Notes: generated by a model not told the origin, from the letters alone. A DNA stretch of 56,085 nt from an uncultured Thermoproteaceae archaeon (GCA_964575955.1 CAZNTG010000010.1:1-56085), one strand, 5' to 3'; shown: positions 1-56,085, numbered from the stretch's first letter. Numbers and translations: made by a program.

Positions 1-662
1 GGTCTTACACATAGTAGTCCATGATGTAGATATTCATATGCTCCTAATGGTAGTGTCATCAATACTCTATCAGCTTTATAGTAGAATAGTGGTGCAATAT
101 TATCAACATCTCCTTCAATAGGCACAATCTTACCTTTCAACCTATTTATCCTAATATTCTCAATCATGTAATTTATAGCTATTGGATTAATTTCAACACA
201 GTGTATAATTTTGACATTTGGATTAAATTTACATATAGCTATTGCGTAAGGTCCAACACCTGCAAATAGGTATAGTATTGATTCTCCATCTCTAACCTGT
301 TTTGCAACATCTAACCTATCTGTGTGATCTCTAGGTGAGAAATATACTTTCAATGGGTCAACCTTTATGTAGTATCCAAGCTCTTTATGAAGTACTTCTG
401 TAGGTCCTGGAATTAGTATTTCATAATCGTATAGTCTATATATTCCCCTTCTTGCACCAATCTTCCTCAATACCGTCTTAACATGCTTATTTACCTGTAC
501 TATAGCTTTAGCAATCTCATACTTATACTCTTCAAGTTCTTCAGGAATTTCAACTATTGCAACAGCACCACTTCTAGAACCTATAATATCAAAACTTGTA
601 GGTATGTAATTCCAAAGTTCTTTAGGTATCTTCTCTTTCAATATCTCCTTTATCTTTACCAT
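1..662 (-). CDS. tRNA methyltransferase, Trm5/Taw2 (Met-10+) family; runs off the left edge
   Basis: Not in the ORF track. Manual translation from ATG at 662: MVKIKEILKEKIPKELWNYIPTSFDIIGSRSGAVAIVEIP...KVYFSPRD...LYLFAGVGPYAI...VEINP...DRVLMTLP. These are the typical Trm5/Taw2 SAM motifs. Confidence 0.85.
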   Translation of the reverse strand, partial: MVKIKEILKEKIPKELWNYIPTSFDIIGSRSGAVAIVEIPEELEEYKYEIAKAIVQVNKHVKTVLRKIGARRGIYRLYDYEILIPGPTEVLHKELGYYIKVDPLKVYFSPRDHTDRLDVAKQVRDGESILYLFAGVGPYAIAICKFNPNVKIIHCVEINPIAINYMIENIRINRLKGKIVPIEGDVDNIAPLFYYKADRVLMTLPLGAYEYLHHGLLCVR

Positions 663-1440
663 CTTTTGAATTTTCAGAGAAGTATCTCAATATTCCTATC
701 TTAAAATCTTGACTATTTTGAATTTGAGAATTTGAAACTTCTCTAACAACTTCATCAATCTTTACCTGTCTTTCAACTGTTATACTTCTAGATTCTCTAA
801 ATGGTGTTGTTAATACTTTCCTAACTATGTATATAGTATTTTCAGGAACTCCAACTTTAGACCATAGTTTAACATTATTTAAAGCATTTAACGGTGTTTC
901 AAATTCTTCTAAAATCTTCTCAGCACGTTTATATCCAATTCCGGGAAGTGAAGATAGTAGTTGTATTTGTAATTCTCTAACTGTTAAATTCTTCTTAGCT
1001 TGTTGAGTCTTTAAACCACGCTTTTCCTGTTCTTGCTCCATCTTAGCTATCTCATATATGTAGTATGCTGTTGTCTTCTTATCTTTACTAAATAGTGTAG
1101 ATATGTTGAATTTTGATATTAATGATGTTAATGCTCCAAGTATGCAGTTTATATTGATGTTTAGATACTTAGTAACATTCCAAATATTTCCCTCAATTAT
1201 TATTATCGGTTTTTCATAATTCTCTTTCAACTTCTTAGCTTGTTCAAAAAGTCTACCATCAATTATGGATTTTGCAAAATCTCTAGAAGTTTTTCTCTCA
1301 ATAACTGTCCTGTCAGATACTACATAATCACCAATTTCAAGCATCTTCTCAACTACAGTAGCTCCTAACCTTCTCAATTCTTTAATAACTTCCTGAGCTT
1401 TTCTATATTCTCTAGAGTCTACATAAACTACTGGACACAC
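622..1440 (-). CDS. xpf: Crenarchaeal short-form XPF (ERCC4) structure-specific endonuclease with HhH domain
   Basis: VDSRE, GDY, ERKTxxDFxxSIIDGRLFEQ nuclease motifs and LPGIG HhH motif. Confidence 0.93.
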   Translation of the reverse strand: MCPVVYVDSREYRKAQEVIKELRRLGATVVEKMLEIGDYVVSDRTVIERKTSRDFAKSIIDGRLFEQAKKLKENYEKPIIIIEGNIWNVTKYLNININCILGALTSLISKFNISTLFSKDKKTTAYYIYEIAKMEQEQEKRGLKTQQAKKNLTVRELQIQLLSSLPGIGYKRAEKILEEFETPLNALNNVKLWSKVGVPENTIYIVRKVLTTPFRESRSITVERQVKIDEVVREVSNSQIQNSQDFKIGILRYFSENSKDGKDKGDIEREDT

Positions 1441-1538
1441 TACAAATTATATATTCTTCAAAAAGTTATAAACCAGTGATGATCTTTAACATGATGATAA
1501 TAGTTATATATTTTAAAGACTTGTTTTGAAGTTAGCAA

Positions 1539-2399
1539 ATGTTGACATATGTAGACTCTGTCAAGATAGTTATACTGTCAGATAACTATGTAGTATCTCC
1601 AAATAGACTACTAGGTGAGTGGGGTTTAAGTATATATCTTGAAGTTGATGTAGGTGGTAGAAAATTTAGAATACTATACGATACAGGTCAGACAGGTATT
1701 CCAGTTCTAAATAATGCAGAGATTTTAGGTATAGATCTTTCAAAAATATCATACATAGTTATAAGTCATGGACATTATGACCATACTGGAGGCTTATTGA
1801 AAGTTCTTGAGAAAGTTGGAAAAGATGTACATGTTATTGCACATCCTGAAATATTTTCTAAAAAGTATGTTATTAGAGGAAACTTGAGATATATAGGAAT
1901 TCCATATTCTAGAAAAGAGATTGAAGATATGTGTATACTTACACTAACTAGAGATCTCGTACAGATATGTCCTGGAGTGTATTTTACAGGTGAAGTATTG
2001 AGATATGGATATCCTGAATATACACCAGACATGTATGTACTACGTGATGATGGTAGACTTATTAGAGATTCCATGACTGATGATGCTGCACTTCTAGTAA
2101 ATTTGAAAGATAGAGGATTAATAATTTTAACAGGATGTGGACATGCAGGTATCTTAAACATAATTGAATATTCAACATCTGTTACAGGTATTAGAAAGGT
2201 GTATGGTATTGTTGGTGGACTTCATCAAGAGAGAGAAAGTGATGGTAAGATAGTTGAACTATGTAGATTGCTGGATAAGAGAGATGTTAAGATGATACTA
2301 CCACTACACTGTACAGGTATTAGAGCTTTAAACATATTTAGAAGAGAGCTTGGAGATAGAGTACTTATTGGAGGAGTAGGGACCGTAGTTGAGGTATAG
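1539..2399 (+). CDS. Metallo-beta-lactamase fold hydrolase (COG1237-like)
   Basis: GEWGLS, DTG, SHGHYDHTGG, TGCGHAG, GGLH, HCTG motifs. Confidence 0.88.
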   Translation: MLTYVDSVKIVILSDNYVVSPNRLLGEWGLSIYLEVDVGGRKFRILYDTGQTGIPVLNNAEILGIDLSKISYIVISHGHYDHTGGLLKVLEKVGKDVHVIAHPEIFSKKYVIRGNLRYIGIPYSRKEIEDMCILTLTRDLVQICPGVYFTGEVLRYGYPEYTPDMYVLRDDGRLIRDSMTDDAALLVNLKDRGLIILTGCGHAGILNIIEYSTSVTGIRKVYGIVGGLHQERESDGKIVELCRLLDKRDVKMILPLHCTGIRALNIFRRELGDRVLIGGVGTVVEV

Positions 2400-2433
2400 T
2401 CAACATATAGAGTTAGCATAAGTCTAGAACATT

Positions 2434-3933
2434 ATGATTAGTAGAAACGTAGTTGCAGGACTTTGTAGAACTCTCTTAACATTCACGTCAATAATGCTCA
2501 TGACATGTGTAGTTTCTGCTATTACATGTGTATATTCTCACAAATTCTCTCAACTACCTATAATAGGTGAGACAGCAGCAATACTACTACCAATAGTTGC
2601 AATGTTGTACGTATTGTCTAGAGTTTTAGGTGAGTACTCTATAACTGGGTATGTAGATGCTGTATATGTTGTTGTACTTACATGGATAATATCTGCAATT
2701 ATAGCAACAACGCCATTCCTACTTTCAGGTATACCATTCATAAATGCATTATTTGAATGTGTTAGTGGTCTTACAGGTACAGGACTTACAGTTATGAAAA
2801 ATATTTCAAAACTTCCAATACTTCTAAAACTTTGGAGAGCTGTCTTACAGTGGGTTGGTGAAATTGGTATTGTAGTATTCTTCATAGTTTTTCTTGCAAA
2901 ACCTGGATCACCAATAACATATCTATACCTTGCTGAAGGTAGAGAACGTATTGAGATTACTGTATGGAGAACTACTAAGGTAATGGTTAGAATATACCTT
3001 CTATACACTGCAATATGTACATTACTATACTTCATATCTGGAATAGACATATTCAACTCTATATGCATGGCCATGACAACTATAGCTACTGGAGGATTTA
3101 CAAACTTCAATGTACCACTTCTAAAGATTATTTCTCATATAAGATTTCCAATACTCTTCTACATATCTTGTATATTAATGATGATTCTTGGTGCAATAAA
3201 TTTTAGAGATCATGCAAGACTATTTACAGGTAGGTTTAGAGAAGCTCTATCTACAGAGTTGAAAGCTTTTCTAGTAGTTGCAGGTGTGATATCTATCTTG
3301 ACAGTTCTATCATACATATATACAGACAAGACACCTATACTACAATCTATATATCTTGGAATTTTTCATGCAATATCAGCATTAACAACAACAGGATTTC
3401 AATTAACAAGTTTGAAAAATGTTTCAAATATAACAAAATTAATACTCATAATCGCCATGGTTATTGGTGGATGTACATGCTCAACAGCTGGTGGTATTAA
3501 GATTTTTAGACTTGTTGCATTGTTTAAAATTATTGGTTGGAATATTAGTGAGATAGTTAAACCTCCTGGAACTTTAATTAGAAGAACTATAGGTGGTTTA
3601 AAACTTGATGATAAGGATATTAATAGAATTCTAAGCTTTGTACTACTATACATATTTATACTATTTGTAAGTGCTCTAATAGTTACATCATGTGGCTACT
3701 CATTTATTAATGCACTCTTTGAATGTGCATCAGCACTTGGATGTGTTGGTCTTAGTGTAGGTATTACAAGTTGGTCTACACCTACAGTATGTAAGATTGT
3801 CCTTATTATAGACATGTTGTCTGGTAGACTTGAAATTATTCCATGGTTAACCATAATATCTATGGCAATATCTAGACTTAGATTAGAGAGAAAGAAACTT
3901 AAGACTACTCTAGCAGAGAAACTTGCAGAGTAG
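2434..3933 (+). CDS. trkH: Trk potassium uptake membrane subunit
   Basis: Multi-TM protein with four pore-loop motifs (SGLTGTG, ATGGF, TTTGF, GCVGLS) and STAGGIK. Confidence 0.93.
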   Translation: MISRNVVAGLCRTLLTFTSIMLMTCVVSAITCVYSHKFSQLPIIGETAAILLPIVAMLYVLSRVLGEYSITGYVDAVYVVVLTWIISAIIATTPFLLSGIPFINALFECVSGLTGTGLTVMKNISKLPILLKLWRAVLQWVGEIGIVVFFIVFLAKPGSPITYLYLAEGRERIEITVWRTTKVMVRIYLLYTAICTLLYFISGIDIFNSICMAMTTIATGGFTNFNVPLLKIISHIRFPILFYISCILMMILGAINFRDHARLFTGRFREALSTELKAFLVVAGVISILTVLSYIYTDKTPILQSIYLGIFHAISALTTTGFQLTSLKNVSNITKLILIIAMVIGGCTCSTAGGIKIFRLVALFKIIGWNISEIVKPPGTLIRRTIGGLKLDDKDINRILSFVLLYIFILFVSALIVTSCGYSFINALFECASALGCVGLSVGITSWSTPTVCKIVLIIDMLSGRLEIIPWLTIISMAISRLRLERKKLKTTLAEKLAE

Positions 3934-3942
3934 GGCGGTCAG

Positions 3943-4629
3943 ATGAAGATACTCATCTTCGGTGCAAATAGAATAACGAGTGAGTTAGCTAAAAAACTAT
4001 CACAGAAAGGTCATGAAGTAATTGTCGTTGGTAAAGATAAGACAATGTGTGACAAAATATTGACAGAGACTGATGTTGAAGTTATGGTTGGAGATTACAC
4101 AGATTTAGAATTTCTTGAACAGAACGTTGATATAAAAGCATCAGACGTAATTGTCATAGCTACAGAGACAGATGAGACAAATATACTTCTATCAGTGTTA
4201 AGTAAGTGTCTTGGTGCTAGAAGAATATTAACAATGTTGTCAGATAGTAAAGTTGCTAAAGCACTTAGAAGTATGGGTATTGAAGTGTTAGAATTCTCAA
4301 ACACGTTAGCATCATTACTAGAAAGTCTTGTTGAAGGTAAGAAGGATATGGTAGATATTGTAGAATCAACAGGAACAGAGTATAAGTTGATATCTTACGT
4401 AGTATCTGAAAATGATAAGTGTATTGGTAAGAAGGTTAATGAACTTGAACTACCAAAAGGTGCTAAGATCGTTGCACTATTCGAAAAAGGTGAACTTAAG
4501 ACAGATCTAAATGGTGCAATACTAAAGCCAGGAACTGTACTAATAATATTAGCACGTAAAGACTTAGCAAAGCATTTGAAAGACTATTTAAAGAATGGTG
4601 TAAAGATAGAGGAAGTTAAAGAAGAATAG
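3943..4629 (+). CDS. trkA: TrkA RCK regulatory subunit
   Basis: N-terminal Rossmann RCK_N plus RCK_C domain, directly after trkH. Confidence 0.88.
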   Translation: MKILIFGANRITSELAKKLSQKGHEVIVVGKDKTMCDKILTETDVEVMVGDYTDLEFLEQNVDIKASDVIVIATETDETNILLSVLSKCLGARRILTMLSDSKVAKALRSMGIEVLEFSNTLASLLESLVEGKKDMVDIVESTGTEYKLISYVVSENDKCIGKKVNELELPKGAKIVALFEKGELKTDLNGAILKPGTVLIILARKDLAKHLKDYLKNGVKIEEVKEE

Positions 4630-4682
4630 TCAGATAGGCCTGCGTTCCATCACTTTTAATCAGATTAGAAAGCGATCATCAC
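4630..4682 (-). ncRNA. Box C/D guide sRNA
   Basis: Minus strand: GTGATGA (C) tcgctttctaat CTGA (D') ttaaaa GTGATGG (C') aacgcaggcctat CTGA (D); intergenic. Confidence 0.8.
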
Positions 4683-4694
4683 TATATTGCCCCT

Positions 4695-4991
4695 TTAAGC
4701 CATCTCTTCCTCATATCTATCAAGTCTAAAGGACTTATACTTACCTGTAGGCTCACCCCACTCAACAGTCATCTCAACTTTAGCACCCTTCAAAACTGCT
4801 GGAATATCCTGTTCAAGAAACTGCTTAAGTGCAGGTTCAGGACCTTCAGCAACAATCTCAATAGCACTCTTATCAGGAGTTTCAGCACAAAAACCTTTCA
4901 AACCTCTCTTAACAGCATGAACACGTACCTGAGGCTTAAAACCTGCTGGTGTCTGACCCTTTATGAGTACTCTCAACCTCTTAGTACTCAT
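4695..4991 (-). CDS. Acylphosphatase-fold protein with atypical active site
   Basis: About 98 aa from ATG 4991 (MSTKRLRVLIKG...GLKGF...IEIVAEG...F). Size and pattern fit AcyP, but VQGVGFR is replaced by QTPAGFK. Confidence 0.7.
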   Translation of the reverse strand: MSTKRLRVLIKGQTPAGFKPQVRVHAVKRGLKGFCAETPDKSAIEIVAEGPEPALKQFLEQDIPAVLKGAKVEMTVEWGEPTGKYKSFRLDRYEEEMA

Positions 4992-5061
4992 ACTAAACAT
5001 AGAAACTAAATACAAAAACTTTAAACCTTTATCAATAATGAAACAAATACACAAAAATTAA

Positions 5062-5111
5062 ATGATGAACCTGGCCTTCTATGACAGATGATTAGATTGG
5101 CTACAAGCTGA
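5062..5111 (+). ncRNA. Box C/D guide sRNA
   Basis: ATGATGA (C) acctggccttct ATGA (D') cag ATGATTA (C') gattggctacaag CTGA (D). Confidence 0.7.
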
Positions 5112-5366
5112 AACATATCTAACGCAACCTTCAAGACATGACAATAATTCGGACCTATACATTCTCACCATCAGTGCTGCGATATCACGATTTGAAAGCT
5201 TTCTAAGACCATAACGATAAATGAAGTATAGGGTCTCAACAAATACAGGCCACGTAGAGATGACTTGACATTTCAGAGATAGTATTATTCTCTCAAGCCG
5301 ATTAGCCATGTCAACGTCTAGATCGCTCATCTCAAATCCTAGACGTCTAGACAATAATAGTGTCAA
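5079..5366 (-). pseudogene. Possible PIN/VapC-like fragment
   Basis: VISTWPVFVETLYF resembles the PIN second strand/helix. No clear N-terminal D-T-x motif; C-terminus runs into the sRNA. Confidence 0.3.
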
Positions 5367-5377
5367 AGGTTTTGTAT

Positions 5378-5662
5378 CTAAGATGATGTATTCAAGCTTG
5401 TTTCTGTAACATTTTCCATTTTCAGAATGCGACTCTCTTCAGGACCGTAGATTATGCGTTTCTTTCTGAAGGTAAGTCCACGCTCTGTGAGATCTGGTAA
5501 CCATACTATAAGAACTATTTTACCGTCATCAGTCTCTGAAATTTCTGAAACTATCATAAACTCGGCAAGAGTCTCCATCATGAAGCCAGCACTTGCAAGC
5601 TGTTCTCTAACTTTCCTTAGAAGATTATCTAGACTCAACGTAGAGCTCAATGTAGCTCTCAA
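5378..5662 (-). CDS. Hypothetical protein in tRNA-Gly-adjacent variable region
   Basis: 94-aa ORF with protein-like composition, co-oriented with its neighbour. Confidence 0.5.
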   Translation of the reverse strand: MRATLSSTLSLDNLLRKVREQLASAGFMMETLAEFMIVSEISETDDGKIVLIVWLPDLTERGLTFRKKRIIYGPEESRILKMENVTETSLNTSS

Positions 5663-6012
5663 CTATAATCCCATAAGTCAGCTTATTTTTCTAACTACAT
5701 ACTCACCTTAAAGCAAGTTCTACAAATGTCGTAATTAGCTACATGTAGAATATACAACCATATAGGTTAGATCGGTAACATATCGAAACAATACCGCAAG
5801 AATTCCTGTCAATGACATAGATCAGTTACTGAGATTAGACACGCCTATGTGTAGCATATGTGAGAAATATGAGATATTATGAGTGTAGTACTCACATTTG
5901 ACAGAAGCAGTCATAGATGTGACGGTATTAGATAGAGATAACATCCTGAAATTGTAGACATGATGGAAGCACCATATATGCTACCGAGCACTTAGTTAGA
6001 TTAATCATATTT

Positions 6013-6050
6013 CCTGATATGCATGCAAGAATAATGACATTGGAATGGTA
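6013..6050. repeat. 38-bp motif downstream of tRNA-Gly (copy 1)
   Basis: cctgatatgcatgcaagaataatgacattggaatggta; 34/38 identical to 21963-22000. Confidence 0.85.
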
Positions 6051-6099
6051 TGGAGAATAGAATGGTGTTAGAATTATCTTTTTGGTGAACAGAGAATTT

Positions 6100-6178
6100 T
6101 GGTGCGGCCGCCGGGATTTGAACCCGGGTTCAGCGGCTCGGGAGGCCGCCATCCTAGACCAGGCTAGACTACGGCCGC
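6100..6178 (-). tRNA. tRNA-Gly(CCC), intronless, CCA encoded
   Basis: gcggccg acceptor stem, gcggc-ctCCCga-gccgc anticodon arm, GGTTCAAATCC T-loop, ends ACCA. Confidence 0.96.
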
Positions 6179-6280
6179 TGTATGGGTGTACATGTACATT
6201 CTGTGTCTTGGATTACTCATTCTACTATTCTAATACTCTCTTAATGACTGTACTTTATTTACATTTTCCAACTTCAACAT

Positions 6281-7078
6281 ATGCTTAGACCTAAGATTGT
6301 TGTAGTTACATTTGTATCAGGATCTAAAGGTGGTGTTGGTAAGTCTACTCTAGTTGCTAATCTTGCAATGCTTTTTGATGTTGATGTTGCTATTGTAGAT
6401 CTTGGAATTGATGGTAATATGAGTAGTTCTATAATGCATGGAGTATCTAATGATGATGTAGGATTTCTAGACTATGTACTTCTAGGCTGTGAGTATAGAG
6501 TACTACGTTCAAAATTTTCAGGTAGAGTCTATATTATACCTCCAGGAAAGATTAGAGGATTTAGAGCAACAATCTTATCAATATCTAATAGAGATGTTAT
6601 AGGTGGTAGAGTTGAAAGGTTTATAAGAGAACTTCAAGATCAAGGAATAGAAGTAGTATTGATAGATACACCAGCAAATGTAGAATTACTAAACATACTA
6701 TACATAGCACTACTATACCATAGTGATATAATAAACATTGTTGTAGAACCATCACCACTATGTATAGAGACAGTACAATCATGGTGGGACTCATTTTCAA
6801 AGATAATATGTAGAAAAAGTCAGATAGTTAATATGATAGTTAATAAGTATTTAAAACATTATGATGAAATTACATCATATCTATCAAAATTCACAATTAA
6901 CGGTGTTATACATAAAATTCCATTTGATGCATATACATTAGCAATATCTAATAAATGTGAACTAGCTGTAAGGTATAGAGAATCTGACAAATTTACAAAA
7001 TCATTAAAAACACTATACAAAATATTGACAGCACAAATATCACATTGTTTAGGAATACCTAGAGGAGGTGTTAGATGA
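6281..7078 (+). CDS. ParA/MinD family ATPase
   Basis: Deviant Walker A KGGVGKST, VDL, and LIDTP Walker B. Confidence 0.85.
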   Translation: MLRPKIVVVTFVSGSKGGVGKSTLVANLAMLFDVDVAIVDLGIDGNMSSSIMHGVSNDDVGFLDYVLLGCEYRVLRSKFSGRVYIIPPGKIRGFRATILSISNRDVIGGRVERFIRELQDQGIEVVLIDTPANVELLNILYIALLYHSDIINIVVEPSPLCIETVQSWWDSFSKIICRKSQIVNMIVNKYLKHYDEITSYLSKFTINGVIHKIPFDAYTLAISNKCELAVRYRESDKFTKSLKTLYKILTAQISHCLGIPRGGVR

Positions 7079-7374
7079 TGAGTTATAGAGAAAGATCATT
7101 AGAAGAGATAATTAGGGAATTAAATTTAAATAGAGAAAATATAGATAGTGAAAACGTTGAAACTCCTCAAGAAATTGAAAGTGTCGAGAAAGAATCTACG
7201 ATTAAGAGAATTGCAAAAGCATTAAGACTTCTAGATGGAATTGTAGATGTAAATAAGCTTGCAGATATAGTCATAAAGTATATAAAGATAGAAGAGCTAA
7301 TTAGAGAAGTTGAAAGAGTTGATCCAGACATAGCATTTCTACTCAAGATAGTATTAGAGAAAAATAATGTGTGA
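7075..7374 (+). CDS. Small hypothetical protein coupled to the ParA gene
   Basis: Overlaps the parA stop; acidic flexible N-terminus and helical C-terminus. Confidence 0.7.
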   Translation: MMSYRERSLEEIIRELNLNRENIDSENVETPQEIESVEKESTIKRIAKALRLLDGIVDVNKLADIVIKYIKIEELIREVERVDPDIAFLLKIVLEKNNV

Positions 7375-7380
7375 TATAGT

Positions 7381-7755
7381 ATGAAGAATTTAGATAAAAT
7401 AGATAGAGAGCTAGAAAATGCTAGTGAGAAAGTAATTTCAGGAAAATTAACAGAGAGAAATAAGATAACAATAATAGGATTATCAAAAAACTATAAAATA
7501 TTAAGAAAAATAGCAAGATACTTATCAAAGTATTGTGAAAATTCTAAAGAATGTGAAAAATATATATATGCAACATTACTTAAGTACAGGACTGCAGATG
7601 TTATAAATCTACTTGAAGATCTAATATCTAATAAAAAACATATAATATATGAACTAAAGAAGATAATATCAGAGGAAGATCTGAAGAAAATTGACGATAC
7701 TAATTTAAATATAGTTAAGCTAGTGTATAGAATATTGAGAAGATTTAAGAGATGA
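7381..7755 (+). CDS. Small basic helical hypothetical protein
   Basis: 124 aa, operonic spacing, overlaps next start (ATGA). Confidence 0.7.
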   Translation: MKNLDKIDRELENASEKVISGKLTERNKITIIGLSKNYKILRKIARYLSKYCENSKECEKYIYATLLKYRTADVINLLEDLISNKKHIIYELKKIISEEDLKKIDDTNLNIVKLVYRILRRFKR

Positions 7756-9842
7756 ATAACGTTAAATTAATATTTGCAATATCTATAATAACTATATTAC
7801 TAGTCTCGATACTTGTATGTAGAGCTTTAATATTCCTTATAATACCAATATCAGTACTATTTCGAGAGAATTTCATAGATCTTATATGCATTATTGAGAA
7901 ACTTCCTCTAACGTATGTATGCGACGTTAAGGGAGGTTTAGCGTATTCGAGATGTGGTAGCATTATTGCAGTATATAGAGTCGAGCCTTTGATAAATTTA
8001 GAGAGATTGAAATCGAAGACTTATGTAAGTGTATGTAGAGATTTTATTAGAAGAATATTAGTTAGTGATAATGTTGCTATAGGTTTCTTAGTAAGTAATT
8101 CAGATAAGTATCTCATAGTTAACATCTATAGAGGTCAGGAGAGAGAAGTTGAAAATGTGTTATCAAATATTGAAAATGTACTTTCTGAATATTTTACATA
8201 TGTCAAATTATGTGATGATAATCTTAGAGAATTTTTGAGATATAGAAGAGTTTTTCCAAAGAAATTTACAATATTTTCAATATCTACAACACTAGTACTT
8301 ACAATACTTCTAGGCTATTATACTCTTATAATCTTTACAATATTTATAATATTAATATCATACGTCTACACTAGACTAGTTGTATATGATATCTTTAGAG
8401 ATTTAATATATTACTCTTATAGTTGTAGAACATTATTTGTGAGTAGAGATTTTGATAATTTAAAGTCTGATGCATTACAGATATCTAGGTTTAGAGGTAA
8501 GTATTTGATAATTTTTAGAAGATTTAGAGATTTGGAATTGATTGCTAGAGATAGACTTCATAGATATCAGGAATCTCTTATCGTTAGAGAGAAGGGTAGA
8601 TATTACTTTGAAGTTTTAGCATGGAGAAATGTAATTAATAGATTAAGTAGTGGTGAAGAACCACTACTAGTTTCATTACATGTTGAAGATTTTAGATATT
8701 TTTCAACATACTTCAATTTTAGTATAGGAAATCTTCTAGATATATTCAACTTAGATAAATTGAAGACTTATGCCTTAAGTGATGATGTCTCAATATTTAT
8801 ACCATTTACAGCAGCTTCAGGTATAGTTAGTAGAGACAATGAAACTAATACACATAGAAGAATATATTTAGGATTTGATAGAAGTGGTAAGGATGTTATT
8901 ATAGATCTAGATTCATTACCAAACAATCATATGCTTATAGTAGGTCCAACAGGTATGGGAAAATCTTGGACTGCTAAATCATTAATATTAGAATTTGTTA
9001 AGAATGGCATATCTGTAATTATTATAGATCCTCATGGAGAATATTATGAATATTTGAAGAATAGTGGTATTGATGATATTTTAGAGATTAAGTTTCCACA
9101 TAGATTTATTAATGTATTTGATAGAGGTAGGTTAGATATTTATGATAAGATCTATAGAATATGTATTGCTTTTAAAGAGGTTGTTAATGTAGATGTCTCA
9201 TATAACTTAGTGAAGATGTTAGAGATATTGTATAGATACAGCATTGATAGAGATGTGTTAAAATTCTTACAAGTCTTAGAGAGATACTGTGATGATATAA
9301 ACTTGAAAATTTTTATATGCAAGTTGTATAGATATTTTACTAATTGTGAATTTCTAGATCTTAGAAACGTATTGAGGAGTTTTAGAGTTGTTATTTTTAA
9401 TTTTAGAGATATTTTACATGATCCTGATGTGTTGATATTCTTAATGATCTTACTTGTAGATAAGTTGTATATTTCATTAATGTCTTCTAGACCTATTTCA
9501 GGTATTAGAAATGTTGTTGTTATTGATGAAGCTTACTACATTATGAATAGTAGAGTTATCGAGTTATGTATAAAGGGTTTTAGAAAGTTTGGTACTGGAT
9601 TTTTATTAATATCTCAAACTATATCTGATGTTAAGTATGATGTTTTACAAAATGTTGGTACTGTAATATTGTTAGGTGGTCCTGATCCGTATGTTGAGTC
9701 TATAGCTAGTGTATATTTGCTTAATGATGATGATTTGACATGGCTTTCAACTTCTCTACACCCAGGTGAGTATAGGAGAACTATTAAGGCATTGCTAATA
9801 ATGGGGCCGTTAAAGAGGCATGTTTATGTGAAGTTGAGATAG
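7752..9842 (+). CDS. Membrane-anchored VirB4/HerA-like ATPase (DUF87; CedB/TedB-like)
   Basis: Two hydrophobic segments in the N-terminal half; HMLIVGPTGMGKS, IDPHGEY, VVIDEAY, GFRKFG..LISQ motifs. Confidence 0.82.
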   Translation: MNNVKLIFAISIITILLVSILVCRALIFLIIPISVLFRENFIDLICIIEKLPLTYVCDVKGGLAYSRCGSIIAVYRVEPLINLERLKSKTYVSVCRDFIRRILVSDNVAIGFLVSNSDKYLIVNIYRGQEREVENVLSNIENVLSEYFTYVKLCDDNLREFLRYRRVFPKKFTIFSISTTLVLTILLGYYTLIIFTIFIILISYVYTRLVVYDIFRDLIYYSYSCRTLFVSRDFDNLKSDALQISRFRGKYLIIFRRFRDLELIARDRLHRYQESLIVREKGRYYFEVLAWRNVINRLSSGEEPLLVSLHVEDFRYFSTYFNFSIGNLLDIFNLDKLKTYALSDDVSIFIPFTAASGIVSRDNETNTHRRIYLGFDRSGKDVIIDLDSLPNNHMLIVGPTGMGKSWTAKSLILEFVKNGISVIIIDPHGEYYEYLKNSGIDDILEIKFPHRFINVFDRGRLDIYDKIYRICIAFKEVVNVDVSYNLVKMLEILYRYSIDRDVLKFLQVLERYCDDINLKIFICKLYRYFTNCEFLDLRNVLRSFRVVIFNFRDILHDPDVLIFLMILLVDKLYISLMSSRPISGIRNVVVIDEAYYIMNSRVIELCIKGFRKFGTGFLLISQTISDVKYDVLQNVGTVILLGGPDPYVESIASVYLLNDDDLTWLSTSLHPGEYRRTIKALLIMGPLKRHVYVKLR

Positions 9843-9843
9843 G

Positions 9844-9894
9844 TCAGTATCCGCCAAGGATTTATCATCTATCAATGCAGCCATCGCTCATCAT
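9844..9894 (-). ncRNA. Box C/D guide sRNA (probably 23S GTPase-centre target)
   Basis: Minus strand: ATGATGA gcgatggctgca TTGA tag ATGATAA atccttggcggata CTGA. The first guide is complementary to conserved 23S GCAGCCAUC. Confidence 0.8.
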
Positions 9895-9946
9895 CCCAAC
9901 TTCGTGTAGGATTAGTGATTTATTTCCCTTACTATCTTTCTATAAC

Positions 9947-10264
9947 ATGCTTACCTGTCCATATTGTGGTCTTCCTAATTGGAAGAAGACTGGTCAAATT
10001 ATGAATGATGTTAGGAGATTTCTAATTGTAAATATGTGTCAATGTGAGAATTGTCAGAAGATGTTTTATCTATGTAGGACAAGGATGTACACATTTACTA
10101 TAAAGCTCGATGATATAGATCCTGAAGAGCTTGCACAATTTTCAATTAGTGAGAACTCATCTAGACATTATGGTAGAAAGAGAAAGAGTAGAAGTTCTAC
10201 AAGTCATAATATTTCTCATAGTAAGCGTAATAGTTCTTCGAGAGAAAATGAGAAAAAGAGTTAA
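9947..10264 (+). CDS. Zinc-ribbon protein with basic Ser/Arg-rich tail
   Basis: Likely start ATG 9947 (upstream part of the ORF overlaps the sRNA); CPYC...CENC motif. Confidence 0.7.
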   Translation: MLTCPYCGLPNWKKTGQIMNDVRRFLIVNMCQCENCQKMFYLCRTRMYTFTIKLDDIDPEELAQFSISENSSRHYGRKRKSRSSTSHNISHSKRNSSSRENEKKS

Positions 10265-10291
10265 ATTTCTCTTAATACTCTACGTCTCAGA

Positions 10292-10531
10292 ATGCCTGAG
10301 CATGATATTCCACTAGCTCCAATAGACAGGATTTTACATAAAGCTGGTGCTGAACGTGTTAGTGAGGAAGCTGTTATTGTTTTAAGAGATATTCTTGAAG
10401 CAATTGCCTATGAGATAGCTACTAGAAGTGTCGAACTTGCAAAACATGCAGGAAGAAAGACGGTCACTGCAGAAGATATTAAGACTGTTATTAGAATATT
10501 GAAATGTATCTACCTATCGACCTACGTCTAA
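10292..10531 (+). CDS. Archaeal histone (HMf-type histone fold)
   Basis: [22 protein letters not shown]...[15 protein letters not shown]. Confidence 0.95.
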
Positions 10532-10953
10532 TATCTTCTACAGGATCTATCTATGTATGTTCTAGTGTAGTATGTTGGTTTTAGTACTTTAACGATGTAG
10601 TCAAATGCTTTATCTACATCACTCTTCTCACCACATGTATATATGTCAACTGTTGCATAGTTATAGCATGGCCATGTGTGTAGTGCTATGTGACTTTCAA
10701 TTACCAATGCTATGACGCTCACACCTTCCTTATCATTTCCAAGAAACTTCCAAGATCTAACATCTACAATATGCATATTTGCAACATTTGCTGCCTCAAT
10801 TACAAGTTTTCTCAGAAACTCTTCATCTTCTAGAAGTCTCCTATCTACACCATACAGATTACCAACTACGTGCTTACCATACACAACTATTCTACATTCT
10901 TCAACCCTCTCTCGAAGCATGGTCTCTCTAATGGTTCCCGCCCCCTCATGCAC
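10528..10953 (-). CDS. Pyruvoyl-dependent SpeD-family proenzyme, likely the crenarchaeal arginine decarboxylase paralog
   Basis: ESH cleavage site. GKHVxGNLY and [18 protein letters not shown] resemble the ArgDC rather than the AdoMetDC paralog. Start may be 10920. Confidence 0.85.
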
Positions 10954-11000
10954 GTTAAGGTGAGCCTTTTTAAATCTTGCCCCCGTAAAACTACGTATTT

Positions 11001-11465
11001 ATGAAGTTTGAAATACCCTACATCCCTACTCCCGTAGATGTTGTCGACGAGATGTTAAAACTTGCAAATGTAAAATCTGGAGATGTTGTTGTAGATCCAG
11101 GATGTGGTGATGGTAGAGTATTGTTTAGATGTGTTGAGAAGTTTAATGCTTATGGTATTGGTATTGAGAAGAATAGAGGACTTGTAGAGAAGTGTATTAG
11201 AGAGATATTTAAGAGAGGACTTGTAGGTAAGATATTGATAATCTATGGTGATCTATTCGAATTCAACTACTCTATAGCTAACGTAGTTACTCTATACCTT
11301 GGAACAGACATAAATGAGAGGTTGAGACCTAAGCTTGAGCGTGAACTTAGACCTGGAACTAGAGTTGTTAGTCATGATTTTGAAGTACCAGGATGGAAAC
11401 CTGTGAAGATAGTTAAAGTACGTAGTTGGAAGAAGGAGCATATACTCTACCTCTACATCGTCTAG
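11001..11465 (+). CDS. Protein-lysine N-methyltransferase, crenarchaeal aKMT type
   Basis: PYIPTP, DPGCGDGR, VVTLYL, LRPKLERELRPGTRVVSHDF. Confidence 0.85.
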   Translation: MKFEIPYIPTPVDVVDEMLKLANVKSGDVVVDPGCGDGRVLFRCVEKFNAYGIGIEKNRGLVEKCIREIFKRGLVGKILIIYGDLFEFNYSIANVVTLYLGTDINERLRPKLERELRPGTRVVSHDFEVPGWKPVKIVKVRSWKKEHILYLYIV

Positions 11466-11522
11466 AGTGAGATATTGAGATTATAAATTTGCAATGTATA
11501 ATATCTATAGAGTGTCTAAATT

Positions 11523-13352
11523 ATGAAAATACTGATTGTAGCTGAGAAAGATTCTGTAGCTAGAGCAATATCTAGATATCTATCATCAGGAAGAGTCAAG
11601 GTGTATAAGTATGGTAAGGCTAGAATATACGTATTTAATTGGAGTGGTAAGTATTGCTACTGTATAGGTCTTAGAGGACATATATTTGATTTTGATTTTG
11701 AGGAGAAGTATAATAATTGGCTCAGGACAAATCCTGAAATATTATTTAAAATTGAGCCAATACTCATAGTTAGACCTGAATGTCTAACATATGTTAAACT
11801 TCTAAGAAAAATTGCACAAAATGTTGATGAGGTAATTCTAGCGTTAGATTCTGATAGTGAGGGAGAGGCAATATCTTATGAAGTAATACTTAACACATAT
11901 ATAGTAAATCCAAGGTTGAGATATAGAAGAGCACTATTTTCAGCAATAACTAGAAGAGATATATTAAATTCATTCAACAATTTAACATATCCAAGACAGG
12001 AAGTTGCTAAGAAAGTATTTACAAGAATGATATTAGATTTAACACTTGGTGCAGTATTTACAAGATTACTAACTTTAGCAGTTAGAAAATATCTTGGAGA
12101 TAGAATTGGTTCAAGATTTCTAAGTTATGGACCATGTCAATCACCTGTACTTAACCTAGTTGTTCAAAGAGCTTTAGAGAGGGAGAATTTTAAACCTGAA
12201 AAATACTACACACTTCACATATATGCTAAATATGATAGTAATTTGATAAGATTTGATTGTTTAGAAAGATTTAAAGATAGAGAAGATGCATATAGATTAA
12301 AGAGAGAGATTGAAAGTTTGGAATATATAGATGTCTACAGGTCTAGATATGTTAAAGTTAGAGTATATCCACCAAAACCATTAGACACTATAGAACTTGA
12401 GAGAAGAGTTAGCAGATATTTCAATATTAGATCAAAAAAGACTCTAGATATTGCAGAAGAACTTTATAGACATGGATACATATCATATCCTAGAACTGAA
12501 ACAACAATATATCCACCAACTCTAGACTTGAGAAGTATATTAGAAGAATTGACAAATTCAGAACATGGTGATTATGCATTAGAGTTGATTAGGAAAGGTG
12601 AGTTAAAACCAACTAAAGGAGATACTTACGACGGTGCACATCCACCAATATACCCTACTAAAGGTGCAACAAGGCAAGAGATACTGTCTAAATTTAAGAA
12701 GAGAGAGTTTTGGATAATATATGACTACGTTGTTAGACACTTCTTAGCAACATTGAGTGATCCAGCACTTGTAATTAGGAGAGAGGTAGAGCTTAAGTAT
12801 GGAAAATATATATTTAAAACTGAAGGTATTGAAATAGTTTATGAAGGTTTTTGGAAAATATATCCATATGATAGATATGTAGAGAAGAAAATACCTGAAT
12901 TAAAAATTGGTCAAAGATTGAAAATAGTTAGAGTTGAAGTAAGAGAAAATATGACTAAACCACCACCATACTTATCAGAGTCTGAATTATTGAAATTAAT
13001 GAGAAAGTATGGAATTGGAACAGATGCAACAATGCAAGATCACATATTTACAAATATTATAAGAGGATATTTTAAAATATTCAAAAAGAAGTGTATACCT
13101 ACAGAACTTGGAAAAACATTAATAAAAACATTATCAAAATATAGTAGAGAAATTATAGATCCAACATTTAGATCAAGAATGGAGAAGATGCTGAACGATA
13201 TTGTTAAAGGAGTAGATCATGAATATATAATAAGAGAAATGAAAAAAGAAGCTGAAAAATACTATAAAATTCTTAAATTAAAAATTGATGAAATTGGTAA
13301 AGAACTTGCAGAAGCATTCTTAAAAACATTCCAAAAGAAATTAAGAAGATGA
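11523..13352 (+). CDS. topA: Type IA DNA topoisomerase (Topo III-like)
   Basis: TOPRIM AEK and DSDSEGE; SYGPCQSP; catalytic GYISYPRTET; GIGTDAT. Confidence 0.95.
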   Translation: MKILIVAEKDSVARAISRYLSSGRVKVYKYGKARIYVFNWSGKYCYCIGLRGHIFDFDFEEKYNNWLRTNPEILFKIEPILIVRPECLTYVKLLRKIAQNVDEVILALDSDSEGEAISYEVILNTYIVNPRLRYRRALFSAITRRDILNSFNNLTYPRQEVAKKVFTRMILDLTLGAVFTRLLTLAVRKYLGDRIGSRFLSYGPCQSPVLNLVVQRALERENFKPEKYYTLHIYAKYDSNLIRFDCLERFKDREDAYRLKREIESLEYIDVYRSRYVKVRVYPPKPLDTIELERRVSRYFNIRSKKTLDIAEELYRHGYISYPRTETTIYPPTLDLRSILEELTNSEHGDYALELIRKGELKPTKGDTYDGAHPPIYPTKGATRQEILSKFKKREFWIIYDYVVRHFLATLSDPALVIRREVELKYGKYIFKTEGIEIVYEGFWKIYPYDRYVEKKIPELKIGQRLKIVRVEVRENMTKPPPYLSESELLKLMRKYGIGTDATMQDHIFTNIIRGYFKIFKKKCIPTELGKTLIKTLSKYSREIIDPTFRSRMEKMLNDIVKGVDHEYIIREMKKEAEKYYKILKLKIDEIGKELAEAFLKTFQKKLRR

Positions 13353-14515
13353 ATAATATCATAGTTATTGGATTAGGAATTTCAGGATTATCATTTCTAA
13401 AATATTTAAAGAGAAATTCAATACATAACGTAGATGTTGTAGCATTAGAAGAAGATAGAGATGTTGGATATCCTGAACATTGTACAGGAGTTGTCTCAGA
13501 AAAGATATTGAAACTGCATTCAGAAGCATACAAGTGCATATTAGGTAAGTATAGAAGAATTGTAATTTTAAATGAAAAGTTTAGAGAATTATGTGAATTA
13601 AATTTTAGAGAAAATATATACATGATAGATAGAGCAAAGCTAGATAGAGAGATATTCTACAAAGTCTGTAATGATTTTAATATAGTTCTAAACAGCAAGG
13701 TCATAGATATCGAGAGGAATTTTAAAAAATCTATCAAGATAATTTTAAAAGATAGAACTATCTCACTAACTCAAAATGATCTAGTTGTTGTATGTGAAGG
13801 TTCTAGAAGATTTCTATATAGAAAACTTGTAGGTCATAGTGTTAGAGATAAGTATGTTATTGGTATACAATTTGATTGTAAGATTGGTGTTGACTTTAAA
13901 GATAGTGATACGATATTCATAATATATTCTCATAAATTAGCACCTGGATATTTTGTATGGATTGTACCTTGTGGAGATTTTTATAGAGTTGGTTTAGGTA
14001 GTGTTTCTGATATTAGAAGTAGGATGTTTAAAATTATGAAATTGCTTAATGTGTATAAAATTTATAAGATTTTTGGAGGTAAGATTTTACTTGGATGTAA
14101 TGTAGAGTTGTATAGTATTGATAATATTGTCTTTCTTGGTGATGCTGCATGTCAAATAAAGCCTTTAACAGGTGGTGGAAATGTTCTTTCAAGTATCTCT
14201 GCAATGTTATTATCTTACTGTGTTAAGTATTTTGAAAGTTCATTAGACTGTTCTAGAGTTTATAATTATCTATGTAATATGTTTTATGGTTGTTTAATTC
14301 GTAGATCTTCAATTATTAGAGATTTTGTATATAATGAATATGTTCAGAAGATCTTTTCTAGATTTAGTACTGTATTTAAACTATGTCTTGAATGTCCTGA
14401 TTTTGATATTCAGTATAGATATCTTGAGAGTCCTAGTGTTAGACTATCTAGTAATCTTCATAAGATCTTTCAATTCTTCAAGAAGTCTAGATCCCTCACC
14501 TTTACTAAACCATGA
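13349..14515 (+). CDS. Geranylgeranyl reductase-family FAD oxidoreductase
   Basis: [36 protein letters not shown]. Confidence 0.85.
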
Positions 14516-15565
14516 TGTTATTGGTTCTAGTGTCTTTATAATCTCTTCAGCTACAGCATTTTTCAGATCTAGTGGATGTATCTTGCCTTGTGTATATGCT
14601 TGTACAAGCTCTTCAAATGTCCATAATTCAATTCTTCCACCACCATACTCTCTAGGTTTCTCGATTATGAATGGTTCTTTTCTCTCTTCTCTAAATACGA
14701 ATAGATGTGCAAGTTCTATAATTGGGTTTAGATCAATCTGTCTTGGTGGACAGTATGCTTTCTGTATTTTCCTTCTAATATCATCAGGTGAGTCGTGTAG
14801 AAATATTGCTGAGTCAGGTATTGATTTACTCATCTTTAATTTACTAAGCTCTTCCTTATCTGTAGTCTGTATGTTAAGTGCAGGCATTAATCTGTGAAAT
14901 AGTGCTACAGGTTTTACCTCTTCTTCACCAAGTTTCAATTTTCTAATTTTTGACTTATTTGCAAGCTCTCTAGCAAGTACATATGCTTTTCTTTGATCAA
15001 TACCTCCATGTGCTATATGTGCACCAAGTATAAATACGTCAGATATCTGCATTAGTGGATATATTAGCCATGCCATTGGTATTGATGTACCTGCCTTTCT
15101 TCCAAGTATTGTCAAGCTATGCCTAACTTCTGAAAGTGTTGCAAATCTTGAATAGTCTAGAAGTAGATACCAATAATCATGTTCTCTCTCATATACTTCA
15201 CTAGCCATCTTAAATTCAACATTCTCAGGATTTCCTCCAAGAACTTCAATACACTTCTTTAAAGTCTCTTTAAAATATGTAACAGCAACTTTCCTAATTG
15301 TTTCTAAATCACCACCAAGCTTATTATTAAGCCATGAGTGTAGATCTGCTAATAGTATCATAGTTTTAATACCTGCTTTTTGTAGATCTACAAGTTTGCT
15401 CATACATACAATACCTGTACCAATATGTACAAATCCTGATATTTCAAAACCAATGTAATGTCTAATCTCATACCCAGTCTCAAACATGTGCCTAAGCTCT
15501 TCAACTGTTAACACTTCCTCAGTAGGATATTTCAAAACTAGTCTTAACTTATCTTCAATATCCAC
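14444..15565 (-). CDS. tyrS: Tyrosyl-tRNA synthetase
   Basis: [14 protein letters not shown] (HIGH), [18 protein letters not shown]. Confidence 0.96.
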
Positions 15566-15617
15566 ATTTATGACACGTTGAGAAGAGCTAATTAAATCTT
15601 AAGCTAGGTCATAATAT

Positions 15618-16490
15618 GTGAACACTAGATTGAAGATAGTAGATATATCTCAAAAAGATTATGTTTATAGAAAAGCAATATCTAGATCAACATTAGTTAT
15701 TGATAAAGATGCTTTTAACATAATTGAAAAGTATCTAGATGATATATATGAAATTTCTAGAAAGTTTATAAGAATATCATGGCTATACATACCACTACTA
15801 CATCCTGTACCTATAAATAATGTAGATATTAAAATAGAATTCAATAACAATATTCTAAACATCGAGGTTAGTGGAGATACAGTATATAAGACTGGTATTG
15901 AGATGGATGTACTATTTTCAAATATATGTGCTATATCATACATATACCACATATTGTGGAAGGAGAAGGTTAAGAAATATCCTCACATAGTTGAAATTAG
16001 AATTTTAGAGAAAGTTAAGAGAGGTCTAGAGAGAGGTATAGATACTCTACATAACTACTCTACTAATAATGTAAGTATTAACGTACCTTTAAGATTTGAT
16101 ACTTGTTTTAAAGTTGTTGAAAGTTCTTGTGTAGGTTTTTTAAGATTACGTAAATCTACTATTGAGAGAGTTCTTAAAGGTGATGTTGAGAAAGGTGATC
16201 CTATATCTATTTGTAAAGTTTCAAGTGTTGAATCTTGTAAGAGATTTATTGAAGTTGTTAATGATTATGTTCCTAGTGTACTTTCCTGTTTATGTAATCT
16301 AGATTTTAATGATTGTGATGTTGTTGTTAAGCTTTATGCTAAGTTTTGTAATGATTGTGATGTTGGTTGTCTTATTTTTGGTGTGTTGTGTGGTTTAGAA
16401 TCTTTTCTTGATGTTGTTAAGATGTATGAGAAAGATTTTAGTGGTAATTATCCTGACTGTTATATTCACGATGTCTCTATCTTATGTTGA
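15618..16490 (+). CDS. moaC: Tandem (two-domain) MoaC-like cyclic pyranopterin monophosphate synthase
   Basis: IVDISQK..YRKA, IPLLHP, KTGIEMD in domain 1; VEKGDP and DVVKMYEKD..GNYP in domain 2. Confidence 0.7.
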   Translation: MNTRLKIVDISQKDYVYRKAISRSTLVIDKDAFNIIEKYLDDIYEISRKFIRISWLYIPLLHPVPINNVDIKIEFNNNILNIEVSGDTVYKTGIEMDVLFSNICAISYIYHILWKEKVKKYPHIVEIRILEKVKRGLERGIDTLHNYSTNNVSINVPLRFDTCFKVVESSCVGFLRLRKSTIERVLKGDVEKGDPISICKVSSVESCKRFIEVVNDYVPSVLSCLCNLDFNDCDVVVKLYAKFCNDCDVGCLIFGVLCGLESFLDVVKMYEKDFSGNYPDCYIHDVSILC

Positions 16491-17192
16491 TATGTTTTTA
16501 AATACTAAATCTACTTCTCTACTAGCTTCTTCAACATCTTTTATAGAGTCTATAGATCTCCAATACACATCTCTCATTATGACAGCCTTCAATTTCCTCT
16601 CTTTTGCAAGTTTTGGAAATGTTGTTGTTTCAATATCACCTTTATCAGGTAGGTGTTTAAATATTTCAGGTGTGAATGCATATATTCCAGCATTTATCAA
16701 GTAGTCTAGACTTGGCTTTTCTCTAAATTCTAAAATATATCCATTCTCATCAACATGTACAATACCGTATGGACTTCTCATAGGTGTTAATGCGATAACA
16801 CCAACTAGATCACCCTTAAGCTCTTGTAGTAGGATATTTACGGGTATGTTTGTAAGTATGTCACCATTAACAACAATAAACTTCTCACAATCTTCTAAAT
16901 ATGGTTCTGCATGTTTAATAGCACCACCAGTACCTAAAGGCTCCTCTTCAACAGAGTAGTATATTCTAACACCAAGCCTAGAACCATCACCAATAACTTC
17001 GAAAATCTTCGAACGTAAATAACCAACAGCAAGAACTATATCACGAATACCAAAACTCTTCAACCACAAAATCTGCCACTCAAGTATAGACCTACCACCA
17101 ACCTCAATAAGAGGCTTAGGCTTCTCAAGAGTCAAAGGCCTAAGCCTCTTACCATAACCACCAGCAAGAATCAAAGCCTTAACCGGACACAT
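16482..17192 (-). CDS. Sugar-phosphate nucleotidyltransferase
   Basis: ILAGGYGKRLRPLT..PKPL, EPLGTGGA, NGD, FREKP. Confidence 0.92.
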   Translation of the reverse strand: MCPVKALILAGGYGKRLRPLTLEKPKPLIEVGGRSILEWQILWLKSFGIRDIVLAVGYLRSKIFEVIGDGSRLGVRIYYSVEEEPLGTGGAIKHAEPYLEDCEKFIVVNGDILTNIPVNILLQELKGDLVGVIALTPMRSPYGIVHVDENGYILEFREKPSLDYLINAGIYAFTPEIFKHLPDKGDIETTTFPKLAKERKLKAVIMRDVYWRSIDSIKDVEEASREVDLVFKNIST

Positions 17193-17210
17193 AGAAAAAC
17201 AATCAAACAC

Positions 17211-17404
17211 AGATACTTAAACAACAACCTAAAAACAAAAAACAACACCATAATACTGATCTTCGTATTACTTGTTTCTTGTGGAAATGTCTTTTTTCAG
17301 GAGAGTTGAATTGTTGCATTTTCCTAATGGTAAAACGTAAAAACACACATGCAGAAAAATAAAGACAGACAACAGGAAATAAAAAACCAAAATAAAAACC
17401 CACA
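17211..17404 (+). promoter_or_regulatory. CRISPR leader (also the divergent promoter region)
   Basis: Non-coding A-tract-rich stretch abutting repeat 1. Confidence 0.7.
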
Positions 17405-18215
17405 GAAAAATCTACAAAAGAATCGAAAGATTTCTACATCTAGAGACACGTAGTGATAATACTAACTTTCGGAAAAATCTACAAAAGAATCGAAAGTTAT
17501 TTGGACTTGAGTTTTGATCTGGATTTCACCTGTCATGAAAAATCTACAAAAGAATCGAAAGTTTTGACACCAATTTTTTGTGTCATGCGTTGTCTCATTT
17601 TTCCGCGAAAAATCTACAAAAGAATCGAAAGAAGCAGTATGTCCAAGACAAGAATGTCAATGTGTCTTGAAAAATCTAGAAAAGAATCGAAAGGTCTAGT
17701 GCTTCTTTGATCTCTACAACATTTTTATAATGAAAAATCTAGAAAAGAATCGAAAGTGACTTCTATCACAGATAGCACCTATGATAGCTAGTTCTGAAAA
17801 ATCTAGAAAAGAATCGAAAGTCAAGGTAGCCATAGCCACAACATGCAACGCATCCAACATGAAAAATCTAGAAAAGAATCGAAAGGTCTGCTGTTAACTT
17901 CTGGGACATTGTTAACATGGTATGAGAAAAATCTAGAAAAGAATCGAAAGATACATAGAAACTTCATTTCACAGTACTTTACGCAAAGGTAAGAAAAATC
18001 TAGAAAAGAATCGAAAGTTCTTAATTGTATCAAATATAATAAACTCATATTTGTTTTGAAAAATCTAGAAAAGAATCGAAAGTCTTTTTCTGACTCACTA
18101 TACTTACCAATGATTTCATCAGAAAAATCTAGAAAAGAATCGAAAGCATGTCTACCACGATCATGGCGGTGTAACCTGTAGTAGTTTTTCGAAAAATCTA
18201 GAAAAGAATCGAAAG
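17405..18215 (+). CRISPR. CRISPR array, 13 repeats of 25 bp (GAAAAATCTA[C/G]AAAAGAATCGAAAG) and 12 spacers of 37-45 bp
   Basis: Repeats start at 17405, 17472, 17537, 17607, 17669, 17732, 17796, 17861, 17926, 17993, 18058, 18122, 18191. The GAAAG 3' end gives + orientation. Confidence 0.98.
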
Positions 18216-18298
18216 ACTATGTCAATCGTAGAGTGAAATATGACATATCTAGACTCTCATGATGAAACATTATAACATCTCGCCGGTATTCGATATAT

Positions 18299-19687
18299 AT
18301 GAAGATTCTTATAGCTGCGTGGGGATGTCCCTGGTCTATTTATGATGAGAATCTTACGGAAGATAAGTTAAGGTGGATTCCTGTTACATATATCATAAGG
18401 ATAAATAATTCTAAACATGAGATGAAGACTATCGATACTATACCATTATTAGATGAAGTTTTTAATTTTGATAAAATTATAATCATTGTCCAAGATACTG
18501 TACTTGTGAAGAAAGTTTCTAATTATGATGAAGTTTGTAAAAATGTACATGATATGTATATGAATTTTATTAAAAGTTGGAATATAGCAGATGTTCATAA
18601 GGTTGACCTTATAGTATGTCCTGGTGTTGGTAATTTCGTAAATAAGGTATCTAATAGATCTGTTAGACTTTCTATAGATGGTGAAATGTATGATTTTTAT
18701 GCTGTTTTATATTTAGAGCTATCAAGGAGATTATGTAATATTCATGATTATGATGTTGATGTTCATGTAGATCTTACACATGGTATTAATTATATGCCGA
18801 CACTTCTATATAGAGCAGTTAAGGAAATTTTACAGATTATAGCATATACAAAAAATGTTAAATTACATGTATATAATTCAGAGCCATTTGCAGGTAGAGA
18901 TACACCATTAAATATTCATATTGTGGAAGAATCTGAATTAAAACCTGATATACAACCTGAAGTATTTAAAATAGAGAAGGGAAAAGCTAGAATTAAACCT
19001 CTAAAAGCATTAGATAAATCTATCGGTAGAGAATTAAGTTATAAGCTTAATACTATACTGGAAGAGATTAATGATGAATCTATAAGCTTATTTATATCAT
19101 CTATAGTAAATGGACTTCCAATGTTACTATACAATACTATACCAGAACCTTCTAAAATTGATAATGCATTAACTAGAATATACTCTATATACAGAGAGTA
19201 TACAGTCGTAGAGGGAGATAAGAATAGTATAAAGATAGTACATAGAGCATCATTTAGAAAAGATATTGAAGTTCTATCGAGAATATTAGTATTATCTAAA
19301 AGTTTGAAAGATATGGGTATATGTAGACTAGATGAAGTAACTATGAAAGATATTGAAAAGTTGGAGACATCTATATTTAGTAAGAGAGAGAAGTATATGC
19401 ATTTAATATCATGTGATAGATTTGAGATAGAGAATAGAATTAGAGAAACATTAAAAGGGGAAATATTGAGAGAGTATACTCCACTCGCAAAGATATTCAA
19501 TACACAATGTGATGAAGAATATTTCAAAAGTATTAGATTTACTAGAAACTTCCTAGCTCACTCAGGTCTTGAAAAATGTGTCACAGAGATAAAAATGGAG
19601 AACGAAGTGATAAAAATGCGGTATAATGAAAAATATAGAGAATATATAACTAAGGCAGCATTAGAAGGATTAAAAATTGTGGAATAA
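18299..19687 (+). CDS. csx1: Csx1 CARF-HEPN cOA-activated ribonuclease
   Basis: AAWGCPW start, DLTHGINYM (DxTHG) CARF motif, YNSEP, HEPN RNFLAH. Confidence 0.93.
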   Translation: MKILIAAWGCPWSIYDENLTEDKLRWIPVTYIIRINNSKHEMKTIDTIPLLDEVFNFDKIIIIVQDTVLVKKVSNYDEVCKNVHDMYMNFIKSWNIADVHKVDLIVCPGVGNFVNKVSNRSVRLSIDGEMYDFYAVLYLELSRRLCNIHDYDVDVHVDLTHGINYMPTLLYRAVKEILQIIAYTKNVKLHVYNSEPFAGRDTPLNIHIVEESELKPDIQPEVFKIEKGKARIKPLKALDKSIGRELSYKLNTILEEINDESISLFISSIVNGLPMLLYNTIPEPSKIDNALTRIYSIYREYTVVEGDKNSIKIVHRASFRKDIEVLSRILVLSKSLKDMGICRLDEVTMKDIEKLETSIFSKREKYMHLISCDRFEIENRIRETLKGEILREYTPLAKIFNTQCDEEYFKSIRFTRNFLAHSGLEKCVTEIKMENEVIKMRYNEKYREYITKAALEGLKIVE

Positions 19688-19875
19688 CGTGACAGTCATA
19701 CAGTCCTCTTAATTTAAATAAACAATACGTTAAATATAGTTGAGATTCACCATTCTGCAAGCTTTACTAACATCAACACTTCCAATATCCCCTAAGAGTC
19801 CTTATCGTATCTTAATGCTAAGATTTTTCAGAGAATTGAAAAGTTGGAATGTTCTTCTTCACAAAGTAGGAATTC

Positions 19876-19921
19876 GTGAACCAGCCGGGATTTGAACCCG
19901 GAACCACCTGCGCGCCAAGCG
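19876..19921 (-). repeat. Degenerate att copy: 3' half of tRNA-Ala(GGC)
   Basis: 42/46 identical to 22033-22078, same orientation. Confidence 0.92.
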
Positions 19922-20133
19922 ATATTAATATGAATTCAGGATATAGCGATGATTGGAATGAACATGCCTAACATACATATAGCTATCACACTTTTAAAGC
20001 ACGTCCGCTCTGCAATACCAGTCTAAGACATTTACTATAGGTAGACACATACAAACATATTTATTTATATAAACCTGGCTACGGCAAGTTTTTGCAGGAG
20101 AAATTAAGGACTTGTAAGGATCTATAGAATGCT

Positions 20134-20337
20134 CTACGCTAGTGGTATTATGTGTAGTAGGTATGCTACTATGAGTGTTATTATTGACATTGCAATTATC
20201 GTAATAGCACCAATGATTAGGTACCTCTCATCCATATGCGGATCAATAAACATATTGTAAATCTGCATTAATATATCCTTCGTCCTTCGTAGCTCTAAAA
20301 ACATGCACATTATGTATAGTTTTCCAAACACAGACAC
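20134..20337 (-). CDS. Small hypothetical membrane protein or fragment
   Basis: 67 aa with a C-terminal hydrophobic helix, inside the element. Confidence 0.35.
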   Translation of the reverse strand: MSVFGKLYIMCMFLELRRTKDILMQIYNMFIDPHMDERYLIIGAITIIAMSIITLIVAYLLHIIPLA

Positions 20338-20618
20338 TGCAGTAACAATTATTGTAATAGGAAAGCCACTGAGAAGGATAGTGCAGGTTCGACTATTTAA
20401 TCATTACACCGGTAGGACACCAAGAATATCAGAAGAAGAATAAGTACAGAAAGAAACTAAGTACATGATGAAAGATATTTCAATTATGCAAGAGTTAGGC
20501 TAAGGTTGCACAAGTTTAAGAGCAAGACTTATCTCGATGAGCAAAGTCACTGGTGCTATGACATGATAAGAGTGCTAGCAGGATGAATGTAGCTATGTCT
20601 TAAGTTCACGATTACTAG

Positions 20619-21485
20619 CTATGCTTGTCCTATCGCTTCGATACAAACCTCTGTAAATCTCCTACGGACTCTATCGAACATCCCCCAAACGGCATCTAAA
20701 TCACGATGATCTTCTCCACTTTCAACATCTTTGCACTCTAGTTCTATTCCTCTTCGATCGCTCTTCTTTGTACGTATGATACATTCAAGTCCGAGGGAAT
20801 TAAATACAAATTTCGTCTTCCTTCTATCTTTTTTATAATGTGAGAACCAATCGTGAAATGCCCATAGCTCATTATGATACTCTTCACTACTCATTAGTTT
20901 GTTCATAGCATCTTCTCCGAAACAACCCTTTAGGACAGCCCTAAGTCCCTCAATGACCATCACTAGACTATTAACCGAAGCATAGATGTCATCCTGCCTA
21001 AGCGCATTTGTCAAATGTTCAAGCGCACTTACTAAGTGAATATATTGCTCTTCACCACAATGCTCGTGAATGTACCTGACACAATACGCAAGCTTGGTTA
21101 GAGGGTCTAGTTCTGGCCATACAACTGTTGTGACTGGAATCACAATCTGGGTAACAAGTCTTCCATTCTCAAATGCGGAATATGATACCTGTATTGAAGT
21201 CCGTAAGCTACCAAACACTGTATTCAGTACAGGCTCTATGTAACTATGAAATGTTCCAAGGACTTCATTCTCTGATTCCGCAATAGCTACAAACATGCAC
21301 TCAGTATTGAATTCTCCCTTCTTAACCTGTCTACACTCAAAGAGGAGCCACGGTACATTAAGCTTCTTTATAACCCTTCTAACATAATATTCGATATCGT
21401 GGACTTTCGTAATACTCGCATACTGACTGTAACTTCGAATATTAACTTGCTCTGCATCGTAGCTATAGGCCGACAACATCAACAT
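20619..21485 (-). CDS. Hypothetical cargo protein, possibly ApeA-like HEPN fold
   Basis: 288 aa; alpha/beta N-half then ALEHLTNAL..D....NSLVMVIEGL and HDWFSH. Confidence 0.6.
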   Translation of the reverse strand: MLMLSAYSYDAEQVNIRSYSQYASITKVHDIEYYVRRVIKKLNVPWLLFECRQVKKGEFNTECMFVAIAESENEVLGTFHSYIEPVLNTVFGSLRTSIQVSYSAFENGRLVTQIVIPVTTVVWPELDPLTKLAYCVRYIHEHCGEEQYIHLVSALEHLTNALRQDDIYASVNSLVMVIEGLRAVLKGCFGEDAMNKLMSSEEYHNELWAFHDWFSHYKKDRRKTKFVFNSLGLECIIRTKKSDRRGIELECKDVESGEDHRDLDAVWGMFDRVRRRFTEVCIEAIGQA

Positions 21486-21669
21486 TTAACTTAAACCTTG
21501 CGTGCATTGACAGACGATATATACGTCTCTTCTTGATTTTGTACATGTAACTTGCTGAGTAACCAAGTACTCCAGAACTAATCTTCCTCTCATCGATAAC
21601 ATACAGCACAATCCTACGCTTTATCTCAAGGTCAAGTCTCGATACATCAATGAGTTCGGGATCGACCAT
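21463..21669 (-). pseudogene. Truncated N-terminus of a crenarchaeal tyrosine integrase
   Basis: IDVSRLD..IKRRI....LGYSASYMYKIKKR resembles the HTH-like start of crenarchaeal integrases; no catalytic domain follows; lies next to att. Confidence 0.5.
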
Positions 21670-21845
21670 AATGAAAAAGCAGCTGTTTCCTTCTCACAGT
21701 TCCACTCCGGGTATACCGTTAATATCGTATCCTTACTCCACAATGTCTTCCACAATTCATTATAATCCTTCGGAAGTTCAATATAGAACCTATCACCCAT
21801 CTTGCAGATTTTTCTCTTTTTCAAGCACAATATTACTAGACTCAA
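21621..21845 (-). CDS. AbrB/SpoVT-like small DNA-binding protein
   Basis: RKICKMGDRFYIELPKDYNELW swapped-hairpin pattern. Confidence 0.6.
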   Translation of the reverse strand: MSLVILCLKKRKICKMGDRFYIELPKDYNELWKTLWSKDTILTVYPEWNCEKETAAFSLWSIPNSLMYRDLTLR

Positions 21846-21962
21846 GAAGTAATCGCAATACTCTCTTACTGGTTCTAGACTTATCTTGAACCCTTATCAT
21901 GAGTATAAGTATCTGCTTTAAAGTACAGCAGGCATACATGTACGAATATTTCAACTTCATTA

Positions 21963-22000
21963 CCTGATATGCATGCAGGGATAATGGAATTGGAATGGTA
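21963..22000. repeat. 38-bp motif downstream of tRNA-Ala (copy 2)
   Basis: cctgatatgcatgcagggataatggaattggaatggta; 34/38 identical to 6013-6050. Confidence 0.85.
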
Positions 22001-22030
22001 GGAAGGCTTTTCACAAAGCAGAAGTTTTTT

Positions 22031-22107
22031 TGGTGGACCGGCCGGGATTTGAACCCGGGACCACCCGCGCGCCAAGCGGGCATCCTTCCAGGCTAGACTA
22101 CCGGCCC
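22031..22107 (-). tRNA. tRNA-Ala(GGC), intronless, CCA encoded
   Basis: gggccgg/ccggtcc acceptor with G3:U70, cccgc-ttGGCgc-gcggg anticodon arm, GGTTCAAATCC. Confidence 0.96.
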
Positions 22108-22273
22108 TTAGCTGTTTTTATGTGGTTTGTTCTTCCTTTTTAAAGGTTTCTTGTTGTGTTGCTTTTACTGTTTTTGTTATTTTTCGTTTATGTTTGTGTT
22201 TTTATGTTTATATTCTTGTTTTGGTGTCTTTGTGAGAATATATTTAATGTCATTTCTATAATTTTTGATTAAT

Positions 22274-23458
22274 ATGGTTACTAACCTTCCTGCTGAGGCT
22301 AAGGCTGCTTGGGCTAAGGTTATGGAGGCTAAGACTCCTGAAGAGAAGTTGAAAGCTTTACAAGAATTTCTTAGTAAAGTTCCTAAGCATAAAGGTACTG
22401 AAAATCTCGTTCGTTGGGTTCGTAGAAGAATTGCACAATTGAAGAGAGAGATTGAGATGAGGAAAATTAAGGAACGTTCAATACGTAGTGGTAGTGGTAG
22501 AAAGCTTCTAATCGAGAAGGAGGGTGATGTACAGCTTGTTGTTGCTGGTCCACCTATGAGTGGTAAGACTAGTCTTCTAAAATGTTTAACAAATGCTAAA
22601 GTAGAGCCAGATGACATACCTTACAGTAATACTGAGCCAATTCCTGGAATGTTCATATATGAAGAGATATACTACCAACTCATTAAAGCACCATCAATAA
22701 ATCTTGAAGATTATGATTCAGATATGAATATTATAAATGCAGCACTTATGAGAAATGCTGATGGAATATTACTAATACTAGATGCATCAGATACAAGTAT
22801 AGACCCAATATCACAATTTAATAGAATTTATGAAATATTAAAAACACAGGGAATATACCTAACAAAACCAAAAGCATTAGTAAAGATCGAGAAAAGAAAC
22901 ATACCTGGAATACAGATAATTGGAAAGATAGTAAATACAGACATTGAACAAGTTAAGAGACTTCTAATAGACTATGGTATACAGGGAGCTGTAGTACATA
23001 TAGAAGGTGAAGCAACTTTAGAAGATATTGAAGATTCAATATTTAGAGAATATGTATATAGACCATGCATATTGATAATAAATAAGATAGATCTAGTAGA
23101 TGAAGAATATGTAAAGTACATAGTAGACAACTTGAGAAGTAAAAATCTACCAATAATATTAACATCATTAAAATACTGTAAAATAGATAAGAAAGAACTA
23201 TCTGAAAAAATATTAAAAACTTTAGAATTGATAAGAGTATATACAAAAGAGCCAGGTGAAGAAACATATTCAACAAAACCATTTATAGTCAAAAAAGGAA
23301 CAACAGTTGGAGATTTAGCAAGGAGAATACATAGCTACCTGTATGAACACTTTAAATATGCAAAAATATGGAAAAAAGATCAATATCCACAAATGTTCAA
23401 GAGAGTAGGAATAAACTATGAACTACAGGATGGAGATATTGTAGAAATACATGCATAA
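22274..23458 (+). CDS. DRG/OBG-family GTP-binding protein with TGS domain
   Basis: MVTNLP..PKHKGTE, GPPMSGKT, NKID, IRVYTKEPG, TGS C-terminus. Confidence 0.92.
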   Translation: MVTNLPAEAKAAWAKVMEAKTPEEKLKALQEFLSKVPKHKGTENLVRWVRRRIAQLKREIEMRKIKERSIRSGSGRKLLIEKEGDVQLVVAGPPMSGKTSLLKCLTNAKVEPDDIPYSNTEPIPGMFIYEEIYYQLIKAPSINLEDYDSDMNIINAALMRNADGILLILDASDTSIDPISQFNRIYEILKTQGIYLTKPKALVKIEKRNIPGIQIIGKIVNTDIEQVKRLLIDYGIQGAVVHIEGEATLEDIEDSIFREYVYRPCILIINKIDLVDEEYVKYIVDNLRSKNLPIILTSLKYCKIDKKELSEKILKTLELIRVYTKEPGEETYSTKPFIVKKGTTVGDLARRIHSYLYEHFKYAKIWKKDQYPQMFKRVGINYELQDGDIVEIHA

Positions 23459-23950
23459 TCAATATATCACATTTAGAATATTTACCCCAAATAAAGTTAG
23501 TACTAGTGTAAACATTATAGATAGAAGCCCACCAACAAGTAATGAAGTAAATATTCTATATCTATCTAAACCAATTACATATCCTGCAACAGCACCACTC
23601 CACATTCCTGTAAATGGTAGTGGAATAGCTATGAATATTATAAGTCCAATAAATCCATATTTATCAACATAATTCTTAACTCTAATTCTAGAATTTTCAA
23701 CATATTTCAAATATAGATTGTAAATTCTTACTAGTATTCTATATTTAGAATTTTTTAATGATCTCAAGAATCTATCTAAAGTATCTATTATGAATGTTAA
23801 TATTGTTGCCAGTAGTAATGTTCCTGATATTGCTATCAATATTGCAATCTTAATATCAATATTCTGCAGTAATGCATATATAATAACATATCTAGGCTCA
23901 ACTAGTGGTGATAATGATAGTAAGAGCAATTGTATATACTTTATATACAT
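23459..23950 (-). CDS. Putative small multi-drug export family membrane protein
   Basis: SPLVEPRY, KYGFIGLIIFIAIPLPFTGMWSG. Confidence 0.85.
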   Translation of the reverse strand: MYIKYIQLLLLSLSPLVEPRYVIIYALLQNIDIKIAILIAISGTLLLATILTFIIDTLDRFLRSLKNSKYRILVRIYNLYLKYVENSRIRVKNYVDKYGFIGLIIFIAIPLPFTGMWSGAVAGYVIGLDRYRIFTSLLVGGLLSIMFTLVLTLFGVNILNVIY

Positions 23951-23971
23951 GGTTTACATATACATGCTAAA

Positions 23972-24024
23972 TCAGTCAGCCATCGGTCGGTCATTTTAAT
24001 CCCCCAGCTTACCCTAGTCATCAT
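23972..24024 (-). ncRNA. Box C/D guide sRNA (degenerate internal boxes)
   Basis: Minus strand: ATGATGA ctagggtaagctg GGGA ttaaa ATGACCG accgatggctga CTGA. Confidence 0.6.
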
Positions 24025-24063
24025 TCGAAAGGTATATAACTTTACGTATGTTAAATTTTTCTC

Positions 24064-24114
24064 GTGATGATACCCTTCTAGTCTAGATTTGATGAAGAAC
24101 CCTAGACAGACTGA
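24064..24114 (+). ncRNA. Box C/D guide sRNA
   Basis: GTGATGA tacccttctagtc TAGA t TTGATGA agaaccctagacaga CTGA. Confidence 0.75.
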
Positions 24115-24126
24115 TCTGGTAATCAT

Positions 24127-24492
24127 CTACTTAATCTCATTCTCTATCTCTACTATCTTTTCATTAACTTTCTTTACTATATTCTTAAGATCTTCAATAT
24201 TTAACATGCTTACAGTTTCAAGTTTTGAAAATATCATAACTATTAGACTTTCATATATTTTTCTTAAATCTTCTCTACCAAGTTTAGATAATATGTTTAA
24301 TCTTTCTCCATGTCCTGTTGGTCTTATGCCAAGTTTATTCATTGCTAATGCATCTACAGCATATCCAAATGCGTATAGTGTATACATGAGTATCTGCTTG
24401 TAATACATTAGCTGTCCTGGCTGTACCTGTTCTAGATTTCTCAATACATCTTCCATTATTGTCTTTGCAAGTTTTAGAAGTCCTTTACTCAT
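24127..24492 (-). CDS. Helical protein, PaREP1/HEPN-like without catalytic motif
   Basis: AVDALA..LG.RPTGHGERL..L..LG pattern; no Rx4-6H. Confidence 0.5.
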   Translation of the reverse strand: MSKGLLKLAKTIMEDVLRNLEQVQPGQLMYYKQILMYTLYAFGYAVDALAMNKLGIRPTGHGERLNILSKLGREDLRKIYESLIVMIFSKLETVSMLNIEDLKNIVKKVNEKIVEIENEIK

Positions 24493-24550
24493 CTTGTAAA
24501 TTATCCGTTTCCTAAATATTTTACTAAATCGCTCTCATCCTGAGTCCTGA

Positions 24551-27500
24551 ATGTTGAGATCGTTAACATATATGGGATTTAGAAGATTTCCACTTACATA
24601 TACGGGAGTACCTGGTATTGAAAAGGATGGTAGACCTGTAGGTTTTGAAAAAGAGATTTCACAACTTATAGATGTTGTTGAGAGATTGTTAAATTCTAGA
24701 ATTAATGAAAATCTTCTAGTTGTAATTGTTGGAGAGTATGGTTGGGGTAAGACAGAGCTTCTAGACTATTTTATAAATATTGTATCTGAAAAGTATGATG
24801 GTAAAGTTGAGATTGCTAGAGTACCATTAACATTTAACTTATCTTCACAACACATATTTAACATATTGAGAAGAAGAAGTGAAAAACCACTCATATTAAT
24901 TATTGATGAAGCTGATGAAATAGTTAGAATTTTATCATTAAAGAAGATTTCTGGAGATGGTAAAGATATTGAAAGAATAATTACAGAACTTAGCTCAACA
25001 ATTAGAGCATTACTAGAACCTAGACAATATGCTGGTGTTATTGGTATAAACCCTGAGAAATTGAAAAATATGCTCATTATTGTAGCTGTAACACCACAAG
25101 TATATTATGGAATATTGAAAAGCTACGTTCCTGACATATTTGACATATCTGTAGGTAGAATATTTAGAGAGATTGTACTTAAAAGTGAAGTATCACTATG
25201 GCTATATGAAGCGATAGTAAGAGAGAAATTCAAAGCAGCATCTACAAACTCTAGAATCAGAGAAATTGAGAGAGGTAGACTAGACCCATTACATCCATTA
25301 AAATTTGAATATCTAACATCACTATACTACATATTAAAAATAGCAGAAAATAGAACACCATCACCAAGAACATTATTAAAATATACAGCAAAACTTCTAG
25401 ATAATGTAATAAGGAGTGGAGAACTTAATTTAGAAACATACCTAAAGTTCTTAAGAGAAATATCAAATGAGATACCAATAGTTAAAAATATAATTGAGAA
25501 GATATCGGAAATAGAAACATTGTACGCAGACGACATACCTAGAAAGATTAGAATACTACTTGAACTATGTCCAATACCATTAACAGAAAGTTTCATAATT
25601 AGTCAATGTAGATGTAGTAGAGATATTATTAATAAACTTGTAGAAATTGGAGAGATATCTAGAGTATATTTGATTAGGGTAAAGCTTAGAGATAGAAACA
25701 TTTTGAAGATATTGAATAAGATAAGGATAGAGAGAGGATTGGGAGTTATAGAGTATGTTGATGATAGAGAGGTGTCTATAGAGATAGATGATTACTATAC
25801 AAGATATGAAGATGAACCAACACTATACATGATTATTGAAGATCAAAGATATCTACAGTATCTAAAGGATTGTAAGGTAGAGATTCAGGAAGCATACATA
25901 CCTAAGAGTAGAATTATCTTAACAGAGGTAGAGTATTCAAAACCTGAAAATAGCATAGTTCAACTTATACGTAGACTATATATAGAATATTCAAAACCGG
26001 AGAAAATTCTTGAGAAATTTACAGAAGCATTCTATGGAAAGTGTAGAATTTTTCATAAGATTAATGATGGAGTATATGTATGCTATACAAATATTGAAGG
26101 CATTAATCTGAGAGTGTGTAATATAATGTTTAATATAGACATACTACAGAACTTAGATATAGTTAAGAGAGTTATTGATAATATAATCGAAGATTCGTAC
26201 ATAAAGATTGGAAGAGATGAGATACTGTACGATATCATACACGTACTACTATACTCATCAACTAGAGAGATAGATGAGAAAGTAGTTGATAATTTGATGA
26301 AAGGTGATTGGAAAATTCCAGGTATTGAGCGTAGCTTATTTATGAATATTAGTATATTAGATATTTCAAAGATTGAACAATTTAGAAGAGCTTTAATAGG
26401 TTATGAACTTAGAAAATTACTAAACTCAATACCTGAAAAATATAGACGATATGTGAAGTATTATGAAGATCTAAAAGCTAGAATTGATAGTTTTGTTAAG
26501 AATTGTGAAAATTACATATTGAAAAATCTAACATTAGGTATTAGAAGAGTTAGATATTCTAAATCTGAAGCTATTAGAGAGATTGTTGATGCATGGATTA
26601 GAAATGATAAGATACTTGATCAACCTGACGTGTGGAGAGATGAAGATGGAAAAGCAAAAATTAGTACTGTCGAGAAACTTCTATACACATATCTCAAAGC
26701 TAGATATTCCAACAATAAGCTTAATATTAGAGAAATTGAGAGAATTATAAGAAGACTATTTCCAACACATCTATGGAGAGATTTTAGAGAGAAAGATCTT
26801 GTTGAACTATGTAAACTTAGAGGTCTAATAATTGAAATTGAAGATGATAGATATGTACCATATTCACCATCTATAGCAAAGTTAGTAATTGCAAGACATG
26901 TAAATAGGGTGAAAGATCTAGAAGGTAAGTTTAGTAGAGATGTCAAATTAAAATTATGTGGTAGAGAGTTGAAAGTTCGTACACAGTTTGTGAATACTGA
27001 AACTATAGTAAACACGTCTAGAATTAAGAATTTGATATCAGAGGTTGCATCACTTAAAGACGATTTTGAGAGTATTAGAAGATTCTCTAAGATACTTTTA
27101 GAGCTGAGTAGTTTAGAGTCTAAACTTATTGAGGAAATTTCAAGAAGTGAAAATACGCTGTCGAAAATATGTAAGTTATGTGAAGATGTGAGTTCAGAGT
27201 ATGAGAAATTGAGAGATTGTATTAATAAGATATCTAGCATATTCCCAAGATTGGCTTCAAGGATTGAAAAATATGTGAATGATGAACTAGACTCAACATT
27301 GAAGTTAGTAGAGACATGTGAGAATATAGAAATCTCAGAACTTTATGAAATTATTGAGAGAATGTGTGAAAAAATATCTATAATATATAGTGATGTTGAG
27401 AAAATATCAGAGAAGATTTTACATATAGAGAAGCTTCTTGAAAAGGCAAGTTATTTAAAAAATGCTAATCTTACTAGAGAATTTACAAAATATGTTAAAG

Positions 27501-27922
27501 ATCTAGATTTGAAGATGTTGAAGTTGAAAGATCTTGATTTAGAGAAGGTGTATAGACTAGTGGTTGAGTTAGAGGAGAGAATTAGTGCTAAACTTAGCTC
27601 TATCATAGCTTCTCTTAGTAGAGATGTTGAATCTATTAGAAGAGTATGCAGAATTTTATGTAAGTTAGGTTATGAAGATGTTTGTAAAGTTGTTGATAAT
27701 GTGGATGTTAATAATGTTGATAATACTAAGCAGAGTATTAAGAATATTTTAATGAAGATTTTAGGTAGTGAGAAATATGTTAATGCATTGTTAGAGCTTG
27801 CTAAGTTTGGAGATGAGTTTGATGTTAATACTGCTAAGTCTATTGTAGATGATGTTGATAACTTCCTAAATATTCTTGAGAAGTCTGGTCTTGTTAGAAG
27901 ATTGTACAGATTTGTATTTTAG
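24551..27922 (+). CDS. Large P-loop ATPase with C-terminal coiled coil
   Basis: GEYGWGKT Walker A, IIDEAD Walker B, SPR sensor-2-like motif; about 300 aa of heptad-rich tail. Confidence 0.8.
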   Translation: MLRSLTYMGFRRFPLTYTGVPGIEKDGRPVGFEKEISQLIDVVERLLNSRINENLLVVIVGEYGWGKTELLDYFINIVSEKYDGKVEIARVPLTFNLSSQHIFNILRRRSEKPLILIIDEADEIVRILSLKKISGDGKDIERIITELSSTIRALLEPRQYAGVIGINPEKLKNMLIIVAVTPQVYYGILKSYVPDIFDISVGRIFREIVLKSEVSLWLYEAIVREKFKAASTNSRIREIERGRLDPLHPLKFEYLTSLYYILKIAENRTPSPRTLLKYTAKLLDNVIRSGELNLETYLKFLREISNEIPIVKNIIEKISEIETLYADDIPRKIRILLELCPIPLTESFIISQCRCSRDIINKLVEIGEISRVYLIRVKLRDRNILKILNKIRIERGLGVIEYVDDREVSIEIDDYYTRYEDEPTLYMIIEDQRYLQYLKDCKVEIQEAYIPKSRIILTEVEYSKPENSIVQLIRRLYIEYSKPEKILEKFTEAFYGKCRIFHKINDGVYVCYTNIEGINLRVCNIMFNIDILQNLDIVKRVIDNIIEDSYIKIGRDEILYDIIHVLLYSSTREIDEKVVDNLMKGDWKIPGIERSLFMNISILDISKIEQFRRALIGYELRKLLNSIPEKYRRYVKYYEDLKARIDSFVKNCENYILKNLTLGIRRVRYSKSEAIREIVDAWIRNDKILDQPDVWRDEDGKAKISTVEKLLYTYLKARYSNNKLNIREIERIIRRLFPTHLWRDFREKDLVELCKLRGLIIEIEDDRYVPYSPSIAKLVIARHVNRVKDLEGKFSRDVKLKLCGRELKVRTQFVNTETIVNTSRIKNLISEVASLKDDFESIRRFSKILLELSSLESKLIEEISRSENTLSKICKLCEDVSSEYEKLRDCINKISSIFPRLASRIEKYVNDELDSTLKLVETCENIEISELYEIIERMCEKISIIYSDVEKISEKILHIEKLLEKASYLKNANLTREFTKYVKDLDLKMLKLKDLDLEKVYRLVVELEERISAKLSSIIASLSRDVESIRRVCRILCKLGYEDVCKVVDNVDVNNVDNTKQSIKNILMKILGSEKYVNALLELAKFGDEFDVNTAKSIVDDVDNFLNILEKSGLVRRLYRFVF

Positions 27923-28152
27923 TGTATTCTTGATCTTGCTTTTAATGTTCTTCTTTTTCTACGTTTAGTTTTTCTAACTTTAATTTCATATTCAACTCTT
28001 TCAAAATCTAATTTTGATAATGATGCACCACAGTTTGGACATTTAGATCTACATCTCTCTAATGTCCTTCTTTCAATTTCTGCTAGCGTCATGAGAGTTC
28101 TATATCTTGCAATTATCTTTCCACAATGTGCACAGTAGACTTCAATAGGCAC
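27919..28152 (-). CDS. Small zinc-ribbon protein
   Basis: CAHC...CPNC, basic tail. Confidence 0.75.
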   Translation of the reverse strand: MPIEVYCAHCGKIIARYRTLMTLAEIERRTLERCRSKCPNCGASLSKLDFERVEYEIKVRKTKRRKRRTLKARSRIH

Positions 28153-28234
28153 GATAATGGTATCGTGTTAGAGGTTATTAAAGTAATCTTACACTAATGG
28201 TTCAATATGGTAGAGAAATGTTAAAAAGCTATAT

Positions 28235-28447
28235 CTACTGTATACTCTTCGGATGATTAAGATTGTCGCTACTGACTGATGAAGAAATGGACCCGGTATG
28301 ACCTCTACTCCTCATATACATATTTAGAAGTTCTTCCACAGCCCAAGCAACACATTCATCAATTATGTCATAACCCTCCTCTTCACATATCTCTTTTAGG
28401 ATTCTATACTCACTTTCTTTTAGATATATCTCTACTCTCTTCATCAT
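28235..28447 (-). CDS. Ribbon-helix-helix (CopG-like) protein
   Basis: KRVEIYL strand followed by two helices. Confidence 0.6.
   Translation of the reverse strand: MMKRVEIYLKESEYRILKEICEEEGYDIIDECVAWAVEELLNMYMRSRGHTGSISSSVSSDNLNHPKSIQ
28253..28301 (+). ncRNA. Possible box C/D sRNA antisense to the tail of the RHH gene
   Basis: ATGATTA agattgtcgcta CTGA ctg ATGAAGA aatggacccggt ATGA; 12-nt guides, imperfect C and D. Confidence 0.5.
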
Positions 28448-28576
28448 TCTACTCCTGTAACAAGAAAACTTAAGTCATGTACTTAGAAACGTATACCTCT
28501 ACTCAGGAATTACTATGAATTTCACGTAAGTATCCACGTATGTTGAGTATGCTTTAAATACTGTCATATACATATC

Positions 28577-29341
28577 GTGCACGTGGAAATAGCATTAGAA
28601 ACTATCGATCTAGTGAAGCAGTTTGGAGGTTTGAGAGCTGTTGATAGAGTATCCATTAAGGTTCCTGTAAAGAAGATTGTGTTGATAATTGGTCCTAATG
28701 GTAGTGGTAAGACTACTCTAGTAAATGTGATATCTGGTGTATATAAGGCTGATGGAGGTAAGGTGAAGTTTATGGGTATGGATATAACTAACTGGCCACC
28801 ACATAAGATATATAGAGTTGGTCTTGTAAGAACGTTCCAAATACCACAACCATTGAGAAAGTTGACAGTTCTTGAAAATGTTCTACTTGGAGAAGCTTAT
28901 CATCCTGGTGAGAATTTCATTAAAGCACTCATAGAGTTATCATGGCTTAAGAAAGAGGAAGAACTTGTAGAACGTGCATTTAAGATTTTAGAATTTTTAA
29001 AACTAGACCACTTATGGGATCAGGAATCATATAAGCTTAGTGGTGGTCAATTAAAACTTCTTGAAATTGGTAGAGCATTAATGGCTAATGCAAAGATGAT
29101 TCTTCTAGATGAGCCAATTGCAGGTGTTAATCCAACACTTGCACATGAGATATTTAGAAAGATACAGGAAATTAGAGATAAGCTTGGAGTAACATTTCTA
29201 ATAATTGAACATAGACTTGACATAGCTTTAAAATATGTAGATTATGCATATGCAATGGCTAGAGGTAGAGTAATAGCAGAAGGTCATCCAGAGGAAGTTG
29301 TTAATAATCCTCAAGTCATTGAAGCATATATTGGGAAGTAG
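28577..29341 (+). CDS. livG: Branched-chain amino acid ABC ATPase LivG-type
   Basis: FGGLRAV, GPNGSGKTT, RTFQ, LSGGQ, LLDEP, EAYIG. Confidence 0.9.
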   Translation: MHVEIALETIDLVKQFGGLRAVDRVSIKVPVKKIVLIIGPNGSGKTTLVNVISGVYKADGGKVKFMGMDITNWPPHKIYRVGLVRTFQIPQPLRKLTVLENVLLGEAYHPGENFIKALIELSWLKKEEELVERAFKILEFLKLDHLWDQESYKLSGGQLKLLEIGRALMANAKMILLDEPIAGVNPTLAHEIFRKIQEIRDKLGVTFLIIEHRLDIALKYVDYAYAMARGRVIAEGHPEEVVNNPQVIEAYIGK

Positions 29342-29388
29342 AGGAATGACGATAAAAGTTTATAAACAACTCAACACAATGCTTTAAG

Positions 29389-30096
29389 ATGTTAACAACC
29401 TCACAGCTCAATGCTGGCTATGGAAAACTACATATTTTGTATGATGTAGATTTTGAAGCACCTCATAGAGAGATAACAGTTGTTGTAGGTCCTAATGGTA
29501 GTGGTAAATCTACACTATTAAAAGCACTTTTTGGACTTGCAACAATATTTTCAGGTAAGATTGAATTTGAAAAACAGGACATTACCAGACTACCACCACA
29601 TAAACGTGCTAGACTTGGAATTGCATATGTACCACAGGTTGATAATGTATTCACAACATTGACTGTTGAGGAGAATTTGAAAATGGCAGGATATCTTCTA
29701 GAACCGTCAGAGTTGAAGGAGAGGATAGACCTTGTTTTAGACATATTTCCTGTATTGAAAGACTACATGAAGAAAAAGGCTGGAGCTTTAAGTGGCGGTG
29801 AACGTCAGATGGTTGCTATAGCTATGTGCCTTATAAGAAATGCAAAGATGCTTCTACTAGATGAGCCAACTGCACAATTAGCACCGAAGATAGCAACATA
29901 CATACTTAACAAGATTGTTGAACTTCGTGATAGACTTGGAATAACTATAGTACTTGTAGAGCAAAATGCTAAAAAAGCCCTCGAAATTGGTGACAGAGCA
30001 TACCTACTTGTTAGTGGTAGAGTAGTGTTTAGAGGTAAGGCTCAAGAACTTCTAGAACATAGAGAACTAGGTAAACTATATCTAGGACTCGTATAA
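29389..30096 (+). CDS. livF: Branched-chain amino acid ABC ATPase LivF-type
   Basis: AGYG, GPNGSGKST, LSGGERQM, VEQN, LYLG. Confidence 0.9.
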   Translation: MLTTSQLNAGYGKLHILYDVDFEAPHREITVVVGPNGSGKSTLLKALFGLATIFSGKIEFEKQDITRLPPHKRARLGIAYVPQVDNVFTTLTVEENLKMAGYLLEPSELKERIDLVLDIFPVLKDYMKKKAGALSGGERQMVAIAMCLIRNAKMLLLDEPTAQLAPKIATYILNKIVELRDRLGITIVLVEQNAKKALEIGDRAYLLVSGRVVFRGKAQELLEHRELGKLYLGLV

Positions 30097-30108
30097 CACT
30101 ATCTTCAA

Positions 30109-30159
30109 GTGATGAAGCTTCACCCCACTCAGATAAATGAAGAATCCTTTAAGTACTGA
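30109..30159 (+). ncRNA. Box C/D guide sRNA targeting 16S rRNA
   Basis: GTGATGA agcttcaccccact CAGA taa ATGAAGA atcctttaagta CTGA. The D guide is complementary to conserved archaeal 16S ACUUAAAGGA. Confidence 0.85.
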
Positions 30160-30854
30160 TGAAGATTGAAAAACCTGGAACAAGAAGAGTAGTATACTAT
30201 ACTGAGGAGAGATGGAGAATATTTAAAGAGAAGAGAATTGAAGCTTACAAATTATTGAAAATTCTAAAAAACTATCAACCAATAATATATGGATCTATAG
30301 CTAGAGGAGATGTTAATAAGGATAGTGATATTGATATAGTACTTCTAAATACAACATCATACTCAATAGTAAGGTATGTGTTAGAGTCTGAAGGTTATAA
30401 GATATTTAACGTAGAGCTAGTTCAAGCAACACCAAAAACAACACCTAGATTATGCGTATATCTAGATATTGAAGAGAAGATATGTATATCAATACCACTA
30501 TCGAAACTTCAAAAGAATGAAGAAGAATTTTATAAATATTCAGGAATGTTAACATATGATGATATTGTTAAGAATATGTATATTAGAGTTCCAGGTGTTA
30601 ATAAAAGATTGATGTTAATAATACCTACAGACTTTGGACATATTGAGGAAAGTATTATTGGTAGAGAATATGAAGTTTCAAAAATATTAAATGTAGATCC
30701 ATCAATAATTTTTGAAAGAGAGAAAATGTTAATTAAAAGATCTGAGAAAGGTAGAACAGGTCTCTATATAAGAATATCTATAAATCCTGAAGATTCTGTA
30801 GAAGAAGTTGTTAGGAGAATATTGGAGAGAAAATTGAGAAGAGTGTATCAATGA
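30159..30854 (+). CDS. Archaeal Pol-beta-like nucleotidyltransferase (COG2413-like)
   Basis: YGSIARGDV..DSDIDI, QATP, RVPGVNKRL, GRTG. Confidence 0.85.
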   Translation: MKIEKPGTRRVVYYTEERWRIFKEKRIEAYKLLKILKNYQPIIYGSIARGDVNKDSDIDIVLLNTTSYSIVRYVLESEGYKIFNVELVQATPKTTPRLCVYLDIEEKICISIPLSKLQKNEEEFYKYSGMLTYDDIVKNMYIRVPGVNKRLMLIIPTDFGHIEESIIGREYEVSKILNVDPSIIFEREKMLIKRSEKGRTGLYIRISINPEDSVEEVVRRILERKLRRVYQ

Positions 30855-30966
30855 TATACTTAGCAGTATAATACATATCTAATACCTATTTACCACATTA
30901 GTTCATGAATAATCTTCTAAGTAGAATGTTTTATAATTATCAATAGCGAAGAGTCTTAGGAGAGGT

Positions 30967-31143
30967 ATGTGTAGGTTTACAGTTGTTCTCGATGGTGAAA
31001 TTGTTGCAAAGGAGATTATTAGAGTTGTTAAGGAAGGTGATACATTGAAACTATTTGACACTTCAGGAAATGTTAAAACTGTGTCGGGCGTATACGTTAA
31101 GGAGATTGATACAGCAACTGAAAGGATAATTCTAGGTAGGTAG
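30967..31143 (+). CDS. cooT: CooT-family nickel-binding protein (58 aa; below ORF-track cutoff)
   Basis: MCRFTVVLDGEIVAKEIIRVVKEGDTLKLFDTSGNVKTVSGVYVKEIDTATERIILGR. Has Cys2, an all-beta pattern, GAGG upstream, and precedes cooC. Confidence 0.78.
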   Translation: MCRFTVVLDGEIVAKEIIRVVKEGDTLKLFDTSGNVKTVSGVYVKEIDTATERIILGR

Positions 31144-31195
31144 TTAAGTATTTTAAACTAAGAAACTTTTTCTAACATTTCAATACTTTCTAATT

Positions 31196-31996
31196 GTGAG
31201 TCTTCAAATTCTAGCTCCAAGAACTAGACAAGCTATTAAACGTAAGGCTATTGTTGTAAGTATTGCTGGTAAGGGTGGTGTTGGAAAGACAACAATTACT
31301 GCACTAATGTTGAAAGCTTTGATAGAGAATACTGATAAGTATATACTTGTAGTTGATGCTGATCCTGTAACAAATTTACCAAATGTCTTAGGAATTAGAG
31401 AATATACAACTGTTGGTGATGTTATTGAAGAATTGAGAGAGAGAATGGAGAGAGGTGAAGTTCAGTCATTACCTCCAGAGATATTTGACATGTATATACA
31501 GGACACGATAGTTGAATGTGATAAGTATGATCTACTAGTTATGGGTAGAACTGAAGGTAAGGGATGTTATTGTTATGTTAATGCCGTTCTTAGAGGTATA
31601 ATACAGACTTTAGAATCTAACTATGATATAATATTGATAGACTGTGAAGCAGGTTTAGAACATATTCAAAGAAGGGTTGATGAAAATGTTGATATATTAC
31701 TAATAGTTACAGATTCTTCTAAGATGGGTATTGAAGCATGTAGAAAAATATGTGAACTTGCAGATAAGTTAAAATTGAATATAAAGAAGAAGTATGTTAT
31801 AGGTTGTAGAGTTAGTAGTGTAGAATTATTAGAAAAATATGTAAGTGATATTGGTCTTGATGTATGCGGTGTAGTACCTTATGATCCAATAATTGAGGAG
31901 TACAATCTATCAGGTAGGTCATTATTAGAAATACCTGAAACATCTATAGCATATAGAGCTGTTAAAGATATCTGTAGAAGAATTGGATTAATGTGA
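31196..31996 (+). CDS. cooC: CooC/AcsF-type nickel-insertion ATPase
   Basis: GKGGVGKTT, VDADP..NL, GCYC metal motif, DCEAGLEH. Confidence 0.88.
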   Translation: MSLQILAPRTRQAIKRKAIVVSIAGKGGVGKTTITALMLKALIENTDKYILVVDADPVTNLPNVLGIREYTTVGDVIEELRERMERGEVQSLPPEIFDMYIQDTIVECDKYDLLVMGRTEGKGCYCYVNAVLRGIIQTLESNYDIILIDCEAGLEHIQRRVDENVDILLIVTDSSKMGIEACRKICELADKLKLNIKKKYVIGCRVSSVELLEKYVSDIGLDVCGVVPYDPIIEEYNLSGRSLLEIPETSIAYRAVKDICRRIGLM

Positions 31997-33187
31997 TTAT
32001 GGTGGTGTTGGTCTAACAAGATCTAGAGGTAGATTAAGCTTTCTCGAAATATTAGCTAGATGTTTAAGATATTTTACAAGTGTATAATCTCTACACCTCT
32101 TAATATAATCTACAACAGACTGCAATATTGTTAATACATCATCGTAAACCTTAGGATCAACCTTGTACGGACTACCATCTTTACCACCAAGCGCAAATGC
32201 ATATCTTCTAGGATCGTGAGTTACAGGATCATTCCAATCAACATTGGAAGAATATATCAACTCTGCTATTAATGCAAGTGCAAGCATTGTATTTGGTCCT
32301 AACCCTTTAACTAGCAGTAGATCTTTAAAATTATCAACGTCTCTTGCCTTATCTAGAACTTTAAAATCAACTTTAAGCTTCAATATCTTATCAATATTCT
32401 TAACATCATTTATGTATGGGTTGTAGTATGTTAAATTGCAATTTAAGTATTCTAGAATGGTTTTATTTTTATTCTTTATAGATTTTAAGATTGATTTTAA
32501 CTTGTTAAAATCTCTAATAATTTTAATAGATCCTTCATTTACTATGTCTATTATAGTCTTCTGTGCGTTTAAACTTCTATCACTTACAAGATTTAATGCA
32601 TATTCATGCTTTATACCTGATATACCACTATGTGGATTTACTATGTATGTAGTATCCATATACCAGTGATATCTTCTAGCCATCTTCAAGTCAGGATTCA
32701 TACCTTGTTGAATTATTGTCCATGTACCATCTTCACCAACAATAACTACGTGATGATATATTTGATAACCATCTTGAAGTGCTACATTATCAACCTTAGC
32801 TACCAGTCTTGAAGCAATTTTTAAACTATCTCTATCTACATTAAAATTCTTAGGAAGTTTATCTATCTCTTCAGGAACTTTAATTGCAAGTTTACCTTTT
32901 CCTCCAAGAACTCTTATAGGTATGTCTGTATTATTTATAGATTCTCTAATTACTGCACATGTCACTGTTGTACTTCCTGAACTATCCCAATCCATTCCAA
33001 TTATGTTATTAAATGCTTGAAAGAATATTGGATTACTAAATCTTTCAATAGTTTTTCTAATACCAAACTCTTCAATCATCAATCTAATGATTAAATATGA
33101 AAGTCTTTTCATACGTTCAAACAACCATCTAGGAACATATCCATCATGTAGTGGTAGATCTGCAATACCTGAAATATTCACATACAC
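31997..33187 (-). CDS. DUF763 protein
   Basis: ADLPLH, GMDWDSSGSTT, AKVDNVALQDGY, QQGM, ARRYHW, GGKDG. Confidence 0.9.
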   Translation of the reverse strand: MYVNISGIADLPLHDGYVPRWLFERMKRLSYLIIRLMIEEFGIRKTIERFSNPIFFQAFNNIIGMDWDSSGSTTVTCAVIRESINNTDIPIRVLGGKGKLAIKVPEEIDKLPKNFNVDRDSLKIASRLVAKVDNVALQDGYQIYHHVVIVGEDGTWTIIQQGMNPDLKMARRYHWYMDTTYIVNPHSGISGIKHEYALNLVSDRSLNAQKTIIDIVNEGSIKIIRDFNKLKSILKSIKNKNKTILEYLNCNLTYYNPYINDVKNIDKILKLKVDFKVLDKARDVDNFKDLLLVKGLGPNTMLALALIAELIYSSNVDWNDPVTHDPRRYAFALGGKDGSPYKVDPKVYDDVLTILQSVVDYIKRCRDYTLVKYLKHLANISRKLNLPLDLVRPTPP

Positions 33188-33296
33188 TAAATCTCTCAGA
33201 GACTTATCAAACTATCCTCTACATAGTGTATACGTGTATCATACGTATACTTTAGAGAGAAAGTAGGATAAATTTTGCAGTTGAGATTTTTGATGT

Positions 33297-33659
33297 ATGG
33301 TAAATATCTACATGGGTAGAGATTCATGCTATGCAAAGTATGAGAAGATGTATGTTGCTTCAGGACCTATGGATTTTACTAGAGCTGCAGCACATCTATA
33401 TCTACATTTAAGAGATCTTGAGAGAGGTTGGACTTATGATCATGAATGTAGAAGGATTAGGATGGATGAAGAATTGTTTAAATCTAGAAGTAGGTATCTT
33501 GTTAAGATATGTTACGAACATACTAAAGATGAGAGAGAATGTGAGAGAATTAGAGAACTTGTTGAATATGTTATAAATAAGAAGAGACTTCCTGATTGGG
33601 CTATTAAGATTGCTGAATCTGCAATAATTAGAGTGTCTACATTAGAACAATTTTTCTAA
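33297..33659 (+). CDS. Conserved-looking hypothetical protein
   Basis: 120 aa with normal codon use; HLRDLERGWTYDH. Confidence 0.7.
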   Translation: MVNIYMGRDSCYAKYEKMYVASGPMDFTRAAAHLYLHLRDLERGWTYDHECRRIRMDEELFKSRSRYLVKICYEHTKDERECERIRELVEYVINKKRLPDWAIKIAESAIIRVSTLEQFF

Positions 33660-33697
33660 TTTTAAAAATGTTGATATTAAATTTTTATAGATATACA

Positions 33698-34771
33698 TTA
33701 TCTATCTCTCTTACCTTCAATAAATTCTTCAACCCATCTTCTAGCTACCTCAGGTGGTGCATGTATTGGTGGATTCTTAAATGCCCATGCACATAGACTA
33801 TATACTGGTCCTCCAACATTTCTATCTAATGCAAGTTTCATAATTCTCACAACATCAACCATTATTCCAGCATTATTCCATGGGTCATATACTTCTAGAT
33901 CAACTCTAATTCTGATTGGAACACCTGCCAATCCTGCAGCTTCTATTAGCATGTGTGCAATCTTCTTACTCTCTAGGAATGGTATGTATGCTACAGGTGC
34001 TATATATGCTGGAAATTCTTGACCTTCAGCCATCTTCAGTACAGCCTCAGTCTTAGTTTTCTCCTTCTGCTCTTTTCTATACATTAGGTTTAGGAAGTCT
34101 GGTGTACCTCCAATATTTATTTGATATGTCTGCTTTATCTTAACACCTCTAATATGGAGTAAGTGTATTATAGATTTATGTAGTACTGTTGCACCAACCT
34201 GATTTTGAATATCATCACCTGCAAGTGGTAATTTTCTCTCTTCAAACTTCCTAGGTATTTCAGGATGGTTAGCTATCATTGCAGGCATTGCATTTATAAA
34301 TGCACAACCTGCACGTAGACAAGCTTCTGCATATGCTTCAGAAGCTTTTTGAGCGCCTGTTGGTAAGTAGCTAATTACTACGTGAGTATTTGTTGATTGT
34401 AACTCTTTAACAACTTCCTCAATACTTGACTCTGTTACAGGTATGAACGTACCTTTCAACTGCTCTGCAACACCGTCAAGAAGTACTCCAGGCTTTACTT
34501 TAACACCTAGTGGTGCTACATCTACAATCTTCAAAGCATTGTTTGGATATGTGAATATTGCTTCTGCAAGATCCTTACCAACCTTTCTCTGATCAACATC
34601 AAATGCAGCTACAAATCTTATATCTCTGATAGTGTATGGTCCAACCTTCTCAAACACTATACCACTAGGTGGTTCATCTTTGGCAACAGCTTGGTAGTAG
34701 TAGACTCCCTGTACAAGAGCACTTGCACAATTACCAACACCTACTATTGCTACATTAATTGTTGTCTTCAC
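33698..34771 (-). CDS. ino1: myo-inositol-1-phosphate synthase
   Basis: GVGNCASALVQG, GDD..QVGAT, QINIGG..DF. Confidence 0.93.
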   Translation of the reverse strand: MKTTINVAIVGVGNCASALVQGVYYYQAVAKDEPPSGIVFEKVGPYTIRDIRFVAAFDVDQRKVGKDLAEAIFTYPNNALKIVDVAPLGVKVKPGVLLDGVAEQLKGTFIPVTESSIEEVVKELQSTNTHVVISYLPTGAQKASEAYAEACLRAGCAFINAMPAMIANHPEIPRKFEERKLPLAGDDIQNQVGATVLHKSIIHLLHIRGVKIKQTYQINIGGTPDFLNLMYRKEQKEKTKTEAVLKMAEGQEFPAYIAPVAYIPFLESKKIAHMLIEAAGLAGVPIRIRVDLEVYDPWNNAGIMVDVVRIMKLALDRNVGGPVYSLCAWAFKNPPIHAPPEVARRWVEEFIEGKRDR

Positions 34772-34836
34772 GAATGTTAATATGTTAGTACCACTTTTTT
34801 AAGAAGTATCTCAACATCTATAATGTTGAGAAGCTT

Positions 34837-35448
34837 ATGTGGATAGTATTTGAAGGACCTGACTGTGTTGGAAAAAGCACAATAATACGTAGATTATCAG
34901 AAAAGCTTAGAGATGAAGGTTTTAAAGTTATAACAACATCAGAACCAACAAACTCAAAGATAGGACAATTGATAAGAGATTGGCTCCTTAAAAATATGAT
35001 AAATCCACCACACATATATGCACTACTATTCACAGCAGATAGATATTACCACTACTACAATGAGATAAAGATGAAATTGAAAGAGGGGTACATAGTACTA
35101 CAAGAAAGATATAAACTATCAACAATAGTATATCAAAGCATGATGGGACTAGAAATAGAATGGTTGGAAGAGTTAAATAAATACCTACCTGAACCTGACA
35201 TAACAATAATACTAGATGCAAAACCAGAAACAATACTTCAAAGATTGAGAAGTAGATTAAATAGAGAAGTTTTTGAAAATTTAGAATTCATATCTAAGAT
35301 TAGAGAAGCATATTTAAAAATATGTAAAAAGAAGAAATACATACTAATAAATACGGAAGATGATATTAATAACATAGTTGAAAATGTGTATAGAATAATT
35401 ATTAAAAAACTAACAATCAATACTCAAGACCAACAACACTCCTCCTAA
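34837..35448 (+). CDS. tmk: Thymidylate kinase
   Basis: FEGPDCVGKST, SEP, LFTADR, ERY..S..YQ. Confidence 0.92.
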   Translation: MWIVFEGPDCVGKSTIIRRLSEKLRDEGFKVITTSEPTNSKIGQLIRDWLLKNMINPPHIYALLFTADRYYHYYNEIKMKLKEGYIVLQERYKLSTIVYQSMMGLEIEWLEELNKYLPEPDITIILDAKPETILQRLRSRLNREVFENLEFISKIREAYLKICKKKKYILINTEDDINNIVENVYRIIIKKLTINTQDQQHSS

Positions 35449-35932
35449 TATTTTCATAATAATGCTTTACACATCTAAACTCTGTAACAAGATCAGCAAT
35501 CTCTATAAACTTCATAGGCATATACCTACCTGTCAACAATACATTAACTCCTCTATTAAGAATCTTCTCAATTATATTCAAAATCTTCTCAATTGGATAT
35601 CCATACCTCTCAACTAAAACACCAACTTCATCTAAAATTACTAAAAATACATCATCAAGATTAGCATTTTCTAAATATGTTAATCCAATATCTGCATGTT
35701 TGATAATTTCATCTCTTGAAGATCCTAATCCAGGACCTGTAACTATGTGTACGATATTTTTCATATTTTTCAATATTGCGTATTCTCCAACATTGAGATC
35801 TCTCTTAATGAATTGTATTAAAATAACTTTAAACCCATGACCAATAGCTCTAATAGCAAGTCCTATAGCTGCTGTAGTTTTACCCTTACCATCACCATAG
35901 TAGACTAGTAGAAGACCACGTCCTCTAGACAT
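35417..35932 (-). CDS. cobO: Cob(I)yrinic acid a,c-diamide adenosyltransferase (CobO/BtuR)
   Basis: GDGKGKTTAAIG..RAIGHG, QFIK, ILDE, LTGR, ADLVTE. Confidence 0.92.
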   Translation of the reverse strand: MSRGRGLLLVYYGDGKGKTTAAIGLAIRAIGHGFKVILIQFIKRDLNVGEYAILKNMKNIVHIVTGPGLGSSRDEIIKHADIGLTYLENANLDDVFLVILDEVGVLVERYGYPIEKILNIIEKILNRGVNVLLTGRYMPMKFIEIADLVTEFRCVKHYYENIRRSVVGLEY

Positions 35933-35941
35933 AGCATATCT

Positions 35942-37393
35942 CTATATTAAATCTTTTACAAAATTAACATATTTAACATATCTATCCAACTTTTCTATAA
36001 GTATTCTATATATGTATTCTACACCATTATTTGAATACATAAGATTCCTATCTATAATTTTTGATAAGAGTTTCAAATTAAGTAATGTCTCATGTATAGT
36101 TGTTCCATATATCTTATATTTCTCATTTAGAGAACCTTCTAGATAACTTACATCCTCTGTATTTTCTCTAACTACCATATATAGACTTTCCTCATTATTT
36201 TTGATGGGCATTCCTCTATGTATTTTAAATCCCTCAATCTCAATATTGTTTATGGATGATATAGCTTTAACTCTAGCTACAACCTTTCTTGAACTATATC
36301 TAAATTCGAGATTTAGGAGTGAAAGACCTTTAGCATGTGTTGGTGTACCTGTCTCAAGACCTGTAGGATCACTAATCTTTTTTGATAATATTTGATAACC
36401 TGCACATATTCCAATTATGGGTATAGATCCTACAATCTTCTTAATTTTCTTATCAAATTCTAATTTCTTCAAATATTCTAATGCTTTAAATGTATTTCTA
36501 CATCCAGGAAGTACTAGTAGATCAGGTTCTCCAATTTCAGATGGTTTATATACAAATCTTATAGAGATCTCAGGATGATGTGCTAGTAGTGAAAATTCTC
36601 CAAAATTAGATATGTATGGGTAGTATATTATAGCAATATCTATCTTAGCATTTGGATTATATATTTTTGATAAGCTTACACTATCTTCAGGAAATATGTT
36701 TAAATCTTCTGATAGTGGTAATATAGATAGAACTTCTCTACCTGTCTTTCTCTTTAACCATTCTAATGCTGGTTCTAAAATTTTCGAATCTCCACAAAAT
36801 TTATTTATTATAAATCCAACAACTTTCCTTCTAACATATTCGGGTAGGCATATGTATGTTCCATATAGTGATGTAAATGAGCCTCCATAGTAGATATCTG
36901 ATACTAGTATTATTTTAACATCTTCAAACTTCTTGATAATTTCAAGATTTGCAATATCTACATCTTCAAGATTTGGCTCATATACACATCCTGCACCTTC
37001 CATCACAACTATGTCGAATTTTCTATTTAATATCTTGTATGATAGTGTGACTACATCTCTAAGTTTTTCAATAATTGTTTGATAATATTTTTCAGGTTTT
37101 GTGAAATATTTTGCTTCTCCAAGTACTATAACTTCACTTCTATTATATTCATATGGTTTTATTAATATTGGATTTATATAGCTTGTAGCTTTTATATTAC
37201 ATACCTTCGACTGTATGTACTGTATATATGCAATTTCTTCACCATACCATGTTGATGTGCTATTAAGACTCATATTTTGAGGTTTGAATGGTGTAACGTT
37301 TAGTCCAATATTTCTCAAATATCTACATAGTAGTGTTACTATTGTTGATTTTCCACAATTACTTGATGTTCCTAGTATTGCTATACAGGTCAC
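35942..37393 (-). CDS. cobQ: Cobyric acid synthase
   Basis: GTSSNCGKS, PFKPQNMSLNS, NPILIKP, EGAG, GICAGYQ. Confidence 0.92.
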   Translation of the reverse strand: MTCIAILGTSSNCGKSTIVTLLCRYLRNIGLNVTPFKPQNMSLNSTSTWYGEEIAYIQYIQSKVCNIKATSYINPILIKPYEYNRSEVIVLGEAKYFTKPEKYYQTIIEKLRDVVTLSYKILNRKFDIVVMEGAGCVYEPNLEDVDIANLEIIKKFEDVKIILVSDIYYGGSFTSLYGTYICLPEYVRRKVVGFIINKFCGDSKILEPALEWLKRKTGREVLSILPLSEDLNIFPEDSVSLSKIYNPNAKIDIAIIYYPYISNFGEFSLLAHHPEISIRFVYKPSEIGEPDLLVLPGCRNTFKALEYLKKLEFDKKIKKIVGSIPIIGICAGYQILSKKISDPTGLETGTPTHAKGLSLLNLEFRYSSRKVVARVKAISSINNIEIEGFKIHRGMPIKNNEESLYMVVRENTEDVSYLEGSLNEKYKIYGTTIHETLLNLKLLSKIIDRNLMYSNNGVEYIYRILIEKLDRYVKYVNFVKDLI

Positions 37394-39222
37394 GATTCTT
37401 CTCTCTGTGGTATATAGTAGTAGTATTCTCCAATTTCACGTTGCATTCTATCTAAGACAGATCCTCTCTTATTTATTCTAGGTCTACCAACTTTTGGTTC
37501 TCTTCTAAACGTTATATCTTGCTCTTTTAAAAACATGTTCATACCTTCTCTCAATCCTACAGGACCTACAGCTTTTCCATATTTTCCAGGTTCTCCTGAG
37601 AATACTATTATACAATTTGCTAAGTAGTCTATCATTGTTATATCATGCTCTACTATGAATGCTACAGCTTCTTTCTCTTCTACAATCCTCTTAATTACTG
37701 TTGCAACTCTAATTCTCTGTTCAATATCTAGATATGCCATTGGTTCATCAAGTACGTATAGTTCTGCATCTTTTAATAATGATGCTGCAACGACAACTCT
37801 CTGAACTTCACCACCACTTAATGTTCCTAATTCTCTATCAAGTATTGGTTCTAGATTAAGTCCTGAAGATATGTCAGGCCATGTTGGTTTTTCTATGAAA
37901 TCTCTACCTGCAAATTCTGCTAGAAATCTCCTAACAGTATATTCTGAGTATTTTACTGCAATATCACGAACATACTGTGGTTTATAGCTAATTCTAACCT
38001 CTCCATACGGTATTACAGTACCTTCATCAGGTTCTAACTCACCAACTAGAAGTTTTGCAAATGTCGTCTTTCCAATACCATTAGGTCCAAGTACTCCAAC
38101 AATCTCACCTCTACATATATGTCCACTCTCAACTTCAAGTTTAAAATCTCCAAGATTCTTCTTCAAACTTGTCCATTCAACAAGAATCTTCTCTTTACTT
38201 ACACTTCTTTCAGGTGGTGTTGTTCTAAATGTTATTGCTCTATCTCTAATAACCATATTTTCAACTGTTAAATATCCCTGTAAATACTCGTTAATACCTT
38301 CACGTGCTCCTCTAGTTCTAGATACGATACCGTAAGCTCCAGGTTTTCCATATAGTATCACTACTAGATCTGCAAGATAGTCAAGTACTGCTAAATCATG
38401 ATCGATAACTATCGTATATTTTCCTCTTTGAGTAATCTCTTTAATAGCTTCACAAACTCTCAATCTCTCAACAACGTCTAAGTGTGTTGTTGGTTCATCA
38501 AGAATATATACATCAGCATCTCTAAGTAATGCTGCTGCAATTGCAAGTTTTTGAAGTTCACCGCCACTAAGATGTTTAACATCTCTCTCAAGAATATTTT
38601 CAAGTTTTAATTTTTCGATAACAATCCTCAACTTATCTTCTCTATTACCTGCAATCTTCCTCAAAATATCTATAACCTTACCTTTAACATACATAGGTAT
38701 GAGCTCTATATACTGTATCTTATGTACTATGCTCAACTTCTTTGAATATAGTTCTTGAAAGTATGGTTGAAGTTCTGTACCTCTAAACTTCTTAATAACA
38801 TCTTCAGGTTTTACTTCAGAATCTGTACAGAAGTTTGGTAAAATCTCTCCAGAGAGTATTTTAGCTATTGTAGTTTTTCCAAGACCATTCTGTCCAATAA
38901 TACCTATAACCTTTCCCTGTTTAACAATTGGTAATCTAAATAGTTTAAATCCACTAACACCATACTGATGTATACAGTCTCTTCCAAGCTCTGTTGGTAG
39001 ATTAACTATTGTTATTGCTTTAAATGGACATTTTCTAACACATATACCACATCCTGTACATAGTGCAGTTATTACAGGTCTACCTAACTGCTCATCAAAG
39101 TATATAGCTCTCTTACCTGTTCTTGCAAGTGGACAAAATCTAATACACTCTCTATTACACTTCCTAGGTTGACATAGGTCTTTATCAATTACAGCAATTC
39201 TCAATCCTTCTCTAGATGACAT
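37390..39222 (-). CDS. rli: ABCE1/RLI ribosome recycling ATPase
   Basis: N-terminal 2x[4Fe-4S] Cys motifs, twin ABC domains, GRPRINK..S. Confidence 0.96.
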   Translation of the reverse strand: MSSREGLRIAVIDKDLCQPRKCNRECIRFCPLARTGKRAIYFDEQLGRPVITALCTGCGICVRKCPFKAITIVNLPTELGRDCIHQYGVSGFKLFRLPIVKQGKVIGIIGQNGLGKTTIAKILSGEILPNFCTDSEVKPEDVIKKFRGTELQPYFQELYSKKLSIVHKIQYIELIPMYVKGKVIDILRKIAGNREDKLRIVIEKLKLENILERDVKHLSGGELQKLAIAAALLRDADVYILDEPTTHLDVVERLRVCEAIKEITQRGKYTIVIDHDLAVLDYLADLVVILYGKPGAYGIVSRTRGAREGINEYLQGYLTVENMVIRDRAITFRTTPPERSVSKEKILVEWTSLKKNLGDFKLEVESGHICRGEIVGVLGPNGIGKTTFAKLLVGELEPDEGTVIPYGEVRISYKPQYVRDIAVKYSEYTVRRFLAEFAGRDFIEKPTWPDISSGLNLEPILDRELGTLSGGEVQRVVVAASLLKDAELYVLDEPMAYLDIEQRIRVATVIKRIVEEKEAVAFIVEHDITMIDYLANCIIVFSGEPGKYGKAVGPVGLREGMNMFLKEQDITFRREPKVGRPRINKRGSVLDRMQREIGEYYYYIPQREES

Positions 39223-39313
39223 AACTATATTCTCATTATTGAATTTGAGGTTAGTATAGATACTTTACGTATCATCACATTTAAAAGTCTTATAGAAATA
39301 TCAATATTGCGTA

Positions 39314-41257
39314 GTGTCTCTTTTAGAGTTGTTAAGAAACAACTTCATAATAGGGATAGACATAGTTAAACCTGGCGTATATGCATATGCAGTATCTATA
39401 AATGGTCTAGTAGTTGATAGAGGTATTGTATCAGATACAGAATTGTTGAAGTTAGTGAAGAAGTATAGACCTCTAGTAATTGCTATAGATAATCTTAGAG
39501 AACTTCTAGATATTGGAAAACTATTCATTAAAAAACTTAGTAAATTACCATTTACAGTACATATAGTACAGGTAACTAGACTAAATAATGGTATTGAGAT
39601 TAGTACAGAACAGCTAGCTAGAGAATATCTAGGTATAGATGTTCAAAAATTAGATCCACAAAGTACTGCAGAAATATTAACAAGACTAGTATTAAAGGGT
39701 ATTGGATCAATAGTAAAAATATACGAACCTGAGACTAAGATTGTAATAAAGTCTAAATTAGGAACAAAAGAAGGTGGTATGAGTCGTGTTAGATATGAGA
39801 GAAATGTTAGACATAGAATTAAACAGCTTGTTGAAGAAATTTCTAAAAAACTAGATCAGGAAGGTCTTGACTATGATCTATTCTTTACAGATTCTGAAGG
39901 TATTAAATCTGCAACATTTATAGTATATGCAGATAAGAGTATAGTGAGAAGAATTGTAAGACCATTCAAAAGTATGGATGTCTCAGTAAGTATTGAACAA
40001 GTTATTAGTGATTCAATAAAATTCTCATCATTAACAGGAGAGGAGAAGTATGAAGTTAAGCCAAGTGATAGATATCTGATAGTTGGTGTAGATCCAGGAA
40101 TAGTAACAGGAATAGCAATTCTAGATCTAAATGGTAGAGTACTAGCACTTCATAGTGGTAGAAATTTGAGTAGAAGAAAAGTTCTAGACATAGTATATAG
40201 ATATGGAACACCAATCATAATAGCCACAGACGTATCTAAAGTTCCTGAATATGTTAAAAAGTTGTCATCTATGACAAATAGTATACTATACGTACCAGAA
40301 AGAGATCTTCAAGTTATTGAGAAGAGTGATATAGTATCTAAAATTTGTCAAGAACAGAAAATACAGGTTAAAGATCCACATCAAAGAGATGCGTTAGCAG
40401 CAGCATACAAAGCATATCAAGCATATAAGAACAAGCTTGACAAAGTTCAGGAAGAGTTGAAAAAGTTGAATATACCCATATCTGTAGAAGAAGTTAAAGC
40501 ATTAGTCATACGTGGATATACTATACGTCAAGCAATTGAACATATATTAAATAGAATGAAGAAGAGTGGTGAGTATAAGGTAATTGTTGTAAAAGAACAA
40601 GATAGAGTACAATCACAAAAAGTTGAAGAACTTGAAAGAAGAGTGAAGATGCTAGAACAAGAAATTGAAAAACTTGAAGAAGAACGTAGAAGACTTGAAG
40701 AAAAATTGAATGAAGCTATAGATAGAGCATACATAGAGGCTAGGAGAGATATAATGGTAAGATCTCTAGAAGCTAGAATCATGCAACTAGAATCAGAAAT
40801 TGAGAAGTATAAGAAGAAGATTTCAGATCTAGATTCAGAACTGTCAAAAGTTCAGAAAATGTTTGAAAAAGTTTTACTAGAAGATAACCTAATTATAATA
40901 CCAAGATTAGACATATTTTATAAATCTAAAATTAGAGAAGATATAGCATACACATATTCTATAACTGATATATCGCAATTAGAAAATCTTAAAGATATAA
41001 ATATCATAGTTGTAGAATGTGAAATATCTGAAAAAATTCAGAGAAAAGCATGGATAACATACTCAAAAGTCATAATACCAATAAAGATGTTAAATGTGAA
41101 GTATAGAATATCTGATAAATTTATAATAGTTGATAGAGATGAATTATATAGAGTTAAGGAAGATATAATTAACAAGTTAAGTCATGAGGTTACAGAGGAG
41201 AAATTAGAAAAATTATTACAAGAGTATAGATATTTAAGATCTAGAATATATACTTGA
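39314..41257 (+). CDS. DUF460 (COG2433) RNase H-fold plus coiled-coil protein
   Basis: GIDI, GGMS..RY, IVGVDPG, ATDV, HQRDALAAA, coiled coil. Confidence 0.88.
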   Translation: MSLLELLRNNFIIGIDIVKPGVYAYAVSINGLVVDRGIVSDTELLKLVKKYRPLVIAIDNLRELLDIGKLFIKKLSKLPFTVHIVQVTRLNNGIEISTEQLAREYLGIDVQKLDPQSTAEILTRLVLKGIGSIVKIYEPETKIVIKSKLGTKEGGMSRVRYERNVRHRIKQLVEEISKKLDQEGLDYDLFFTDSEGIKSATFIVYADKSIVRRIVRPFKSMDVSVSIEQVISDSIKFSSLTGEEKYEVKPSDRYLIVGVDPGIVTGIAILDLNGRVLALHSGRNLSRRKVLDIVYRYGTPIIIATDVSKVPEYVKKLSSMTNSILYVPERDLQVIEKSDIVSKICQEQKIQVKDPHQRDALAAAYKAYQAYKNKLDKVQEELKKLNIPISVEEVKALVIRGYTIRQAIEHILNRMKKSGEYKVIVVKEQDRVQSQKVEELERRVKMLEQEIEKLEEERRRLEEKLNEAIDRAYIEARRDIMVRSLEARIMQLESEIEKYKKKISDLDSELSKVQKMFEKVLLEDNLIIIPRLDIFYKSKIREDIAYTYSITDISQLENLKDINIIVVECEISEKIQRKAWITYSKVIIPIKMLNVKYRISDKFIIVDRDELYRVKEDIINKLSHEVTEEKLEKLLQEYRYLRSRIYT

Positions 41258-41261
41258 AAAC

Positions 41262-42089
41262 TTAGATATTATATACAACCCAAGTATACATGTAGCTTAG
41301 CTGTGGTATGTACACTATACCATACAGGAACAGTAGTGTTAAGATTTTCATAATGGCCAATACTATAGCTAAGCTTAGAGATATCACAATTATAGATTTA
41401 TCAACAATGCTTAATCTATCATTAATATTATAAACTTCACGAGCTTTTAAGTATCCTCTATATATTAACGCTAGCGTTAATGTATATGATCTTCTAATTA
41501 TTTGTGCTGTTAATGGAATTATTATATGTTTTACAATTTTTATAGGATTTCTATACCTGTATGTTAGTCTGTAGTTTGTAATTATAAGCTTTAGTTCATT
41601 TAGAAATTCATCTAGAAATCTAACTGCAACACCTACAGCAACAGTTACTTTAATATTTTTGAAATATCTTCTCAATATTTTAAAAACTTCAGTATCTGTA
41701 CTAGTCCATGCTACTGATAAGCCTACTAGAATCACGGCTACCATTCTTAGAGATTGTATAAGACCATATATCAATCCTTGATATGTTAGATAGAGTCCTC
41801 CTGTAATCTTTCCAAGTATTGGAAAGTTTTGAGGTATTAATACCAGTATTACTGTCTTTGGTTCTGAACTGTAGAATAATCCTTGTAGTAGTATGAAGCT
41901 CCACATTGTTGGAAATACTATCATAGATGTGAACTTCAATCTATCAACTCCAGGCTTTGATAATAGCCATATAAATAAGCTGAAAAGTGTTAAATATACT
42001 AAATTACTAACTTTATCAAATGTTAACGCTAAAATATTTACCGATAGTAATATTATAAGTCTAGTCAATATATGTAATCTATGAAGCAT
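41262..42089 (-). CDS. ecfT: ECF transporter T component
   Basis: Multi-TM protein with AVRF and IIPL...RS..L..A..YRG coupling-helix motifs. Confidence 0.85.
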   Translation of the reverse strand: MLHRLHILTRLIILLSVNILALTFDKVSNLVYLTLFSLFIWLLSKPGVDRLKFTSMIVFPTMWSFILLQGLFYSSEPKTVILVLIPQNFPILGKITGGLYLTYQGLIYGLIQSLRMVAVILVGLSVAWTSTDTEVFKILRRYFKNIKVTVAVGVAVRFLDEFLNELKLIITNYRLTYRYRNPIKIVKHIIIPLTAQIIRRSYTLTLALIYRGYLKAREVYNINDRLSIVDKSIIVISLSLAIVLAIMKILTLLFLYGIVYIPQLSYMYTWVVYNI

Positions 42090-43803
42090 TTTCTCTCAAG
42101 TATCTATACAAAATATCTAGTAGTTGTCTAGGTCTTATATATACTCCACATCTAGATGCTACACATGCATATTCATTAACTACAAGTCCAACAGTGTCTA
42201 GTATATCTCTTCTCGATAGTATATCTATAGGATTTCCAAAACAAACTATCTTACCATTACTTATGAGTAGTAGCTTATCAACATAATCTATGAGAAAGTT
42301 TGTATCATGAGTAACTATAATCACAATTTTAGACTTATCTTTAACATAGTTTCTCAATACTTCACCTAAAACTTCTATACATTCCTCATCCTGACCTACA
42401 GTAGGTTCATCTAGTAGAAGTATATCAGGATCGTAGGCAAATATTGATGCTATAGCAACTCTAAATCTCTGACCTCTAGATAATGAATGTGGACATCTAT
42501 GCAATAGGTTGTCTATATTAAATATCTTTGAAATTTCTAAAACCCTTCTCTTAGCATCATTAACACTTCTATACTTTATTAAAGCTCTTCTAAAAATTTC
42601 TTCATAAACTGTCTCATGCATTAATATCAAATCAGGATTTTGAGGTACAAATCCTACAATACCTCTAATATCATCTATACTTTTAACAATCCTACCATTA
42701 AATATAATCCTACCTTTAAGGTACGGTACCTGTCTTATAATAGCTTTAAGAAGAGTACTCTTACCAGCACCATTGGGTCCTGCAATACCATATACTAGAC
42801 CACCTCTAAATTCAACATTAATATCTTCCAATATCCATAGTATAGATCTCTTAAATCTCTCAATTTTTGCTATATAACCTGCATATAGATTACATATTTT
42901 TAAAGTTGAACAATTATCTTCTAATTCATGATTACTACCCAACATATATCTATTTCTCACAATGTTTAACACCTTCTCTACAGGCTTGTAATCCGTGTAT
43001 TTTTCAATATTTTCACCTAGTAATTTACTAACTTCTAGATTTATTGGTATTGAGATACCTAATTTTTTAAGATTTTCAATATTTTCATATATTTCATATG
43101 GATTTAATATATTTACTATCTTGTGATTATGGAGTATCACTATCCTATCTATCAGATTATCTTCTATAAATCTTACAACCTCTCTAAATCTATGTTCTAT
43201 AAGTATTGTTGTTTTACCACTACTCTTCAATATTTGTAAAATATTTTTAAATTCTCTACAACTTCTTGAATCTAGATGTGCTAGTGGTTCGTCAAGTATG
43301 ACTATTTTTGGATCTATTGCTAATATGCATGATATTGCTACTTTCTGAACTTCACCACCAGAGAGTTCACTAACTTTTTTATATTTTAAATTTTCTATAT
43401 TCAATATCTTCAATAATTTATCAATATCTTCTTCATTTGCTACTCCTTTAATATTTTCTAAAACTGTCTTAATTTCATCTATAACTTTAGTAAATATTAT
43501 TTGATCATATGGTGATTGTGCTAGATATGTTACTACGTGTATTATGCTGTTAATATCTTCTACTCTTGGATCAATATCACATACTTTTACTATACCTTTA
43601 ACATAGGCTTTCTCGATATGTGGAATTACACCACTTATCACTTTTCCCAGTGTTGATTTTCCTGATCCTGATTTTCCAAGTATTAATACTGTCTCTCCTT
43701 CATATAGCTCAAGTTCATCTACTGTTAGTGCTGATTCGCTCGATGATGGATATCTTACTTCTAGATTCTTAATTTCTAAGATTGGCTTATTCATGAATAA
43801 CAC
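42079..43803 (-). CDS. ECF transporter fused double ATPase
   Basis: Two ABC domains: GKSGSGKST/LSGGE/LDEP and GPNGAGKST/LSRGQ/LDEPTVGQD. Confidence 0.9.
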   Translation of the reverse strand: MLFMNKPILEIKNLEVRYPSSSESALTVDELELYEGETVLILGKSGSGKSTLGKVISGVIPHIEKAYVKGIVKVCDIDPRVEDINSIIHVVTYLAQSPYDQIIFTKVIDEIKTVLENIKGVANEEDIDKLLKILNIENLKYKKVSELSGGEVQKVAISCILAIDPKIVILDEPLAHLDSRSCREFKNILQILKSSGKTTILIEHRFREVVRFIEDNLIDRIVILHNHKIVNILNPYEIYENIENLKKLGISIPINLEVSKLLGENIEKYTDYKPVEKVLNIVRNRYMLGSNHELEDNCSTLKICNLYAGYIAKIERFKRSILWILEDINVEFRGGLVYGIAGPNGAGKSTLLKAIIRQVPYLKGRIIFNGRIVKSIDDIRGIVGFVPQNPDLILMHETVYEEIFRRALIKYRSVNDAKRRVLEISKIFNIDNLLHRCPHSLSRGQRFRVAIASIFAYDPDILLLDEPTVGQDEECIEVLGEVLRNYVKDKSKIVIIVTHDTNFLIDYVDKLLLISNGKIVCFGNPIDILSRRDILDTVGLVVNEYACVASRCGVYIRPRQLLDILYRYLRENAS

Positions 43804-45301
43804 TTCTCAAGTAGATACTTAATCTTAACCCAAGTATGAATCCTATAATTGAGTATATTGTCATTCCCACAACGTACATAGATACATACCAATCTGCATA
43901 GAATAGTCTATATAGAGTCATGTATAGCATAAGATCAACATAGTTATCTATAAATGTTGCAGGTATGAAGCTTAGAATACTTCTAACAGTATTCAATTTA
44001 CCTTCTCCATATGCTCTAAAAATTATGAAGAAAAGTTCGTAAAACATTGCTGTAGTAGATACCCAAAGTAATGATAGTATACTCATTCTACCAAAATAGA
44101 GCACGTTCAGGATCCATGTAACAAACATTATTATAGCAAACGTACCATATCTAGGTCTTAGCGATATTGCAATTCCATAATACATCATTCTAAGAATATC
44201 ATAAAACAATCCCCATAACACCCAGTCAAAAGGACCTAATATTGATGCTATACCCCAAATCATATATCCTGGAATTACAGCCGTTACAAATATTAGACAG
44301 CTAATTAATGCACATGTAACTAACTCTTTAATATTAATATTTCTAAATGACTTTACTAGAAGTATTATGAATATTGGAATTGCTACAAGTCCTGAGAATA
44401 GTACAAGTATTAATGCAATTTTTTCAAGACATATAATCTTTATTGTATATACTTTCTTAAGTATTGGAGTATTACTTCCATATGGATATACATATATTAC
44501 AACTCTATACTTACCAACTATTCTTAGAGGATCTTTATATGTCCAAAGTTGTATAATCTCTCTACTATTACCTTCAATACCTTCAAGAGTTATTATTCCA
44601 GCTTTTACACCAAATTGAGCACTTTCAGGACTAACTGAGAGTATTGGTGCAAGTTTTCCATTTGGAGTTTCTATAAGTATTACAACTGTGTAATATCCAC
44701 TACCTATCAATCTTATACACATGAATCCTATAAAGTGTGGATGTACTTTTCCTGTAAATCCTGATACAATTTTTAATATTGGATTTATACTTCCAGGAAC
44801 TATGACATAAGTATACTTTTCAAGTTTTGTATTAAATTTACATAATGAGTCTGATGGAGCAATCAATTCTACATCAATCTTCTCTGTACGATTTACTTCA
44901 ATTATCCTATACGTGCTATATTCATAGTCTGTACATCTAACATGTAGATAAAGTATACAGTTATGTTTTGTTGTTATTACTTGAAATTGAACTACTTTCG
45001 ATATGTGTAATATTGGTAATGTTAAAATCTTTTCAATATATGTCGTATTTCTATTATTGTAAATCAGTATACATCCTCTTGATCTTAAATATACTTTACA
45101 TATTTCTGATTTTGTTGTATTTGATTCAAGTATTACATAACCATTAACTATCTGGTTTGGAGGTATGTATATTATCTTCTTGCTTATTCCCGGAGGTATT
45201 TGTAAATTAACTATTACTGGTATAGCTTTTAATGTAGTGTTTAATATTAAGAATGTTAGTACTAGTAGAGATATTATGTTTAATATTTTAATGCTCTTCA
45301 C
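43787..45301 (-). CDS. Membrane protein with large extracellular domain and C-terminal S-component-like TM bundle
   Basis: Signal peptide, about 270-aa soluble beta-rich region, then about 7 TM helices including LRPRYG and LYRLFYADWY. Confidence 0.7.
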   Translation of the reverse strand: MKSIKILNIISLLVLTFLILNTTLKAIPVIVNLQIPPGISKKIIYIPPNQIVNGYVILESNTTKSEICKVYLRSRGCILIYNNRNTTYIEKILTLPILHISKVVQFQVITTKHNCILYLHVRCTDYEYSTYRIIEVNRTEKIDVELIAPSDSLCKFNTKLEKYTYVIVPGSINPILKIVSGFTGKVHPHFIGFMCIRLIGSGYYTVVILIETPNGKLAPILSVSPESAQFGVKAGIITLEGIEGNSREIIQLWTYKDPLRIVGKYRVVIYVYPYGSNTPILKKVYTIKIICLEKIALILVLFSGLVAIPIFIILLVKSFRNINIKELVTCALISCLIFVTAVIPGYMIWGIASILGPFDWVLWGLFYDILRMMYYGIAISLRPRYGTFAIIMFVTWILNVLYFGRMSILSLLWVSTTAMFYELFFIIFRAYGEGKLNTVRSILSFIPATFIDNYVDLMLYMTLYRLFYADWYVSMYVVGMTIYSIIGFILGLRLSIYLRSVIHE

Positions 45302-45305
45302 GGTC

Positions 45306-47114
45306 TTAGGATGTGACTATTTTGTATACTCTTAACCTATATTCACCAACTATATGCATTGGCTGTGTTGGTGATTTAGCAGTATTTACAAGTCCTGTAA
45401 GTATGAATATCTTAGAGTCGTATGCTGACACATCTACAGGTATTCCAAGACCTTTCAATACTGTCAATATTCTCAATACTCTACGTGGTTTACCACATAC
45501 ATCCCATACATATACACCACTTAGAGATGCATCTCTACTAACCCAATTTATACCAATACTACCAACTAGGTAACATCCTGTGAGTACGAATGGTCTAACT
45601 TTACCATATGTAGGTTCACCATAGAAGCAGTCTATGTATACTAGATCTCCATTATTCAGTGTAAATACGAACAGTTTTGTACTGTTTGGATGTAATTCTA
45701 TTGGTCTTTTAAGATATCCTGGAGTCCAACCTACAGAATATGTACTGCCAGTATATACAATAACGTACTTATCTGTAACTGCTGCAAGACCTGCATATGT
45801 GTATATGTATGTCTTAACTATCTTCATCTTCAAACCTTTATGTAGTGGTATCATTATTGCTTCAGTCTGTAAGAACTGTACTATACTTCTCTTCCATACA
45901 ATTACAGGTCTCTTCTCTTCAATACTCTTCAAATTATCTAGAACATATATCCTACCTTCACCTGTAACAACTATCAAATACTTACCATTATCAGCAAATG
46001 AAAGACCATTCCATATGGTTGTGTGATTTATGTATGGTATTGGTGGTGTTGGTGAAAATGTGTATAGTGTCTTTCCACTATAGGCATCTATAACCCATAC
46101 TTTACCCATGTGATATTCAACAGGATTCTTAGCATATACTCCCCAAAATGATGCAGCTGCTAGATATCTACCGTTTCTAGATATTGCAAGTATAGGTATG
46201 TCAATATATGCAGGATGTTCTCTAGGCCATACCCAAACTACTCTATGATGTACTATGTCTATAGCAACTATCCTAGACCAATATTTGCTTGTCCAAGTTG
46301 TTACATAGTAGTGTCTATACTTCTTAGCAATTTCAGGATATATCTTCGCTAAATCGTACCTAACTAAGGTATATACAGCATATTGAGTTTTTGGATTAAC
46401 ATATCTCTCGACAACTGTTACATATATTATAGAGCCATTAGGACTTAAAACTATGTAATATGGAACAACTCCAAGCCATGGATTTTTAATAATTGTCTGA
46501 ACTGTCGCATTTGATGGTCCTTTAACAAATTTGTCGAGTTCTAAACTCCATACAATTTTCCAAGTCTTAGTATCGTATATTTGTAGAATTCCTCTTCTAC
46601 ACCATACACCAACAATCATGTATTTTCCATCAGGTGTAAATCTTATAGTTCTAGGAATTTCACCTAGTGGAAATACAATCTTCTTAATAAGACTGCCTGT
46701 ATCTGCATTAAAGATATATAACTCTCCTTTAACAGTACCAACAACAACATACTTACCATCTGGAGATACTGTAACATATCCTTCAAAAAATGTCCACCAT
46801 GTCCAAACTCTGTAGTATATGCCATTTCTAATAAGCCAACTACGCGATATCAATATTGGTGATTGCCATATCAATTCTGCTCTAGGAGTAACAACTTTAA
46901 CCTTTGTTATAACTTTCGGAACGCTAGTAATTGTCTTATTAATACTTACAACATGTCTAGGTTTTACATATCTAGTAGGTTTATAGACATATAATATTGT
47001 TAATACTATAGCTATGATAATTACTACGATACCTATAGCTATGCCAACTTTGGTCTTTGAAACCATGAATGATAGATTATTTAGTAATCTATTAAGTATT
47101 ACGATAGGAGACAT
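45306..47114 (-). CDS. Membrane-anchored beta-propeller (WD40/PQQ-like) protein
   Basis: N-terminal TM helix (start perhaps 47066); repeated SPDGKY, TPDGKY, SPNGS, SRNGRY, ADNGKY blades. Confidence 0.82.
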   Translation of the reverse strand: MSPIVILNRLLNNLSFMVSKTKVGIAIGIVVIIIAIVLTILYVYKPTRYVKPRHVVSINKTITSVPKVITKVKVVTPRAELIWQSPILISRSWLIRNGIYYRVWTWWTFFEGYVTVSPDGKYVVVGTVKGELYIFNADTGSLIKKIVFPLGEIPRTIRFTPDGKYMIVGVWCRRGILQIYDTKTWKIVWSLELDKFVKGPSNATVQTIIKNPWLGVVPYYIVLSPNGSIIYVTVVERYVNPKTQYAVYTLVRYDLAKIYPEIAKKYRHYYVTTWTSKYWSRIVAIDIVHHRVVWVWPREHPAYIDIPILAISRNGRYLAAASFWGVYAKNPVEYHMGKVWVIDAYSGKTLYTFSPTPPIPYINHTTIWNGLSFADNGKYLIVVTGEGRIYVLDNLKSIEEKRPVIVWKRSIVQFLQTEAIMIPLHKGLKMKIVKTYIYTYAGLAAVTDKYVIVYTGSTYSVGWTPGYLKRPIELHPNSTKLFVFTLNNGDLVYIDCFYGEPTYGKVRPFVLTGCYLVGSIGINWVSRDASLSGVYVWDVCGKPRRVLRILTVLKGLGIPVDVSAYDSKIFILTGLVNTAKSPTQPMHIVGEYRLRVYKIVTS

Positions 47115-47122
47115 TAGTAGAG

Positions 47123-48070
47123 CTATAGTACGTATATTGCCATTAGTAGAGCTAGTACATTCGTGAATAGGCTAGTACATAGATCAAACATTATCCATCT
47201 AATAGCTAGTCTAAATCCGAATAATGATGCTCTATATGGAAGATAATGTCTAAAATGTACTATAGGTATTGCTATTAAATTTCCTGTAAATATTGTAATA
47301 AATACTTGCTTTAATGTTATAAATCCCTGATTAAAGAATGTTCCTGCTAAGTATAGTGCTGTTAAGAAGTGAAATATTTGAACCATAACAATACTAATCA
47401 TATACGTATTAAAGCCGAAGTATTGGAGAAGTGGTTTTATAAAGTTTGTAATCATGTTAAATATGTTAAATATTATTAATATACATACAACTCCTGTAGC
47501 TATTGAAAATCTTATTGATATTCTTTTAAACATTGATAATGTCTTCTTAAAGCTAGAGTATAGAATTTCTTTTCTACTTCTTCTAACTCTTCTATTATTT
47601 ACAAATCTGTCTATTGGGACTATCTTTCTTCTCTTTGATACATATATTGCATGTATTATAAGTCTTGTAATTGATCTAAATAGTCCAAATGCTAGATATA
47701 TTAAACCTCCAACTACGCTAAGTACTGATATTGCTATTGGAAATCCAAATCTAAGTGTGTCACATAGCTGTGTTATTGGTGATGTTAAGATTAGTATTGG
47801 AAATATATCATCATCACTCAGACTCCTCTCCTCTTTCAATCTTATAAGCATTGTATAGCTTACTGTTGGACTTATAAATGCCATACTTAGACACATTAGG
47901 TATGGTTCAGGTATTTTGAATAGTCTTGCTAGTGGTTTTACAATATTTGAAAGTTTGTTAAATATATCAAGTTCATATAATATATTTACAATTAGTAAAC
48001 TTGTAAATATTAGAGCTAGTACTTCTATAAAAAATCTTAATAATGTCTTAACTATGTATAGACTTTCCAT
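47123..48070 (-). CDS. Nucleoside-recognition (Gate) domain membrane protein
   Basis: Internally duplicated polytopic protein (KPLARLFKIP...AFISP; KPLLQYFG...RHYLP...FG). Confidence 0.7.
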   Translation of the reverse strand: MESLYIVKTLLRFFIEVLALIFTSLLIVNILYELDIFNKLSNIVKPLARLFKIPEPYLMCLSMAFISPTVSYTMLIRLKEERSLSDDDIFPILILTSPITQLCDTLRFGFPIAISVLSVVGGLIYLAFGLFRSITRLIIHAIYVSKRRKIVPIDRFVNNRRVRRSRKEILYSSFKKTLSMFKRISIRFSIATGVVCILIIFNIFNMITNFIKPLLQYFGFNTYMISIVMVQIFHFLTALYLAGTFFNQGFITLKQVFITIFTGNLIAIPIVHFRHYLPYRASLFGFRLAIRWIMFDLCTSLFTNVLALLMAIYVL

Positions 48071-48177
48071 TCTTACTAAGAGAATTTAAGTATCTTCTCA
48101 ATATTTCCCACTTTCAACCATGTACCTACATCTTGAACTAAAGACTTAATTAGTCAGTGTAGTATTATTACAGTAAC

Positions 48178-49290
48178 ATGAGAGAAGCACAGCTATATAA
48201 GTCTATAGGTAATGGAAAGGTTATGTGTCTTGCATGTGCTAGAAGATGTAAGATACCTCCTGGTCTTCATGGTTTTTGTGGTGTTAGATGGAATATTGGT
48301 GGTAAACTATACTTAATGGTTTATGGTCTCATATCTGCAATTGCTGTTGATCCAATAGAGAAGAAGCCACTTTATCAATTCAACCCTGGCTCTATGGTAT
48401 TGTCAATATCTACATTTGGCTGTAATTGGATGTGTAAATTCTGTCAGAATTTTGATATTAGTCAAAGAAGACTTCTAGAAGGATTTCATATAACTCCTGA
48501 AATGCTTGTAGAACTTGCACAATCATATGGTGCACAGGGAATAACATATACCTATAATGAGCCTACAATATTTATAGAATATGCATATGATACAGGAACA
48601 ATAGCTCGAAAAAGTGGACTATTCAACACATTTGTAACTAATGGATATTTCACAGATGAGGCTATAGATCTTCTATCAAAGTTTTTAGATGCTGCTACAG
48701 TAGATATTAAGGGTAATGCAGATCCAAAATTCTTAAGAAGGTATTGTGGTGTTCCAGATTCTGAACCAATATTTCAATCATTAGAAGAGTTGAAGAGGAA
48801 GGGAGTGTTTATAGAAGTTACAGATCTAGTAGTACCACAGATTGGTGATGATCTTAATCAAGCTAGAAAATTGTGTAGATGGATTGTAGAACATCTAGGA
48901 CCTGACACACCAATACACTTCTTAAGATTTCATCCAGATTATGAACTTCTAAATCTACCATGGACACCTATAGAGACACTTGAAGAACATGCAAGAATAG
49001 CTAAAGAGGAAGGTTTGAAGTATGTTTATGTTGGTAATGTTCCTGGTCATCCACTAGAACATACATACTGTCCAAACTGTGGAAAAATAGTAATAAAAAG
49101 ATATGGCTTCGATATACTTGAAGTAAATTTGAAAGAAGATAATAGATGTGCATACTGTGGATATAGATTGAATATTGGTGGTAAAGTTTGGTCAACATGG
49201 AAGCTTGAGAACAGGTTTAGATATATACCAATATCATCATTAACAAGATATGTTAGAATAGATATATCAAGTATAGCTAAGAGAAGTTGA
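48178..49290 (+). CDS. amrS: AmmeMemoRadiSam-system radical SAM enzyme
   Basis: DPIEKKPL, CNWMCKFCQN, YTYNEP, RFHP, YVYVGN, CPNC. Confidence 0.9.
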   Translation: MREAQLYKSIGNGKVMCLACARRCKIPPGLHGFCGVRWNIGGKLYLMVYGLISAIAVDPIEKKPLYQFNPGSMVLSISTFGCNWMCKFCQNFDISQRRLLEGFHITPEMLVELAQSYGAQGITYTYNEPTIFIEYAYDTGTIARKSGLFNTFVTNGYFTDEAIDLLSKFLDAATVDIKGNADPKFLRRYCGVPDSEPIFQSLEELKRKGVFIEVTDLVVPQIGDDLNQARKLCRWIVEHLGPDTPIHFLRFHPDYELLNLPWTPIETLEEHARIAKEEGLKYVYVGNVPGHPLEHTYCPNCGKIVIKRYGFDILEVNLKEDNRCAYCGYRLNIGGKVWSTWKLENRFRYIPISSLTRYVRIDISSIAKRS

Positions 49291-49997
49291 GAATGGTTGA
49301 AATATATGTAGGCACATCAGGATGGGTATACGATTGGAATCCTCAGGGAAAATTTGACTGGTATGTTAAAAATTCTGGACTTAACGCTGTTGAGCTAAAC
49401 TCATCATTTTACAGATTTCCATTTCCAAATCAGGTAAAGTCATGGTTTAATAAAGGTAGAAGTCTTAGATGGTCTATAAAAGTTCACAACTCTATAACAC
49501 ACTTAAGAAAACTTTCTGAAAAAGCATTAGATACTTGGAATAAGTTTTATAATATTTTCAAACCAATGGATTCAATAGTTGATTTTTACCTATTTCAAAT
49601 GCCTCCAAACTTCTCAGCAACTGAGAAGAATATTGAGAGAATTAGAAAGTTTTTTGAAAATACTGGCCTTGGAAGTAGATTTGCAATAGAGTTTAGACAT
49701 AGATCATGGTTTAATGATAACACTGTGAAGTTTTGTGAAAAACTTGGATTAACTTTAGTATCTATAGATGCGCCTATTGGAACGTGGATAGTATCTAGTA
49801 ATGGTATTGTATATTTGAGACTTCATGGTAGAGGTGAGTGGTATGCTTATGAGTATAGTTTTGATGAATTGAAATCTCTAGCTAAGATGATTCTAGATTT
49901 AAGTCCATCTAAGATATATGTATTTTTCAATAATGATCATTGGATGCTTGAAAATGCTAGAACTATGTTAAAGATTTTGAGAGAATTATGTTCTTAA
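49287..49997 (+). CDS. DUF72 protein
   Basis: GTSGW, VELNSSFY, FQMPP, EFRH.SW, YLRLHG, FFNND. Confidence 0.92.
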   Translation: MRMVEIYVGTSGWVYDWNPQGKFDWYVKNSGLNAVELNSSFYRFPFPNQVKSWFNKGRSLRWSIKVHNSITHLRKLSEKALDTWNKFYNIFKPMDSIVDFYLFQMPPNFSATEKNIERIRKFFENTGLGSRFAIEFRHRSWFNDNTVKFCEKLGLTLVSIDAPIGTWIVSSNGIVYLRLHGRGEWYAYEYSFDELKSLAKMILDLSPSKIYVFFNNDHWMLENARTMLKILRELCS

Positions 49998-51164
49998 TCC
50001 TAGATATATCTGCTCTTTTGGTTGTTCTCCTCTTCTAAACAACTCTATACTCTTCTCTACAAGTTCTACAAAATCTTTAACATACATAACTCTCTGACCT
50101 ACACCATGTACAGCGCTTATGCCTGGAACATCTATTTTAGATATTTTCAATGCTGTACATATGTCTGAGTATACTGGACCTACAGGCATTCCTGTTATTA
50201 GCGTCTTATCGATTACTATGAATCCCTTTCTATCTTTTAGAACATTTGCAATATCTTCAACAGGTAGTGGTCTTAGAAGTCTAATTCTCATACCACCAAC
50301 ACTGTACCCCTTCTCTCTAAGGATGTCTACTGCTTCTTCAATAAATCCCCATGTTGCTCCATATGCAATAACTATGTACTCGGCATCTTCAGCTTTGTAA
50401 AGTTCTACAGTATCATACTTTCTACCAAATATCTTCTCAAATTCTCTAGCAACTTCCTTAACTACTCTATACGCATTTTTCATAGCTGGTACTTGTTGAT
50501 ATCTAATCTCATAGTACCAGTCAGGTCCTGCTAATGGTCCCATTGTTACTGGTTTCTCAACATCTAATGTTAACCATGTTCTTCTCTTAGGTACAAATTC
50601 TCTAACAATACTTTCATCATCAGGAATTTCTACAGGCTCTATCGTGTGACTCATTAAGAATCCATCATATGCAACCATTACTGGAAGTAGTACATCTGGA
50701 TGTTCACCAATTTTAAATGCCTGTACTATATTGTCAAATACTTCCTGTGCTGTTGATGATATTAGAATTATCCAGCCAGCATCTCTAGCAAGCATTAGGT
50801 CAATATAGTCACCATGTATTGATATTGGTGCTGAAAGTGCTCTACATGGAACAGCCATAACTATTGGAAGTCTAAGTCCTGAAGCTATTGGTAGTAGCTC
50901 ATATGCAAGCATTAGACCTTGACTACATGTTGCAGTGAAGACTCTAGCACCAGCTGCAGAAGCACCTATACATGCACTTAATGCACTATGCTCACTTTCA
51001 ACATGTATAATCTCAGCATCAAGTTCACCATCAGCAACAAACTCACTCAACTTCTCAGCAATTGTTGTCTGTGGTGTTATTGGATATACAGGAATAACAT
51101 CAACATCACACATCTTAGCAGCATATGCAGCAGCGTAATTTGATGTTAATGCTAGCCTAGGCAT
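49986..51164 (-). CDS. porA: 2-oxoacid:ferredoxin oxidoreductase alpha subunit
   Basis: YPITPQT, ESEHSA, TATCSQG, RALSAP, DGFLMSH. Confidence 0.93.
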   Translation of the reverse strand: MPRLALTSNYAAAYAAKMCDVDVIPVYPITPQTTIAEKLSEFVADGELDAEIIHVESEHSALSACIGASAAGARVFTATCSQGLMLAYELLPIASGLRLPIVMAVPCRALSAPISIHGDYIDLMLARDAGWIILISSTAQEVFDNIVQAFKIGEHPDVLLPVMVAYDGFLMSHTIEPVEIPDDESIVREFVPKRRTWLTLDVEKPVTMGPLAGPDWYYEIRYQQVPAMKNAYRVVKEVAREFEKIFGRKYDTVELYKAEDAEYIVIAYGATWGFIEEAVDILREKGYSVGGMRIRLLRPLPVEDIANVLKDRKGFIVIDKTLITGMPVGPVYSDICTALKISKIDVPGISAVHGVGQRVMYVKDFVELVEKSIELFRRGEQPKEQIYLGLRT

Positions 51165-51229
51165 TAGTATTTAACTATTGTAGAAATATATAATGTATTA
51201 CTCTTAACTGCATCAACAGGTATATCATT

Positions 51230-51541
51230 TTAATGTTCTCTTACTAGTGCTATTGCTTTAACTGGACACTCCTCTGCACATATTCCACATCCTTTACAGT
51301 AGTAGTAGTCTATCTCGTATGTTATTGGATATTTAACACCTTTACTAGTGACATATTCCTTATCTAGCTCCATTATAGCACCTTCAGGACAGTATGCCCA
51401 ACATATTCTACATCTAATACACTTATCCTGATCTATTATTGGTCTAAATGTCCTCCACTCACCTGTCTTAACTTTTCTGGTACTTCCAGGTTCTGTAAGT
51501 GCGCCACCTAGAGGTATCTCGTACCACTTTGGTAGACTCAT
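51230..51541 (-). CDS. porD: 2-oxoacid:ferredoxin oxidoreductase delta subunit
   Basis: KTGEWRTFRP and two 4Fe-4S motifs. Confidence 0.93.
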   Translation of the reverse strand: MSLPKWYEIPLGGALTEPGSTRKVKTGEWRTFRPIIDQDKCIRCRICWAYCPEGAIMELDKEYVTSKGVKYPITYEIDYYYCKGCGICAEECPVKAIALVREH

Positions 51542-52092
51542 TCTACCACCTTTGCTAATTTATATGCTTCTTCTACAGCCTTTTTATTAACTTCCAGTAG
51601 TCTACCTGAGAAGAACTTTTCAAGGCCTTTCAATACATCTTCAAGAGTTATCAAGTCTAGTACTCTCAATAATGCTCCTAGTATTGCAGTATTTACTATT
51701 GGTCTACCTATAGTCTTCATAGCTACATCAGTAGCATCTATATACACAACTTTTCTAAACTTCCTACTTTTCAAAACTTCTGGAATTTCTGGAGAATTTA
51801 CAACAATTACAGTATCTTCTGTAGTACCTTCTAGAGTTATTGGTAATTCTAGAAGTGTTGGATCAAGTATTACTAGATAGTCTGGATTTGTTATAGGTTC
51901 TCTATGTCTTATAGGTCTAGTACTGAGTCTAGTATATGCTTTAACTGGTGCACCCCTCCTCTCAGGTCCAAATTCTGGAAATGCCTGTGCGTAAAGTCCT
52001 TTAACTATTGCACATGTAGCAACTACCTGAGCGGCAGTTACAGCTCCCTGACCACCTCTACCATGCCATCGTATTGAGATTTCTTTCTTCAC
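51538..52092 (-). CDS. porC: 2-oxoacid:ferredoxin oxidoreductase gamma subunit
   Basis: HGRGGQGAVT, FGPERRGAPV, NTAILGA. Confidence 0.93.
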   Translation of the reverse strand: MKKEISIRWHGRGGQGAVTAAQVVATCAIVKGLYAQAFPEFGPERRGAPVKAYTRLSTRPIRHREPITNPDYLVILDPTLLELPITLEGTTEDTVIVVNSPEIPEVLKSRKFRKVVYIDATDVAMKTIGRPIVNTAILGALLRVLDLITLEDVLKGLEKFFSGRLLEVNKKAVEEAYKLAKVVE

Positions 52093-52177
52093 TATCTACA
52101 CCTATATAATTAGCATATTGTTATACTTTTTGTATTGAGATTTCTCTGCTAAATTCGACAATTATCTACACTAGATA

Positions 52178-53215
52178 TTGTATATGTCGGAGATTATAAC
52201 ATTTAAAGAGTCTCTAAATACTAAGACACTTATAGTGAGTTCAAATTATGATATTGATATTTCAATAATAGTACCAACATATAACGAAGCTGATAATATT
52301 CCAATACTAGTTGAAGAGATATCTAAAAATTTAGACGGTAAGTATAGTTATGAGATTATTATTGTTGATGATAATAGTCCTGACGGTACTGCAAATATAG
52401 CATTATCACTATCAAATAGATATCCTATAAGAGTCATCGTTAGAGATAGAAAGATGGGTCTATCATCAGCAGTAATTACAGGTTTTAACTATGCTAGAGG
52501 TAGATATCTAGTTCTAATAGATGCAGATCTACAACACCCACCTGACAAGATTTTAGATATGGCTAAACTTCTAGATGAAGGTTATGATGTAGTTATTGGT
52601 TCAAGATATGTTAAAGGAGGTAGTGATGAAGGATTGAAAGGTTTTAGAAGACTAGTATCACTATCTGCTAGAATACTTGCATGGATACTAATACCTGAAA
52701 GTAGGAGAGTTAGAGATGTTATGAGTGGTTTCTTCTCAATAAAGAGAGAATATGCACCAAAATCAACAAAATTGAAAGGTTATAAAATAATTTTACAAAT
52801 ATTAAAACAATGTAGAATATGTAGAATATGTGAAATACCTATAAAATTTAGAAGGAGAATATATGGTGAAAGTAAGTTAAAGATTAGAGAAATATTAAAC
52901 TATGTTAGAGATCTTCTAATATTATCAGAATACTTCACAATAAAGTATATAGCTATTGCATTAGCAATAGCACCAATATTAGAAATTTTAAATCCAATAT
53001 TAGGAATCTTAACAATACTATTAGGAATAGTTATTAGATGGATAATATTGAGAAAGTATGTTGGTATAGGTGCTATATCTATATCAGAAATATTATCAAC
53101 ATATTGCAAAATTACTCTAAGAACTTTGATAGGTATGATACCTGCATGGTTTATAGCATCTGGATTAGAGCTAATTTTAGTACATGTACTTAGAGGTTGG
53201 AATAAGCTTTTTTAA
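52178..53215 (+). CDS. GT2 polyprenol-phosphate glycosyltransferase (DPM1-like) with C-terminal TMs
   Basis: IVPTYNE, VDDNSPDGT, DADLQHPP, GSRY. Confidence 0.9.
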   Translation: MYMSEIITFKESLNTKTLIVSSNYDIDISIIVPTYNEADNIPILVEEISKNLDGKYSYEIIIVDDNSPDGTANIALSLSNRYPIRVIVRDRKMGLSSAVITGFNYARGRYLVLIDADLQHPPDKILDMAKLLDEGYDVVIGSRYVKGGSDEGLKGFRRLVSLSARILAWILIPESRRVRDVMSGFFSIKREYAPKSTKLKGYKIILQILKQCRICRICEIPIKFRRRIYGESKLKIREILNYVRDLLILSEYFTIKYIAIALAIAPILEILNPILGILTILLGIVIRWIILRKYVGIGAISISEILSTYCKITLRTLIGMIPAWFIASGLELILVHVLRGWNKLF

Positions 53216-54374
53216 GAACTTTTAAAAATCTTTCAGAAATTTCATAAGCATCATCTTCTGTAAGTCCTGGAGGTACTAGCATTGTTATAATATTTTTACA
53301 AACATATTCACAATTTTTCAAATCTCTAAAGATTAACTCTCTATATAGATCGTTAGAGTATTCAAAATATTTTCTAAATAGTGGTGCTTTATTTAAAGGT
53401 TCAGGATATGCTACTGTGAAAAGTTTTAAACCTTCATTATGTAGTTCATTTAAAAACCAATCTCTTGATTTTCTAATCTTTTCAAAGTTTATAATTATCT
53501 GTATAAGATTCCAACATGGTTTTGAATTTTTATCATATTTTTGAAATCTTAGTAGATTATCATCAACATATTTCTCAACTTCTTTTATGAATATTTCTGC
53601 AAATTTTCTTCTAGTCTCTACATAATATTCTATATTTTCTAACTGTGATATTCCTATAGCTGCATTTATTTCGCTCATTCTGTAGTTATATCCAAGCTCT
53701 ACGTAGTGGTATTTCCTGTCCTCACCGTGGCTTATTATGAGTCTTGCAATTTTCTCAATATTGTCATCATTTGTAGCTATTGCACCTCCCTCACCTGTTG
53801 TTATTGTCTTTGTTGGATAGAAGCTAAATGCTGACACTATTCCAAATGTTCCAACTTTCTTACCATCATACTCTGCTCCTAATGCTTGTGCACAGTCTTC
53901 TACTAGTTTTATATTATGTTCTTCACATATTTTTAATAATTCTCTAATCTTTACAGGTATACCACCAATATGTACAGCTACTAGTGCTTTGATATTTAAA
54001 TTTTTATACTTTCTTAATATATTCTCAACATCTTCAATATCTATTCCAAGAGTTTCTAATTCAATATCTGCAAATATTGGTATTGCATTATTGTGAAGTA
54101 CTGTTGATGCTGTTGCTATAAATGTAAATCCTGGAACTATTACAAAACATCTCTCACATATTCCAATACTTCTTAAACATACTTGTAGTGCTGTTGTTCC
54201 ACTTGAACATGCAACTACATGTTTAATGTTTAGGTATTTTGCTAGTAGTTGTTCAAAATTTTTAACATATCTATAGCATGTACCTGCAAGACATCCACTC
54301 TCTAAAACATCTTTAATATATTCAATAGCTTTTTCAGGTATGTATGGTCTATATGTGTAAATTCTCTTAGACAT
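53190..54374 (-). CDS. DegT/DnrJ/EryC1/StrS sugar aminotransferase
   Basis: SSGTTAL, EDCAQA, FSFYPTKTITTGEGG, GYNYRM. Confidence 0.92.
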   Translation of the reverse strand: MSKRIYTYRPYIPEKAIEYIKDVLESGCLAGTCYRYVKNFEQLLAKYLNIKHVVACSSGTTALQVCLRSIGICERCFVIVPGFTFIATASTVLHNNAIPIFADIELETLGIDIEDVENILRKYKNLNIKALVAVHIGGIPVKIRELLKICEEHNIKLVEDCAQALGAEYDGKKVGTFGIVSAFSFYPTKTITTGEGGAIATNDDNIEKIARLIISHGEDRKYHYVELGYNYRMSEINAAIGISQLENIEYYVETRRKFAEIFIKEVEKYVDDNLLRFQKYDKNSKPCWNLIQIIINFEKIRKSRDWFLNELHNEGLKLFTVAYPEPLNKAPLFRKYFEYSNDLYRELIFRDLKNCEYVCKNIITMLVPPGLTEDDAYEISERFLKVLKKAYSNL

Positions 54375-54642
54375 GTATAGACTTACCGTAGAGTACGCTA
54401 TTTATAAGATCTACAAAAAACTTAACTATACAATAAGCATAATAGCACAATCTATAGAATATGTTGGATAGATATTTAAGAAATTCAGCAATCTGAGGAT
54501 TACTCTTCTCAACATTAGAAATAAAAGATCTATACCAAGACTTAACACTAGGAAGAGAAGCTATAACATACATGAATGCTAACAACAAGATTATAAAAAT
54601 TATAGAACCAACAACTTTTAGAAAAGTAGAAACTCCAGACAT
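54367..54642 (-). CDS. Small membrane protein
   Basis: Likely start ATG 54642 (MSGVSTFLKVVG...); one TM helix; overlaps the degT start. Confidence 0.6.
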   Translation of the reverse strand: MSGVSTFLKVVGSIIFIILLLAFMYVIASLPSVKSWYRSFISNVEKSNPQIAEFLKYLSNIFYRLCYYAYCIVKFFVDLINSVLYGKSIHV

Positions 54643-54688
54643 GACGTAGAAATCTAAATTAAGAAAAATAAATATCCAACACTTACAG

Positions 54689-54740
54689 ATGATGAACCTT
54701 CCCCTCACAACAGACAAATGAAGAATGGACCGACCACTGA
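54689..54740 (+). ncRNA. Box C/D guide sRNA (first of tandem pair)
   Basis: ATGATGA accttcccctcacaa CAGA caa ATGAAGA atggaccgacca CTGA. Confidence 0.78.
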
Positions 54741-54791
54741 TGATGTAACTGGGCGGGAAAGCTGAAAACTGATGAAATACGCCTACGCTGA
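54737..54791 (+). ncRNA. Box C/D guide sRNA (second of tandem pair)
   Basis: CTGATGA (or ATGATGT) ...aactgggcgggaaag CTGA aaa CTGATGA aatacgcctacg CTGA. Confidence 0.72.
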
Positions 54792-55132
54792 TACACCATC
54801 CAACAAATAATTATACCACATTAATTAGCACATTATCAATTCTATCAAGCGTGTATCCAGCTATGTTGAGCTTAATATGTGTATAAACGCTATTACAAGC
54901 TCATTAAGTTTTGAGAAATTGATATTCAAGATTTACAACAATTTGAGAACCTATAGACACACTTAATGCCTAGAATAGTTGTCAAGCGTGATATATTTGA
55001 AAAATACTACATCTAATAATGGCTCTACATGTGGAGTGAATCTTCAATAATGTACATACACTCCCATATATGTGAGTAAACGTATCTAATATGTGTATAA
55101 TCCTTAAAGTTTACTGACGTAGCGTATCATAG

Positions 55133-55369
55133 ATGGTAGAGGTGAGTATAGGTAAGATTAAAGAGAAGTTTGAGAAGGTGAGGTCGCTTGAGGAGAAGAG
55201 GCTTGTACTTGAGTGGGTTAAGGAGTATCTGCAGTATCTTAGGACTAGGTGGGTGCAGCTCAAAGATGATGTTAGGAGGTGTGTATGGTCCGCAATTATT
55301 ACTGTGCCGCATCCTGTTTTATATTTACGGATATGTCTGTATATTCTTTCTCTGTTTGAGTTGTGCTAG
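55133..55369 (+). CDS. Small hypothetical protein
   Basis: Charged helical N-half with purine-rich codons; the tail overlaps the TnpB-like gene. Confidence 0.4.
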   Translation: MVEVSIGKIKEKFEKVRSLEEKRLVLEWVKEYLQYLRTRWVQLKDDVRRCVWSAIITVPHPVLYLRICLYILSLFELC

Positions 55370-56085
55370 TGCTCTTAGTGCTACTAGGTAGGCTGATGCA
55401 ACGTGTCGGTTTACTCTCAGTTTTTTCATAACTTCTCTGTGTTCTTCTGAACTCGATGTACCTCTTGGTTCTACGGGAATTACATGTACACCATATTTGC
55501 ATGCTATTTGCTCAATATCATCTATTATTCTAGGTCTAAAAGTAGAGACCCAGTAATTGTAATGTACCCCCTTTCGTTCACCAGACTTTATCCATGCAAG
55601 CTTTAGAGCACAAAGCACTTCCCTCTTCTCAACACCGACGGCAAGTTCAAGTTCTTCATTAATTACGAATCTTGTGAAGAGAATATGAAGCTGTTCCATA
55701 ACATAGGTTCGACAAACCTTACCTGATACACCCTGAGTCCTGAAGCGTCTAAAATCTATGATGTCCCACTCTATGACATTTCCATATTGATCAACGAGAC
55801 ACCAAGCAATGTTATCGCTATTTATGTCGAAGCCAAGTACATACTTTACCTTGTTTAAGGGAATTACTTTGTCGACACGTTTCGCATATTTCATATACAA
55901 CTCATATGGAACACTTACCTGAAGTTGAGCATATACTGCATTTGGTGCTATGCCGAGGATGTAGAGCCTTGTATTGTAGCTTACCTTACCCTCATTTGCA
56001 AGTTCTATAAGCTCCTCTGCAATCGCTCTAAACCTAGAAGATCTTGGAGGTTTAACGTTAGTTATAGTTACTTTCTCTACCCTCT
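55325..56085 (-). mobile_element. TnpB-like (IS200/IS605-related) RuvC protein, 5' part outside the window
   Basis: Frame open to the right edge (..RVEKVTITNVKPPRS..QVSVPYELYMKY..); RuvC-I GFDINS, RuvC-II VGVEK, VEPRGTS, RuvC-III NRHVASAY. Confidence 0.75.

Follow-up and report, generated by a model that had tools for sequence, protein, structure and literature searches.

Most microbes need B12-family cofactors, which only few can make, and for many lineages we know of no inner-membrane importer that takes them up. ECF transporters are, to our knowledge, by definition without an extracytoplasmic binding protein, and their S-component topples in the membrane. The locus analyzed here lies in a 56,085-nucleotide stretch of DNA (the window) from an uncultured Thermoproteaceae archaeon. 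It raises the question of whether the oversized membrane protein encoded in an ECF operon beside a surface beta-propeller is an S-component at all, and, if so, which ligand the system is likely to import.

Operon architecture and the predicted fold of the 504-residue protein

The operon comprises five tightly packed genes, all on the minus strand (positions 41262-48070). In transcription order they encode a polytopic membrane protein of 315 aa with a Gate domain of the nucleoside-recognition/FeoB type (47123-48070), a membrane-anchored extracytoplasmic beta-propeller of 602 aa (45306-47114), a putative S-component of 504 aa (43787-45301), a fused EcfA-EcfA' double ATPase of 574 aa (42079-43803), and an EcfT/CbiQ-family transmembrane coupling subunit of 275 aa (41262-42089), which confirms the order given in the first-pass annotation. 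According to these coordinates, the first three genes are separated by 8 and 4 nt, and the last three overlap by 17 and 11 nt, so that all five fit a single operon in which the motor genes overlap the S gene. A scan for bacterial-type promoters and terminators gave 49 promoter-like sites versus 52.9 expected and no terminators, and is uninformative for an archaeon.

The motor genes were assigned by family profiles. The two ABC_tran domains of the ATPase match TIGR04520 (ECF_ATPase_1; residues 10-274, 2e-84, 283 bits versus a curated cut-off of 315) and TIGR04521 (ECF_ATPase_2; residues 325-549, 2.9e-81, 273 bits versus a curated cut-off of 330). The 275-aa protein matches PF02361 at 1e-8 (35.5 bits, above the cut-off of 25) and the NCBIfam family TIGR02454 at 2.1e-5, and thus is a T component of the CbiQ/EcfT family. 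For the 315-aa protein, the Pfam match to Gate (PF07670) is sub-threshold (E 2.5e-4, 21.9 bits versus a cut-off of 29.6), and the nearest ESM Atlas clusters are Gate-domain proteins (0.97). A Gate homologue on the same strand within 6 kb was found in 4 of 8 archaeal loci and in 1 of 72 bacterial loci, and any role of the Gate protein in the operon is only inferred.

The predicted structure of the 504-aa protein contains a helix at residues 2-20, beta domains at 29-290, and helices across 295-503, in agreement with the signal peptide, ectodomain of ~270 aa, and ~7 transmembrane helices originally described. Its N-terminal part (44426-45301, minus strand) is predicted to hold the signal/anchor helix (2-20) and two beta-sandwich ectodomains (~28-292). 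The C-terminal membrane module (43787-44425 on the same strand, including the stop codon) is predicted to consist of an additional helix, TM0 (295-321), and a six-helix S-component core (321-504).

Sequence searches did not place this protein in any known family. It has no Pfam or NCBIfam match, and without a match to PF01891 it cannot be counted as a member of the CbiM family. Among 30 members of its family, 29 had no Pfam match at E<=0.01; NCBIfam named no family for two bacterial members, nor did the ESM Atlas for the 504-aa protein itself. Profile searches of the PDB with the full family and with the membrane module returned no S-component at E<=10, and no sequence similarity to CbrT, BtuM, or any other solved S-component was found, with the presence of the 6FNP chains in the searched set unconfirmed. 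Stand-alone short relatives of residues 296-504 were not found either, by a method that needs shared five-residue words. Foldseek with the whole model returned only Ig/Fn3/MG beta-sandwich matches from the ectodomain and did not reveal an S-component fold.

The fold was recovered by a Foldseek-independent, VIA-wide search with the predicted structure. ECF S-components accounted for nine of the 50 matches listed, including the first, and were aligned to residues 295/317-504; the best of them are vitamin-type S-components rather than CbiM or NikM. As modeled, the membrane subunit thus has the six-helix S-component fold that had been proposed for the C-terminal bundle. The first helix of the core carries the pattern C-[AS]-L-x-[SAG]-[CS]-L, read by eye only. 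The core motifs LGPF, E422, and YRL(Y/F)YADW are invariant in archaea and bacteria, and the archaeal and bacterial membrane modules share 25-29% identity. We conclude that the operon is an ECF transporter with a new architecture.

A conserved beta-propeller partner

The model of the 602-aa protein contains an N-terminal helix (20-44) and a confident beta-propeller (77-602, pLDDT 90). The first-pass annotation had likened this propeller to the B12-capturing BtuG. The best matches are WD40/BamB-type, and BtuG (8BMX, 8OKV, 3DSM) is absent from the best 60 PDB sequence matches, the 50 Foldseek matches, and the 50 VIA matches listed, which does not exclude relatedness.

Searched against 1.84 billion representatives, a profile of the membrane module matched 456 clusters, 414 of them at E<=1e-10. 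Of the 150 clusters listed, the great majority have the module at the C-terminal end of a protein of 450-700 aa, and 227 relatives were confirmed in species genomes. Members are found in Thermoproteota, Poribacteria, Negativicutes, and Deltaproteobacteria, as a rule next to a homologous propeller, and their hosts range from sponge symbionts and Negativicutes of the human gut to thermophilic archaea. A propeller homologue lies on the same strand within 1.5 kb of the S gene in seven of the eight archaeal loci and in 55 of 72 bacterial ones, and farther off in the same operon in the bacterial loci L064 (Phascolarctobacterium faecium) and L021. These data show that the pairing of S-component and propeller is conserved across two domains of life.

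Structural modeling supports docking of the propeller on the ectodomain of the S-component, with a modeled contact surface formed by propeller residues 413-496 and 582-583 and ectodomain residues 34-59, 96-105, and 205-279. The modeled complex has a median score of 0.61, compared to 0.00 for the best of three controls; of 80 solved complexes 58 score this high, as do 2 of 110 mismatched pairs. The runs had at least 45% of contacts in common, and the partner had a pLDDT of at least 75. Interface conservation did not corroborate the model on the propeller side, where modeled contact residues show lower conservation than the remaining residues (0.28 versus 0.37). On the ectodomain, the interface is slightly more conserved across phyla (0.27 versus 0.21, permutation p ~0.03); among archaea the values are 0.53 versus 0.49 (p 0.26). 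Two observations support the suggestion that this ECF system has gained an external capture module, namely the conserved position of the propeller gene beside the S gene and the complex model, which passed its controls. A full-text literature search, with subscription journals and supplements outside its reach, found no paper on an ECF S-component with an ectodomain and a propeller partner.

Cobalamin-riboswitch control of bacterial operons and cob gene context

The survey of homologues proposed in the first-pass annotation, for cob genes and B12 riboswitches, revealed a strong link to corrinoids. Cobalamin riboswitches (RF00174) precede the operon in 14 of the 29 bacterial loci scanned, comprising 12 of 14 in Poribacteria and 2 of 15 in other bacteria, which shows that bacterial operons of this family are under cobalamin-riboswitch control. 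The remaining 13 non-Poribacteria loci had no riboswitch in the DNA examined, including two Phascolarctobacterium loci with the L064 gene order. In two chromosome-level Poribacteria genomes without corrin-ring synthesis, the only RF00174 match is the one upstream of this operon, which is a clear regulatory signature. In L064, the riboswitch is followed by genes for a TonB receptor, an ATPase, the S-component, the fused ATPase, EcfT, and the propeller; the order in L021 is riboswitch, TonB receptor, propeller, S-component, fused ATPase, and EcfT. The best NCBIfam match of both TonB receptors is TonB-B12 (BtuB-like; 2e-37 and 1.5e-36, below the cut-off). A YVTN propeller weakly similar to BtuG2/BtuG3 (8bmx 0.013, 3dsm 0.01) just past the riboswitch was recorded in 49 of 80 loci, and the Poribacteria operons hold such BtuG-like propellers. 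Since the bacterial relatives are switched by vitamin B12, the operon is probably a B12-family uptake system.

The same regulatory evidence bears on whether the system is an importer. The S-component fold is also found in sensor kinases and MreD (PMC11109136), and ECF subunits are reported to have a role in extracytosolic flavin trafficking in Listeria (PMC9973259). The S-fold module might accordingly be a receptor, or the ECF system might move a cofactor outward to the surface propeller, and a large propeller-bound ectodomain seems hard to square with toppling. We nevertheless regard a non-importing role as very improbable, because 21 of 80 loci have a complete ECF motor that the S gene overlaps, the protein has no output domain on the cytoplasmic side and its chain ends with the S-core, and the riboswitch logic and upstream TonB receptors point to uptake under B12 scarcity. 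The Poribacteria have a single ECF motor locus, which is separate from the S gene and at which no cobalamin riboswitch was found. The protein encoded upstream of this lone motor was considered as a second S-component and rejected, as it is a B12-binding radical SAM protein.

A riboswitch of this class does not by itself distinguish the vitamin from its metal, since cobalamin riboswitches also govern CbiMNQO, CbtJKL, and predicted cobalt TonB receptors (PMC7689651). The operon could thus encode an importer of cobalt, as the ion or a small chelate, that feeds corrin-ring synthesis, with the ectodomain and propeller capturing the metal or a metallophore. Consistent with this, archaeal relatives lie within cbi and cobN-chelatase clusters, L021 contains a CbiK-like gene that is led by a riboswitch and extended N-terminally by 103 aa, the window genome encodes CbiC, CbiD, and six TP_methylases, CbiC is present in 15 of 26 genomes carrying the system, and weak ABC_cobalt (PF09819) signals were obtained for 1 of 30 family members (E 0.0035) and for an Atlas cluster (0.88). 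However, CbiC was found in none of 50 Poribacteria genomes, yet their operon is riboswitch-controlled, and this absence argues for import of a corrinoid over that of cobalt. The vitamin-type fold matches, the BtuB-like TonB receptors, and the BtuG-like propellers of the Poribacteria operons also speak against cobalt, as does a canonical CbiM already encoded elsewhere in the window genome (C6:235006-235626). CbiM and NikM bind metal through a free N-terminus, which the S-core of the 504-aa family lacks. Based on these observations, we consider cobalt import unlikely. Counting against the corrinoid reading, a strong FecCD permease is also present in ~27 of the 50 Poribacteria genomes.

In the window itself, the genes that first suggested a corrinoid are cobQ (35942-37393, minus strand; GATase_3 and CbiA domains) and cobO (35417-35932, minus strand; CobA_CobO_BtuR), which lie outside the operon and are apparently co-transcribed with ABCE1/RLI (37390-39222). 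Their reported distance of about 4 kb downstream was correct: they begin 3.9 kb past the operon end. As evidence for a corrinoid, this proximity is weak alone because of the convergent arrangement and the housekeeping genes between, namely a convergent DUF460 gene and ABCE1. Other archaeal loci add to it. The gene cobQ is near the operon in L002 as well as in the window; in L007 a run of cbiET-like, TP_methylase, cbiG, and TP_methylase genes leads straight into the propeller, S-component, ATPase, and EcfT genes; and in L008 the Gate gene directly follows CobN and ChlID-like chelatase genes upstream of the operon. With the queries used, no cob gene was seen in three of the eight archaeal loci (L003, L004, and L009). 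An Rfam scan of the window and these eight loci found no riboswitch, only tRNAs, and the archaeal link to corrinoids thus rests on homology and neighborhood.

The sparser archaeal evidence would also fit a family that handles B12-related ligands in bacteria but has drifted in archaea toward some other bulky micronutrient, such as heme, a further tetrapyrrole, or a different cofactor, in which case the cob neighbors would be coincidental. The low identity between archaeal and bacterial membrane modules, the lack of archaeal riboswitches, and the three loci without a detected cob gene favor such drift, and heme ECF systems do exist (PMC7299338). In contrast, archaea and bacteria share the invariant core motifs and the conserved propeller partner, and the operon lies by cob genes in three distinct archaeal arrangements (window/L002, L007, and L008), so we judge a change of ligand in archaea to be quite unlikely. 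Corrinoid uptake, the best substrate guess of the first-pass annotation, is thus supported by the riboswitches and gene context of homologues; for the window archaeon the substrate remains an inference, without binding data.

The annotated purpose of that uptake, scavenging, stands less firmly. The window genome encodes CbiZ, CbiB, CobS, and B12-binding proteins together with markers of de novo corrin synthesis (CbiC, CbiD, and six TP_methylases), and from its gene content the archaeon looks like a de novo B12 producer. It also encodes a Peripla_BP_2/FecCD/ABC system of the BtuFCD type, itself a possible corrinoid importer. Given these synthesis markers, the CbiM, and the BtuFCD-type system, the uptake reading is kept and scavenging is not forced.

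The proposed propeller-assisted ECF importer compared with known systems

We favor, with moderate confidence, a dedicated (group-I-like), propeller-assisted ECF-type ABC importer whose most likely ligand is a corrinoid. The motor would be formed by EcfT and the fused EcfA-A' ATPase. The S-component would be of a new kind, with a signal/anchor helix, two beta-sandwich ectodomains outside the cell, and TM0 returning the chain to the cytoplasmic side before the six-helix core. The membrane-anchored WD40/BamB-like propeller would dock on the ectodomain, as judged from the model only, and the two are inferred to make up a stationary capture platform on the outside of the cell that collects a scarce, bulky ligand. 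This platform may then hand the ligand to the S-core, which would carry it inward by the usual ATP-driven toppling against EcfT; both steps are inferred. Candidate ligands are cobamides and incomplete corrinoids, for example cobinamide or cobyric acid; once imported, the ligand would feed CobO, CobQ, CbiB, CobS, and CbiZ.

One close counterpart is ECF-CbrT, which transports cobalamin and cobinamide in Lactobacillus delbrueckii (PDB 6FNP; PMC5997447). Like the window system, it is an ECF-type ABC importer built from an S-component, EcfT, and two ATPase domains, and the two share a B12-family substrate, inferred for the window operon. One ECF module serves CbrT and other S-components, and the Poribacteria S gene is likewise apart from its motor, whereas the window motor is dedicated to its operon and its ATPases are fused. 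CbrT consists of the six-helix core only, without ectodomain, TM0, or propeller partner, and PDB profile searches detected no sequence similarity between it and the 504-aa family. The S-component of ECF transporter in PDB entry 5edl, which we take to be the thiamine-specific YkoE of the B. subtilis YkoEDC system with its fused double ATPase YkoD, has no significant sequence similarity to the 504-aa family and lacks both ectodomain and propeller; the regulatory and genomic context of the 504-aa family is that of B12, not thiamine.

Like the window operon, CbiMNQO and NikMNQO (solved S-unit 4m5c) are group-I operons with a CbiQ-family T unit, and use extra extracytoplasmic or membrane components (CbiN, NikK/NikL). 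They differ in that the 504-aa family has a 270-aa ectodomain before TM0 instead of a free metal-binding N-terminus, that the partner in the window is a 600-aa propeller, and that the 504-aa family is found in genomes without corrin synthesis. Control by a cobalamin riboswitch is possible in both (PMC7689651). In the BtuB-BtuG system of Bacteroides (PMC10404256, PMC6143338), a surface beta-propeller is likewise dedicated to riboswitch-controlled B12 uptake, and the YVTN propellers of the Poribacteria operons extend this likeness. BtuG, however, is a lipoprotein capping a TonB transporter of the outer membrane, whereas the window propeller is WD40/BamB-like, helix-anchored, and modeled on the ectodomain of an inner-/cytoplasmic-membrane S-component, in an archaeon that has no outer membrane.

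Taken together, the operon is probably an undescribed B12-family uptake system present in archaea and bacteria. The evidence leaves evenly balanced the broader proposition that an undescribed ECF S-component class of both domains of life, marked by its fused ectodomain, additional helix, and obligate WD40-like propeller, is a main corrinoid uptake route in Thermoproteota archaea, Poribacteria, Negativicutes, and other phyla. The common assumption for archaea is that they rely on BtuFCD-type B12 systems; if this broader proposition is true, the window holds the first ECF-type corrinoid importer described in archaea. The family is a candidate inner-membrane B12 importer for lineages without a known one. 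An S-component with ~270-500 extracellular residues and a 500-aa propeller would be a new way to catch scarce, bulky ligands, and if it works tethered to so large an extracellular capture platform, the free-toppling picture of ECF transport would need revision.

Operon architecture and predicted fold of the 504-aa protein

All five minus-strand open reading frames proposed in the first-pass annotation were recovered at exactly the positions it had assigned. In operon order, they encode a 315-aa Gate-domain membrane protein (47123–48070; a sub-threshold PF07670 match, with Gate clusters as Atlas neighbours at 0.97), a 602-aa anchored beta-propeller (45306–47114; weak WD40/PQQ-type repeat matches, two blades), a 504-aa protein without any Pfam or NCBIfam match (43787–45301), a 574-aa fused ECF double ATPase (42079–43803; two ABC_tran domains, ECF_ATPase_1 at 2e-84 and ECF_ATPase_2 at 2.9e-81), and a 275-aa CbiQ/EcfT protein (41262–42089; PF02361 at 35.5 bits, cut-off 25). 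The first three genes are separated by 8 and 4 nt, and the remaining junctions are overlaps of 17 and 11 nt. The window (G+C ~31%) corresponds to contig C10 of a genome assembled in 15 contigs (1.52 Mb; completeness 94.7%, contamination 0.5%), and the closest relatives of the operon genes belong to MAGs labelled Thermoproteota, Thermoproteales, or Thermoproteaceae.

The 504-aa protein has ten orthologues in archaeal MAGs (36–59% identity), and residues about 295–504 form the best-conserved stretch of their alignment. An AlphaFold2 model built from this alignment (mean pLDDT 74.7; about 80–90 over most of the membrane part) comprises an N-terminal helix (2–20), beta-strand domains (29–290), and helices at 295–321, 324–381, 387–403, 408–427, 438–463, and 470–503. 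The listed matches of the structure search included the S-components RibU (5kbw, score 12.6; 3p5n, 11.7), the S chains of ECF complexes (4huq_S, 12.5; 4hzu_S, 11.2), a truncated metal S-unit (4m5c, 11.0), BioY (4dve, 10.4), and FolT (4z7f, 10.2; 5d0y, 10.0). The 4m5c alignment begins at residue 295 and so takes in the extra helix 295–321, termed TM0. On the evidence of this model, the protein combines an S-component with an ectodomain. Canonical S-components have the N-terminus of the S-core in the cytoplasm, and the predicted topology is self-consistent: a signal or anchor leads to the outside ectodomain, from which TM0 returns to the inside and the six-helix S-core (321–504).

Distribution of the family and its propeller partner

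One genome per species was scanned by pattern and tblastn, which confirmed 227 relatives of the S-component. The best 80 of these loci are 8 archaeal and 72 bacterial, with Poribacteria in the majority and the other bacteria including Deltaproteobacteria, Negativicutes (including Phascolarctobacterium faecium DSM 14760), Hydrogenedentota, and Myxococcota. The C-terminal module keeps to 209–228 aa in 23 of 23 bacterial rows measured; it is the N-terminal part that varies, from 282 to 507 aa. F338, P357, G404, E422, and the Y-R-L-x-Y-A-x-W block at 464–471 are invariant in the module alignment. A search of 1.84 billion representative proteins with the module profile gave 456 matches at E<=0.001; 414 of these reached E<=1e-10, and 292 reached E<=1e-30. 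By far most of the 150 matches listed are proteins of 450–700 aa with the module at the C-terminal end, and some two dozen are shorter proteins, possibly fragments. Only one of 30 family members matched Pfam, weakly (ABC_cobalt, 0.0035), and PDB sequence profiles of the family matched no S-component, so that, judged by sequence, the family stays separate from the ordinary S-component families. No description of an ECF S-component of this kind was found in the full-text literature, subscription papers and supplements being outside its scope.

Gene neighbours were surveyed by local BLAST over the 80 loci, counting the same strand only. A propeller homologue lies within 1.5 kb of the S-component gene in 7/8 archaeal and 55/72 bacterial loci, a fused ATPase adjoins it in 6/8 and 18/72, EcfT lies within 3 kb in 6/8 and 16/72, and the Gate gene lies within 6 kb in 4/8 and 1/72. 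Some of the loci lacking a propeller are short contigs; in others it is placed later in the operon (L064 and L021 by Pfam PQQ_2; L058, L061, and L063 by BLAST) or separated from the S-component gene by several kilobases (L009 and L077). An IS605/TnpB (Cas12f-like) gene lies between the EcfT and propeller genes of the archaeal locus L009 (5018–5887) and may account for the displacement there. These gene-context data mark the propeller as the conserved partner of the putative S-component. The Gate gene, which in L007 also occurs on the opposite strand, is linked mainly in archaea, and its product may be an unrelated transporter.

A complex model of propeller residues 80–601 with S-component residues 27–504 passed its test, with a median of 0.61 (runs 0.60, 0.61, and 0.67) versus 0.00 for the best of three controls. 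Among solved complexes, 58 of 80 score this high, as do 2 of 110 mismatched pairs; these counts are only roughly valid here since our own alignments were used. The runs had at least 45% of contacts in common and a partner pLDDT of at least 75, and placed propeller residues 413–496 and 582–583 against ectodomain residues 34–59, 96–105, 152–154, and 205–279. Conservation at the propeller interface (0.28 versus 0.37 elsewhere) did not back the model, and the ectodomain interface had only a slight excess (p about 0.03 across phyla and 0.26 among archaea). Docking of the propeller on the ectodomain is thus supported by the model and the conserved adjacency, but not shown.

The S-component and motor are split in Poribacteria, in a group-II-like arrangement. 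In the 12 genomes examined, the CbiQ-family gene is single, apart from one genome with two, and lies megabases from the S-component gene. At the three motor loci inspected (L095:5820-10425, L096:5812-10246, and L097:9949-14542), it is preceded by a fused ATPase 29% identical to that of the window, with a gene of ~610–672 aa 5' of the pair. At L095, the one locus checked, that gene encodes a B12-binding radical-SAM protein, so the only ECF motor there, presumably serving the B12-regulated S-component, sits beside a B12-dependent enzyme; no riboswitch was found at this motor locus.

Cobalamin regulation in bacteria

Of 29 bacterial loci scanned with Rfam, 14 carry the cobalamin riboswitch RF00174, namely 2 of 7 and 0 of 8 in two mixed sets and 5 of 7 and 7 of 7 in two Poribacteria sets. 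The riboswitches of the 14 loci are all on the operon's strand and 5' of the S-component gene. In P. faecium (L064), the riboswitch is followed by a TonB receptor, an ATPase, the S-component, fused ATPase, EcfT, and propeller, and two more riboswitch copies lie beyond the operon's 3' end. The riboswitch of L021, from an Acidaminococcales MAG, is followed by a TonB receptor, propeller, S-component, fused ATPase, and EcfT. Both receptors scored best as TonB-B12 (2e-37 and 1.5e-36), above heme receptors and far under the curated cut-off. In Poribacteria, the riboswitch precedes a YVTN/YncE propeller with dockerin (376–620 aa), the S-component, and a WD40-like propeller, and in two chromosome-level genomes tested it is the sole RF00174 match.

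The YVTN/YncE first gene, present in 49 of 80 loci, weakly matched the PDB entries 8bmy (0.011), 8bmx (0.013), 3dsm (0.01), and 8okv (0.044), which include BtuG2 and BtuG3 and are identified as BtuG in the data-availability passage of PMC10404256; a YVTN S-layer propeller (2e-12) ranked ahead of them. For the operon's own propeller, the comparison with BtuG drawn in the first-pass annotation is not established, BtuG being absent from the matches listed by sequence profile, Foldseek, and the Foldseek-independent structure search VIA, an absence that leaves relatedness possible.

Several loci have further cobalamin-related features. Next to the uptake operon of L021 is a gene for a homologue of the sirohydrochlorin cobaltochelatase CbiK (L021:4409-5500); it has its own, second cobalamin riboswitch, and its product, extended by 103 aa at the N-terminus, may be exported. 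The B12 regulon of P. faecium is unusually dense: its 2.3-Mb genome has 15 RF00174 matches, six of them on one contig and four of these six inside the 21-kb L064. A Selenomonadales MAG contains two complete tandem copies of the system (L012:3-13634), ordered S-component, ATPase, EcfT, propeller and propeller, S-component, ATPase, EcfT; Rfam detected no riboswitch at this locus.

Riboswitch control alone cannot tell corrinoid from cobalt import, because riboswitch-controlled cobalt systems, along with predicted cobalt TonB receptors, are also listed in a review (PMC7689651). None of 50 operon-carrying Poribacteria genomes showed CbiC/CobH, versus 15 of 26 genomes in a mixed set of carriers. This protein is required for any corrin-ring synthesis, and a lineage that does not build the ring would have little reason to keep cobalt import as its one function under B12 control.

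Archaeal context and proposed mechanism

No RF00174 match was detected by Rfam in the window or the eight archaeal loci. Their gene context is varied, yet returns several times to cobalamin genes. The operon's flanking genes are housekeeping except cobQ and cobO, whose proximity had been noted at first pass; the genes are indeed present, although weak alone as a corrinoid link. On that flank, a convergent DUF460 gene is followed on the minus strand by ABCE1/RLI (37390–39222), cobQ (35942–37393), and cobO (the three spanning 35417–39222). Given the 4-nt ABCE1–cobQ overlap, the 10-nt gap before cobO, and the common strand, two cobalamin genes appear to be co-transcribed with an essential ribosome-recycling factor. 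The order of radical SAM gene, operon, DUF460, and ABCE1 is common to L002, L005, and L006, and L002 extends to cobQ, with ABCE1–cobQ in the same order. The radical SAM gene of the AmmeMemoRadiSam system on the other flank (48178–49290, divergent; TIGR04337 at 318.8 bits against a cut-off of 220) adjoins the operon in L002, L005, L006, and L007 at 84–92% identity, and is far better conserved than the transporter genes (45–74%).

The more distant Thermoproteales MAG of L007 has four cobalamin genes with small gaps on the operon's strand (a TP_methylase–methyltransferase fusion, TP_methylase, CbiG, and TP_methylase), leading directly into the propeller, S-component, ATPase, and EcfT. Directly 5' of and divergent from this operon are a NifH-like gene and two Oxidored_nitro (nitrogenase-component-1-type) genes (L007:223-3870, minus strand), which could form a NifH/NifDK-like tetrapyrrole reductase; such reductases are known from the F430 and chlorophyll pathways. 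At L008, the genes for CobN and for a chelatase subunit of ChlI/ChlD type come directly before the Gate gene, which lies 2 kb 5' of the propeller. Limited queries found no cob genes in L003, L004, or L009. In L003 and L004, tRNA genes rather than ATPase and EcfT follow the S-component gene (L003:7595-7915, L004:6665-6738); CbiQ occurs elsewhere in genome G001 only as a weak match (5.2e-4, under the cut-off), and the motor of these two MAGs is either divergent or missing from the bin.

The window's genome encodes CbiC, CbiD, and six TP_methylases above cut-off, a gene content that suggests de novo corrin synthesis, and also CbiB, CobS, a CobD-like aminotransferase, B12-binding proteins, and CbiZ, the archaeal cobinamide-salvage amidohydrolase. 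The organism thus probably both makes and salvages corrinoids. It also has a canonical CbiM, which renders cobalt less likely as the substrate in this organism, and a Peripla_BP_2/FecCD/ABC operon; the ECF system is not its sole candidate importer, which weakens any claim that this system is necessary.

The analysis demonstrates the components, the fold as seen in a predicted structure, the conserved pairing of S-component and propeller, and, for the bacterial systems, control by B12; the mechanism is inferred. The propeller and two beta-sandwich domains would form a surface platform capturing the corrinoid, TM0 would tether this platform to the S-core, the invariant polar and aromatic S-core residues E422, R465, Y464, Y468, and W471 would line the binding pocket, and the fused ATPase and EcfT would power toppling of the S-core, provided that its tether to the platform allows this. 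The system would work like ECF-CbrT (PMC5997447), with which it has no detectable sequence similarity; its topology is reminiscent of CbiM/NikM with their accessory parts, and its surface-capture logic is like that of BtuB–BtuG, although it would act on the cytoplasmic membrane and uses a propeller of another kind.

The initial reading of an ECF transporter with an external capture module and a corrinoid substrate is supported, the substrate in the archaeon being inferred only. In its full form (corrinoid import by an ECF system equipped with a capture platform), we regard it as moderately probable. Considerably more likely is the narrower conclusion that the 504-aa protein represents a new architectural class of S-component and serves a B12-related function.
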